In this document: positions 1 through 38,685 of the stretch, piece by piece
Numbering within the stretch: position 1 is the stretch's first letter
Layout: each line of letters starts with the position of its first letter
Virus record (IMG/VR): IMGVR_UViG_3300047399_000093
Coordinates: 1 to 38,685 of that record
DNA length: 38,685 bases
Direction: 5' to 3' (one strand)
From: a virus
Lineage: Duplodnaviria > Caudoviricetes
The notes under the pieces: model-generated
The model's input: only the letters and a program-made list of their open reading frames with translations
What the model was told of the DNA's origin: nothing
Database searches by the model: none
Position numbers and translations under genes: made by a program

Positions 1-229
1 AGGTAATGCCGCCGCCGCCGCCGCCGCCACCCTTGGGCCTGTTGGTGCCGCCTGCGGCACCGCCACCGCCGCCGCCACCGCCAAGCAGCAGCACTTCGAT
101 GTCGTAGACAAACGGCCAGATGTTATTGCGGCGAGCGTCTTGGACCTCATCCATCCGCCAGATGCCGGATGCGCTTGATTGTGTCGGGACGTTGCCAACC
201 CCGAGGACGCCTCCTTGTGTCCTGCTCAT
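1..229 (-). CDS. Glycine-rich virion/tail-associated protein (5' part only; runs off the window)
   Basis: ATG at 229 overlaps the stop of the upstream gene (ATGA). It reads MSRTQGGVLGVGNVPTQSSASGIWRMDEVQDARRNNIWPFVYDIEVLLLGGGGGGG..., typical of phage Gly-rich domain proteins. Not in the ORF track because it is truncated. Confidence 0.75.
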   Translation of the reverse strand, partial: MSRTQGGVLGVGNVPTQSSASGIWRMDEVQDARRNNIWPFVYDIEVLLLGGGGGGGGAAGGTNRPKGGGGGGGGIT

Positions 230-591
230 CCGATTTCATCCCACGCGATGATGTACTCCAGCTTGTTGGCAGTGTTTGCCAAGCCGCTGATCTTGTCGCC
301 TTCTTCCAGGGTGAGCATCGAATCCTTGGCGACGACAACCAAAGTGCTCTTTGCAGGCACTGTCACCTGGAAGGCGACATTGCGAGCAGTGGTCCGGCTG
401 GCATCGTAGAACGTGATCGTTACGTTATACGCAGTGCTCGCGTCAGTATTGGAGATGTAAAGCGAGTTGATCCGCAGAACCTTATTTGAGCTGGCACCAT
501 TGACCAGCAGATCAGCAGAGCTGGCGGTCAGGATCCCTGAATCGCTCTTGCTGTAGATCGAGGCGACTTGAACGATGTTTGGGGCTGTCAT
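226..591 (-). CDS. Small beta-rich virion protein (tail/fibre associated)
   Basis: 121 aa, tightly packed in the tail operon, with beta-strand-like composition (MTAPNIVQVASIY...LEEGDKI). Confidence 0.7.
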   Translation of the reverse strand: MTAPNIVQVASIYSKSDSGILTASSADLLVNGASSNKVLRINSLYISNTDASTAYNVTITFYDASRTTARNVAFQVTVPAKSTLVVVAKDSMLTLEEGDKISGLANTANKLEYIIAWDEIG

Positions 592-594
592 GGT

Positions 595-1554
595 CTATCC
601 AAAAATGGTGGAGAGGGCAGCTGCAATGCCAACCAACCGACCCTGAATCTGCTGGTTGACAAGTGGTGTGACGGCCTGCGCCGTCCGCAGTGGTGTCATC
701 AGCTTGTTGTTGCTGGTGCCGGCAGCGGCATCCGCTTCTGTCGCCAGCAGCGAGGTGATCGCCTGCCCGGTGCGCAACGGCGTCATCAGCCTGCTGTTGC
801 TGGCCTGCGCTTCGGCCTCACCCTGAGTCGCCAGCTGAGCCGCCAGCGCCTGGGCCGTTCGCTGTGGCGTCATCAACGCGCTGTTGCTGCTGCCGGCTTC
901 CGCTTCTGCCTGGGTGGCGAACAGAGATGCGATTTCCTGAGCCACCCGCAGCGGCGACATCACCTTGTCGGCCGCTGTCCTGGTCTCGGCCTCCGCCTGC
1001 GTCGCGAAGTCTGCCGCGATCGTGCGGTTCGCGCTGAGGTCACCGCCGCCGGTCAGGCCGGTACCGGCGAACACGGTCCGGTTGCCACGCACGAACGCCT
1101 GCACCAGCACCCAGGCGGTGGTCGCCAGCCTGGTGCTGTTGTCGCCAGCGTCGGGCGTCGGAGCCGTGGGCGTGCCCGTCAGAGCCGGGCTGTCGAGCGG
1201 CGCCCGGCTGGTGTCGGTCGGGTGACGGTGATCGGCCCTGGCCAGCCTGGTGCTGGTGCCGACTGCCGCGACGCCATCCATCGTCGGCGCCACAACGCTG
1301 AGCATCCCCAGCAGGTAGGCCGCCGTGATGATCTGCTGGCTGTCGCTGTCCAGGGCCGGCGTGGGGGCCGTCGGCGTGCCGGTCAGCCCCGGGCTCGCCA
1401 GAGGCGCCAGCAGTTGCACCGCTGCCACCAGGGCCGCCACATCGCCATCAATCGCATCGAGCGCGCTGCGCAGTCGCACCACGTCCTCGTTCAGGAGGTT
1501 CGATGCCGCCGGTTTGGCGTAGCTCCTTACTGGTGTCCGGTCGTCAATCGTCAT
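595..1554 (-). CDS. Tail fibre protein with internal repeats
   Basis: Two APL(A/D)SPxLTGTPTAPT fibre repeats, a GTGLTGGGDLSANRT motif and four ~29-aa ATQAEAEAG..MTPLRTAQA repeats. Confidence 0.8.
   Translation of the reverse strand: MTIDDRTPVRSYAKPAASNLLNEDVVRLRSALDAIDGDVAALVAAVQLLAPLASPGLTGTPTAPTPALDSDSQQIITAAYLLGMLSVVAPTMDGVAAVGTSTRLARADHRHPTDTSRAPLDSPALTGTPTAPTPDAGDNSTRLATTAWVLVQAFVRGNRTVFAGTGLTGGGDLSANRTIAADFATQAEAETRTAADKVMSPLRVAQEIASLFATQAEAEAGSSNSALMTPQRTAQALAAQLATQGEAEAQASNSRLMTPLRTGQAITSLLATEADAAAGTSNNKLMTPLRTAQAVTPLVNQQIQGRLVGIAAALSTIFG
597..1015 (-). repeat. Four tandem ~87-bp (29-aa) coding repeats in the tail fibre
   Basis: FATQAEAETRTAADKVMSPLRVAQEIASL / FATQAEAEAGSSNSALMTPQRTAQALAAQ / LATQGEAEAQASNSRLMTPLRTGQAITSL / LATEADAAAGTSNNKLMTPLRTAQAVTPL; boundaries approximate. 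Confidence 0.8.
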
Positions 1555-1555
1555 T

Positions 1556-4500
1556 TCAGATCACCACCCCGCGAAGCTGACGCACCAGCGGGCGGGCCGC
1601 CGGAGTTCCGTTCAGGGTAAGGCGCACCCGAGTGGTGGAGCCGCCGGCCGTGAAGCTGGAGACCGTGTGGTTGAACTCGGCCCAGCCGTCGCCGATCGAG
1701 GTGCTGGAGGTCTGGCTGACCGTCTGCCAGGTGCTGTCGCTCTTCTGGATCTCCACCACCACGCTGGCGGCTGCGGGGATCAGGCCCTCATACGTGATGC
1801 TCACCCTCTTGTTCGCCGCGCAGGTGAACGCCCTGGAGACGTAGGTGGCACTCGTCGGCGTGTTGCCCAGGACCACCTGCGTGCCGGCGAACACGTAGGG
1901 GCTCTCGGTGCTGGTACCGGTCAGCAGCATCGACAGGCTCATTCCCTGCGTGATGCGATCGGTCAGCTGCACCCGCCCGTCGGGGCCACCGCTGATCGTG
2001 GTCTCATTGTCGAGGGTGTAGACGAAGCTCACATCGGTGGCGGACGTGGGCCGCTCGACGTTGGCGATCGTCAGCAGGTCGGAGGTCAGGCCCGGGGCGA
2101 CACGGATGGTGCCGGTGGCGGGCGTCGTCGGGCTTCCCGAGACGGTGAAGGTAATGGTGTTGGCATCGACGACGGTGATCGTTTGCGCGCCGTTGTAGGC
2201 GGTCTGCGTCGCGCCGCTCACGACCACGGTGTCGCCGGTGCTGATGCCCAGCGCCGCCACGATGCCGGTGCTCACCAGCGTGGCGGTGGTGCTGCTGCGG
2301 GTCAGGCTCGATGCCGTCGCGAAGCTGATCGGGCCCAGGTTGACCGTCTGGCTGGTGCTGCTGAACGCCGCGGCGTTCAGGCGGAACGTCAGGTCGGCTT
2401 CCTGGAATGCGGTCCAGGTAGATGCGTTGCTCGACTTCAGCAGCACACCGACGGTGTAGGGCTGCGAGGTGACGAACTGCTGGGCCACCGCGTCGTACTT
2501 CCCACCCTCGGCGATGGCGACCGCATGGTTCGCGTCGTCGGTGAGCAACACCATCGCGTACTCGACATCGGCCTGCAGCCAGACCGGACGGTCGAGGGTG
2601 ATGCGTGTCCAGCCGGTGGTCGTCACACCGACCATCGACAGCTTGCCCTCCGCCAGCGAGATGGAGGTCGGCAGGCCCAGCTCCGTCTCGCGGATCTGCA
2701 GGATCACCGAGTTGGCGGTGTTGCCGATCGTCTTGAACTGCACGTCGACGCTGGTCATCCAGCGGGGCTGCTCAAGGCGGAACGTCTGCGCGAGGGGATC
2801 GATCGCGCTCTTGCACCGCTTCCGCCGGATCCGGCTGACGGTGATCTCCTCCCCTTCGCCATAGAACTCGGCCTGGCCGGCAGTGCCCTGGTTGCCCAGG
2901 CAGGTGACGGCCTTGATGCCCGTCGGGACATTGGCCGGAATCGTGAAGGTGCCGGTGAGCACACCGCTGCCGTTGGCGGTGGGCGCCGGGGAGGGGAGCA
3001 CACTGATGCCGTCGAACAGGAGCTGCGTCAGCTGCTCGCCGGACTTGAAGCCGGCCCCTGTGAAGGACACGGCCACCTGCCGCATGAACTGCGCAGGCTC
3101 GGTGTTCACGTCGGTTCGCTTGAGGCGACGCCACCATTTCCGGCCACTGACCCAGGTGGCGAGATTCAGCGTGGTGTTCCCGCTGCCGGTGACGGTGATG
3201 CTGTCCTCGTCCTGGGTGACGGTGAGGTTGGACAGGTTGGGCTTCCAGCCCCAGAACCACCACCGCTTCGCCCACCACGACCGCTTCTTGAAGACTGCCA
3301 GGGAGATGTCGACCTCAGTCCAGCGGTCGACGGCAGGGTTGAGGGTGATCGTCGCACCGAGGGGCGAGAAGGACTGGTAGGGGTTGATCCGCTCGGTGCC
3401 GGTCGACAGCTCCTGGCGCAGCACCGTGGTCTGCGTGAAGGGCAGGATCGCGTCGGTGCTGTTGTTGGTCGTCGGCAGGAACGGCGACGGCAGCATCGGG
3501 AGCATCAGCACACCGTCGACGATCGCCGCGGTTTGGCTGATGCCTGCATCGCGCAGGTCGTCGTCGAGGAAGGGATCGACGAAGATGCCCAGCTTGGAGC
3601 TCGGTTCGCTGCTGGCGATGTTGCGCTCCAGCCGCTCCAGGCTGACCAGCTCGAACAGGTCGTTGATCAGGCTGCGCATCTGCTGCAGCTGCGAGAAGGG
3701 GATCGCCTTGATCCCGTCATTGTTCACCACCGGCGTGCCCACCCACGTGCGCGAGACGGTCGCCAGGCTGAGCAGGCTCTCGGGGATGATCGGCGGCTGC
3801 GGGACATACCGGCTGGCCAGGCCCTTCACCCGCTGGAACGCACCGGTCTTGTCGATGCAGATCCGATCCAGGCGGGGGAGCTTCCACCGGTAATCGGTGA
3901 GGATCAGGGTGCCGGCGACAGCACCGTCAACGGTGAAGGTGCCGGCGTCGAGGTTCACGTTCTGCGGCGTGACGCTGGCGAGGTAGCGGTACTTCACCGT
4001 GTAGCTGCTGCCACTCGACGGCTCGGAGCCAGCAGGACTCCAGTCCACCTTGTCGCCGTTGAGGAAGTAATCGGTGGTGGCGGTGTAGGTGGTGCCGCCC
4101 ATCTTCACCTCGACGATGCTCACGACGGAGACATCAGGGAGGGCATCCTGGCCGCCGGTTGCGCCACCACGGGTGAGGGTGACGGTCTTCTCCAGCGTCG
4201 CCACCACACCGAGGATCTGCTGGACCGGATAGCGGTTCAGCTGAATCGGGCTGGTGTTGTTGACGTAGGTGTCAGGCTCGCTGGTGACCTGCTCCAGATC
4301 GGGGTCGTCGGCGTAGGTGAGGCGACTGGCCGAGGGCTTGTCGACCTTGTAGCCGAAGATGTTCCCGACGCCTTCGGTGACGCTGAAGACGCCAGAGCCG
4401 AGCGCCAGGACGTTCAGGCCCTGGACGATGTAATTGCCGTTGCTCTCACGGTCGTAGCGGGCTAGTGCCTCGTAGAAGGCGTTGTCGGTGCCGGATGTCG

Positions 4501-5002
4501 TCTGGGTGAAGAGGTTCCCATTGACGACCAGGTAGACGCTGAAGAACTCGCCGGTCAGCTCGCCCTCGCGGCCCCAGACGGGGGTGACCTGCAGGCGGCC
4601 GGCGCCGGGCTCGTTGAAGTTCCTGGTCCCCGGAGCAGGGTCGCGCAGGGTGCTGTCGTCGTCCTCGGTCAGCTCGACGCTTTGGAGGAACACGCCGATC
4701 CGCACCAGGCCGCTGGTCGGGATCGTGAATGTACGGGCCGGTACCTCGCGCACCGCACCTCGGATGTAGATCCTCGAGTCGGGACAGGTTGTGACGCCAG
4801 TGCTGGGATTGATCAGCGGCGGCGTGCCGGCGATGACCGTGCCATCGCGGAACACGGCATTGGCGATCCGCGTCAGCCGATCGATCAGGGTGCTCTGGAC
4901 TTCGTTCAGCTCAGCGGACTGCAGACCCTTGCTGGCGCGGAACAGCAGCTCGTCGTAGCGATCGGTCGCGTCGAACCGGTTGTAGTAGCCCTGGAGTGTC
5001 AT
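1556..5002 (-). CDS. Large baseplate/tail protein, DUF4815 family
   Basis: N-terminal YYNRFD...LFRASKGLQSAELNEVQS, internal GIFVDPFLDD and DPLAQTF motifs; positioned after P2-type I/J genes. Confidence 0.85.
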   Translation of the reverse strand: MTLQGYYNRFDATDRYDELLFRASKGLQSAELNEVQSTLIDRLTRIANAVFRDGTVIAGTPPLINPSTGVTTCPDSRIYIRGAVREVPARTFTIPTSGLVRIGVFLQSVELTEDDDSTLRDPAPGTRNFNEPGAGRLQVTPVWGREGELTGEFFSVYLVVNGNLFTQTTSGTDNAFYEALARYDRESNGNYIVQGLNVLALGSGVFSVTEGVGNIFGYKVDKPSASRLTYADDPDLEQVTSEPDTYVNNTSPIQLNRYPVQQILGVVATLEKTVTLTRGGATGGQDALPDVSVVSIVEVKMGGTTYTATTDYFLNGDKVDWSPAGSEPSSGSSYTVKYRYLASVTPQNVNLDAGTFTVDGAVAGTLILTDYRWKLPRLDRICIDKTGAFQRVKGLASRYVPQPPIIPESLLSLATVSRTWVGTPVVNNDGIKAIPFSQLQQMRSLINDLFELVSLERLERNIASSEPSSKLGIFVDPFLDDDLRDAGISQTAAIVDGVLMLPMLPSPFLPTTNNSTDAILPFTQTTVLRQELSTGTERINPYQSFSPLGATITLNPAVDRWTEVDISLAVFKKRSWWAKRWWFWGWKPNLSNLTVTQDEDSITVTGSGNTTLNLATWVSGRKWWRRLKRTDVNTEPAQFMRQVAVSFTGAGFKSGEQLTQLLFDGISVLPSPAPTANGSGVLTGTFTIPANVPTGIKAVTCLGNQGTAGQAEFYGEGEEITVSRIRRKRCKSAIDPLAQTFRLEQPRWMTSVDVQFKTIGNTANSVILQIRETELGLPTSISLAEGKLSMVGVTTTGWTRITLDRPVWLQADVEYAMVLLTDDANHAVAIAEGGKYDAVAQQFVTSQPYTVGVLLKSSNASTWTAFQEADLTFRLNAAAFSSTSQTVNLGPISFATASSLTRSSTTATLVSTGIVAALGISTGDTVVVSGATQTAYNGAQTITVVDANTITFTVSGSPTTPATGTIRVAPGLTSDLLTIANVERPTSATDVSFVYTLDNETTISGGPDGRVQLTDRITQGMSLSMLLTGTSTESPYVFAGTQVVLGNTPTSATYVSRAFTCAANKRVSITYEGLIPAAASVVVEIQKSDSTWQTVSQTSSTSIGDGWAEFNHTVSSFTAGGSTTRVRLTLNGTPAARPLVRQLRGVVI

Positions 5003-5490
5003 CAGTAGGTCACCACGAACTCAAACAGTTGGCGAGTGGTCACCTCGCGAAGGATCGGATTGCCGTTCTGCAGAACAATCAGACGACCTGGATTGCTGAT
5101 CTGTCCTGGAGTGAGATAGGCCAGCGAGTTGGACACCCCAGCGTTCCTGACTGTGTTGAGGAAGATTCCCTGCTCGCGGATCGTTTGGCCGACTGCATCA
5201 CCGAACTCGAAGAAGAACTTGAAGTAGAGGTTCGACGATGGCGTGTTCGTCAGGGAGAACTGGCCATTAGGGACCACGATCGCGCCGGCTGCATCGGGCA
5301 CGCAGAAGCGCACCTCGGTCACCTCTCGCCGGCCGATCTCCGCCACGAGTGCCGTGGCTGTCGTCGACGGACTGGGGGGCGAGGTGCCCCAGGAGGCATC
5401 GCCGGTGCCCCATGCCATGTGAATGGCAGCCGATGCCTTGATGGCCTCGGCAATGGCCACGCGTCCAGCCAGCGTCAGAACTGCAGCCAT
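5002..5490 (-). CDS. Baseplate/tail-collar-like structural protein
   Basis: MAAVLTLAGRVAIA...HMAWGTGDASW...TIREQGIF; a gene type that precedes DUF4815 genes; stop/start overlap. Confidence 0.7.
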   Translation of the reverse strand: MAAVLTLAGRVAIAEAIKASAAIHMAWGTGDASWGTSPPSPSTTATALVAEIGRREVTEVRFCVPDAAGAIVVPNGQFSLTNTPSSNLYFKFFFEFGDAVGQTIREQGIFLNTVRNAGVSNSLAYLTPGQISNPGRLIVLQNGNPILREVTTRQLFEFVVTY

Positions 5491-5517
5491 TGGATCAGAG
5501 CCCTTGGGTCATCATAG

Positions 5518-6360
5518 TCACGTGATCGTAGTGATCTTCCCGCCAGCAGCATCGGCGCTGCCATCCCACCTCTGCGTAGACCACGGTGTTTCGCCCCATC
5601 TCACCTCCACCGTTCGCGACACGCTGCCTGAGATCACGTCCACGCGGCTGATCGGATCGTTCAGCAGGTGCCACTCCTCGTCGATGAAGCTGTGGTCCAG
5701 CAGGAAGGTGTCGATGTAGGGGACCAGGGCAGCGTGCGCCGTCGTGATCCCTGGTGCCACGGTGCCGGTGGCATCGATCAACGTGCGGCGGTAATCGCCG
5801 AAGCTGATCTGCGGGCCATCGTCACCCAGCGGCCTGGTGCCGGTGTGATCGCTGAGCGGGCTGCCCTCGCTCAGCAGGCTGTCGTCGAGGATGAAGCGGC
5901 GGTGGTCGTAGACGCTGAAGATCCGCTGCAGCCTGGACCGAACCGGCTGGCTGATCGTCGTCACGCCGACGATCCGGGTGAGATTCTGCAGGCCCTGCAC
6001 CGGGGCCGGCAGGCCCAGCTGGTACTCCGCCCAGCGGTAGCTGCCGCCTTCGCTCTCGTCGATCGTGCCGCTGATGCCCAGCCAGCTCAGGCCGATCAGG
6101 ATGGCCTGCGGGGTGCCGCGCACGCGCTGCCATGCGATCCCATCGGCCAGCGTCAGGCGGGCATCCGGCAGGTACTCCAGAACCTCCGCCAGCCCGTATT
6201 CGTAGATCAGCCAGGGGACAACGGCGTCGGGAATGTCGAGCCGCTTCGCAGTTCGGATGGTCGGCACCGTCCGGCCGATCCGCTCCAAAAAAGACGTGGC
6301 TCGCGAGAAGTCGCGCTCCAGCGGCGTCGCATTTGGTGGCAGGAGGTCGTAGCGGCTCAT
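5518..6360 (-). CDS. P2 gpI-like tail/baseplate protein
   Basis: LLPPNATPLER...VPWLIYEYGL...RGTP N-terminal signature; follows gpJ. Confidence 0.85.
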   Translation of the reverse strand: MSRYDLLPPNATPLERDFSRATSFLERIGRTVPTIRTAKRLDIPDAVVPWLIYEYGLAEVLEYLPDARLTLADGIAWQRVRGTPQAILIGLSWLGISGTIDESEGGSYRWAEYQLGLPAPVQGLQNLTRIVGVTTISQPVRSRLQRIFSVYDHRRFILDDSLLSEGSPLSDHTGTRPLGDDGPQISFGDYRRTLIDATGTVAPGITTAHAALVPYIDTFLLDHSFIDEEWHLLNDPISRVDVISGSVSRTVEVRWGETPWSTQRWDGSADAAGGKITTIT

Positions 6361-7331
6361 CAGCGGTCACGACCCGCGAGGGTCAGCGACACGGTGCCGA
6401 GGGCCGGCGCTTGATTCGGTGAACAGATGACATTCGCTGCCGGTGCTGTCAAGACGACCCGCTGCACGCCGGCCGGATGGAGCTGTGCGATCAGCCACGT
6501 CTGGGTCACATCCCAGCCGAGGCCCGACTGCGCATCGAAGGCGTCGCGCAGTCGCTGCTCCAGTCCGTCGAACACTGCCGACGGCGACTCGGGGTAGAGC
6601 CACACCTGAGCCGTCACGTTCACCGGGACGATCTCGGCGCCAACGACGGTCAGCACGTCGGTGATCACCCGCACGTCGTCTGCCTGCAGGCGCTCATTCA
6701 CCGCCGCCACCAGCTCGGCGCTGGCGATGCCGTAGCCGCCACCCGCCACCACCTCCGCGAGGATGCGCGCGCGGTAGGCCTCGTCGCTCTCGCCCGTGGT
6801 GCGGACGATGCCGAAGGCGACCCCGAGCTGGTCAAGCGCGGCGCCGGCTGCGGCCGGCACCTGCTCCGCCTCCTTGCTCAGGATCGCCACCGCCACCTGC
6901 CCGGGTTCAGGGCTGGAGACGTTCGCATCCTTCACGCGCGGATCCGCCGCCAGGGCCTGGTAGCGATACCAGGCGCGGCCGCCGGCCGTGCTGCTGCCCA
7001 TGATCCGCTCGATGGTCCGCAGCCGCAGCGCATCGTCGCTCTCATCCTGCAGCCTGGTCACGCCGTAGAAGGCCGCCAGGTTGTCCATGTCGGCACCCAG
7101 GGCATAGCGCAACAGGGTGGCCTTGAGGGCGTCGTTGATCCGCTGCCGCAGGATCAGCTCGCGCGCGGCCGCGACCTCCAGGATCTTCACTCCGGGATCG
7201 CTTTCCAGGATCTCGGAGTAGGCCGGATCACGGGCCTGGAGGTCCGCGATCATCTCGCCGAGGATCGTCTCGAAATCCAGCTCCTCGACGATCGTCGGGT
7301 CTGGGATGACGCTGAAGTCGATCGTTGCCAT
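6360..7331 (-). CDS. Baseplate assembly protein J (P2 gpJ-like)
   Basis: Start re-placed at MATIDFSVIPDPTIVEELDFETIL (overlaps the gpW stop); motifs LESDPGVKILE, DNLAAFYGVTR, ESDDALRLR, STAG. Confidence 0.9.
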   Translation of the reverse strand: MATIDFSVIPDPTIVEELDFETILGEMIADLQARDPAYSEILESDPGVKILEVAAARELILRQRINDALKATLLRYALGADMDNLAAFYGVTRLQDESDDALRLRTIERIMGSSTAGGRAWYRYQALAADPRVKDANVSSPEPGQVAVAILSKEAEQVPAAAGAALDQLGVAFGIVRTTGESDEAYRARILAEVVAGGGYGIASAELVAAVNERLQADDVRVITDVLTVVGAEIVPVNVTAQVWLYPESPSAVFDGLEQRLRDAFDAQSGLGWDVTQTWLIAQLHPAGVQRVVLTAPAANVICSPNQAPALGTVSLTLAGRDR

Positions 7332-7672
7332 CAGATCACCAGCCCCTCGATCTCGACTCGTTTGCCGTTCAGCAGGTAGTAGCCAACGAGGCTGAGCTCG
7401 ATCTGGCCGCCTGGCGTCACGCTGTCGATCATCACCTTCTCCAGCCGCAGCCGTGGCTCCCACCGATCGAGCGCTTCAGCCGTCGCCGCCACCAGTTCGG
7501 ACACCAGGCTGCGGTTGATCGGCCGATCGACCAGGCGGGGGAGGCGGGTGCCGTAGTCGCGCCGATGGATCCGTGTCCCCACCGGCGTCGTGAGGATGTC
7601 CTGGATGCTCTGGCGCAGGTGGTCGAACCCACCCAGGGCCTGGCCGGTGTCGCGGCTCATCCCGCGTGCCAT
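7331..7672 (-). CDS. Baseplate wedge protein W (GPW/gp25 family)
   Basis: GMSRDTG..HLRQSIQDILTTPVGTRIHRRDYG...ALDRWEPRL. Confidence 0.93.
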   Translation of the reverse strand: MARGMSRDTGQALGGFDHLRQSIQDILTTPVGTRIHRRDYGTRLPRLVDRPINRSLVSELVAATAEALDRWEPRLRLEKVMIDSVTPGGQIELSLVGYYLLNGKRVEIEGLVI

Positions 7673-7685
7673 GTCGCCGCCTCCG

Positions 7686-8168
7686 TCATGGGTTCAGGTC
7701 GATTCTCTCACCGATGATGGTGACGTTGCCGGTGGCGCGGATCATGATGTCGCCATGCACGTCCAGCAGGTAGCGGCCTGCATCTCGGTCGTACTCGATC
7801 ACGGTGCCGTCGCTGAACTCGGTGCGCTGCACCGTCTCCCGGTTCGCGATCTGCGGGAACTCGCTGCTGATCTGCGCAGCCATCACCACGCCGTTGTGCA
7901 GCTCACCGCTGGGGGCCAGCACCAGCACCCGCTCGCCCACCTCCGGCGCCCACCAGAACTTGTCATTGCCGGAGCGGAGCGTGAGCCATGGCAGCCACGC
8001 CGTCTCCAGGTCGCCGTCCTGGATGTCGACCCGCAACAGGCCGTTTTCGTAATCGGCCTCCTTCACGAGGCCGTAGCGCATGAGGTTGTTGAGCGCACGT
8101 CCGTGGTTCGTGCTCTCGCGGCTGCCGACACCGGACGTCGTGTGATCGGCCCGGTTGATGCCAAGCAT
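7686..8168 (-). CDS. Baseplate spike protein V
   Basis: WLPWLTLRSG...WWAPEVGERVLVLAPSG...FSDGTVIEYDR. Confidence 0.92.
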   Translation of the reverse strand: MLGINRADHTTSGVGSRESTNHGRALNNLMRYGLVKEADYENGLLRVDIQDGDLETAWLPWLTLRSGNDKFWWAPEVGERVLVLAPSGELHNGVVMAAQISSEFPQIANRETVQRTEFSDGTVIEYDRDAGRYLLDVHGDIMIRATGNVTIIGERIDLNP

Positions 8169-8171
8169 CGC

Positions 8172-8513
8172 TCAGCCCCCGGCCTTCCAGTAGTAACGAA
8201 CGACCAGGGGGATGTCCGCGTCGGTTGGCGGCTCCTCGAGGCGGTTGCTCAGCAGCAGGCTGGAGGCAAGGAGTCGAACACCCTGGGCCAGGTTGTGAGG
8301 CAGCAGATCGGGCAGGGGGCGACCGAGAAAACGCTCGGCGGCAGTGGTGCTGAGCTGCAGTGCCGTGGCGATCTGCTCCGACGTGCCGGGCAGCTCGGCG
8401 CCCAGGAACTGGCTCAGTTCCGGCGCGGTGATCCAGGCCTCGTTCTCGGGGGTTGCGGGATCGTCTCCCAGATACTGCCCCTCCTCGTCGCGGGCGCGCT
8501 TGCGTGTGGCCAT
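8172..8513 (-). CDS. Hypothetical protein, possibly head-tail connector (gp6-like)
   Basis: Start MATRKRARDEEG overlaps the upstream stop; ITAPELSQFL...TAAERFLGR...QGVRLLAS resembles gp6-type helical connectors. Confidence 0.55.
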   Translation of the reverse strand: MATRKRARDEEGQYLGDDPATPENEAWITAPELSQFLGAELPGTSEQIATALQLSTTAAERFLGRPLPDLLPHNLAQGVRLLASSLLLSNRLEEPPTDADIPLVVRYYWKAGG

Positions 8514-9106
8514 CAGTTGATCGGCTCCTCTTGGCTGAACAGTTCGGCGTCTCCGATAGGGCAGGCTTCGCCGGTGTTGCCTGCAGGGCACCCTGCAGTG
8601 ACCTGGCCACCAGGGTAGGCGCCAGAGCGGTAGATGCTGTCGGGATCGGCCTGGACGTAGGGGTTGCTGCAGTCGCGGAACGGGGTGCGGTATTTCACGC
8701 CGTAGCGCAGCACGGTGGCGCCGGTGGTGAGGCTGCCGTTGAACTCAGGGTCGTCGGAGCGGGTGTCGATCAGGTGGGCATCAGAGGACTCGAAGCCGGG
8801 GATGACCCAGGCCTGGAGGCGGGCCTCGACGGCCGCGGCCATGTCGTCGAGCTCGGTGTCCAGGTCGTCGAACGACTGAGCGATGCAGATGACCGAGACG
8901 ATGCAGAGGCGCTCCTCGAAGCCGTTCCAACCGGAGGGGCTGCGCTCCTGCAGCTCTTCGCGGTCGCGGGTGTGAACCACGATCGCCGGCAGCTCCGGCT
9001 CCTCGACGGGCATCAGCCGGCCGGCGTTGACCCGCTCCTCTGCAGGAGTCGCGTCGATGAGCCGATCAACGAAGGCGGCGCGGATGCGGGAGCGAGGGTG
9101 GGTCAT
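8513..9106 (-). CDS. Tail terminator/completion protein (lambda gpU-like)
   Basis: HPRSRIRAAFVDRL...ELPAIVV...DTELDDMAAAVE; position in the neck module. Confidence 0.65.
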   Translation of the reverse strand: MTHPRSRIRAAFVDRLIDATPAEERVNAGRLMPVEEPELPAIVVHTRDREELQERSPSGWNGFEERLCIVSVICIAQSFDDLDTELDDMAAAVEARLQAWVIPGFESSDAHLIDTRSDDPEFNGSLTTGATVLRYGVKYRTPFRDCSNPYVQADPDSIYRSGAYPGGQVTAGCPAGNTGEACPIGDAELFSQEEPIN

Positions 9107-9291
9107 GCCCCGAAGATGATCGTGAATGCCACGTTGAGCTGCCGGGCCTGCGTGTTGCTGACACCGCCATCACCCCATTGTGGAGGGTTGAGCGGTCCCT
9201 GTGAGACAGGGACCTGCCCAACGGTGCCCGCGCTGCCATTAAGTAGCAGCGGGGCATTGATGTCTGGAGAACTCAGGTGAGCGCGGGCCAT
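9103..9291 (-). CDS. Small virion-associated protein
   Basis: 62 aa, overlaps both neighbours; GSAGTVGQVPVSQG..PQW fibre-like motif. Confidence 0.6.
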   Translation of the reverse strand: MARAHLSSPDINAPLLLNGSAGTVGQVPVSQGPLNPPQWGDGGVSNTQARQLNVAFTIIFGA

Positions 9292-10082
9292 TAGCCGACA
9301 ATCACAACACGGAACTGGTTAGACGTTGGCGCAGACGCAAACTTCACCGTGACCGAGTTGGTGGTTGTGCGCTCAATGTCGCACATGATCTCGTCATAGT
9401 TGCCGCTATTGCGATAGACCGCGACGCTCACGTCACGGGTGGCGAGGTTATGAGTCACCGTGTAGCTGGTGGCTGATCCATCGCCGATGTTCGATGCGAA
9501 GCGCTTCGGCTTGCCGCTCCAGGCCGCCAGCTTGGCGGGGGTGACGATCCGCTGGTCATCGGTGCCGCCGTCGGTTTCGGCCTGCGTGGCGACCTCAGCG
9601 ATGCCGGCGGTGCTCTCGGTGGCGGCCGGGGAGACGGAGCCGAAGACCTGCCAGACCAGATCAGTCGTGTCCAGCGTGGCGTTGACGACGGTTTGGCGGT
9701 AGCTCATGCCCGCGCTGGTGCCTTCCTCCACCACCGCCACGGCCTGTTCCAGCTCGGCGGCGGTGTTGGCATCCAGCGCCCGCGTCATCGGAGTGGAGGA
9801 ACCGTTCCAGATGTAGATGCCGTTCGCCGGAGCGGTCGTCTGCAGACGCACCAGCACACGATCGCCCGAGGACATCGTGATGCCGTCAATCGTGGCACCA
9901 GGCGAGGCGAGGTTGATGTTGCCCTGAGTGCTGACCCGGCAGCTGTCCTTCCACGCCAGGCCCTCGACCAAGGAGTCGACGTAGGACTTGTTGGCCGCAT
10001 CACCGGAGCTAACGGGGGCGGGCAGGTTCTGGATCTTCGAGACGTTCCCGAAGTCGAAGTCGGTAAGGATGGAACGAGCCAT
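9291..10082 (-). CDS. Fibre/decoration structural protein
   Basis: IQNLPAP..DAANKSYVD..LAWKDSCRV, GDRVLV..Q..NGIY, GIAEVATQAET and VTHNL motifs of phage fibre proteins. Confidence 0.8.
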   Translation of the reverse strand: MARSILTDFDFGNVSKIQNLPAPVSSGDAANKSYVDSLVEGLAWKDSCRVSTQGNINLASPGATIDGITMSSGDRVLVRLQTTAPANGIYIWNGSSTPMTRALDANTAAELEQAVAVVEEGTSAGMSYRQTVVNATLDTTDLVWQVFGSVSPAATESTAGIAEVATQAETDGGTDDQRIVTPAKLAAWSGKPKRFASNIGDGSATSYTVTHNLATRDVSVAVYRNSGNYDEIMCDIERTTTNSVTVKFASAPTSNQFRVVIVG

Positions 10083-10083
10083 T

Positions 10084-10437
10084 TCAGTTCAGCCTCGCAA
10101 GGCCGGCGATGGGTTGGTTGAAGTAGGCGATGCAGACATTCTCGCTGAGGTGGAGAATGTCCCCCTCGATCTCCTGGCCGCCGGAGTTCAGGAGCTCGAC
10201 ACTGGGGCGGAAGCCCAGGTTGTGCGGCATCGTCCAGGTGGGGGACGGCACCGGCTGGCTGTGGGTGTAGGAATTGGCCACCTCACCAGGAGGGCCCTGC
10301 GGTCCCGGGTGGATCACCTCCACAACGGCCGCCTGCGTCGGGCGGTCGATCTCCACCACCTGCACGCCGGCTTTTTCGACGACCTCGACACTGACCGGGG
10401 CCGCCTCGATGATCTCGACTGCGACCTGCAGAGTCAT
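10084..10437 (-). CDS. Small structural protein with a short collagen-like stretch
   Basis: GPQGPPG, YTHSQ..PSPTWTMPHNLG.RPSV. Confidence 0.7.
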   Translation of the reverse strand: MTLQVAVEIIEAAPVSVEVVEKAGVQVVEIDRPTQAAVVEVIHPGPQGPPGEVANSYTHSQPVPSPTWTMPHNLGFRPSVELLNSGGQEIEGDILHLSENVCIAYFNQPIAGLARLN

Positions 10438-10784
10438 GGTGTTACCGGTGGGGGAGAGCTGAAGTTTCGATCAAGGAAGGCGGTGCCCTCCAACCAGAAA
10501 TAGCGGTCGCCGCCAGGCTCGATGACCAGCAGATCCCACTGGCCGTCATTCGTGATCGCTGTCGTGGCTTGCCACTGGATCACCAGATCGAACAGGCCAT
10601 GCTCGCGGTCCACCCATTCGATCTGACCATCGGCCAGAAGCTGGATGCGGCGGCGATCCCAGACCTGCGCGACTAGCTGGTAGCCGGTGCAGTCCAGGGG
10701 CTCGCCATCGGCGCGCAGGCGCATCCGCTCGCGGAACGTGCCACGTTGCGGGATCGTGATGTCGCGCCGCCCGGGCCGGATCAT
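10434..10784 (-). CDS. BppU/LtfC-like fibre attachment protein
   Basis: Start MIRPGRRDITIPQRGTF (ATGA overlap); PLDCTGY..AQV...WDLLV...YFWLEG. Confidence 0.6.
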   Translation of the reverse strand: MIRPGRRDITIPQRGTFRERMRLRADGEPLDCTGYQLVAQVWDRRRIQLLADGQIEWVDREHGLFDLVIQWQATTAITNDGQWDLLVIEPGGDRYFWLEGTAFLDRNFSSPPPVTP

Positions 10785-11098
10785 CGGTTGCTCGTGCGAT
10801 GGAGCATCAGCAGCCACCCGTCGTGACCATCAGGCTGCGCATCGCGCACCTGCCAGGTCTTGCCCCGCACCTCCACCTCGTCGCTCTGCTGCGGCCGGAC
10901 CGGCAGGGCCGCCCCATTGACCAGCAACACGGGATGGGTGGAGCGGACCTGCACGCCGGTTTCCGGATCGAGCGCGACATGGCTGGCCTGGAACACGCCA
11001 CTGACTGGCCACTGCTCCCCACGGCGGCGGTAGACCACGGGCTCGCCCATGGTCCGCACCACCGCCCGCAGGGCATGACCAGCCAGGTCTGGCCGCAT
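10781..11098 (-). CDS. Head-tail joining protein (lambda gpFII-like)
   Basis: MGEPVVY...VSGVF...PQQSDEVEV...DAQPDGHDGWLLML; follows the capsid cement gene. Confidence 0.75.
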   Translation of the reverse strand: MRPDLAGHALRAVVRTMGEPVVYRRRGEQWPVSGVFQASHVALDPETGVQVRSTHPVLLVNGAALPVRPQQSDEVEVRGKTWQVRDAQPDGHDGWLLMLHRTSNR

Positions 11099-11460
11099 CA
11101 GACCACGAACTCGTTCAGACGCACCCGCGCGGCAGCGTCAGTGGTGGCCTTTGCTGCGGCGAACACACCCACGTAGGAGTTGTTGGTGCTGACCGGGGTG
11201 ATCTTCTTGGCGCTGTTGTCCCAGTAGGCCTTCGCCCACTCGGTTGCATCGGTGCTGGCGCCGGTGGCGGCGGTCAGCCCGTAGACGCCCTCGGTGTGAA
11301 TGTTGATGCTGTCGCCCTGCGCGCCATCGACGACGCACACACCGAACAGCGAACCGATCAGCACACCCTCGCCCGCTTTGCGAGCGTAGGGCAGCGTCAC
11401 CTGAATGTAATCGCCTTCCTGGATGTAACCCAGGCCGGTCGAAGGATCGAAGCCTTTCAT
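11098..11460 (-). CDS. DUF2190 capsid cement/decoration protein
   Basis: YIQEGD...GVLIGSLFGV...TEGVY...YWD...VRLN. Confidence 0.85.
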   Translation of the reverse strand: MKGFDPSTGLGYIQEGDYIQVTLPYARKAGEGVLIGSLFGVCVVDGAQGDSINIHTEGVYGLTAATGASTDATEWAKAYWDNSAKKITPVSTNNSYVGVFAAAKATTDAAARVRLNEFVV

Positions 11461-11496
11461 TGGAACCTCTCGATGTGGTGATCAGATGCGCCCAAA

Positions 11497-13416
11497 TCAG
11501 GCGCCGGTGGAGCGGTAAAAGCCCTGGTGCTGGCCGATGGCGCAGCCGAAGTCGTGGCGCAGGTAGGTCACGATGCCGTCAGGGTCGCGCTTGATCTCCG
11601 ACTCGATCGTCGGGCCGGCTTCACCTTCCAGGTAGCCGTAGATCAGCTTCGTCACGCCGGGATAATCACCGACGATGTAGAACTGCGCAGTGCTCGACGC
11701 ATCCAGACGCGGCTCGACGATCTTCTGCAGGTAGCCAGAGAAGATGTTGACGTTGGTGGTCTGGTTCGGAATGATCTGCGCGTTGAACTTGTCGAACGCA
11801 GTCTCCAGGGTGGTCGGCAGCAGGATGTACCTAGGCACCACGTAGAGCGGGTTCTTGCCGGTGAAGTCCTTCTGGTTCCGCATCGCTTGCCGCGCGGCAG
11901 AGATGGCGGTCTCGCCGATCACACCGGTTCCGGTGTTGTTGTGGCTGGCGTGGAACAGGGCCACACCATCGCTCATGCACTTGGCATTCCCGGTGATCAG
12001 GCCCCACATCTGGTTGGCCTCGAAGGTGGCGACGCCACGGGCCAGCACCTGCACAGCGCGGGTGATGTAGCCCAGGTTGTCGTTGATGATCAGCCGGCGG
12101 CCGATCACCAGCTTCTTGCCGTACTCGCTCAGGCTCCAGGAGCCCTGTTGCTCCTGCAGCGTCCCGGTCTTGTACTCGCCGCCTTCCTTGATCTCCTCCG
12201 GCAGCATCTGGCCGCCGACCTCGATCTCCTTCATCTCGCGGAAGTCGGGCAGGTTCCGCTGCTCCGCCATCGGCGCCCAGGTCTGCACCTCAGCCCCATA
12301 GGCGGCCTTCAGCGTCACGCGCTGGATGCTGGCCATCAGCAGCGGGAAGTCGCTGGTGCCGTGCATCGCACGCACCGCGATCTCCGACTTGTCCATGCCC
12401 CGGGCGCTGATGCCGGCAAGCTCCAGCGACTCGCGGGCCATGTCCAGCAGGGTGGTGCCGCGGTACTCGCGAGCAGCCTCAGCCTGGTCCAGGGTGGTGA
12501 GGCCGGCGCGGACCTTCAGATACTCGAGCTTGGCCGCGGCGCGCTTCTCGCCGTGGTCGTGGGTCACCTCGACACGGGAGAAGCCCGGGGTCTTGCGCTG
12601 CTCAGCCGACTGAGCATCGATCAGCTGCATGCGGGCCTCGTCGAGGGCGACGCCATCAGCGATCAGCTTGTGGGCCACGCTCTCGTCGACGCGCAGCTTG
12701 CGGGCGGCATCGAGGATGCCGGCGGTGCGGCGGCGCTCCTCGGCGCGCACGGCCTCGGCATCCACCACCGAGACGGTCATGGTGGCCTCAGCCGGCGCGG
12801 CCGCAGGAGCAGCAGCGCGGGACTCGATGTCCTGGGTGGGCTCGGGAGCCTGCACCCCATCAGCGGGAAGGGTCATGGATCGTTCCTTTTCAGGTTGGGT
12901 TGCAGGCGCCTCCTCAGAGCGCACCTGGGCCCCGGCATCAGCCGGGATCGGGACCAGCGAGAGCTCATAGGGCTCCCAGTCCACAGCACGCTCCACCGGC
13001 ACAGCGCCGGTTTCGTCGCGCTCCGTCTTGTGGACCTTGTAGCCCACGGAGACGTTGCGGTAGATGCCGTCGATCACATCCTGGAAGATGGGCTCGACGT
13101 CATCCCGCCGGCTGAACTTCACCAGGGCGCGGCCCTCGTTTCCATCCAGCCATGCTCGCTGCACCACACCAATCTGGCTGCGCAGCGAGAAGGAGTCGTG
13201 CGCATCGAGCAGCGGCCCGCCTGCATTCAGGCGGTCGAGCCTCACAGCGCCAGGCTGCAGACTCAGCTCCTCGATGTAGTCGCCGCGCGACCAGCTCGCG
13301 CGTCGCACCTGGGCGCCGGTCGACCAGACCAGCTCAACAGTTCGCTCCTCGACGTTGATCGTCTCTGGAGCGAACATCGCCCGGGTCTGCAACAGACCGT
13401 CGCTCGGCATTGGCAC
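11497..13416 (-). CDS. Prohead protease / major capsid protein fusion
   Basis: N-terminal protease motifs (LLDAH, NVSVGY, WEPYELSLVPIPAD) and a C-terminal capsid part (TSDFP, DF, IINDNLG, LFHASHNN, YGYLEG). Confidence 0.93.
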   Translation of the reverse strand: MPMPSDGLLQTRAMFAPETINVEERTVELVWSTGAQVRRASWSRGDYIEELSLQPGAVRLDRLNAGGPLLDAHDSFSLRSQIGVVQRAWLDGNEGRALVKFSRRDDVEPIFQDVIDGIYRNVSVGYKVHKTERDETGAVPVERAVDWEPYELSLVPIPADAGAQVRSEEAPATQPEKERSMTLPADGVQAPEPTQDIESRAAAPAAAPAEATMTVSVVDAEAVRAEERRRTAGILDAARKLRVDESVAHKLIADGVALDEARMQLIDAQSAEQRKTPGFSRVEVTHDHGEKRAAAKLEYLKVRAGLTTLDQAEAAREYRGTTLLDMARESLELAGISARGMDKSEIAVRAMHGTSDFPLLMASIQRVTLKAAYGAEVQTWAPMAEQRNLPDFREMKEIEVGGQMLPEEIKEGGEYKTGTLQEQQGSWSLSEYGKKLVIGRRLIINDNLGYITRAVQVLARGVATFEANQMWGLITGNAKCMSDGVALFHASHNNTGTGVIGETAISAARQAMRNQKDFTGKNPLYVVPRYILLPTTLETAFDKFNAQIIPNQTTNVNIFSGYLQKIVEPRLDASSTAQFYIVGDYPGVTKLIYGYLEGEAGPTIESEIKRDPDGIVTYLRHDFGCAIGQHQGFYRSTGA

Positions 13417-13440
13417 TCCTCATCCTCCTCGATTCTAGGG

Positions 13441-14994
13441 TCAGCCTGCAGGCGGCCTCGCGGCCGCTGGTGCCGGCGGCGGCGCAGGCTCCGTCGGCGG
13501 CTCGCCAGTCGGGGGCAGGGCCGACCCGACAGGCCGCGCCTGCGTCAGGCCCGCCGCGCTCACCTTCCGTGGGTCGCTGTCGAGCACCACACCAGCGGCA
13601 TCGAGCTGCTGGTTCCACTCGGCGTAGAGCTTCAGCACCTCATCCGGCTCATAGCCATCCAGGCGGATCGCTTCCTGCGGAGGCAGCAGGCCCGCACGCA
13701 CCCGGCTGAGCGTGGAGCTGGTTTCCGACTGCGGGTCGTAGAGCTCACGCTTCGGCGGCGTCCAGTCCGCGCTCAGCCCATCGGTCGCGATCCCAACGGC
13801 GCTCATCGCATCGAATGCCCAGCCGGCGATCCGGTCAAACAGCATCGGCGCCAACACCTGCCACGTCTCGGACTGCAGCCGTCGCTGGAAGCCGATCCAC
13901 CCCATCCGGCCCTGCGTGAAGCTGCCCCCCGAATAGTCGCCCGTCAGTTCCTCATAGGTGATGCCCACTCCCGCCGCGATCTCCAGCAGGTAAGTCTTGA
14001 CCACCTGGTTGATCTCGCCAGCTCCAGGTGGAGTGATCGACCTGATGTCCTGGCCGGGGCCCAGCCGCACAACGGCGCCAGGTTCGATCTTCTCCCCAAT
14101 CGTCGGCTTCTTGTCGCTCATGCCGTCGAGGTCAGTGATCGCCACGCTCATGCACGCCGCGATCTTCTGACTCATCAGCCGGGCATCGAGCAGATCGCCC
14201 AGGTCCTTCAGCCGCACCATCACCGGCGACAGGCAGCTGACGCCCCGCGACATCCCAGGCCGCTCTGGCGTGAACAGATGGATGATCTCCTCCGCCGGCA
14301 CCGTGTTGGCCACCTGGCTGACGGCCTGCACCGCACCCTCACCTGGGTGGTAGTTGTAGATCCAGAAGCGGTCGCGCCGGCCCTCCTCGTCGTAGACGAT
14401 CCCGCGCTTCGTGAAGCCACTGCCGGTCTCGGTGCCCACCGTGTCTTGGCTCTCGTCGATCCAGTCCCCCTCCATCACCTGCAGCTGCAGGGGGATCGTC
14501 AGCCCCAGGCGGCGCATCGTGGCGGCGCTCGGCCGGCGCATGCGCACCAGCACCTCGCCGCTCTCCTTCCAGCAGCGGACCGCCTGGGCCACCAGGCCAT
14601 CGAAGTTCTGCAGGCCGTGGTAATCGCACTGGCGCGGGTCCGCCATCCACGCCCGCATCAGCTCCGTCACTCGCTCACCCTGTCGGCCATTGCGCCTGGC
14701 CTGCTTTGCCTTGAAGCTCCAGCCGGAGCCGATCAGGTTCGTCACCCATGACTCGATCGCCTTGCGCGCATAGGGGTTGTTGCGCACCAGGTCTCGCGCC
14801 CGGTCGCGCATCACCCCGAACCCACGGGCCGTCGCAGCATCCGCGCTGCTGCCCTGCGTCACCCACCCATCCGTCCGCCGGCCGCGCGCTGCCGCGTCGT
14901 ACCGGCGCATCTGCTCCAGCTGCAGCCGGGCCGCCTGGCGTCGCAGCGCCGCCCTGGGGGCAATGGCCGCGAGGAACTGATCGAAGGGGTTCAT
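13441..14994 (-). CDS. Portal protein, lambda family
   Basis: YDAA..GRR..W, RARDLVRNN.YA, ESGEVL, IIHLF...RPG..RG, GITYEELTGD. Confidence 0.95.
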   Translation of the reverse strand: MNPFDQFLAAIAPRAALRRQAARLQLEQMRRYDAAARGRRTDGWVTQGSSADAATARGFGVMRDRARDLVRNNPYARKAIESWVTNLIGSGWSFKAKQARRNGRQGERVTELMRAWMADPRQCDYHGLQNFDGLVAQAVRCWKESGEVLVRMRRPSAATMRRLGLTIPLQLQVMEGDWIDESQDTVGTETGSGFTKRGIVYDEEGRRDRFWIYNYHPGEGAVQAVSQVANTVPAEEIIHLFTPERPGMSRGVSCLSPVMVRLKDLGDLLDARLMSQKIAACMSVAITDLDGMSDKKPTIGEKIEPGAVVRLGPGQDIRSITPPGAGEINQVVKTYLLEIAAGVGITYEELTGDYSGGSFTQGRMGWIGFQRRLQSETWQVLAPMLFDRIAGWAFDAMSAVGIATDGLSADWTPPKRELYDPQSETSSTLSRVRAGLLPPQEAIRLDGYEPDEVLKLYAEWNQQLDAAGVVLDSDPRKVSAAGLTQARPVGSALPPTGEPPTEPAPPPAPAAARPPAG

Positions 14995-15200
14995 TCGTAG
15001 TCGCGCACCACAGCCGGATAGTCGATCCGCACCACCGGCGATGAAGCCGCGGCCAAGCTGTTGGCGATCAGATTCCGTGCCTTCAGTATCTGGTCGATCG
15101 ACTGGTACTTCACCAGCTTGTCGTCGTACCTGACCTCCATGTAGCCGCCGGCAATCGCTTCCTCGATCGCCGCCAGATGCGCCTGCGTGAACGTGCTCAT
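14991..15200 (-). CDS. Head-tail joining protein gpW-like
   Basis: TQAHLAAIEEAIAGG..EVRYDDKLVKYQS; GGAGG RBS upstream; lies between TerL and portal. Confidence 0.85.
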   Translation of the reverse strand: MSTFTQAHLAAIEEAIAGGYMEVRYDDKLVKYQSIDQILKARNLIANSLAAASSPVVRIDYPAVVRDYE

Positions 15201-15228
15201 CCGGGCCACCTCCGTTCGGTCATGCTAC

Positions 15229-17145
15229 TCAGTCCCAGAACGACGACCTGGCGGCCGCCTGCGGCGATGCTTGATCCTCGTCATCATCCCGCGTCGCTGG
15301 CGCCGGCTGGGCCCGCTCAGCTCCGCCGGCCGCCTCGACGTCCCATCGCTCGTCGCTCCACCGATCCGCGCCAACCAGGGCCGCGGCCGTACGCGCATAG
15401 ACCCTGCAGTCGAGCGCCTCGTTCCGGGGCCGCGTCTTGATCCACTCGAACCTGTTGTAGCCACGCCGGTCCACCGTGTTCGTCAGCCGCTCGGCGCACA
15501 GCTGCCGGAACCACTCCTCGCCATACTGCGGGAAGTGGCACCAGCCGTGCGGCAGGCCCTCTCCCTCATCCGGCAGTGGCCGCCGCAGCCAGCCATAGAG
15601 CTCTGACTTCGCGGTGCCGGTGCCCACCGGCCACACCTTCACGCCGCCGCGCAGCGCCTTGCCGTTCCGCAGCACCTCCACCCGGCCCGGGGTGCCGATG
15701 ATCGCCGTCTGGCTCTCCTGGCCCTTGATCGCGATCACCCGCATACCGGCCTGGCCACGCACCCAGCGGTAGACCTCCTGGCTCCTGAAGCCTGAGTCGA
15801 TCGCCGTCATCCTGATCGGCAGCCGCTGCCCGTCGCCCCGGCCAAACTCCGACCGCACGAACAGCGACAGCTCGCGCCACACCGCCGGCTGCGCCGTGTC
15901 GCCCGCCAGCACCTGGTAGTCCAGGCTCCAGCTCTCCATGCCGCGCCCCCAGCCCACCACCTCCAGCTCGATGCGATCCATCTGCACGTCGATGCCGCAG
16001 GTGAGGAACACCACCGGATCGGGCACCGTGCCCAGCTCATAGGCCTCGCGGCGGTTGTAGAGCGCTTCCCAGTCCGGCGCCTCGCCGTCGTCGTTCCAGC
16101 ATTCCGCCAGCACCGTGTTGGTCCATGGCTTCAGCTCCGCCGGGTTGTCCTTCGCCTTCTCGTAGCCGACCACCGCATCGGTCCAGCTGAACCATCCCAG
16201 CGGCGCATAGAGCGCCGAGCAGTGGTAGCCCTGCACGCTCCGCTCTGGGAACGTCGCCTCCCACCAGTCGTCGCTGAACACCTCCGGGTCATACCACCAG
16301 GCCTTCGTGTCCTCCTCGATCCCTTCGCCGCACTCCTCGCAGATCAGCACCGGCGCGGTCCGCAGCGTGTTCGGCAGGCCCGGGTCCTTCGGGTCGTACC
16401 GGATCCGGTCCCACACGATCGCCTGCCGGTGCTTGCAGTGAGGGCAGGGCAGCAGCAGGTGCTGCTGGTTGCTGTCCTCCCACTTCGACCAGATCGCGCT
16501 GCGACCCGCGATCGTCGGCGTCGATGTCCAGGCCTGCTTCTTCCGCACGCCGAACGTCCGGGTGCGGGCCGTCACGATCGCCAGCGGGCTTCCTTCCTCG
16601 TCGACGTCGCTGGGCCAGCGGTCGATCTCATCCCCGCCCAGGTAGCGGATCGGCATCGATGCCAGGCCGCTCGCCGCGTTCGCCCCGCCAAGGATCAGGA
16701 AGCCCCCGGTGAACTCCTTCATCAGCTGCGTGTTGCCGCTGTCCCGCTCCCGCGGCGCCTTCACCTTCTCCTGCAGGCTCGGGCTCGCCTCGATCATCGG
16801 GGCGATGCGCATCTTGCTGTAGCGCTTCGCCAGGTCGATCGTCGGCTGCACGAACAGCGCCGGCCCTGGCGCGATGTCCATCGTGTAGCCGGTCCAGTTG
16901 TTCAGCGCCTCGCTCTTGCCCATCTGCGAGCCAAACACCAGCACCACCTCCTGCACCGTGCTGGTGGCCGAAAGGTCGTTCATGGCCTTGCGGAGATAAG
17001 GGGTCCTCGCCGTTCTCCACGGACCGTGCTCACTCGAGGCCTTCGGGCTCAGGATCCGCCGTTGGTCCGCCCACTCGCTGACCGTCAGCAGCGGGTCAGG
17101 CTCCAGCCCCCGTCTGAACGCACGCCGGCACTCCTCAATCAGCAT
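15229..17145 (-). CDS. Terminase large subunit, lambda GpA family
   Basis: TVSEWAD..R, TPY, SQMGKSE (Walker A), LASMPIRYL.GDEIDR (Walker B), STPT, CPHC, GIDVQ.DR, RNEALDC.VY. Confidence 0.97.
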   Translation of the reverse strand: MLIEECRRAFRRGLEPDPLLTVSEWADQRRILSPKASSEHGPWRTARTPYLRKAMNDLSATSTVQEVVLVFGSQMGKSEALNNWTGYTMDIAPGPALFVQPTIDLAKRYSKMRIAPMIEASPSLQEKVKAPRERDSGNTQLMKEFTGGFLILGGANAASGLASMPIRYLGGDEIDRWPSDVDEEGSPLAIVTARTRTFGVRKKQAWTSTPTIAGRSAIWSKWEDSNQQHLLLPCPHCKHRQAIVWDRIRYDPKDPGLPNTLRTAPVLICEECGEGIEEDTKAWWYDPEVFSDDWWEATFPERSVQGYHCSALYAPLGWFSWTDAVVGYEKAKDNPAELKPWTNTVLAECWNDDGEAPDWEALYNRREAYELGTVPDPVVFLTCGIDVQMDRIELEVVGWGRGMESWSLDYQVLAGDTAQPAVWRELSLFVRSEFGRGDGQRLPIRMTAIDSGFRSQEVYRWVRGQAGMRVIAIKGQESQTAIIGTPGRVEVLRNGKALRGGVKVWPVGTGTAKSELYGWLRRPLPDEGEGLPHGWCHFPQYGEEWFRQLCAERLTNTVDRRGYNRFEWIKTRPRNEALDCRVYARTAAALVGADRWSDERWDVEAAGGAERAQPAPATRDDDEDQASPQAAARSSFWD

Positions 17146-17695
17146 CAGCCGCCAATCCCTCAAGGGCCTTCACCAGATGGCGCTCCAGCACCAGCAGCAC
17201 CTCCGCCCGCTGCTCCGGGGTGAGCCCCCCGGCGGCCCGCGCAATGTCGCCGATCATCAGCTGCGGCGTCCGCCGCAACGAGTCCCGCACCCGCCGGCCC
17301 TCCTCGAACCACACGCGCTCCACATCCGCCTTCGGCACCAGCAGGGCCTGGCGCTCTTTCAGGTCGAGCTCCAGCAGCTTCGCCTGGTAGAGCGTCCGCA
17401 GCGCCTGCGCCTGCGCGTGACTCGGCGCCTTCGCCATCACATCCGGCGCCCCACCACCGCCAAGTGGTGGCTGCCGCTGCTCGATCTCCCGCGCACGCTC
17501 CGCCGCGGCGCCACGCTGCTTCGCCGGTGACGTGTTCCGGGCCCACTCCTGGTCAGCGATCTCCGGGTCGATCTGCCAGCGCCGCTTCCCTGCCTGCACC
17601 GCACCCTTCACGATGCGGCCGTCAGCGATCGCCTTCCGCACCGCCCGACCCGTCACGCCGCGCTGCTCGGCGTACTCGTCAGGGGAGATCAGCAC
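17135..17695 (-). CDS. Terminase small subunit (Nu1-like)
   Basis: N-terminal HTH (EYAEQRGVTGRAVRKAIADGRI), coiled coil YQAKLLELDLKER..LVPKADVE; immediately upstream of TerL. Confidence 0.85.
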   Translation of the reverse strand: MLISPDEYAEQRGVTGRAVRKAIADGRIVKGAVQAGKRRWQIDPEIADQEWARNTSPAKQRGAAAERAREIEQRQPPLGGGGAPDVMAKAPSHAQAQALRTLYQAKLLELDLKERQALLVPKADVERVWFEEGRRVRDSLRRTPQLMIGDIARAAGGLTPEQRAEVLLVLERHLVKALEGLAADAD

Positions 17696-17967
17696 AGCTC
17701 AACGAAGAAGCCTTGCTCCGCCAGCTTCCGGCCCACACCAGGCGGGAACGGACGCATCAGCTGGATCGGTGTGTCGGTCCCGGTCATCCCGCGCACCAGC
17801 GTCACCAGCTGGTCAACCAGCATCACCGTGTGGCCGCGGCCCTCCAGCATCTCCTCGACCGTCACCTCGGGGCCCACCGCGCCGAACCGAATGCGCATCG
17901 GCCAGGCCCTCACGTGACCGTCGGGGCCCCACTGGCAGCCATAGGCGATCTGCGCCACCTCAATCAT
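17689..17967 (-). CDS. Hypothetical protein, possible degenerate QueE-like fragment lacking the Fe-S motif
   Basis: MIEVAQIAYGCQWGPDGHVRAWPMRIRFG loosely mirrors the QueE N-terminus (I.EIF.SIQGEG...FIRF.GC); no CxxxCxxC. Confidence 0.45.
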   Translation of the reverse strand: MIEVAQIAYGCQWGPDGHVRAWPMRIRFGAVGPEVTVEEMLEGRGHTVMLVDQLVTLVRGMTGTDTPIQLMRPFPPGVGRKLAEQGFFVELC

Positions 17968-18340
17968 CGAACCCAGCAACGAACGGCCTCGTGCAGGTTG
18001 CAGGTGCATCCTGCCAGGGCATGCGCACCCTGGTGCCGCGCGTCGCCTTCATCACCGACGGCCCGCAGCACGTCATGCTCACCCATGACCACAGCTCACC
18101 GATCTCCGCCCGCAGGTAGCGCGGCGCTCCCTCGAGGACGCCATAGACCAGCAGGCCGCCGGCTCGCGGCCGCTCCGTCACCTCCAGACCCAGGCGGTCT
18201 GCCAGCGCCCAGGCCAGCAGCTTGCCGCCGCGGTCCATCCCACACACGCCCGTCAGATCACGCCGGCACTGTGCAGCGATCAGATCCACCGCCGCATCGA
18301 AGCCCGGCCAGGTCAAGGAGAGGGTTGGGGGAGTGTCCAT
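17960..18340 (-). CDS. Degenerate type I phosphoribosyltransferase-like protein
   Basis: LTWPGFDAAVDLIA...GVCGMDRGGKLLAWALADRLGL and C-terminal VRMPWQ match Gpt-like PRTases; the PRPP loop (VDD..DTG) reads LVYGVLEGA. Confidence 0.65.
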   Translation of the reverse strand: MDTPPTLSLTWPGFDAAVDLIAAQCRRDLTGVCGMDRGGKLLAWALADRLGLEVTERPRAGGLLVYGVLEGAPRYLRAEIGELWSWVSMTCCGPSVMKATRGTRVRMPWQDAPATCTRPFVAGFDD

Positions 18341-18363
18341 GTCAGGTCACACCCCCAACTCGA

Positions 18364-18537
18364 TCAGCGACCGTTCTTGGTGAACCTGGGAGCGTAGCTT
18401 GAAGGCAGACTGGTTGACTTGAATCGCTTGTTGGCCTGCTGCATCTGATAGCGGGCCTTGGCCTTGCGCCCAGCAGCCACACTTGACCCGCCGGATGCCC
18501 GGCCACTCCCCTTACGGCCTCCGCCACTGCCGGCCAT
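18364..18537 (-). CDS. 57-aa basic Gly/Ser/Lys/Arg-rich peptide (not in the ORF track)
   Basis: MAGSGGGRKGSGRASGGSSVAAGRKAKARYQMQQANKRFKSTSLPSSYAPRFTKNGR*; AGAGGAG RBS 7 nt upstream; TAGAGT -10-like box at 18565-18570. Confidence 0.75.
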   Translation of the reverse strand: MAGSGGGRKGSGRASGGSSVAAGRKAKARYQMQQANKRFKSTSLPSSYAPRFTKNGR

Positions 18538-18567
18538 TCGATTGCTCCTCTGGTCGCCGCCATGACT

Positions 18568-19821
18568 CTAAGCCAGATCTGGAGTCTCGGCGAACGTCTG
18601 CCGCCAGCCCTGCCGGCGGTAGACCATCAACCGATCTCCGTTGTCATCAAGCAGCGGAATGATCTTGTCATTTTCGACCACGCACGCATGCGCGAACCTA
18701 CTGAAGCTCGTTGGGCCCAGGCTCTTGCAGAACAAGTCGTCGTTCCACATGATCCGCCAGAAGCCCTCGACGTCCTGCTTTGGCAGCCGGCCATCCGGCA
18801 GCGGCTTCACGATCGCCCGGTAATGTTTCGCCCGCTTGTGCCGCAGCGGTTCTGACCAATCGAGTTCGGGCAGCGGCGCCAGGATCGACTGTGCCTCCGC
18901 TCGGGTGACGACCAGGCAATCATTCTCGTCGGCAGCCTGCAGGTGTGGATCAAGCTCGTTGATCAACTGGTGCCAGTACGGCATCGGCCGCTCGTAGACC
19001 TCATGCCACGGCTTGAAGAACCTGGTGGGCGCCTCATACGACGTCGAGAACACCTGCAGCCCGATGCCCTGCGCATAGACCAGCGCCGCATCTCCATGGG
19101 CGATGTCGCTCTTGCTGCCCTTCTCTCCACGCGCTCGGATGAAATCCTCCCCCAGCCGATCCCGTGCCTTCTTACTCAGATTGCCCTTGAAGCTCTTGCT
19201 GAAGTACGGCACCTCGATCCACACGCCCCACACGCCCTTCGCCTTCAACAGATCAAGCAGCGGCTCGAACTGCGGCATCCACTCGGCTGTCAGCGGATTC
19301 ACTCCCACCGTCACCACATGCCCGGCCTCAATCAGCTGATCAACCAGCTCCAGCCGGCTCCCGATGCTCGGCGCATGGGGCTCCACTCGCCGCCGCACCT
19401 CGTCATCGAGCATCGGGATGCTCACGTACCAGACGGCCCGGGGCGTCTCGCGAATGATCCGCTCCTGGATCCGCAGGTGCGCCTTGTGCGCTCCCCGCGT
19501 CTGCCACGTCAGCGGGATGCCCAGCTCCACGCACAGCTCCCAAATCGGCTCAAACTGCACCGCGTTGGTGCCAGCCAACGGGTCCACATGATTGCTCACC
19601 AGCATCGGCACCCGCGCCTGCATCAGCCGCGCTTCACGGCTTCGCCGCTGATGGTGCTCCGAGAGCAGGCCCACGATTCCCCGAATGTCTGCCCGCCGGT
19701 CCGGCTTAAACAGGTTCGCGAAGCAGTACGTGCAGGCATGCCCACACCAGTTCATGCTCAGCTCCAGTCCGGCGGGACTGGTAAGGAACTCCCCCGCGTA
19801 GGCCCGGATCCCATCACCCAT
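18568..19821 (-). CDS. Radical SAM enzyme (spore photoproduct lyase-like branch)
   Basis: CGHACTYC (CxxxCxxC) near the N-terminus, VSNHVDPL, VSIPMLDDEVRRRVEPHAPSIGSRL. Confidence 0.88.
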   Translation of the reverse strand: MGDGIRAYAGEFLTSPAGLELSMNWCGHACTYCFANLFKPDRRADIRGIVGLLSEHHQRRSREARLMQARVPMLVSNHVDPLAGTNAVQFEPIWELCVELGIPLTWQTRGAHKAHLRIQERIIRETPRAVWYVSIPMLDDEVRRRVEPHAPSIGSRLELVDQLIEAGHVVTVGVNPLTAEWMPQFEPLLDLLKAKGVWGVWIEVPYFSKSFKGNLSKKARDRLGEDFIRARGEKGSKSDIAHGDAALVYAQGIGLQVFSTSYEAPTRFFKPWHEVYERPMPYWHQLINELDPHLQAADENDCLVVTRAEAQSILAPLPELDWSEPLRHKRAKHYRAIVKPLPDGRLPKQDVEGFWRIMWNDDLFCKSLGPTSFSRFAHACVVENDKIIPLLDDNGDRLMVYRRQGWRQTFAETPDLA

Positions 19822-20425
19822 GGCGCACCTCCCCGAGGAAGTCGCCGACCAATTTCCAGAACGCAGTCTTGTCCTTGCTGTAGCCCAACTCCGCTTTCGC
19901 TTTGCGCCACTGCACCATCTCCTCCGGTGTGAGCACGATCGCCAGGGCCACCCCGCGGTCGATCACATCGTCGCCGCTGTCATCTTCATCCTCGGCGCCG
20001 TCGAACTCACCACCAAGCAGCTTGCTCAGCTCGTCGACATCGAAGCCCAGCAGGTCCACGTCGAAGCCGCCGACCTGGAGCGCTTCCACCTCGGCCTCAA
20101 GGATGCTCAGATCCCAGCCGGACTGCAGCGCCAGCTGATTGTCCGCGATGACGTAGGCACGGCGCTGCGCTTCCGTGAGGTGGCCCAGCACGATCACCGG
20201 CACCTCGGGCAGGCCCAGCTTCTGGGCTGCCGCCAGCCGGCAGTGACCGGCGATCAGCACGCCGTCCGCATCGACCAGCAGGGGGCTGGTGAAGCCGAAC
20301 TCCAGGATGCTCGCGGCCACCGCATCGACCTGCGATGCCGTGTGGGTCCTGGCGTTCCGGCTGTACTTCCGCAGCCGCTCCGTTGGCCAGCGCTCAACCT
20401 TCTCGGGGATGTGGGGGGTTGTCAT
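19814..20425 (-). CDS. ParB/Srx-like N-terminal domain protein
   Basis: RNARTH..Q...ASILEFGFTSPLLVD...AGHCRL.AA..LGL..VPV...QRRAYVIADN. Confidence 0.92.
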   Translation of the reverse strand: MTTPHIPEKVERWPTERLRKYSRNARTHTASQVDAVAASILEFGFTSPLLVDADGVLIAGHCRLAAAQKLGLPEVPVIVLGHLTEAQRRAYVIADNQLALQSGWDLSILEAEVEALQVGGFDVDLLGFDVDELSKLLGGEFDGAEDEDDSGDDVIDRGVALAIVLTPEEMVQWRKAKAELGYSKDKTAFWKLVGDFLGEVRHG

Positions 20426-20444
20426 GGCGCAAAGGGTAGGACCG

Positions 20445-20963
20445 TCACCCCTTCCCCGGCACCCAGGCCCGGTTCAGCCCGCGGCCACGGCCCACCTGCG
20501 CCGGCATCCCCGCGCGGTTCACTAGCCGCTGCACCTCCTCGCGCTCCATCCCAAGGCGCTTCTGGATCGTGCGCTCTGGCACGCCCTCATCCACCATCCG
20601 CCGCACGATGTCCGCCATCCGCAGCACCGCATGCGTGCCCCGGGCTCGGTTGTGCCTGATCGTGCTCATCATCCGGTGCACCGGATCCAGACGCACCTGC
20701 ACAGTAGGCACCAGGCCGCCTGTCAGGCCAGCCACCCTCTGGTCCGTGCTCACCGTCCAGCGGTGGAAGCCATCAACGATCACGAACTTCCCGTCCGCCT
20801 CCGGCAGTGTCACGATCGGACAGGTCCACCCGTCTTCGAGGATGCTCACGATCAGCAGCTCCAGCTCGGGCGGCGCCACGTGGTTCGGGTTGTAGGCGTT
20901 GCCCACCAGGCGGTCGCGCGGCAGCCACCGCACCCGCGACACCGGCTGCTCATCCACGCTCAC
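20445..20963 (-). CDS. ibrB: IbrB/YbdM-like ParB domain protein
   Basis: GTG start overlapping the ibrA-like stop; NAYNPNHVAPPELELL..SI.EDGWTCPIV, IVDGFHR, STIRHNRARGTH, LGMEREEV.RL. Confidence 0.88.
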   Translation of the reverse strand: MSVDEQPVSRVRWLPRDRLVGNAYNPNHVAPPELELLIVSILEDGWTCPIVTLPEADGKFVIVDGFHRWTVSTDQRVAGLTGGLVPTVQVRLDPVHRMMSTIRHNRARGTHAVLRMADIVRRMVDEGVPERTIQKRLGMEREEVQRLVNRAGMPAQVGRGRGLNRAWVPGKG

Positions 20964-22132
20964 CGCTTCACCTCCAGCGCCTTCACCTGCTCGAACGTCA
21001 GGCCCTTCCGCGCCGCTGCCGTGATCGCACGCTGAATCAGCTGCCCCTTCTTCCGGCCCTTCAGGTCGCCGCGGCTCACCATCTGGCACACGTACCGCCA
21101 GCTCAGGCCCGTCATCACGTCGTCCTCCTCCTCGGGGATCGGCCGCGCTGTCTTCTTCCGGTGCATCCGCACCACCTGGGCCACACTCCGCGCGATCTCC
21201 GCACGCTCCTTGGCCGGGTAGAGCTCCAGCAGGCTCATCGCCCAGTCCTTCCAGCTCATCCCCGCCGGCGGCTCCTTCAGCTTCGCCCCATAGAGGTCCG
21301 TCCTGGCGTATCGGCCCGCCGTGTTCACGCCCTCCACGCGCCGCAGCATCCGGTCCCACAGCTCTGGCCAGCCCTCCGGATACTTCCACAACCCACCCAG
21401 CGGCTCCTCGCCGAACGGCGGTGTCACCCGCTGCACCCCGACACTCGTCCCCATCAGGGCCTGCACGTCATAGGCCCGGTTGTAGTCCCAGCCCTCGCGC
21501 GCCGCGGCCACCCACACATCCTCCGCACGCCAGTCGTAGATCGGCTTGCAGTTCGTGTAGTACCCCTGGCGCGGCTCCGCGATGTAGTTGTCGCGCTCCT
21601 TCTTCGTCACGGTCTGCAGCCGCCGCGGACTCTCCTGCGCGCGGATCCCCGTCAGGTCTGCCACCGTCCCGCACTCCGGCCCGAACAGCACCGGGCCCAC
21701 ATCGTCGAGCTGCATCCCCATCCGAAACCGCGGCACGTCCCGCAGCGTCACCACACCCGCCGGCATCGGCCGCACCCACCGGTCGCGCGCCGCCTCGTCC
21801 CAGCAGTTCCACCACGGCTGGTTCCTCGCGCACGCATTCCTGTGCCGGATCGGCAGGCAGCACCACAGCAGCCGCACATCCTCACGGCCACGCACCCGCT
21901 CCACATACTCGACCGTCTCGGGGTAGATCGCTTCCTCGTCCACGAAGTAGACGTCCAGCGGCAGCCGGCCCCGCTCGCGCGCCACCTGGGCCGTCAGGTT
22001 CAGCACCACCGTGCTGTCCTTCCCGCCGCTGAAGCTCACCACCACCCGATCGAACAGGTCGTAGATCCGCCGCACCCTTCCCAGCGCCGCGGCCATCACG
22101 TCCTGCTCCACCTCCACCTTGCGGAGGGTCAT
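20960..22132 (-). CDS. ibrA: IbrA/YbdN-like PP-loop (PAPS reductase family, DUF3440) protein
   Basis: SFSGGKDS PP-loop, WCCLP..RNA, W.CWD, GIRAQES.RR, PIYDW..EDVW, YNRAYD, QRV.PPFG. Confidence 0.92.
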   Translation of the reverse strand: MTLRKVEVEQDVMAAALGRVRRIYDLFDRVVVSFSGGKDSTVVLNLTAQVARERGRLPLDVYFVDEEAIYPETVEYVERVRGREDVRLLWCCLPIRHRNACARNQPWWNCWDEAARDRWVRPMPAGVVTLRDVPRFRMGMQLDDVGPVLFGPECGTVADLTGIRAQESPRRLQTVTKKERDNYIAEPRQGYYTNCKPIYDWRAEDVWVAAAREGWDYNRAYDVQALMGTSVGVQRVTPPFGEEPLGGLWKYPEGWPELWDRMLRRVEGVNTAGRYARTDLYGAKLKEPPAGMSWKDWAMSLLELYPAKERAEIARSVAQVVRMHRKKTARPIPEEEDDVMTGLSWRYVCQMVSRGDLKGRKKGQLIQRAITAAARKGLTFEQVKALEVKR

Positions 22133-22860
22133 CGCGTCCTGAACTCCGCCCGCTCCGGCGCCGCCGCGCTCACCCCCTCGATGATCGTCCTCGTCAGCAT
22201 CGGGTGCTGCTCATCCGTCGGCCCGCAGTCCGAGTCCGGGTGCCACGCCACCACCACCATGCTCTCGTCCGGCTCCGTCCTGAACCGGTGCTCGCCGTCC
22301 GCATGGATCACGAACACCATCCCTGGCAGCAGCGGCTGGCGGCCCTCGCGCGTCACGCACTGCCCACGGCCGCGCAGCACCACGCCAATCCGCACGCTCG
22401 GGTGCGTGTGCATCGTCTGCTCCGTGCCGCCCGGGAACCACAGCCCGTTCAGGCATGGATCCCCCAGCTTCACCGGCGGCACCAGCAGCGTGTCCGTGCA
22501 GCCGTCGATGTACCGCAACCGGCCCTGGGCCTCCACCGGCCCGCCCACCGCGAACATCCCGCGCCATCCGGCCTGAGTGATCACGATCCCCTCCGGCAGG
22601 CCATCAGGATCCCGCACCGGATAGACCGCTGCCTTCCCCGGCACCGACGCATACATGCCCGGCCGCAGCCGGTACCGGTCGCCCTCCCACGGCTCGACCC
22701 ACAGGCCGCCATGGATGCAGAACACGAACGACGTCGCCGCCTCCTCGCCCTGCAGCAGCTGCCCGCCACTCAGCAGCCCGTAGACCCGCGTGCCGCTCCC
22801 CTCCAGATCCAGCAGGAGGCAACTCCGCAGCTTCAGTCCCTCAAACGCCCGATCGACCAT
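22129..22860 (-). CDS. Cupin (bicupin-like) domain protein
   Basis: QTMHTHPSVRIGVVLRGRG...L.PGMVFVIHADGEHRF metal-binding cupin motifs; a second degenerate cupin lies at the N-terminus. Confidence 0.85.
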   Translation of the reverse strand: MVDRAFEGLKLRSCLLLDLEGSGTRVYGLLSGGQLLQGEEAATSFVFCIHGGLWVEPWEGDRYRLRPGMYASVPGKAAVYPVRDPDGLPEGIVITQAGWRGMFAVGGPVEAQGRLRYIDGCTDTLLVPPVKLGDPCLNGLWFPGGTEQTMHTHPSVRIGVVLRGRGQCVTREGRQPLLPGMVFVIHADGEHRFRTEPDESMVVVAWHPDSDCGPTDEQHPMLTRTIIEGVSAAAPERAEFRTR

Positions 22861-23572
22861 CCATCCATTCCCTGCAGATTGCCACCAACGCCTCCGGTGT
22901 GCCCTCCAGGCCCCACCGCTCCTTCGCCATTCGCACCGCGGCCAGCAGCGACTCCCGGTCATCCCACAGCAGGTTCACGCTGAAGACGTGCCGCTCCTCC
23001 ACCTCGCCGCTCTCGGCCGTGGCGTCCGCATCGTCGTCGTCCTCACCGGCGGGCCCCAGGCCCAGGGCCTCCTGCCGCTCTGGTTCCACCCGTTCAGTCC
23101 CGGCCGCTGCCGCCACGCCCTCGAACGATCCCAGGTCCAGATCATCCTGCAGCCGCGCCAGCGCATCGTCGCTCCAGCCCAGCGCATCAAGGTCGAAGTC
23201 CTCCACCCGCAGCGCTTCGAGCTCCGCCTGCAGCACGCTCATGTCCCACCCGGCGTTCTCTGCCAGGCGGTTGTCTGCGATCACATAGGCCCGCCGCTGC
23301 TCAGGCGTCAGGTGGTCGAGCACCACCACCGGCACCTGGGCCAGCCCGAGCCGGCGCGCGGCCTCCAGGCGCCCATGGCCGGCCAGGATCCCGTCCTGCC
23401 CATCCACCAGGATCGGCGCCGTGAAGCCGAACTCCTGCAGGCTCGCCACCAGCTGGCGCAGCTGCTGCTCGGAATGGGTGCGTGCGTTGCGCTCGAATGG
23501 CTTCAGCCGCTCCAGCGGCCATAGCTCCAATCGTGACGCCATCGTCGGCGCCTGGCTCTTGCGTTTCGTCAT
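22841..23572 (-). CDS. ParB/Srx-like N-terminal domain protein (paralogue of 19814-20425)
   Basis: RNARTHS..Q...ASLQEFGFTAPILVD...AGHGRL.AA..LGL..VPV...QRRAYVIADN. Confidence 0.92.
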   Translation of the reverse strand: MTKRKSQAPTMASRLELWPLERLKPFERNARTHSEQQLRQLVASLQEFGFTAPILVDGQDGILAGHGRLEAARRLGLAQVPVVVLDHLTPEQRRAYVIADNRLAENAGWDMSVLQAELEALRVEDFDLDALGWSDDALARLQDDLDLGSFEGVAAAAGTERVEPERQEALGLGPAGEDDDDADATAESGEVEERHVFSVNLLWDDRESLLAAVRMAKERWGLEGTPEALVAICREWMDGRSGV

Positions 23573-23659
23573 GGCGTCATCAGACCACAGCAGGGCCAGT
23601 GGCGGAACCTGACGGAACATCCTCCGGCTTCCGGCGTGATCAGAAAACGGCGGATTTTT

Positions 23660-23912
23660 AGTTGAGAATCCCGGCTTACTATTGAGAAATCCAGTTGCCG
23701 CAATGGATTTCGGGGAAGCAGTCGAAACAAGCTCTGGCTCTCAGCAATGCAGCCACTATTGAGAAACCCAGTCATAGCAAGGGATTTGGAACCCAGATTA
23801 GAACCTGGCTCTAGCCGAAATTTGGGGCATGGATGCGCGCAGTGGGTTTTCCACAGGAGGAACCAAGGGGGTGCCGGAGGGGGTACTGGAAGTTCCGATC
23901 GAAGTTCCGATC
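23660..23912 (-). other. Putative cos/packaging initiation region
   Basis: Non-coding, AT-richer gap upstream of the ParB-terminase operon; cosQ-like GGTTCCT on the minus strand at 23858-23864; direct repeats ACTATTGAGAAAYCCAGT (23678, 23755) and GAAGTTCCGATC x2 (23889-23912). Confidence 0.55.
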
Positions 23913-23999
23913 AGAGGAGCGCCAGCTGACCGACGTGGGCGTGGTGCTTGCCGAGGGTAGTGAGGATGAAGCGCCAGCGTGCGTGAACAGGTCATGTGA

Positions 24000-24620
24000 T
24001 CAGCGCGCTCCGCCAAAGCCCCTGTCAATGGCGCCCAGCTTGCGAAGAATGCCTGTTTCCAGTCGCTCCCGAACACGCTGCTCGACAGCTGCCTGAATGC
24101 GGTCCTTGTGCTTTCCTCCTAGGTAGATGGAGGCCACAGATAGGCCAAAGACAAACTGCATGCCTTGACGGGGCTTGCGGCGCTTTTCTCGGTTGTTGTC
24201 ATACATGTAAGAACGGTTGAGAGCAGGCTTAAAGGCCAGCTTGCCTCTGCCTCCTTGAGCTCTAACGGTTTGGAGGTAGCCGGAACGAATCAAAGTCCGC
24301 TCGCCTTTATATATAGCAAGAATCAACCCCTTTTTTGTTGAACGTGGCTTGAATCGGTTAGCAGAAACGGGTTTGGTGCTTGCTTCAATAATTGCCGTCA
24401 ATTCTTTGACGGTTACAAAAAGGTCATCCTTGATTCGCTGTGATGGGATGGGGACGCCAGCGGCTTTGAGCTCTCGTGCCATGACGGTCTTCCCGGATCT
24501 GGCGGCGTAACCGACGCCATATGCGATGGCTCTTGGGATGTCGTTGCTCGAAAGCCTGGAGAGCATCTGAGCCAGCTTGGTGTCCCCAGTGATCTGAGCG
24601 CTGATGTCGATGCGTGCCAT
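24000..24620 (-). CDS. Lambda gpZ-like minor tail/tail completion protein
   Basis: Basic 206-aa protein (IPRAIAYGVGYAARSGKT...RIKDDL...FGLSVASI); CAGGAG RBS; position before cos as in lambda-like prophages. Confidence 0.6.
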   Translation of the reverse strand: MARIDISAQITGDTKLAQMLSRLSSNDIPRAIAYGVGYAARSGKTVMARELKAAGVPIPSQRIKDDLFVTVKELTAIIEASTKPVSANRFKPRSTKKGLILAIYKGERTLIRSGYLQTVRAQGGRGKLAFKPALNRSYMYDNNREKRRKPRQGMQFVFGLSVASIYLGGKHKDRIQAAVEQRVRERLETGILRKLGAIDRGFGGAR

Positions 24621-24660
24621 GGGTTTCTCCTGTGGGTCCAGTGTGGCGGGCTTGATGGGC

Positions 24661-24915
24661 TTCCAACCATGCCAACCTGCCAACCGAGGTTCATACGTGG
24701 GCTCGCGGGCCCGGAATCGGCCCTATCCCCCCCTTCTATTACTACTCTCCCTTTTAGGTTGGATGGTTAGAAAGGATAGAAGACCCGTTGGCATGACTGG
24801 GATCTGACCTTTCCAACCTGCCTCAGCGAGGTTGGAAAAAGACCCATTTGAGGCGGCCATCGACGGTGGCGCGGCGCTTCGACCATCCAACCTCGCGCAT
24901 GATGCTTCCAACCTG
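24661..24915. repeat. Cluster of CCAACC/GGTTGG repeats (iteron-like; putative replication origin)
   Basis: Three CCAACC in 24663-24685, GGTTGGATGGTTAG ~24757, TTCCAACCTG 24811 and 24906, GAGGTTGGAA 24828, ATCCAACCT ~24885. Confidence 0.6.
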
Positions 24916-27072
24916 CATCTGGTCGGACCTTGTCTGCTGTCCGATGGGTTTCTGGATGGCCTCGGTGAGCAGCAGCTCGGAGGTGATGGTCCGGCCGAAG
25001 TTGGCGGGCTGCCGCAGCCAGGCCTCGATCGGCTCCCGCCATGGGTTGGAGACCTGGTAGGCCTCGTTCTCGGCATTGACCTTCAGGGCAAGGTCGACCG
25101 GGAGGAAGTTGGGCTCGTTGGCGCGGTAGGCGGCCACGGCACCGGACCAGATGGCGTCGCGCTCGGCGGCGAGGGTGGGGGTGTCGATCGGGCAGGCCTC
25201 GTTCCGGGTGGTGGGGATCACCCAGAAGCGGCGGTTGCCGGTGTCGTCGACGAGGAAGCCCTCGGAGCGGTTCGTGGAGCCGACGATGATGCCGCGGCGC
25301 GGGCAGTTCTCCACCGCCTTGCCGTAGGGCGCGCGGAACAGGTCGGACTGAGTGGTGAGGAAGCTCTTGATCTGTCCCGCGTGCTTGCGGGAGGTGACGT
25401 GATCGAGCTCGGCCCACTCCATGATCCAGGAGCGGTGGAGCTTCAGCAGGTCGTCCTTGGAGGAGAGGTCCCCGAGGGAGTCGGAGAAGAAGGGCCCGCC
25501 CAGGCAGGACCAGAAGGAGGACTTTCTGGCGCCCTGGTCCCCGGAGAGGATGCAGGTGGTGTCGTGCTTGGTGCCGGGCTCGAAGGCGCGACGGACGGCG
25601 CCGATGAGCGTGCAGCGCAGCATGTGGTCGTAGAGGGTCGGCTCCCCCAGGGCGGCGTCTTCGGGCCGCAGGTAGGCGGTGGCGAGGCCGCCGATGTAGG
25701 CCGGCGGAATCGTGGCGGCCACGTGTTCGAGGTAGAGCGTCACCGGGTCGTAGGGGTGCTCACGCGCCACTTGGACGAGGGCATCGAGGGCGAGGTCCTT
25801 GGAGACCTTGAAGCCTTGATCGGCGAGCTTCAGGTAGAAGCGCTCGGAGCCCTCTAAGGCTGCGCCGTCAAGCTCGACCTGTTGATGGAACACGTTCCAG
25901 CGGATGCGCTGCCCGTCGCGGGCTTGCTCGCGAAGCATGAAGAGCAGCTCAGCGGCTTCGAGCTTCTGAGGCTTGGGGAGGGCAGGTGCGTAGGGCTGCT
26001 GCTGCTGGCCTGGCGGCGGCGGTGATGGCGGTGGCCCGGGTGTGGCCTGCTGCTGCTGCTGCCGGGGAGGTGGTGGTGGCGGCAGCAGGGGGCGGCTGAG
26101 GCGAGTGTGGAAGCGCAGGCGGTCCTGCAGCTTCTCCTCTGGTGTGGAGGGGCTGGGGTTGCTGTTGGCAGCGCCGTCGAAGCGATGCCAGGCCTTCCGC
26201 TCGTCGAAGTCCCTGGCCTTGGGCTTGGCCGCGGCCACGTGGAGCGCGAAGGCCTGGGAGGCGGTGATGTCGGGGGTGTGGCCCTGGGAGCGGATCCACT
26301 GCTCGGTGCCGCGCAGGTCGAGGGCAAGGCGGAGCTGGTCGTCGTTCCATGAGCCGGGGGTGCCGCCGGACTCGATCAGCTCGCGGCTGTCGCGGCTGAT
26401 GAAGTCGAGGAAGGGAAGCGGCTCACCGAGGCCTGGTGTGGTGGTGGGGATGGCCTGCGGTGTGAGCAGCGGCAGCGGCTCGGGTTCGGGGTTGTCGAGC
26501 AGCAGCTCGATGAGGCTGAGGGGGGCCTCGTTGAGCACCTGCTCGGCAGGGCCGCGGCCGTTGAGCCAGCGATAGCCAGAGGTCTCTGGGTGTGCCCCGA
26601 TGACGACGGAGTAGTGGCGTGCCCAGCGGAGGTCGATCATCTCGGCCTTGCCGTCGGGCCCGAGCACCTTTGTGGGCTTGCCCGAGGTCTGGTCGGGCTC
26701 ACCGGTGTGCCAGTAGCGGCGGTTCCGGAGGGCGGGCCAGAAGTCGGTGGGAACGCGGTAGATGATCTGGAAGCGCCCGTCGCGACCGGATGTGGTGGCC
26801 CAGGACTTGGGGAGTGAGCGGAGAGGGATCCCGAGCCGCTCCAGCTGTGCGGTGGCGCTGATGCCGTCGTGATCGACGAAGAGGAGGCCACCGGAGGCGG
26901 GGCCACCCTGGACGCCGACGGCGTGAGCGCGACCGGCGATGATCTCGGCGGCCATCTCGGCCTTGGAGAGTGGCTTGTCCTGCCAGTCCTTCTGGTAGGC
27001 GCGCTTGCTGCCGTCGACGGCCACAAAGGCCCAGTCATCAGGCAGAGCCTGGAGCTGCTCGAGGAGTGACAT
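24823..27072 (-). CDS. Bifunctional primase-polymerase (Prim-Pol) fused to a VapE/VirE-type ATPase-helicase
   Basis: N-terminal K..YQKDWQ...GV..GPASGGLLFVDHDG...SVVIGAHP; C-terminal GDQGARKSS (Walker A), WIMEWAELD, FRAPYG, GSTN, DDTGNRRFW; Pro/Gln linker. Confidence 0.92.
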   Translation of the reverse strand: MSLLEQLQALPDDWAFVAVDGSKRAYQKDWQDKPLSKAEMAAEIIAGRAHAVGVQGGPASGGLLFVDHDGISATAQLERLGIPLRSLPKSWATTSGRDGRFQIIYRVPTDFWPALRNRRYWHTGEPDQTSGKPTKVLGPDGKAEMIDLRWARHYSVVIGAHPETSGYRWLNGRGPAEQVLNEAPLSLIELLLDNPEPEPLPLLTPQAIPTTTPGLGEPLPFLDFISRDSRELIESGGTPGSWNDDQLRLALDLRGTEQWIRSQGHTPDITASQAFALHVAAAKPKARDFDERKAWHRFDGAANSNPSPSTPEEKLQDRLRFHTRLSRPLLPPPPPPRQQQQQATPGPPPSPPPPGQQQQPYAPALPKPQKLEAAELLFMLREQARDGQRIRWNVFHQQVELDGAALEGSERFYLKLADQGFKVSKDLALDALVQVAREHPYDPVTLYLEHVAATIPPAYIGGLATAYLRPEDAALGEPTLYDHMLRCTLIGAVRRAFEPGTKHDTTCILSGDQGARKSSFWSCLGGPFFSDSLGDLSSKDDLLKLHRSWIMEWAELDHVTSRKHAGQIKSFLTTQSDLFRAPYGKAVENCPRRGIIVGSTNRSEGFLVDDTGNRRFWVIPTTRNEACPIDTPTLAAERDAIWSGAVAAYRANEPNFLPVDLALKVNAENEAYQVSNPWREPIEAWLRQPANFGRTITSELLLTEAIQKPIGQQTRSDQMQVGSIMREVGWSKRRATVDGRLKWVFFQPR

Positions 27073-27075
27073 GGA

Positions 27076-27273
27076 TCAGCCGGCCTCCCTGAGGCCCTGG
27101 GAGACGCCATCGAGGACGCCGATTGCGCCGCGCAGCTCATCCCTGCTGAGCCCGCGGCAATCGGCCATCAATTCCTCCTTCATGAAGCGCAGCACCTTGA
27201 TGATCCGCTCGCGTTCGTGGAGCACGCCAGCGCGCCAGGCGATGCTGTCGAGCAGTTCGAGGGGGCTGCTCAC
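27076..27273 (-). CDS. Hypothetical protein
   Basis: 65 aa, GTGA overlap with the upstream gene, fills the operon. Confidence 0.6.
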   Translation of the reverse strand: MSSPLELLDSIAWRAGVLHERERIIKVLRFMKEELMADCRGLSRDELRGAIGVLDGVSQGLREAG

Positions 27274-27569
27274 GCCTCCACCTCCAGCTCGGGCGACTCA
27301 GGGAATGGCAGGTGCTCGGCCATCTCCTGAGGCGTGAGGCCAGCGGTGTCGGCAGCACGCTGCAGGCGATTGGAGAGGATGCGGCACTGCTTGACGGTGG
27401 CCTCGCAGACGTACCAGGACCAGTTGCGGAAGCGGATCTGATGCTCGGCCCACTGCTCAGGCTTGAGGGCCCAGGAGAGGGCCTGCCAGTTGGAGAGGGG
27501 GTGGCAATGGTTGGCGTCGCGGTAGAGGCGACGGAGCCGCACCATGGCGGTCTCGGGTGCGATGGACAT
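27270..27569 (-). CDS. Hypothetical protein
   Basis: Likely start MSIAPETAMVRLRRLY; 99 aa, coupled to the downstream gene. Confidence 0.6.
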   Translation of the reverse strand: MSIAPETAMVRLRRLYRDANHCHPLSNWQALSWALKPEQWAEHQIRFRNWSWYVCEATVKQCRILSNRLQRAADTAGLTPQEMAEHLPFPESPELEVEA

Positions 27570-27639
27570 GGGTGGAGGCAAGTGGCCTCCGCACGCTACG
27601 GGCCCCGGGTGGTGCTGGCCTGAGGTGTGCAAGGTTTCG

Positions 27640-28032
27640 TTACATCGGCGGCAGATAGGGCGGGCAGAGGATGGCCCGTGCTTCGTCGACGTTGTGGGCG
27701 ACGCCGGCCAGGCCGCCGGCCTCTTGGACGTTGGCGATGAACTGCAGCTGCTCGGCCGTGGGCTTCGCGAGGTCCTTGGACTCGACGGCTGCGAACACGG
27801 CGATGCGTTGGCCGACCATCTCGGGCGTGATGGTGAGGGTGCGCCAGCCGATCCAGTCGGACGGGCCGCGGAGCACGGTGCCACCCATCGAGCCGAGGCC
27901 ATAGGCGACGGGCCGGCCGTTGCGATCGGGCAGCATGCCGACGTTGTTGCGCAGCAGGCGGCAGGGGCCGCGGCCGAAGGCCAGGGCGATGTCAGCCGAG
28001 ACCTTGGCCTCATCGGAATGGCGCCTGGGCAT
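27640..28032 (-). CDS. VRR-NUC family nuclease
   Basis: RNNVG...GPSDWIG...FAAVESK...PTAEQLQFI..V..AGGLAGVA. Confidence 0.88.
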   Translation of the reverse strand: MPRRHSDEAKVSADIALAFGRGPCRLLRNNVGMLPDRNGRPVAYGLGSMGGTVLRGPSDWIGWRTLTITPEMVGQRIAVFAAVESKDLAKPTAEQLQFIANVQEAGGLAGVAHNVDEARAILCPPYLPPM

Positions 28033-29413
28033 GTCGATGTCCTCGTGCTTCGAGCATCTTGGTCACCCATCCTGCCTTGTAGCCGCGATCGTGGGCGATC
28101 GCTTCGAGCTCCTCGCGGGTGCGCGCCTGGGCCACCTCGCGTCGTTCGATGCGGCGGATCTCAGCGCCGGTGAGCTCTCGCAGGTCGCCGTCGATGACCT
28201 TCAGCTCTCGCTTGGCCTGTTGCTCCAGGTGGCCGCATTCGGGGCAGGGGTTGGCGGTGGAGGGGATGATGCTGAAGCACTTCGCGCAGGCCCGGACCGG
28301 CAGGGCCTCGGTGGGCTTCTTCTTCTTGCCCTTCGGCCTGCCTTCAAGGGTCCACTCGCGGGGATCGGTGGGGAGGCCATGGCGGAGGCTGTTGCCCACG
28401 TGGTCGTTGATCACCGCGAATGGCTTGCCCTCGGAGGGCCGCAGGGCGCGGCCGACTTGCTGCAGGTGAAGCGACAGGCTGTCGGTGGGGCGGTAGAGAA
28501 TGGCGCCTGTGACCGATGGGATGTCGGTGCCCTCTGAAATGATGTCGCAGGAGGTGAGCACCTTCAGGCGTCCGGCGCCGAGGTCGGCGATCATGCGGCG
28601 CCGCTGGCCGCGATCGAGTGAGCCGTCGAGGCGCGCCGCGGGGATGTCGTTGGCACGGAAGGTCTCGGCCATGGCGTCCGCCACCTCGATGGAGGGGCAG
28701 AAGGCGATGGCGGTGCCGTTGTGGACGGGTTCGATCGTGCGGCGGTAGTGGGTGATGGCGTCACCCATGGCCTGGCCCTGGCGCAGGATGTCCCCGGAAT
28801 CGTGGCGGCCCTTGGCGGTGTCGAAGCGCTTGATGCCTGAGAGGTCGATCCCAGGCGGGGCGAAGATGCGTGCCGGCACCAGGAACCCCTCCTGGGTAAG
28901 CCAGGCCGCATCGGGTCCGAGGATCATGGTGTCGAACTGATCGCCGAGGCCGCGGCCATCGAGGCGCTCAGGCGTGGCGGTCACCCCGAGGATGTGGGCC
29001 TTGGGCATGGCGTCCAGCACCTTGGCCCAGGTGCCGGCGACGGCATGGTGTGCCTCGTCGACGATCAGCAGCTGGAAGAAGTCGGGCGGGATCTGGTGCA
29101 GGCGCCGGGCGAGGGTCTGGACGCTGGCCACCTGAACGCCGTGGGAAAGGTCCTGGCGGTAGCCGGAGGAAATGATGCCGTGCCTGCAGCCGATGGCGTG
29201 CAGGGATTCGGAGGACTGATCAACCAGCTCCTGGCGGTGGACGAGGATGCAGACCCGATTGCCTCGGATCGCGGCCTGCTCGGCGATGTAGACGAAGGTG
29301 AAGGTCTTGCCGCCGCCGGTCGGCAGGACAAACAGCACGCGGCGGTGGCCGGCCATGTAGGCACCTCTGATCTCAGCGACAGCAGTGGCCTGGAAGGGAC
29401 GTAGAGAGACCAT
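28010..29413 (-). CDS. SF2 DEAD/DEAH-box helicase with C-terminal zinc finger
   Basis: LRPFQ, PTGGGKT, DEAHH, GVTATPERLDG, SEGTDIP, QQVGRALR, CAKC...CPECG. Confidence 0.95.
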   Translation of the reverse strand: MVSLRPFQATAVAEIRGAYMAGHRRVLFVLPTGGGKTFTFVYIAEQAAIRGNRVCILVHRQELVDQSSESLHAIGCRHGIISSGYRQDLSHGVQVASVQTLARRLHQIPPDFFQLLIVDEAHHAVAGTWAKVLDAMPKAHILGVTATPERLDGRGLGDQFDTMILGPDAAWLTQEGFLVPARIFAPPGIDLSGIKRFDTAKGRHDSGDILRQGQAMGDAITHYRRTIEPVHNGTAIAFCPSIEVADAMAETFRANDIPAARLDGSLDRGQRRRMIADLGAGRLKVLTSCDIISEGTDIPSVTGAILYRPTDSLSLHLQQVGRALRPSEGKPFAVINDHVGNSLRHGLPTDPREWTLEGRPKGKKKKPTEALPVRACAKCFSIIPSTANPCPECGHLEQQAKRELKVIDGDLRELTGAEIRRIERREVAQARTREELEAIAHDRGYKAGWVTKMLEARGHRHAQAPFR

Positions 29414-29565
29414 GCGCGAATCGGTTGACGTGAAGAGAAGAATCCCAGATTGTCGTGCGAAATCAATGGGTTGTAACAGTATGTGAAGGTATCGGGAGGG
29501 AAGCCGGATGATGTGGAAGGAAGCCTGTAGGGTCGGATCGTCCCTCACGCCACAGAGCATGGACG
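29414..29565. promoter_or_regulatory. Divergent early promoter region with an HLR1-like direct repeat
   Basis: AT-richer gap between the divergent helicase and RecE genes; TTGTAACAGTATGTGAAG at 29471-29488. Confidence 0.55.
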
Positions 29566-30375
29566 ATGCCTGAGCTCACCCGTCACCCCGGCCTCACGAA
29601 CGAGGCCTATCACGCGCTGAAGGCGGTCTCGCCCAGCCAGATCAAGGAGCTCAACCGCTCCCCGCTTCACTACTTCGATCGTCACCTGGCGGACGACCGC
29701 GAGAAGAAGGAATCGACGCCGGCCATGCAGCTCGGCACGGCGCTGCACACCGCCGTGCTGGAGCCCGACTTGTGGGACCAGACCGTCGCAGTGCCGCGGC
29801 AGGCGTTTGATCGCCGCACCAAGGCAGGGAAGGAGCTGGCCGCTGAGTTCGAGCGCGAGGCCGCCGGCAAGATCGTGCTGTCGCCCGACGATGCAGAGAC
29901 GATCCAGCGGATGGCGGCGGCCGTGCGCTCGCACCCTGCCGCGAAGTTCCTGCTCGACATCCCGGGCCAGCGTGAGGCGTCCTACACCTGGACCGATGCC
30001 GCCACCGGCCTGGAGTGCAAGACGCGGCCCGACTGGCACTCCGACGATCGCCGCCTGGTGGTCGACGTGAAGACGACGAAGGACGCGAGCCGGTCTGAGT
30101 TCGCGCGCAGCATCGCCAACTTCGACTACCACGTCCAAGCAGCGTGGAATCTCGATGCCATGGAGGCGGAGAAGTTCCTGATCATCGCGGTGGAGAACGT
30201 GCGGCCCTATGCGGTCGCGGTCTACCCGCTGTCGCCGGCGCTGATCGCCGCCGGGCAGCGGCGGGTGAGCGCTGCGATGGAGCTGCTGGCGGAGTGCCAC
30301 CGGTCGGGCCGCTGGCCGGGCTATGGCGACCTGCTGCAGGACGACCTCGATCTGCCCGGATGGGTGCGTGATTGA
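29566..30375 (+). CDS. RecE/exonuclease VIII-like PD-(D/E)xK nuclease (DUF3799)
   Basis: YHA..AVS.S, GTALHTAVLEP, CKTRPDW, VDVKTT, YHVQAAW, WPGY. Confidence 0.92.
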   Translation: MPELTRHPGLTNEAYHALKAVSPSQIKELNRSPLHYFDRHLADDREKKESTPAMQLGTALHTAVLEPDLWDQTVAVPRQAFDRRTKAGKELAAEFEREAAGKIVLSPDDAETIQRMAAAVRSHPAAKFLLDIPGQREASYTWTDAATGLECKTRPDWHSDDRRLVVDVKTTKDASRSEFARSIANFDYHVQAAWNLDAMEAEKFLIIAVENVRPYAVAVYPLSPALIAAGQRRVSAAMELLAECHRSGRWPGYGDLLQDDLDLPGWVRD

Positions 30376-30442
30376 TCAGCAGCTCGCCGTGCTGCTGTGG
30401 GCCATCGCCCTCGGGCTGGCCTACATCGCAGTGCGGCGGTGA
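30368..30442 (+). CDS. Possible 24-aa membrane peptide
   Basis: GTG start: MIDQQLAVLLWAIALGLAYIAVRR*; overlaps the recE end. Confidence 0.35.
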   Translation: MIDQQLAVLLWAIALGLAYIAVRR

Positions 30443-30457
30443 GAGAAAGGAGAGCAG

Positions 30458-30622
30458 ATGTCCTTGCCCGACTCGTTGCAGTTCCTGGAGCCGCCCACCG
30501 TGGTCGAAGCGCTCCAGGCCCTGGAGCACCTGGCAGCCACCATCCAGATCCTGGATGAGCTGAGCCTGGCAGATCAGGACGCCATCGACCGCATGTTCCG
30601 ATTCATTCAATCCAAGCGATGA
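30458..30622 (+). CDS. 54-aa hypothetical protein (not in the ORF track)
   Basis: AAAGGAG RBS; MSLPDSLQFLEPPTVVEALQ...RFIQSKR*; ATGA overlap with recT. Confidence 0.65.
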   Translation: MSLPDSLQFLEPPTVVEALQALEHLAATIQILDELSLADQDAIDRMFRFIQSKR

Positions 30623-31368
30623 CAGATTCAACCGCGATCACAGTCCAGCAGCAGCAGCCGATGCCGCTCGCGTTCCTGCACGACGGGAAGGCGTTCGATC
30701 ACCTGTGGAGGGTGGCGAAGGCGTTCAGCATGTCAGGCATGGTGCCAGCGCATTACCAGGGCAAGCCGGAGGCGTGCATGGTTGCGCTGATGTACGCCGA
30801 GCAGCTCGGTGAGCATCCGATGCTGATGTTCCAAGAGATGGCGCCGATCAAGGGCCGGCCGAACACGTCAGCACGGTTTGCGATCGCCCGAGCGAACAAG
30901 TCCGGCCTGCTGAAGGGCACCATCACCTGGGCCAGCAAGGGGCAGGGTGATGGCCTGGAGGTGACCGCCAAGGCGGTGTTGCGGGATTCTGGCGAGGCGA
31001 TCAGCGCGACCGTAACGATGCGGGAAGCGATCGCCGATGGTTGGACCCGGAATGAGAAGTACCGGAGCATCCCGGAGCAGATGCTGCGGTGGCGGAGCGC
31101 AACGCGGCTGATCAACCTCTACATCCCGGAGGTGCTGTTCGGCCTTGGGGTGAAGGAGGAGATCGAAACTGTCACCGTGCGCGGTGCGGATGTGTTGCCT
31201 CAAGGCAACGATGTCGTCGCGCAACTTAATGATCAGATCCGAGCGACTGCTGAAACTGTAGAAGTGCTGGACGATCGTCCAACAGCAACCGCAGCGGCAA
31301 GCGAGGCAACAACAACACCAACGGTCATCGAGCCGGGGGAGACTGTCATAGAAGAAGAGCTGTTCTGA
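30619..31368 (+). CDS. RecT-like ssDNA annealing recombinase
   Basis: AKAFS.SGMVP.HYQGKPEAC.VA...A..LG..P, VTMREA..DGW..NEKY..IPEQML..R; adjacent to RecE. Confidence 0.85.
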   Translation: MTDSTAITVQQQQPMPLAFLHDGKAFDHLWRVAKAFSMSGMVPAHYQGKPEACMVALMYAEQLGEHPMLMFQEMAPIKGRPNTSARFAIARANKSGLLKGTITWASKGQGDGLEVTAKAVLRDSGEAISATVTMREAIADGWTRNEKYRSIPEQMLRWRSATRLINLYIPEVLFGLGVKEEIETVTVRGADVLPQGNDVVAQLNDQIRATAETVEVLDDRPTATAAASEATTTPTVIEPGETVIEEELF

Positions 31369-31375
31369 GGCACCA

Positions 31376-31588
31376 ATGACAGAAGACGCATATCTGACAC
31401 CTAAGGAGCTTGCCCATCGTTGGCGGCTCAACCATCAGACGCTGGCCAACTGGAGGATGGCCAAGGAGGGGCCGCCGTACATCAAGATCGGCGCCCGCGT
31501 GCTTTATCCCCGCGAGGGGGTCCACGCCTATGAGAAGCTTAACCGCTCATGGCTTGGAGACAATCAACCTATGCAGCAACAATCATGA
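31376..31588 (+). CDS. Excisionase/AlpA-like HTH protein
   Basis: YLTPKELAHRW....TLANWR...GPPYIKIG.RVLY. Confidence 0.9.
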   Translation: MTEDAYLTPKELAHRWRLNHQTLANWRMAKEGPPYIKIGARVLYPREGVHAYEKLNRSWLGDNQPMQQQS

Positions 31589-31608
31589 GCTTTGATGAAG
31601 TGAGAAAC

Positions 31609-32157
31609 ATGGTGATGCGCTCGGCAGTGCATCACTTCGTCGGCCGCCTGGGTGCTGATCCTGAGATCAAGTACCTGAACGGTGGGCTGGTGGTGGCCAC
31701 GGGCCGAATGGCCGTGAACAGGCTGGGGGTGCCGCGCGGGCAGGATGTGCCGCCGGACTGGTTCACCGTGGAGGTGTGGGGTGAGAAGGCCCAGGGCTTT
31801 GTGGACACCTGCCGGAAGGGCTGCCAGATCCAGGCGATCGGCCGGGTGAAGGCGAACCAGTGGACCGATCGGAATGGTGTGGACCGGGTGGACCCGATCG
31901 TGGTGGCGGACGCGGTGCAGCTGCTGGCGATGCCGCAGCAGCAGCAGGCGCCACCGGTGCAGCAGCAGGGCTATGCCCCCCAGGTTGCCCCCCAGGGCTA
32001 TGCGCAGCCGCCGGCGCAGCAGCCGGCCTACGGCCCGCAGGGTCAGCAGTGGGCAGCTCCGCAGCAGCCGCCGACGCAGCAGGGCTACGTGCAGCAGCAG
32101 GCGCCGCCGCCGGCACCAGCCTCCCAGGGCCCGCCGAACAGCCCGCCTCCGTTCTGA
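31609..32157 (+). CDS. ssb: Single-stranded DNA-binding protein
   Basis: VGRLGADPEIKY...AVNR...DWFTVEVWG..A...KG...W.DR.G; Gln/Pro-rich tail ending in PF; start uncertain (31585 or 31609). Confidence 0.92.
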   Translation: MVMRSAVHHFVGRLGADPEIKYLNGGLVVATGRMAVNRLGVPRGQDVPPDWFTVEVWGEKAQGFVDTCRKGCQIQAIGRVKANQWTDRNGVDRVDPIVVADAVQLLAMPQQQQAPPVQQQGYAPQVAPQGYAQPPAQQPAYGPQGQQWAAPQQPPTQQGYVQQQAPPPAPASQGPPNSPPPF

Positions 32158-32173
32158 TCGCTCACCCTCGCGA

Positions 32174-32193
32174 GGCCCCGGGCAACCGGGGCC
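32174..32193 (+). terminator. GC hairpin after ssb
   Basis: GGCCCCGG-GCAA-CCGGGGCC perfect stem with a GNRA loop; no U-tract, so it may be a stabilising or processing hairpin. Confidence 0.4.
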
Positions 32194-32202
32194 CGTCTCC
32201 CC

Positions 32203-32715
32203 ATGATCGAGCCTGACTTCCTGGCGTCGCTTCGCCGTCAACACTACGCCCCCCAGCTGTTGCTGCTCGTTCAGCTGGAGCAGGTGACACCGGGGTACTG
32301 GCTGACGCAGGCCGACCTGGCGGAGCAGCTGGGCATCACGCCGGAGACGCTTCGGAAGAGCATGGCCTGGCTGCGCGATCGCGACCTGCTGCGGTTCACA
32401 TGCGGAATGCGCGGGACGTGGGTGTGGTGGGTCGCCAGGAGGGAAGGGGAGAGGCCGGATGAGAGCCAGGAGCCGTGCTGGTTGTTCCGCACGAGGAGAT
32501 CAGGCAACCTGTATCGAGTGCCGATGTCCGGGGTCGAGGCGTGGGCGGCCAGGAGGCGCATCCACAAGGAGACGCTGAAGCACTGGCTGATGGGAACGCA
32601 GCGGGTGCTGGCTGGCCAGTGGGAGCTGGCGGGCACGCCGATGGATCCGTTCATGCCGAATTGTGAAGATGAGCAACAGACACGTGGCGGCCGACGCCGT
32701 GCAGCGGCGGCCTGA
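32203..32715 (+). CDS. Winged-HTH DNA-binding protein
   Basis: LTQADLAEQLGITPETLRKSMAWLRDRDLL. Confidence 0.75.
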   Translation: MIEPDFLASLRRQHYAPQLLLLVQLEQVTPGYWLTQADLAEQLGITPETLRKSMAWLRDRDLLRFTCGMRGTWVWWVARREGERPDESQEPCWLFRTRRSGNLYRVPMSGVEAWAARRRIHKETLKHWLMGTQRVLAGQWELAGTPMDPFMPNCEDEQQTRGGRRRAAAA

Positions 32716-32740
32716 CCATCAACCACAGCAGAACGACACC

Positions 32741-33031
32741 ATGACGACCGACCTGTCCAAGATCCTCGAGGAGCGCGGCAAGCGCTACGGCTGCTTCAAG
32801 GACCACGCTGCCGTGACCATGAAGCTGAAGCTGATCGCCAGGGGCCACCTCTGCGATCACCGGGTCTACCTGGCCCACGACCAGGAAGAGGCCCTGGACA
32901 TGATCTTCCACAAGATCGGCCGGATCCTCAACGGCGACCCGAACTACGCCGACAGCTGGGACGACATCGCGGGCTACGCGAAGCTCGTCGCCGATCGGCT
33001 GCACACCGAGCAGCAGCAGACCCCTTCGTAG
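32741..33031 (+). CDS. DUF6378-like phage protein
   Basis: ILEERGKRYG.F...EALDMIFHKIGRILNGDPNYADSWDDIAGYAKLV. Confidence 0.8.
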   Translation: MTTDLSKILEERGKRYGCFKDHAAVTMKLKLIARGHLCDHRVYLAHDQEEALDMIFHKIGRILNGDPNYADSWDDIAGYAKLVADRLHTEQQQTPS

Positions 33032-33137
33032 ACTTCCCATGCCGGGCCGCTCCGTCAGCAGCGGAGCCCCTTCAGTGACGAAGCCTGGGGGGGATGGCGT
33101 CACCAGATGGAGGGCCCATGGCCCGGCACCCCACACC

Positions 33138-33620
33138 ATGACGATCTGTCCATCCTGCGGCAGTGCCGATACTGTCGCGCTCGATTCACGTCGCCTGTCC
33201 GACGGATTGCGCCGCCGGGTGCGGCGCTCCTGCCGAGCCTGCTCCACCCGCTGGACACTGGTGGTGCCGATCAAGGATCCAGGCCGCGCCTGCGAGGCCT
33301 GCCACAGCCTGAGCGCCAGCGTGCTCGAGTCGAGGGTTACCAAAGGCGACCGGCGACGCGTCCGGCAGAAGTGCCGCGACTGCGGCCACCGGTGGACCGT
33401 CTGGATCCTGGCGGATGGCTCGGTGAGCAACGCCGCTCAACGCCAGAGCACGCAACGGCCACGCCTGACCTGCCTCGACTGCGACCGCTGGCAAGGCGAA
33501 ACGGCTGACCACCCGTGCTGGTTCAGGTTCCCCGACCCGATCGAGGAAGGAATCGGCTTCGCCGCCGACTGCCTCCAGTTCCGCCAGCGTGAAGAGTTGC
33601 AACAGCCATGTTGCGCATGA
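33138..33620 (+). CDS. Protein with tandem NrdR-like zinc ribbons
   Basis: CPSCG...LDSR...RRVRRSCRACSTRWT and CEAC...VLESR...RRVRQKCRDCGHRWT, plus a C-terminal CLDC..C..C. Confidence 0.75.
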   Translation: MTICPSCGSADTVALDSRRLSDGLRRRVRRSCRACSTRWTLVVPIKDPGRACEACHSLSASVLESRVTKGDRRRVRQKCRDCGHRWTVWILADGSVSNAAQRQSTQRPRLTCLDCDRWQGETADHPCWFRFPDPIEEGIGFAADCLQFRQREELQQPCCA

Positions 33621-33663
33621 TCACGCCGGCCGCAAACTACCCACGTCCCACGTCACACCTACG

Positions 33664-33798
33664 ATGCGACCGCTTCTCTCCACAGCCCTGTGGCTGACCT
33701 TCTTCGGCTGCGGTTTTCTGGCCCTGAACAGCAGCCTGGCCGACATGACCAAGGCGGACTGCCGAGCCGGGATCCACCGCGCGTGCGAGGGCCAGTGA
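33664..33798 (+). CDS. Small membrane-anchored protein
   Basis: MRPLLSTALWLTFFGCGFLALNSSLADMTKADCRAGIHRACEGQ; TGATG coupling to the next gene. Confidence 0.6.
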   Translation: MRPLLSTALWLTFFGCGFLALNSSLADMTKADCRAGIHRACEGQ

Positions 33799-33995
33799 TG
33801 TACGGCCTGAAGCGCGGCCGGCAGTGGCTCTCTGCCGGCGGACCCGTGATCAACGGGCTGGTCCCAGAGGTGATCGTGCTGGCGGACGACAGCCGCGACG
33901 CCTGGCTATCGCCCACCCTGGACGATGCACTGGAGCGGCGGACGCTGCTGCAGATGGCCTTCGGGCTGACCACCGAGGTGAGGGCGATCCGATGA
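33798..33995 (+). CDS. Hypothetical protein
   Basis: MYGLKRGRQWL...; coupled at both ends. Confidence 0.6.
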   Translation: MYGLKRGRQWLSAGGPVINGLVPEVIVLADDSRDAWLSPTLDDALERRTLLQMAFGLTTEVRAIR

Positions 33996-34210
33996 ACCGC
34001 ATCCGTCTGCAGCAGCTGAACGAAAGGCCATGGCGGTTCAAGACCGGTGATCGCCTGTTCGTTCGCGGCTGGCATCAGGGCCAGACCGTGACCGTGCGGC
34101 GTCGCGCCGCCGGCACCTTCCCCACCTACTGGGTGATCGACGAATGGGGTGACTCCTGGCGGATCGCCCAGATCGAACTCAGCTCCCGACCCATCGCTCC
34201 TGACGCATGA
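33992..34210 (+). CDS. Hypothetical protein (SH3-like beta-barrel pattern)
   Basis: WRFKTGDRLFV...PTYWV.DEWG; ATGA overlaps at both ends. Confidence 0.6.
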   Translation: MNRIRLQQLNERPWRFKTGDRLFVRGWHQGQTVTVRRRAAGTFPTYWVIDEWGDSWRIAQIELSSRPIAPDA

Positions 34211-34719
34211 TCCTGCCTGACCACCAGATTGACGAGCTGTGCCGCCAAGGCATGGTGACCCCCTATGACCCAGAACTGCTGAACCCGGCGTCGCTGGACG
34301 TGCGCCTGGGGGATGTGCTCTTGATCGAGTCGGTCGTCTCCCCCGAGATGGTGCCGTACCCGCTCGAAGGACACACCGAGGAGAACCCCTACCTGATGCA
34401 GCCGGGCCAGTTCCTGCTGGCCGAGACCATGGAGTTCTTCGACATCCCGCGGTTCCTGACCGTGGAGTTCAAGCTGAAGAGCAGCCGCGCGAGGGAACGC
34501 CTCGATCACGCGAAAGCGGGATTCGGCGACCCGGGCTGGCACGGCAGCCGGCTAACCATGGAGTTCAAGAACAACAGCCAGTTCTGGCCGGTGCCGCTGT
34601 GGCCTGGCCGGCGGGTGGGGCAGATGGTGTTCTCCCACATGCTTTCGCCGCCGGAGCGCTGCTACCGCGAGACCGGTCGGTACAACAACGACGCCAGGGT
34701 CACGGCATCGAAGGGCTGA
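34207..34719 (+). CDS. dcd: dCTP deaminase
   Basis: MIL.D..I, NPASLDVRLG, PGQFLLAET.E, KSSRAR, AGFGDPG..G..LTME, GQMVF. Confidence 0.93.
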   Translation: MILPDHQIDELCRQGMVTPYDPELLNPASLDVRLGDVLLIESVVSPEMVPYPLEGHTEENPYLMQPGQFLLAETMEFFDIPRFLTVEFKLKSSRARERLDHAKAGFGDPGWHGSRLTMEFKNNSQFWPVPLWPGRRVGQMVFSHMLSPPERCYRETGRYNNDARVTASKG

Positions 34720-34969
34720 GCTCCCGGGCAGCTTCCCAGATCCAGTCCTCGATCGGGGCCGCTTCGCCGCGGCTCCGCAGCTTCTGCTCAGCCTCCCCGA
34801 TCTGGTCGATCAGCTGGCCGGTGATGTCGACCTGCAGTGTCCATGCGCGGAAGGCCTGCTCCGCCAGCTGGCGCAGCTGCTCGATGTCCTGGCAGGTTCT
34901 GATCTTCCTGATCTCGGCCTCGACGGCGAGCTCTTCCTCAAGGGGGAGCCCGTAGCGGAGCCAGCCCAT
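34700..34969 (-). CDS. Helical protein, NblA-like candidate
   Basis: MGWLRYGLPLEEELAVEAEIRKIRTCQDIEQLRQLAEQAFRAWTLQVDITGQLI; lone counter-oriented gene with a TACGCT -10-like box. Confidence 0.5.
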   Translation of the reverse strand: MGWLRYGLPLEEELAVEAEIRKIRTCQDIEQLRQLAEQAFRAWTLQVDITGQLIDQIGEAEQKLRSRGEAAPIEDWIWEAARELSPSMP

Positions 34970-35153
34970 GGCGAGACGGCAGAGGATGCCCAAGCGTAGG
35001 CGCGGGCAGTGCGAAGGATTGTTACGAATGCTGCGCCGTCGGGTGTGGCGTCGTGATGATGGGAGCACGCCAGCCGGCCATAGGCGTTAAACCGGGCCGA
35101 TCCGCCCCCAGCAGTCCGGGGGCACCTCATCCATCCAACCCCCATCATCTGCA

Positions 35154-35420
35154 ATGGCACTTGAGAACCGCGTCGTCGTGCTGAACGGCACTGAGTTCAC
35201 CCTGGGCACCAAATACCGTGACAAGGTGCTGGGCATCGAAGGCGTCGCCGTCGCCAGCGCCACCTACCTGACCGGTTGCCATCAGATTAAGCTGGCCGCC
35301 CGTGATGCCAACGGCATGCCTTACAGCCAGTGGTTCGACGTGACTCGCATCGAAGGCGTCCAGGTCGAGGAACGACCCGGCGGCCCCGGCCCGGACATCA
35401 GTCAGCGCCACCCGGGATGA
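35154..35420 (+). CDS. Hypothetical phage protein
   Basis: FTLG...RDKV.G.EGVAVA...YLTGC.Q...WFD..RI. Confidence 0.7.
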   Translation: MALENRVVVLNGTEFTLGTKYRDKVLGIEGVAVASATYLTGCHQIKLAARDANGMPYSQWFDVTRIEGVQVEERPGGPGPDISQRHPG

Positions 35421-35485
35421 TCCTCCCCGGGGCCGCCGTCGCGGCCCGCCTCTGGGCCGCTCTCACCATCACCACCCGATTTCCG

Positions 35486-36085
35486 ATGACGAACCCCACC
35501 CCCCACCGCGCCACGCCTGAGCAGTGGCAGCGCATCGAAACGTCCCACACTTCCTGTGTGTACGACTCAGTGATGATTGAACTCCGCGACCGCCTCGCCG
35601 CCGCCGAGCAGCGGATCAGCGAGCTGGAGGGCAACCCATCGGCCCAGCAGGAGATCCGCGAGGCCCAAACTTTCGGACCGGGCCCAGCTGGCGCACCCGC
35701 AGCCATTGTCCCGATCACCGATCGAGAGCCGATGCCTCAGGAGCTGGACTCGGAGGGCAGGTGCTGGGTCTATGACCCGGTCTGCGTCCCCGGCTGGATG
35801 CTGATCTACGAGCGCATACGCAATGGCGAGCCATTCCTGCGCAATGGCAGGCCATTCCTGCCTCACTGGGCTCTGCCCATCCCTGGCCAGGAGGCTTGCG
35901 ACCGCCAGCCTGAGCCCGCATCCGCAGCCCCTGCCGAGTCGCTGGTGGAGGCGCTGATGGACAAGGGCTACGGGAAGACTCATGCTCGCGCCGCAATCCT
36001 GGCGGTGGCGGATTGGCTTGAGTCTTACAACGGAGGTCCGACCTCATCGACGCATGCACTGCGCGAGGAGGTGGAGCGTGGCTGA
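35486..36085 (+). CDS. Hypothetical phage protein
   Basis: Likely start MTNPTPHRATPEQW; ELRDRLAA, D.EGRCW, LPHWALP, ARAAI.AVADWL motifs typical of mosaic phage hypotheticals. Confidence 0.65.
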   Translation: MTNPTPHRATPEQWQRIETSHTSCVYDSVMIELRDRLAAAEQRISELEGNPSAQQEIREAQTFGPGPAGAPAAIVPITDREPMPQELDSEGRCWVYDPVCVPGWMLIYERIRNGEPFLRNGRPFLPHWALPIPGQEACDRQPEPASAAPAESLVEALMDKGYGKTHARAAILAVADWLESYNGGPTSSTHALREEVERG

Positions 36086-36365
36086 CCCCACCCCCGCCGA
36101 TCGCATCAGGGCCGCTGTTGAGGCCAAGTTCAAGCGCAGCCCTGCACCACGCACCATCGATGACCTCGCCGCTGCGGTGTGCGATGCGCTGGCGGATGTG
36201 GTGGTGCCACAGGAAGATCCTTCTCTGCCGACAGGCGAGACGAAAGCCTCGCGGTCAACCCTGTGGCGTGAACGAATGGCAATCCGATCCGAGATCCTCG
36301 CCATCGCCGCCGAGCTGCGCGGCTGTGGGAACGTCGTGGGAACGCCTCCGGCTAATCCGGCGTAA
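36078..36365 (+). CDS. Hypothetical protein
   Basis: GTG start after GAGGAGG; ALADVVVP...IRSEILAIAAEL. Confidence 0.6.
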   Translation: MADPTPADRIRAAVEAKFKRSPAPRTIDDLAAAVCDALADVVVPQEDPSLPTGETKASRSTLWRERMAIRSEILAIAAELRGCGNVVGTPPANPA

Positions 36366-36542
36366 CCCCTTGTGGCGCCTGGCTTTTTGCCCGGCGCCTT
36401 ACTTGATCTTGGTTCACATCAACAGGCATCCTTTCCTATCCTCCGGCATCCTCGGAGCCCGGATTTCTGCGGCTGGACATTCCTCCCGGCACCCGGTACA
36501 TCACCCCGAATCCTCCTGTTCTTTGGGAACGCTGTGGGAACG
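36325..36542. other. attP-like site (paired integrase arm-type repeats)
   Basis: GTGGGAACG-TC-GTGGGAACG at 36325-36344 and TGGGAACG-CT-GTGGGAACG at 36524-36542 bracket an AT-richer core directly 5' of the integrase. Confidence 0.65.
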
Positions 36543-37709
36543 ACGAAGCTCACGAAGACCCTGGTGGAGGGCGCCGCACCCCGCGCGCGCCGCTTTCGCC
36601 TCAACGACTCCCTGGTGCCCGGCCTCTCCCTCCTGGTGCTGCCGACCGGTGCCCGCACCTACTACCTGCGCCACCGCGTCGACGGCCGCCAGCGCGACCT
36701 GAAGCTGGGCTCGCCGGTCGAGCTGTCGCCCGACGATGCCCGGCGGCTGGCGCGTGATGCGCTGGCCCGCGTGCGCGAGGGTGGCGACCCGATGGAGGAG
36801 CGCCGGCAGCGGCGCGAGGCGCCCACCGGGCAGGAGCTCTACGAGCGCCACCGGCTCGCCCGCCAGGCCCGCCCGGGTTGGGTCACGGAGGAGCACATCT
36901 GGCGCGGCCACCTGCTGCCGGCGTTCGGCTCGGTGCAGGTGCACCGGATCACCACCGCGATGGTCCAGGAGTGGTACGACCGATCGGGCCGGCGCCCCGT
37001 CGCCCGCGCGGCGGTGCTGCAGCTGGGCCGGGCCCTGCGGCTGAGCGAGCGCTGGGGCTGGTGGCCCGAGGGCCGGGCGCCGCGGCCGTGCGCTGGCGTG
37101 GAGCTCGACGCCAAGGTGGCCCGCGAGCGGTACCTGAGCCCCGAGGAGCTGGCCCGCCTGCGGGCGGCGCTGCAGGACTGGGAGCGGGAGGGCATGGGGG
37201 TGCGGTGGCGGTTCTGCCAGCTGATCCGGCTGCTGCTGCTCACCGGCTGCAGGTTGCGCGAGATCCTGCACGCCCGCTGGGCCTGGGTGGACTGGGCCGG
37301 TGGCCGGCTGATCGTGCCGGCCGAGCACCACAAGACGGGCAGGCGGACGGGCAGGGCCAGGCGGGTGCTGCTGGTGCCCAGGGCGGTTGAGATCCTGGAG
37401 CAGCTGCGGGAGCGGCATCCGCGCGATGGCGGGGAGTGGGTGATCGCCGGGGGCAGGCCGGGCCAGCCGATGGGTGGGTATCACTCGCTGTGGTGCGAGC
37501 TGCGGGACCAGGTGGGGCTGGAGGACTTCCGGCCGCATGACCTGAGGCACAGCTTCGCGTCGTACGCCCTGAGCGCGGGCCACGGCCTCGATGTGATCGG
37601 GCAGCTGCTGGGGCACAGCAGCGTGCAAAGCACGCGCAGGTACGCCCATTTGACCGAGACGGCGGCGCGACTGGCGGTGGCCAAGATCGAGCGTGAGGTG
37701 GATCTGTGA
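36534..37709 (+). CDS. int: Tyrosine integrase with arm-binding (DUF4102-type) domain
   Basis: KLTKTLVE...D..VPGLSL.V..TG.RTY; catalytic TGCR..EI, HK, HDLRHSFAS, LLGHSS..ST.RYAH; start probably the GTG at 36534 rather than 36372. Confidence 0.95.
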   Translation: MGTTKLTKTLVEGAAPRARRFRLNDSLVPGLSLLVLPTGARTYYLRHRVDGRQRDLKLGSPVELSPDDARRLARDALARVREGGDPMEERRQRREAPTGQELYERHRLARQARPGWVTEEHIWRGHLLPAFGSVQVHRITTAMVQEWYDRSGRRPVARAAVLQLGRALRLSERWGWWPEGRAPRPCAGVELDAKVARERYLSPEELARLRAALQDWEREGMGVRWRFCQLIRLLLLTGCRLREILHARWAWVDWAGGRLIVPAEHHKTGRRTGRARRVLLVPRAVEILEQLRERHPRDGGEWVIAGGRPGQPMGGYHSLWCELRDQVGLEDFRPHDLRHSFASYALSAGHGLDVIGQLLGHSSVQSTRRYAHLTETAARLAVAKIEREVDL

Positions 37710-38037
37710 CGGATTGTTACGGTATCCACTGGCCGGGACAGGCCAGCCCGTAGTGTTGGCTCACGCCCCGAGAGGGGCACCTACGCAGCTCGCTGCACCG
37801 CAGCGCCGATCCGCGCTCTGCTACTCAAATCTCAGCTGCTCATCGCACTACACCGGGGGCCTCACCCGAGGCCCCACAACTCACCACTGAGCCCCTCGGC
37901 TCTCTGGTGAGCTGATGTCCACCATCCGCGCCTCGCGGTGCCGCGCACTACGGAACTGCGCCCGCCGTCGCGACGCGTCGCATCGCACCGGCCCCCTCCC
38001 CGGAGGGGGCATCCAACCATCACCACCCATCCCAGCC

Positions 38038-38295
38038 ATGTCCATCGCAGCAGCCCAGCAACGCCTTCTCGAAGCCCAGGTCGAGCTCGCGCACCTCAAG
38101 GTCCAGCAGCTGGCCCGTGAGGCTGGCCGCGAGATGCGTGACGCCATGCACCGCGTTGCGTGGGAGGCCGTGCCCGAGATCAGCGACATGCTCGGCGGCC
38201 TGGCACCCATGCAGCGGGTGCTGATCAAGTCGATCCTGCGCCGCCGCATCGACGAGCAGCTGACCGCCCTGGCTGCCGGCGACCCCAATCTGTAG
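38038..38295 (+). CDS. Truncated paralogue of the terminase small subunit (C-terminal domain only)
   Basis: EAGREMRDAMHR...GGLAPMQR...LTALA aligns ungapped to TerS EEGRRVRDSLRR...GGLTPEQR...LEGLA (18 of 52 residues identical by hand). Confidence 0.7.
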   Translation: MSIAAAQQRLLEAQVELAHLKVQQLAREAGREMRDAMHRVAWEAVPEISDMLGGLAPMQRVLIKSILRRRIDEQLTALAAGDPNL

Positions 38296-38304
38296 CGCCA
38301 GGGC

Positions 38305-38685
38305 ACACTTATCACCCAGATCGCTTGCGCCGCAGGCGATGTCTTATTACGAACGCCTGAGAATGGCCGATTGTGAACGGATGTAACGCACGCGAGTGTG
38401 ACACCTGTGGAAACCGATTTTTCCCCAGGTACACCCGTACCAGTTCCGCCAGATCCCTTGCGCCGCAATGTATCTCGGCGGTAGGACGCTCGTACCACTC
38501 GGCGCAATTCGGTATCACCGCGATACCAACCCGGCCGGGCCTTGTGCCAGTTGGGGCCGATCCCGTGTGCGCCGGCTGTACCAGTTCGTGCTGATAGTGC
38601 CACTTGTTGACCGGCACACGCGCCGCCAGATCCCTTGCGCCGCAGTCGATCTGGCCGATTCTGGTACGCCCGTATCACCCACCCC
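38305..38685. repeat. Non-coding repeat-rich region
   Basis: AGATC(C/G)CTTGCGCCGCA at 38318, 38451 and 38628; GTACCAGTTC x2; TATCACC x3. Confidence 0.75.

What the first reader, a model, noticed from the sequence alone, without database searches (positions are those of the whole stretch)
18364..19821. Hidden 57-aa histone-tail-like peptide gene directly behind the radical SAM gene
Seen: an ORF below the track cutoff, MAGSGGGRKGSGRASGGSSVAAGRKAKARYQMQQANKRFKSTSLPSSYAPRFTKNGR. It has 13 K/R and no D/E, a strong RBS (AGAGGAG) and its own -10-like TAGAGT overlapping the rSAM stop, so it may be expressed above operon level. Known: small peptides next to radical SAM genes are the hallmark of RiPP precursors, and highly basic Gly/Ser peptides can bind or condense DNA. 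Inference: it may be the rSAM substrate (phage RiPP-like; the Y30, F39, Y48 and F52 aromatics are cross-link candidates), a peptide attached to or packaged with DNA, or a protamine-like core protein.
Basis: partly seen in the sequence, partly recalled or inferred. Interest (0 to 1): 0.8.

Follow-up and report, generated by a model that had tools for sequence, protein, structure and literature searches.

The report
Phage radical-SAM glycine-tag cargo module
This tiny basic gene is real and starts with a glycine-rich tag of a kind that recurs, on peptides and on unrelated larger proteins, beside the same unstudied iron-sulfur enzyme in many uncultured phages, and that enzyme likely fastens the tagged proteins chemically to phage DNA before packaging, a step no experiment has yet tested.

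Summary
The 57-aa ORF (18364-18537, minus strand) is a real gene. It has an RBS, a synonymous-biased substitution pattern and 37 database homologues, and a -10-like hexamer sits 29-35 nt upstream in 22 of 26 relatives. It belongs to a module of a temperate, probably cyanobacterial, phage: ParB-like gene, single-cluster SPL-like radical SAM enzyme, Gly-tagged gene(s), terminase. Among 103 dereplicated enzyme loci, 61 (mechanical rule; 3 of 65 in the outgroup) to 87 (by eye) carry a tagged ORF. The conserved part is a short Gly-Gly tag, here residues 1-17. In 12 loci several unrelated proteins, including ADP-ribosyltransferase and Nudix domains, share one tag; elsewhere the gene shrinks to 10-16 residues (WGGxWY). 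A protamine role therefore cannot explain the family. Best reading (about 40%): the ParB-activated enzyme cross-links tag glycine to DNA thymine, by analogy with phage M6 gp53. Rivals: peptide-only (RiPP-like) modification, or a non-covalent loading tag. No chemistry is shown. Ten literature searches found no description. This scan noted the same layout before on other DNA (e1-6243040), and a DUF4417 analogue.

The parts
18364..18537 (-). 57-aa tagged basic peptide gene
18487..18537 (-). Gly-rich tag, residues 1-17 (M-A-G ... R-x-x-G-G); predicted unstructured
   Evidence: G16 and G17 invariant in 37 of 37 homologues, R13 in 36 of 37; six unrelated proteins of L017 share residues 1-16 (mean identity 0.81 and 0.76, then 0.11); no secondary structure in residues 1-17 and mean pLDDT 47-58 over residues 1-20
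18418..18486 (-). predicted basic helix, residues 18-40 (the variable 'cargo' part; DNA binding inferred)
   Evidence: helix 18-40, pLDDT 85-89 over residues 21-40
18545..18551 (-). Shine-Dalgarno-like AGAGGAG, 7 nt before the ATG
18565..18570 (-). -10-like hexamer TAGAGT overlapping the rSAM stop; position conserved relative to the peptide ATG
   Evidence: 22 of 26 against 23 of 190; no -35 found
18568..19821 (-). 417-aa radical SAM enzyme, SPL/Rv2578c-like clade, one conserved cluster motif, no SPASM cysteines
19723..19746 (-). CxxxCxxC motif (C26, C30, C33)
   Evidence: 99-100% conserved in 100 family members
19814..20425 (-). ParB-like N-terminal-domain protein (203 aa, GHxR motif) overlapping the rSAM start; core partner
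   Evidence: ParB-like gene within 1.5 kb upstream in 73 of 85 family loci against 5 of 49 outgroup loci
17135..17695 (-). terminase small subunit (context)
   Evidence: phrog_57, E 1e-23
15229..17163 (-). lambda GpA-type terminase large subunit (context)
   Evidence: a terminase hit downstream in 63 of 92 family loci scanned

Best explanation
The gene encodes a small basic protein that begins with a conserved Gly-rich tag, and the neighbouring radical SAM enzyme, likely held on double-stranded DNA by the ParB-like partner, likely joins a glycine of that tag covalently to a DNA base (probably thymine), so that the tagged protein would be packaged and injected with the genome. SHOWN by comparison: the gene, its -10-like element, the tag, its reuse on unrelated proteins, and the ParB-rSAM-tag-terminase linkage. 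INFERRED steps: (1) late expression from its own promoter supplies excess peptide, and Met is removed before Ala2; (2) ParB activates the enzyme on dsDNA, as shown for ParB-5mYOX pairs; (3) the 5'-deoxyadenosyl radical takes an H from a tag glycine C-alpha or from the thymine methyl, and a C-C bond forms, a chemistry close to SPL and to M6 gp53; (4) short tags would act as a bulky DNA mark against nucleases, the basic helix here would also neutralise DNA, and large versions would carry effectors into the next host.
For: The tag, not the body, is conserved. GG lies in the first 25 aa of the next ORF in 71 of 103 family loci, against 9 of 65 outgroup loci and 36 of 287 control stops. GGxW occurs in 20 of 103, against 1 of 65 and 1 of 287. 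Twelve loci carry 2-6 unrelated proteins with one tag, kept through synonymous codon changes. Ten-residue genes that are only a tag have strong RBSs coupled to the rSAM stop. In the reverse test, 10 of 20 WGGxWY-stop hits in IMG/VR sit directly behind this enzyme. Tags also occur far from the enzyme in the same phages. Cargo includes ADP-ribosyltransferase (3 proteins) and Nudix domains. DNA involvement: ParB is adjacent in 73 of 85 loci, and ParB activates a phage DNA dioxygenase on dsDNA (PMC13229309). The top Foldseek hit is spore photoproduct lyase, with weak NCBIfam hits to Rv2578c/PA0069. The only match among 50,697 cultured phages is YuA gp12 (24%, E 6e-3). The M6 ORF with the gp53 motif scores 39-43 bits on two of three family profiles, and gp53 is concluded to make a thymine-methyl to glycine C-alpha bond in DNA (PMC8989533 section 18). 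Only three Cys are conserved, which fits single-cluster chemistry.
Against: No experiment shows a reaction, a substrate or virion presence. Proteins of 500-750 aa fixed to DNA would be hard to thread through the terminase and portal unless unfolded or limited to a genome end (own knowledge). The best VIA match is PFL activating enzyme (Z 18.0, rmsd 3.2, 229 aligned), which acts on a peptide glycine with no DNA, ahead of SPL (Z 16.7, rmsd 3.4, 240 aligned). M6 gp53 scores below the distant outgroup (52-118 bits), scores only 22 bits on the closest profile, has two clusters, and acts on glycine already bound to DNA. Coupling two C-H bonds is a net oxidation and needs an acceptor that is not identified here. 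16 of 103 loci show no tag near the enzyme, though 2 of these have one elsewhere. Tags differ between clades (GGxW, ALGAF, YYG, MAG-basic), so no single residue is invariant family-wide. An N-terminal MA[AS]xGGxWxK pattern lay near the enzyme in only 7 of 41 hits.
Confidence: 0.4

Rival explanations
1. Phage RiPP-like system: the enzyme modifies the tag alone (glycine C-alpha chemistry, epimerisation or an internal cross-link), and the modified tag is then read by ParB, terminase or the prohead, or the micro-peptide acts as a free molecule.
For: 10-16-aa RBS-led peptides with W-G-G-x-W look like precursors; the top VIA hit is the peptide-glycine enzyme PFL-AE, and SuiB and SkfB also rank high; some tags follow an extension that could be a leader (ENLQ-CG, YYG, ALGAF classes); tag classes follow enzyme clades (kinship explains this equally well).
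Against: No SPASM or twitch cysteines; sequence affinity is to the SPL/Rv2578c clade, not to peptide maturases; the near-constant ParB partner and the terminase slot are typical of DNA-acting enzymes (PMC13229309); no conserved protease or transporter was seen among the downstream genes scanned.
Confidence: 0.25
2. Two linked but separate jobs: ParB + rSAM put a small mark on DNA bases, while the tag is a non-covalent capsid- or DNA-loading signal like the T4 capsid-targeting sequence, perhaps binding the enzyme or ParB.
For: A shared leader on unrelated proteins that include ADP-ribosyltransferases mirrors T4 Alt and the internal proteins (Alt packaging: PMC5512222 passage; the targeting sequence itself is recalled); a tagged gene lies among head-tail genes about 11 kb from the others; some enzyme loci run straight into terminase genes.
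Against: Tag-only 10-aa genes have no cargo to load; a loading signal should follow the capsid type, yet the tags accompany one enzyme family across at least five terminase families; a different tag (MGGRG) goes with a different enzyme (DUF4417 upstream in 15 of 22 scanned; this rSAM in 0 of 124 loci).
Confidence: 0.22
3. Protamine- or histone-like core protein that condenses DNA by charge, next to the enzyme only by operon habit.
For: pI 12, 13 K/R, no D/E; predicted basic helix; own -10-like element; most relatives in this clade are basic.
Against: Selection is strongest on the Gly/Ser tag (G16, G17 invariant), not on charge; family members include acidic or neutral micro-peptides and large enzymes. 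It may still describe what the C-terminal 40 residues do in this phage.
Confidence: 0.1
4. A chance ORF in GC-rich spacer DNA.
For: 7 of 176 short ORFs in the window have an equally basic composition; no RNA or proteomic data are at hand.
Against: 37 homologues, synonymous bias, conserved position and promoter element.
Confidence: 0.02

Closest known systems
Pseudomonas phage M6 gp53 glycinyl-thymine isomerase (PMC8989533; section 18 and passages read)
   Same: Phage SPL-like radical SAM enzyme concluded to form a thymine-methyl to glycine C-alpha bond in DNA; weakly homologous to this family (39-43 bits on two profiles; YuA gp12 is the only cultured-phage hit).
   Different: It uses free glycine pre-attached to phosphorylated 5-hmU by gp51/gp54, has about 9 Fe (two clusters), and has no ribosomal tag partner in the section read. 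Here there is one cluster, no hmU-pathway gene among the window ORFs scanned, and a peptide gene beside it.
Spore photoproduct lyase SplB and the Rv2578c/PA0069 families
   Same: Top Foldseek hit (4FHF, E 4e-6) and second VIA hit (Z 16.7); weak NCBIfam matches.
   Different: Scores are far below the cut-offs (31.5 against 430; 28.5 against 360); no SplB model hit; an extra C-terminal region of about 130 aa has no usable match; phage packaging context.
ParB-dependent phage thymine dioxygenases, 5mYOX176 + ParB176 (PMC13229309; abstract and passages read)
   Same: A short ParB-like partner (only ParB_N detected here) beside a phage enzyme, often near terminases; there ParB is needed for activity on dsDNA.
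   Different: The partner is an Fe/2OG dioxygenase; 'radical' and 'rSAM' do not occur in that paper's main text; no peptide tags in the passages read.
Type IV CBASS Cap9/Cap10 deazaguanylation (10.1101/2025.04.06.647259; abstract and passages read)
   Same: A Gly-rich N-terminal tag, M(G/S)G(G/S)GG, is the site of a nucleobase-protein conjugation by an enzyme borrowed from nucleic-acid modification.
   Different: Host defence system; QueC amide chemistry on the Gly2 amine with a free base; the tags here mostly begin Met-Ala and are sometimes internal or C-terminal.
T4 internal proteins and Alt with a capsid-targeting leader; MuF-fused effectors (PMC5512222 passages; the T4 leader itself recalled)
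   Same: Unrelated proteins, ADP-ribosyltransferases among them, are routed to the head; a shared short N-terminal sequence.
   Different: No dedicated modifying enzyme or ParB is known to me for those; the tags here track an enzyme family.
ParB-DUF4417 with MGGRG-tagged neighbours (unpublished as a system in my searches; the fusion is noted in 10.1101/2025.10.10.680097)
   Same: Same layout: (ParB)-enzyme, then swappable Gly-tagged proteins (DUF4417 upstream in 15 of 22 scanned).
   Different: Unrelated enzyme; the tag starts with Gly2; never found with this rSAM in 124 loci.
Radical SAM RiPP maturases (SuiB/SuiA streptide, SkfB, EpeE/YydG)
   Same: Small peptide gene next to an rSAM; fold similarity. 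The x-G-G-x-W spacing recalls streptide's Lys-to-Trp ring (recalled, a lead only).
   Different: No SPASM cysteines, no transporter or protease seen, cargo up to 751 aa, ParB and terminase context.

Membership tests
Radical SAM RiPP system | short ribosomal peptide gene consistently beside the enzyme | tested here: met
   61 of 103 by rule against 3 of 65; 87 of 103 by eye; reverse test 10 of 20
Radical SAM RiPP system | SPASM/twitch auxiliary-cluster cysteines | tested here: not met
   only C26, C30, C33 conserved; the next Cys column reaches 53% and is Leu here; Pfam gives Radical_SAM only
Radical SAM RiPP system | RRE/PqqD-like recognition domain | tested here: inconclusive
   no Pfam hit; the C-terminal region was barely tested by the fold search and gave no usable atlas hit
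Radical SAM RiPP system | enzyme shown to modify the peptide | not testable with these tools
   needs mass spectrometry
Spore photoproduct lyase (SplB) | curated family model reached | tested here: not met
   no SplB model among NCBIfam hits at E <= 0.05
Spore photoproduct lyase (SplB) | conserved fourth, H-donor cysteine (recalled feature) | tested here: not met
   no conserved Cys in the barrel beyond the cluster triad; S76-N77-x-x-D80 is 97-100% conserved; its equivalence to the SPL Cys region is my inference
Rv2578c / PA0069 rSAM | NCBIfam cut-off | tested here: not met
   31.5 against 430 and 28.5 against 360 bits
M6 gp53 glycinyl-thymine isomerase pathway | clear sequence membership | tested here: not met
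   22-43 bits against >=194 for family members
M6 gp53 glycinyl-thymine isomerase pathway | 5-hmU synthase, kinase and amino acid:DNA transferase genes nearby | tested here: inconclusive
   none among the window ORFs scanned (26 on Pfam, 10 + 27 on PHROGs, with overlap); not every ORF was scanned; a dCTP deaminase is present
ParB-activated phage DNA-modifying enzyme | short ParB-like gene directly beside the enzyme | tested here: met
   58 of 85 directly upstream, 73 of 85 within 1.5 kb
ParB-activated phage DNA-modifying enzyme | modified base in phage DNA that depends on ParB | not testable with these tools
   needs nucleoside LC-MS
T4-type capsid-targeted internal proteins | one short N-terminal sequence shared by unrelated proteins of a phage | tested here: met
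   12 family loci; the window itself has a single tagged gene
T4-type capsid-targeted internal proteins | presence in virions and leader removal by the prohead protease | not testable with these tools
   no virion proteome
Protamine/histone-like core protein | small, highly basic, no acidic residues | tested here: met
   (this protein only)
Protamine/histone-like core protein | basic charge conserved across the gene slot | tested here: not met
   neutral or acidic 10-24-aa peptides and large enzymes occupy it

The most novel reading that the evidence does not exclude
Phages use a ParB-guided radical SAM enzyme to staple ribosomally made peptides, and any protein that carries the same short glycine tag, onto their own DNA. 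This would be a genetically programmable DNA-protein conjugation that both hypermodifies the genome and delivers effector enzymes with it, and DUF4417/MGGRG loci would be a convergent version.
Probability: 0.35. Interest if true: 0.95.

Novelty: categorically new. Interest (0 to 1): 0.78.

Why it matters
Known phage DNA hypermodifications use sugars, amines or free amino acids, and known virion-delivered effectors ride on structural fusions or capsid leaders. An enzyme family dedicated to a short, swappable peptide tag at the head of packaging operons fits neither kind. It is widespread: 298 clusters at 50% identity with E <= 1e-30, in prophages of cyanobacteria, Bacteroidota, Acidobacteriota and Pseudomonadota, and it has no full-length match among 50,697 cultured-phage records in three queries. 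Under any of the three main readings it gives new radical SAM chemistry and a direct handle on how phages bring proteins in with their DNA. The 10-residue versions make the test cheap. If the conjugation is real, it would also be a site-specific protein-DNA ligation tool.

Tried and rejected
The complex prediction of enzyme with peptide could not be run because the queue was full; this says nothing on binding. No RNA holder was listed for the region. The sigma-70 consensus scan found nothing. The peptide has no Pfam, PHROG or NCBIfam hit. A profile search of PDB sequences gave nothing significant. The atlas search of rSAM residues 275-417 gave no usable hit; the full-length search gave only unnamed, mostly viral clusters. 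Locus search with the wide peptide alignment was not possible. The maximum-likelihood tree timed out; a FastTree tree was used, with 33 of 103 inner branches open, and clade-tag agreement is not taken as co-evolution. Rejected as part of the module: the upstream cupin, IbrA-like and IbrB-like genes and the downstream PRTase-like and 106-aa genes (1-2 of 102 other loci each; IbrA 1 of 54 with enough upstream DNA). Rejected: the 73-aa ORF starting 4 nt after the rSAM stop and the other frames, which vary more or contain stops. The shared-N-terminus test has background: 15 of 103 flagged, 3 dropped by eye as repeats or chance, with 3 on the minus strand and 5 and 6 of 65 in the outgroup. The mechanical tag rule has both false positives and false negatives. 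The outgroup (52-118 bits) was not annotated one by one, and at least one member (L218) is a family fragment. Literature: searches found no description of this module. The library lacks most subscription papers, and I opened no supplements, where such neighbourhoods could be listed.

Full report
Setting. The window is a 38,685-nt virus record of a temperate tailed phage: integrase, RecT, SSB, VapE-like and helicase genes, lambda GpA-type terminase, portal, capsid and baseplate genes. Close relatives of the enzyme lie in Synechococcaceae and Cyanobium assemblies (83% and 59% identity) and the run holding it is a freshwater metagenome, so a picocyanobacterial host is likely (inference). The minus-strand order is ParB-like, cupin, IbrA-like, IbrB-like, ParB-like, rSAM, peptide, PRTase-like, 106-aa ORF, terS, terL.

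Observation. The ORF, its translation, the SD and the TAGAGT hexamer are as stated. Basic composition alone proves little: 7 of 176 short ATG ORFs in the window are as basic. Conservation does. A profile of six peptides found 37 homologues, and two public annotations give peptide and enzyme consecutive locus tags. Substitutions are mainly synonymous, and both variants inside the ORF in two other runs are at third positions. A TAnnnT hexamer begins 29-35 nt before the ATG in 22 of 26 unique upstream regions, against 23 of 190 controls, and in several relatives it lies off the stop codon. This supports an internal -10-type promoter, but no transcript was seen.

The enzyme. It is a 417-aa radical SAM protein, modelled at pLDDT 94. 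Foldseek ranks spore photoproduct lyase first. VIA ranks PFL activating enzyme (Z 18.0) and SPL (Z 16.7) first. NCBIfam hits to Rv2578c and PA0069 are far below cut-off. Across 100 members only the three cluster cysteines are conserved. The family is discrete: of 307 loci, 180 clusters at 90% identity remained, 168 with enough downstream DNA; 103 scored >=194 bits and 65 scored <=118. It has 298 representatives at E <= 1e-30. Three tblastn searches of 50,697 cultured-phage records found only YuA gp12, at 24%. The M6 ORF with the gp53 motif scores 22, 39 and 43 bits on three family profiles, a distant relation.

The module. A ParB-like gene lies directly upstream in 58 of 85 loci with enough DNA and within 1.5 kb in 73, against 5 of 49 in the outgroup. 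A terminase subunit was hit downstream in 63 of 92 loci scanned (103 ORFs picked from 168 candidates), from at least five large-subunit families. The cupin, IbrA/IbrB-like, PRTase-like and 106-aa genes occur in 1-2 of 102 other loci and are passengers.

The tag. A mechanical rule found a Gly-rich basic N-terminus just after the enzyme in 61 of 103 loci against 3 of 65. By eye 87 of 103 have a candidate and 16 have none nearby; two of those 16 carry their clade's tag elsewhere on the contig. GGxW within the first 25 residues occurs in 20 of 103, against 1 of 65 and 1 of 287 control stops. In 12 loci two to six proteins share one N-terminal sequence and are otherwise unrelated. In the eight loci examined, identity is 0.70-1.00 over residues 1-10 and 0.00-0.20 over 17-36, with synonymous variation in the shared part in seven. 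Cargo includes three ADP-ribosyltransferase domains, one Nudix and two ParB-like domains; most of the 42 cargo scans hit nothing. In the 7.3-Mb Oculatella assembly all four pattern matches lie on one contig, three beside the enzyme and one among head-tail-like genes. At the other extreme the gene is 10-16 codons, ending W-G-G-x-W-[YF], with strong RBSs in several. Scanning IMG/VR for that ending gave 20 hits: 10 directly behind the enzyme, one behind a truncated copy, one behind a ParB-like gene without the enzyme, and 8 with no nearby start. The N-terminal GGxW pattern was less specific: 7 of 41, with 29 hits from one unrelated recurring ORF.

The tag in this phage. L017, whose enzyme is about 70% identical, carries six unrelated proteins sharing residues 1-16, ending R-x-x-G-G. 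This matches residues 1-17 here, where G16 and G17 are invariant in 37 of 37 homologues and all 23 clade peptides have R-x(2,3)-G-G. AlphaFold leaves residues 1-17 without structure and makes 18-40 a helix. The named aromatics lie outside the tag and fade across the clade (18, 8, 6 and 2 of 23). Which glycine would react is not determined.

A parallel. A recalled MGGRG tag gave 124 viral loci, none with this enzyme; DUF4417 was upstream in 15 of 22 scanned, two with a weak ParB hit. Tag type therefore follows enzyme type. Earlier notes of this scan describe the DUF4417 version and one ParB-rSAM-peptide module. I could not show that the latter is the same family (searches returned nothing), and such notes are not independent support.

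Mechanism. Shown: linkage and a transferable tag. Inferred: the tag is the enzyme's substrate, because tag-only genes have no other content and tags track the enzyme rather than the terminase type. Inferred: DNA is the co-substrate, because ParB partners activate a phage DNA dioxygenase on dsDNA (PMC13229309, abstract and passages) and the nearest characterised relatives act on thymine in DNA, gp53 being concluded to form a thymine-glycine C-C bond (PMC8989533, passages and section 18). A Gly-rich N-terminus is also the conjugation site in type IV CBASS (10.1101/2025.04.06.647259, abstract and passages). Against: no oxidant is identified for a C-H/C-H coupling, large folded cargo should hinder packaging, the best VIA match is a peptide-only enzyme, and no residue is invariant across all tag classes. 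I give 0.40 to peptide-DNA conjugation, 0.25 to peptide-only modification, 0.22 to a separate DNA mark plus a non-covalent tag, 0.10 to a simple basic core protein and 0.02 to a chance ORF.

Novelty. Ten searches found no description. PMC5512222 and 10.1101/2025.10.10.680097 (passages only) cover head-packaged effectors and ParB fusions, and the passages seen do not mention this module. Subscription papers and supplements were not seen. It fails the membership tests for SplB, Rv2578c/PA0069, SPASM maturases and the gp53 pathway, while working plausibly like a hybrid of them. I rate the architecture categorically new, with the chemistry open; interest 0.78.

Noticed in passing
window 20445-23620 (minus): ParB-like, cupin, IbrA-like (PAPS reductase + DUF3440) and IbrB-like genes ahead of the module; a separate cassette, with the rSAM family in only 1-2 of 102 other loci. 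Earlier notes found it with a QueE-like gene.
   Followed up: partly
window 17689-18340 (minus): PRTase-like gene (phrog_8995, E 0.002) and a 106-aa ORF of no family between the peptide and terS; present in 1 and 2 of 102 other loci.
   Followed up: partly
window, upstream of 15209 and 13416 (minus): TAGCAT and TAGAAT hexamers 18 and 21 nt before the head-tail adaptor and capsid ORF starts, like the one before the peptide; possible internal late promoters.
   Followed up: no
window 23630-23900: Non-coding stretch directly before the first ParB gene with repeated ctattgagaaa; by position a candidate cos/packaging-start region (inference).
   Followed up: no
window 34207-34719 (plus): dCTP deaminase (phrog_1663, E 9e-48) in the early region.
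   Followed up: no
L017:804-4834; proteins P0166, P0190: Some family enzymes carry intein-like insertions; in L017 the gene is also interrupted by a 412-aa ORF that looks like a transposase (recalled resemblance).
   Followed up: no
L200:7241-7828, L233:4820-5206: Tagged ORFs with an acidic leader ending E-E-N-L-Q before Cys-Gly and a Gly run, suggesting protease exposure of the tag.
   Followed up: no
L104 and L107, directly after the rSAM stop: Acidic 21-24-aa peptides sharing Y-S-G-G-S-S-F-A-E-D-V-G-G, which resembles S-G-G-S-S-V-A in the window peptide.
   Followed up: partly
rSAM residue 206: His in 75% of the family but Tyr in the window enzyme; whether it follows tag class was not tested.
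   Followed up: no
L448:2017-2521: A 10-aa WGGxWY gene with an RBS behind an apparently damaged ParB-like ORF, with no rSAM within 2.5 kb; possibly a decayed module.
   Followed up: partly
L317-L440: MGGRG-tagged proteins behind DUF4417, several loci with 2-3 tagged genes.
   Followed up: partly

Follow-up and report, generated by a model that had tools for sequence, protein, structure and literature searches.

The window, that is, the whole 38,685-nt stretch of DNA analyzed here, is a linear virus record that is 89% complete. Its minus strand carries the genes of a lambda-type terminase, portal, capsid, and baseplate, and its plus strand an arm that runs from recombination genes to an integrase. 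Synechococcus phages gave the closest hits to the dCTP deaminase, and the primase shares 62.5% identity with its counterpart in Synechococcus phage S-LBS1; the sequencing run that matched best is a freshwater metagenome, possibly the source of the record. A picocyanobacterial host is therefore likely. The plus-strand arm includes a tyrosine integrase gene at positions 36540 to 37709 (+; start approximate) and, downstream of it, an 85-aa ORF at 38038 to 38295 (+; ATG at 38038, TAG at 38293-38295), which is described below as a headless paralogue of the small terminase subunit (TerS).

The parent family is represented in the window by a full-length lambda-Nu1-type terS at 17135 to 17695 (−; phrog_57, E value of 1.4e-23). 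The gene that follows it directly, at 15229 to 17163 (−), is a GpA-type terL, whose N-terminus would be the binding target in the mechanism discussed below. In the TerS model, a linker joins an Xis/Nu1-like head to three long helices, and the model matched the DNA-binding domain of lambda Nu1 (7lwr, 1j9i) with weak E values; a sequence search found no solved structure matching this TerS family, and the fold search met its N-terminal domain only. The headless gene also occurs in a second phage, G003, a 100% complete genome of 51.3 kb; about 27 kb of it can be aligned with the window, and its TerS is 83% identical. Both carriers encode a full terS.

In the window, the stretch from the likely cos region to terS contains a block at 17960 to 23620 (−) with three ParB-like genes and genes for PAPS-reductase-like, radical SAM, cupin, and phosphoribosyltransferase-like proteins, which probably serves DNA modification and is much shorter in G003. 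The linear ends of G003 map to the equivalent of window positions 23650 to 24000, and several related contigs end 2 to 2.6 kb upstream of terS, which suggests a genome terminus upstream of the ParB-like gene.

Homology of the ORF to the C-terminus of TerS

Residues 27 to 80 of the ORF pair with residues 130 to 183 of the window's TerS. The initial annotation had claimed an ungapped alignment to the TerS C-terminus over 52 residues, and homology without gaps was confirmed by BLASTP (20/59 identities, ungapped, E value of 1e-7). The similarity was significant against shuffled controls, with a local alignment score of 88 compared with shuffle maxima of 71 and 65 (0/5000 as high in each direction). 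When the ORF was compared with all 544 six-frame segments from the window, TerS was its top non-self match, and the runner-up scored 43. Profile-profile alignment with HHalign gave a probability of 94.9% across 54 columns, and an HMM built from TerS C-termini only, with the ORF not included, placed the ORF and its homologue at the top of the non-TerS frames among 19,575, at E values that were weak (0.004 and 0.05, respectively). These comparisons establish homology between the 85-aa ORF and the last ~55 residues of lambda-Nu1-type TerS. The match had been presented as one to the phage's own TerS; the homology held, but identity over the core of the ORF was 16 to 21/54 to every TerS of the clade, the window's own included, and 6 to 10 of 48 to 49 to distant TerS.

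An HMM of the TerS N-terminus found no HTH inside the ORF and no HTH remnant upstream of it, in agreement with the earlier description of the ORF as lacking this domain. The 20-kb distance from terS and the opposite orientation had also been given correctly; from terL, the headless gene is separated by 20 kb in the window and about 31 kb in G003, on opposite strands in both.

The predicted model of the ORF, for which the input alignment contained TerS rows, was a helical hairpin with helices at residues 3 to 51 and 57 to 79 (pLDDT 92). According to this model, the hairpin is equal to the last two helices of TerS plus a fused N-terminal extension. L119, V125, and P144 were invariant in the 15 TerS compared, and both the G-x-L-V turn and Pro144 were absent from all three headless proteins known from the searches below. 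The residues kept in 3/3 headless proteins included the R-D motif of the TerS family and a clade-specific G-G-L loop. The net charge of the ORF was zero. A fold search with the model returned nothing at an E value of ≤0.001 and generic hairpins only, and its Atlas matches are leads only. Family scans with the 85-aa ORF gave no hits in PHROGs (including phrog_57) or PADLOC and a bAvd-like Pfam match far under the cutoff. A longer reading of 126 aa, starting at 37915, did match phrog_57 (E value of 0.001), but this start was rejected because the extension has noncoding codon use, overlaps a pentamer unit, and is not shared.

Coding status, relatives, and origin of the headless gene

Among 1.84 billion representatives, the search returned two true relatives and one repeat-protein artifact. 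P0002 (81 aa) is 62% identical to the ORF, shares its start Met, and is encoded in G003 on the strand opposite to terS; P0003 (66 aa) is 64% identical and is without the first 20 residues. Profile searches found no relatives beyond these two, and searches of GenBank phages and GTDB contigs gave no match to the ORF. Comparison of the ORF with the P0002 gene gave a pN of 0.23, a pS of 0.47, and a dN/dS of 0.37, with pN equal to or above pS in 2/1000 bootstraps, and the codon use of the ORF was like that of the phage's genes. The reading-frame constraint and the phage-like codon use therefore indicate selection. For the TerS C-terminus in the same two phages (window and G003), dN/dS was 0.05. On these sequence measures, the ORF is a real gene under purifying selection, with a constraint much looser than that on the parent TerS C-terminus. 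A decayed relic of a full terS was ruled out by the dN/dS of 0.37 together with the lack of an HTH remnant.

The gene is rare, being known from three sequences and occurring in 1/25 vipr-like loci (G003) and 1/26 loci with the downstream element described below. A second TerS-like copy was present in one of 50 related records that were searched over their full length; these records, 13 of them at least 90% complete, were part of the set retrieved. Eighteen short TerS-like proteins were considered as candidates for further headless lineages; they look like ordinary TerS C-halves and were probably cut or mis-started.

In trees made from subsets of 140 C-terminal segments (28 once near-duplicates had been removed, and then 17), the three headless proteins formed a single clade that was either sister to the TerS clade of this phage group or nested in it, with support of 97/97 in the 17-row core tree and 100/99 in the 28-row tree. 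The headless branch was long (1.5 to 3.3 changes per column), so the placement is less sure than these support values imply. The AU test rejected a pairing of the ORF with the TerS encoded in the window (P value of 2e-5), so that the earlier view of the gene as a copy of this terS is not supported in the sense of a recent duplication. The phylogeny indicates that the headless gene is an old paralogue with a single origin and not a fresh copy of the terS in the same genome.

Promoter-like motif and guide-like units upstream of the ORF

Right after the integrase stop, at 37706 to 37756 (+), there is a promoter-like motif of two GTNAC repeats 10 nt apart followed by a TAGNGT box. The repeats resemble the RpaB HLR1 site. 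The tight form of the motif, which was defined post hoc, recurred in G001 (twice), G002, G003, and G004 and in 0/200 shuffles; the loose form was not significant against shuffles, and a sigma-70 scan found no promoter. GTNAC motifs occur in the window at 37706, 29482, and 27644, and in the same places in G001, G003, and G004. We infer that the motif at 37706 is the start of a transcript comprising the array and the ORF, separate from that of the integrase.

Two vrRNA-like units follow on the plus strand. Unit 1 (37784 to 37875) has 14 nnC-NN pentamers and a G+C hairpin (fold z of −3.6), and unit 2 (37924 to 38010) has 13 pentamers and a G+C hairpin (fold z of −3.7) and ends 27 nt before the ATG of the ORF. 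No such pentamer tracts were seen in 20 shuffled windows, and an Rfam scan gave no match. Units of CGC/NN pentamers with a G+C hairpin were located ~30 nt before the headless ATG in both carriers (window and G003/L052). The G003 homologue starts 35 nt past the last of five pentamer units that flank a pair of genes encoding 209 and 167 aa. The assembly graph (run X1) branches just upstream of the ORF, at window positions 37906 to 38009, with a variant of unit 2 that has 8 differences, which suggests that co-occurring phages join the ORF to different guides.

The arrangement in G003 resembles the VIPR systems, which have a vipr gene with an accessory gene, units of ~100 nt with pentamers and a 3′ hairpin, and matches to competitors that skip 1 nt (10.64898/2026.04.26.720920). 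G003 has a vipr-like gene and an accessory gene, flanking pentamer units with 3′ hairpins, and 1-nt-skip matches. The scaffold is CGC/NN here and GGY/NN there, but the available text of that report mentions YNNNG scaffold variants, under which the CGC scaffold may fall and thus be already covered. Unlike the published systems, the window (89% complete) has no vipr gene and keeps two units, and the accessory genes that the available text describes do not include a TerS-derived one (10.64898/2026.04.26.720920).

The 209-aa protein of G003 was assigned as a probable vipr homologue through its sequence relatives. It had 26% identity (E value of 5e-10) to a protein trailed by five canonical GGY/NN tracts, and it matched 129 phage records, including Escherichia, Shigella, and Citrobacter (Moogle) phages. 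Among 25 loci with close relatives of this protein, CGC tracts were found in 21, GGY tracts in none, and the headless gene in G003 only. This CGC/NN VIPR-like clade of freshwater phages is seen at window positions 37784 to 38010, at L052 8241 to 9955, and in L101 to L125. In the window and in G002, the units come right behind an integrase, and the available sequence contains no vipr gene; in G003, the VIPR-like locus occupies the slot where relatives have a tyrosine integrase.

One G003 guide gave a 1-nt-skip match to the catalytic motif of related integrases at 9/12 dinucleotides and one G002 guide at 8 consecutive dinucleotides; 0/200 shuffles reached either in an integrase-only test of 11 guides that was set up once these two matches had been seen. 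Two independent guides, at L052 8241 to 8300 and L002 11252 to 11326, decode to the antisense of the catalytic motif in tyrosine integrases of related phages (L001, L080, and L003). Over 45 guides, a skip of 1 gave 3 matches at ≥75% (one of them short), and skips of 0 and 2 gave 0/45. Further 1-nt-skip matches joined L104 3757 to 3816 with L109 near 3647 (9 in a row) and L110 150 to 219 with L052 near 5670 (10/14); one of these targets is beside another VIPR-like locus and one is in a G003 region common to the plus-strand arm of the window. The window's own two guides had no convincing target, with none for unit 2. An exact 9-dinucleotide match of a window guide did not extend and was judged due to chance, and a 6-dinucleotide run in the L001 integrase (2/200 shuffles, one of 22 tests) is a hint only.

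The integrase and the downstream element

The headless gene had been placed next to the integrase. The two are indeed neighbors in the window, but a gap of 328 nt lies between them, filled by the motif and the two repeat units. The implied connection with the integrase and lysogeny was not supported by the second carrier: G003, which is 100% complete, carries the headless gene and has no relative of the window integrase, which is therefore a neighbor here and not a conserved partner.

Downstream of the ORF, a conserved noncoding element of ~390 bp (38291 to 38680) contains three imperfect palindromes, with a terminator-like hairpin at 38320 to 38340. It also carries GGTAC-N4-GTAYC boxes, which we take to resemble the cyanobacterial LexA box, and one inverted pair that is presumably similar to DnaA boxes. 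In at least 26 viral contigs, the plus-strand arm ends with the element, which was found at 26 viral loci behind many different genes. The L001 integrase, 88% identical to that of the window, has its stop directly before the element, and in L095, the element is directly preceded by an integrase that has lost a large internal part and is fused to an ORF upstream. The element was considered as an attP, a reading left unsupported because 9/26 loci have an integrase in the 2.5 kb upstream and G003 has the element without one. A cos site is not favored either because the linear ends of G003 map elsewhere, upstream of the ParB-like gene. The element is more likely an origin or regulatory hub than attP or cos. 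The headless ORF in front of it is accessory cargo in a variable slot that holds many unrelated accessory genes.

Discussion

The reading that we favor, at somewhat less than even confidence, is that the ORF is a TerS-derived decoy directed against the terminases of rival, related phages. The C-terminal hairpin of the group's small terminase would have been turned into an accessory gene, which would be cotranscribed with the guide units from the motif at 37706. Lambda TerS binds TerL through its C-terminal part, and the two subunits assemble as a TerL1:TerS2 protomer (PMC6739421, PMC9611059); an excess of TerS inhibits packaging in T4, SPP1, and E217 (PMC9611059). By analogy with lambda, the ORF product may bind the N-terminus of TerL or the hairpin of TerS. 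It would then either compete for the TerS site on TerL or form a mixed TerS dimer with one head, leaving the terminase blind to cos. The motor of the rival would thereby not be loaded on the rival's DNA, and the range of targets would be close relatives. Sequestration of TerL is probably at least as likely as poisoning of TerS oligomers because the segment that was kept is the one that binds TerL in lambda, and the turn and Pro were lost.

The TerS C-termini were 42 to 54/54 identical across the group and the TerL N-termini were also much alike, so that one decoy could hit many relatives. The same likeness argues against a decoy, since it should also hit the carrier's own terminase, and no antidote gene and no carrier-specific change in TerS or TerL was found among the carriers and noncarriers compared. 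With terminases this similar and no antidote, it must be assumed that the carrier's own packaging would be spared through timing or dose. The binding surface may also have changed, as the headless branch is long and the TerS C-termini are nearly frozen.

A delay of the phage's own packaging could be achieved if the ORF kept its own TerL inactive early and were outcompeted once TerS accumulated. The ORF shares its strand with the recombination and nucleotide genes, the late arm being on the other strand, and no terminase matches it better than the phage's own. We regard such self-timing as very unlikely, however, since the close relatives G004 and G005, with near-identical terminases and one TerS-like match each, are without the headless gene, and terS and terL are expressed together. 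The position of the ORF at the 3′ end of an anticompetitor guide array likewise favors rival phages as the target. Since the slot holds many unrelated genes, however, this closeness of ORF and array is documented by two genomes, which probably go back to one transfer event. Doubtful, in our estimation, is the further proposal of a two-layer antirival cassette, mobile even without vipr, in which guides would silence the integrase genes of competitors and the decoy would block their terminase.

That the product has been co-opted for a new partner unrelated to packaging, or is mainly hitchhiking with the array, we consider unlikely. The long branch, the loss of Pro and of the G-x-L-V turn, the weaker constraint (0.37 versus 0.05), the hypervariable slot, and the absence of the first 20 residues from P0003 would all fit such a passenger, but the R-D motif and G-G-L loop kept in all three proteins suggest that the ancestral surface is still used. 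Less expected still would be a sponge for inhibitors or sensors that recognize TerS (TerI-, Ppi-, or Rpp-like, from prophage, satellite, or host), which would shield the carrier's packaging. TerS-binding inhibitors exist, and a shield requires no self-avoidance and suits a conflict cassette with a patchy distribution; on the other hand, with about 35% identity to TerS, the ORF product would mimic it poorly toward a third-party binder, the half of TerS to which Rpp binds is the N-terminal one (PMC6739421), absent from the ORF, and no such inhibitor was identified in these hosts. RcGTA gp1, a functional TerS without an HTH (PMC6854486), provides the precedent for a second TerS that would lack sequence specificity and let TerL package non-cos DNA, with more transduction. 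This is improbable for the ORF, given that gp1 is the sole TerS of its element, adjoins terL, and needs its first helix (PMC6854486), whereas the first helix of the ORF is shortened or absent, its net charge is zero, and its gene is 20 kb from terL.

Among known systems, the headless ORF resembles gpNu1-type TerS (phrog_57, relatives of DUF1441/PF07278) in sequence and in the predicted fold of the last two helices; it differs in lacking the winged HTH, the G-x-L-V turn, and the conserved Pro and in being away from terL and alongside a full terS. The proposed decoy would work like Ppi, Gpi, or TerI of Listeria prophage 10403S, the last of which is a small phage protein with its own promoter and a proposed block of rival packaging via the terminase (10.1101/2025.02.27.640495). 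TerI alone has two self-immunity genes and shown binding to TerS, and it is not described as a TerS homologue in the available text (10.1101/2025.02.27.640495); the neighborhoods of the two carriers (window, 89% complete, and G003) had no gene in common, and no immunity gene was found in them. PICI Rpp, SaPI Ppi and Ccm, and PLE Gpi also interfere with packaging via TerS or TerL, and Rpp and Ccm, like the proposed decoy, act by resemblance to the phage protein that they disturb (PMC6739421, PMC5052747, 10.1101/2024.04.22.590561). As far as these sources describe them, all four are satellite genes, whereas the headless gene is in an autonomous phage with terminase, portal, capsid, and baseplate, and Rpp mimics the DNA-binding half of TerS and redirects packaging, whereas the headless ORF keeps the opposite half (PMC6739421). 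RcGTA gp1 shares the natural lack of the N-terminal DNA-binding domain but is the sole essential TerS beside terL, and the headless ORF is an extra, shorter paralogue (PMC6854486). The headless ORF is neither a TerS proper, nor a satellite inhibitor, nor a GTA-type TerS. Among the titles listed in a literature search, subscription journals aside, none pointed to an autonomous phage with a headless TerS paralogue.

The gene plausibly represents a real, rare form of packaging interference, with the mechanism as proposed above. The weight of the finding is limited by its rarity, at three sequences. The known terminase inhibitors, as described in the available sources, are satellite-borne or not described as terminase homologues. 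If the proposal is true, a TerS fragment beside a full terS would mean that phages derive assembly inhibitors from their own structural genes through truncation, and the headless ORF would be a minimal probe of the TerS-TerL contact in lambda-type terminases. The link to a CGC-type VIPR array also offers a case in which conflict between phages in freshwater picocyanobacteria can be tested.
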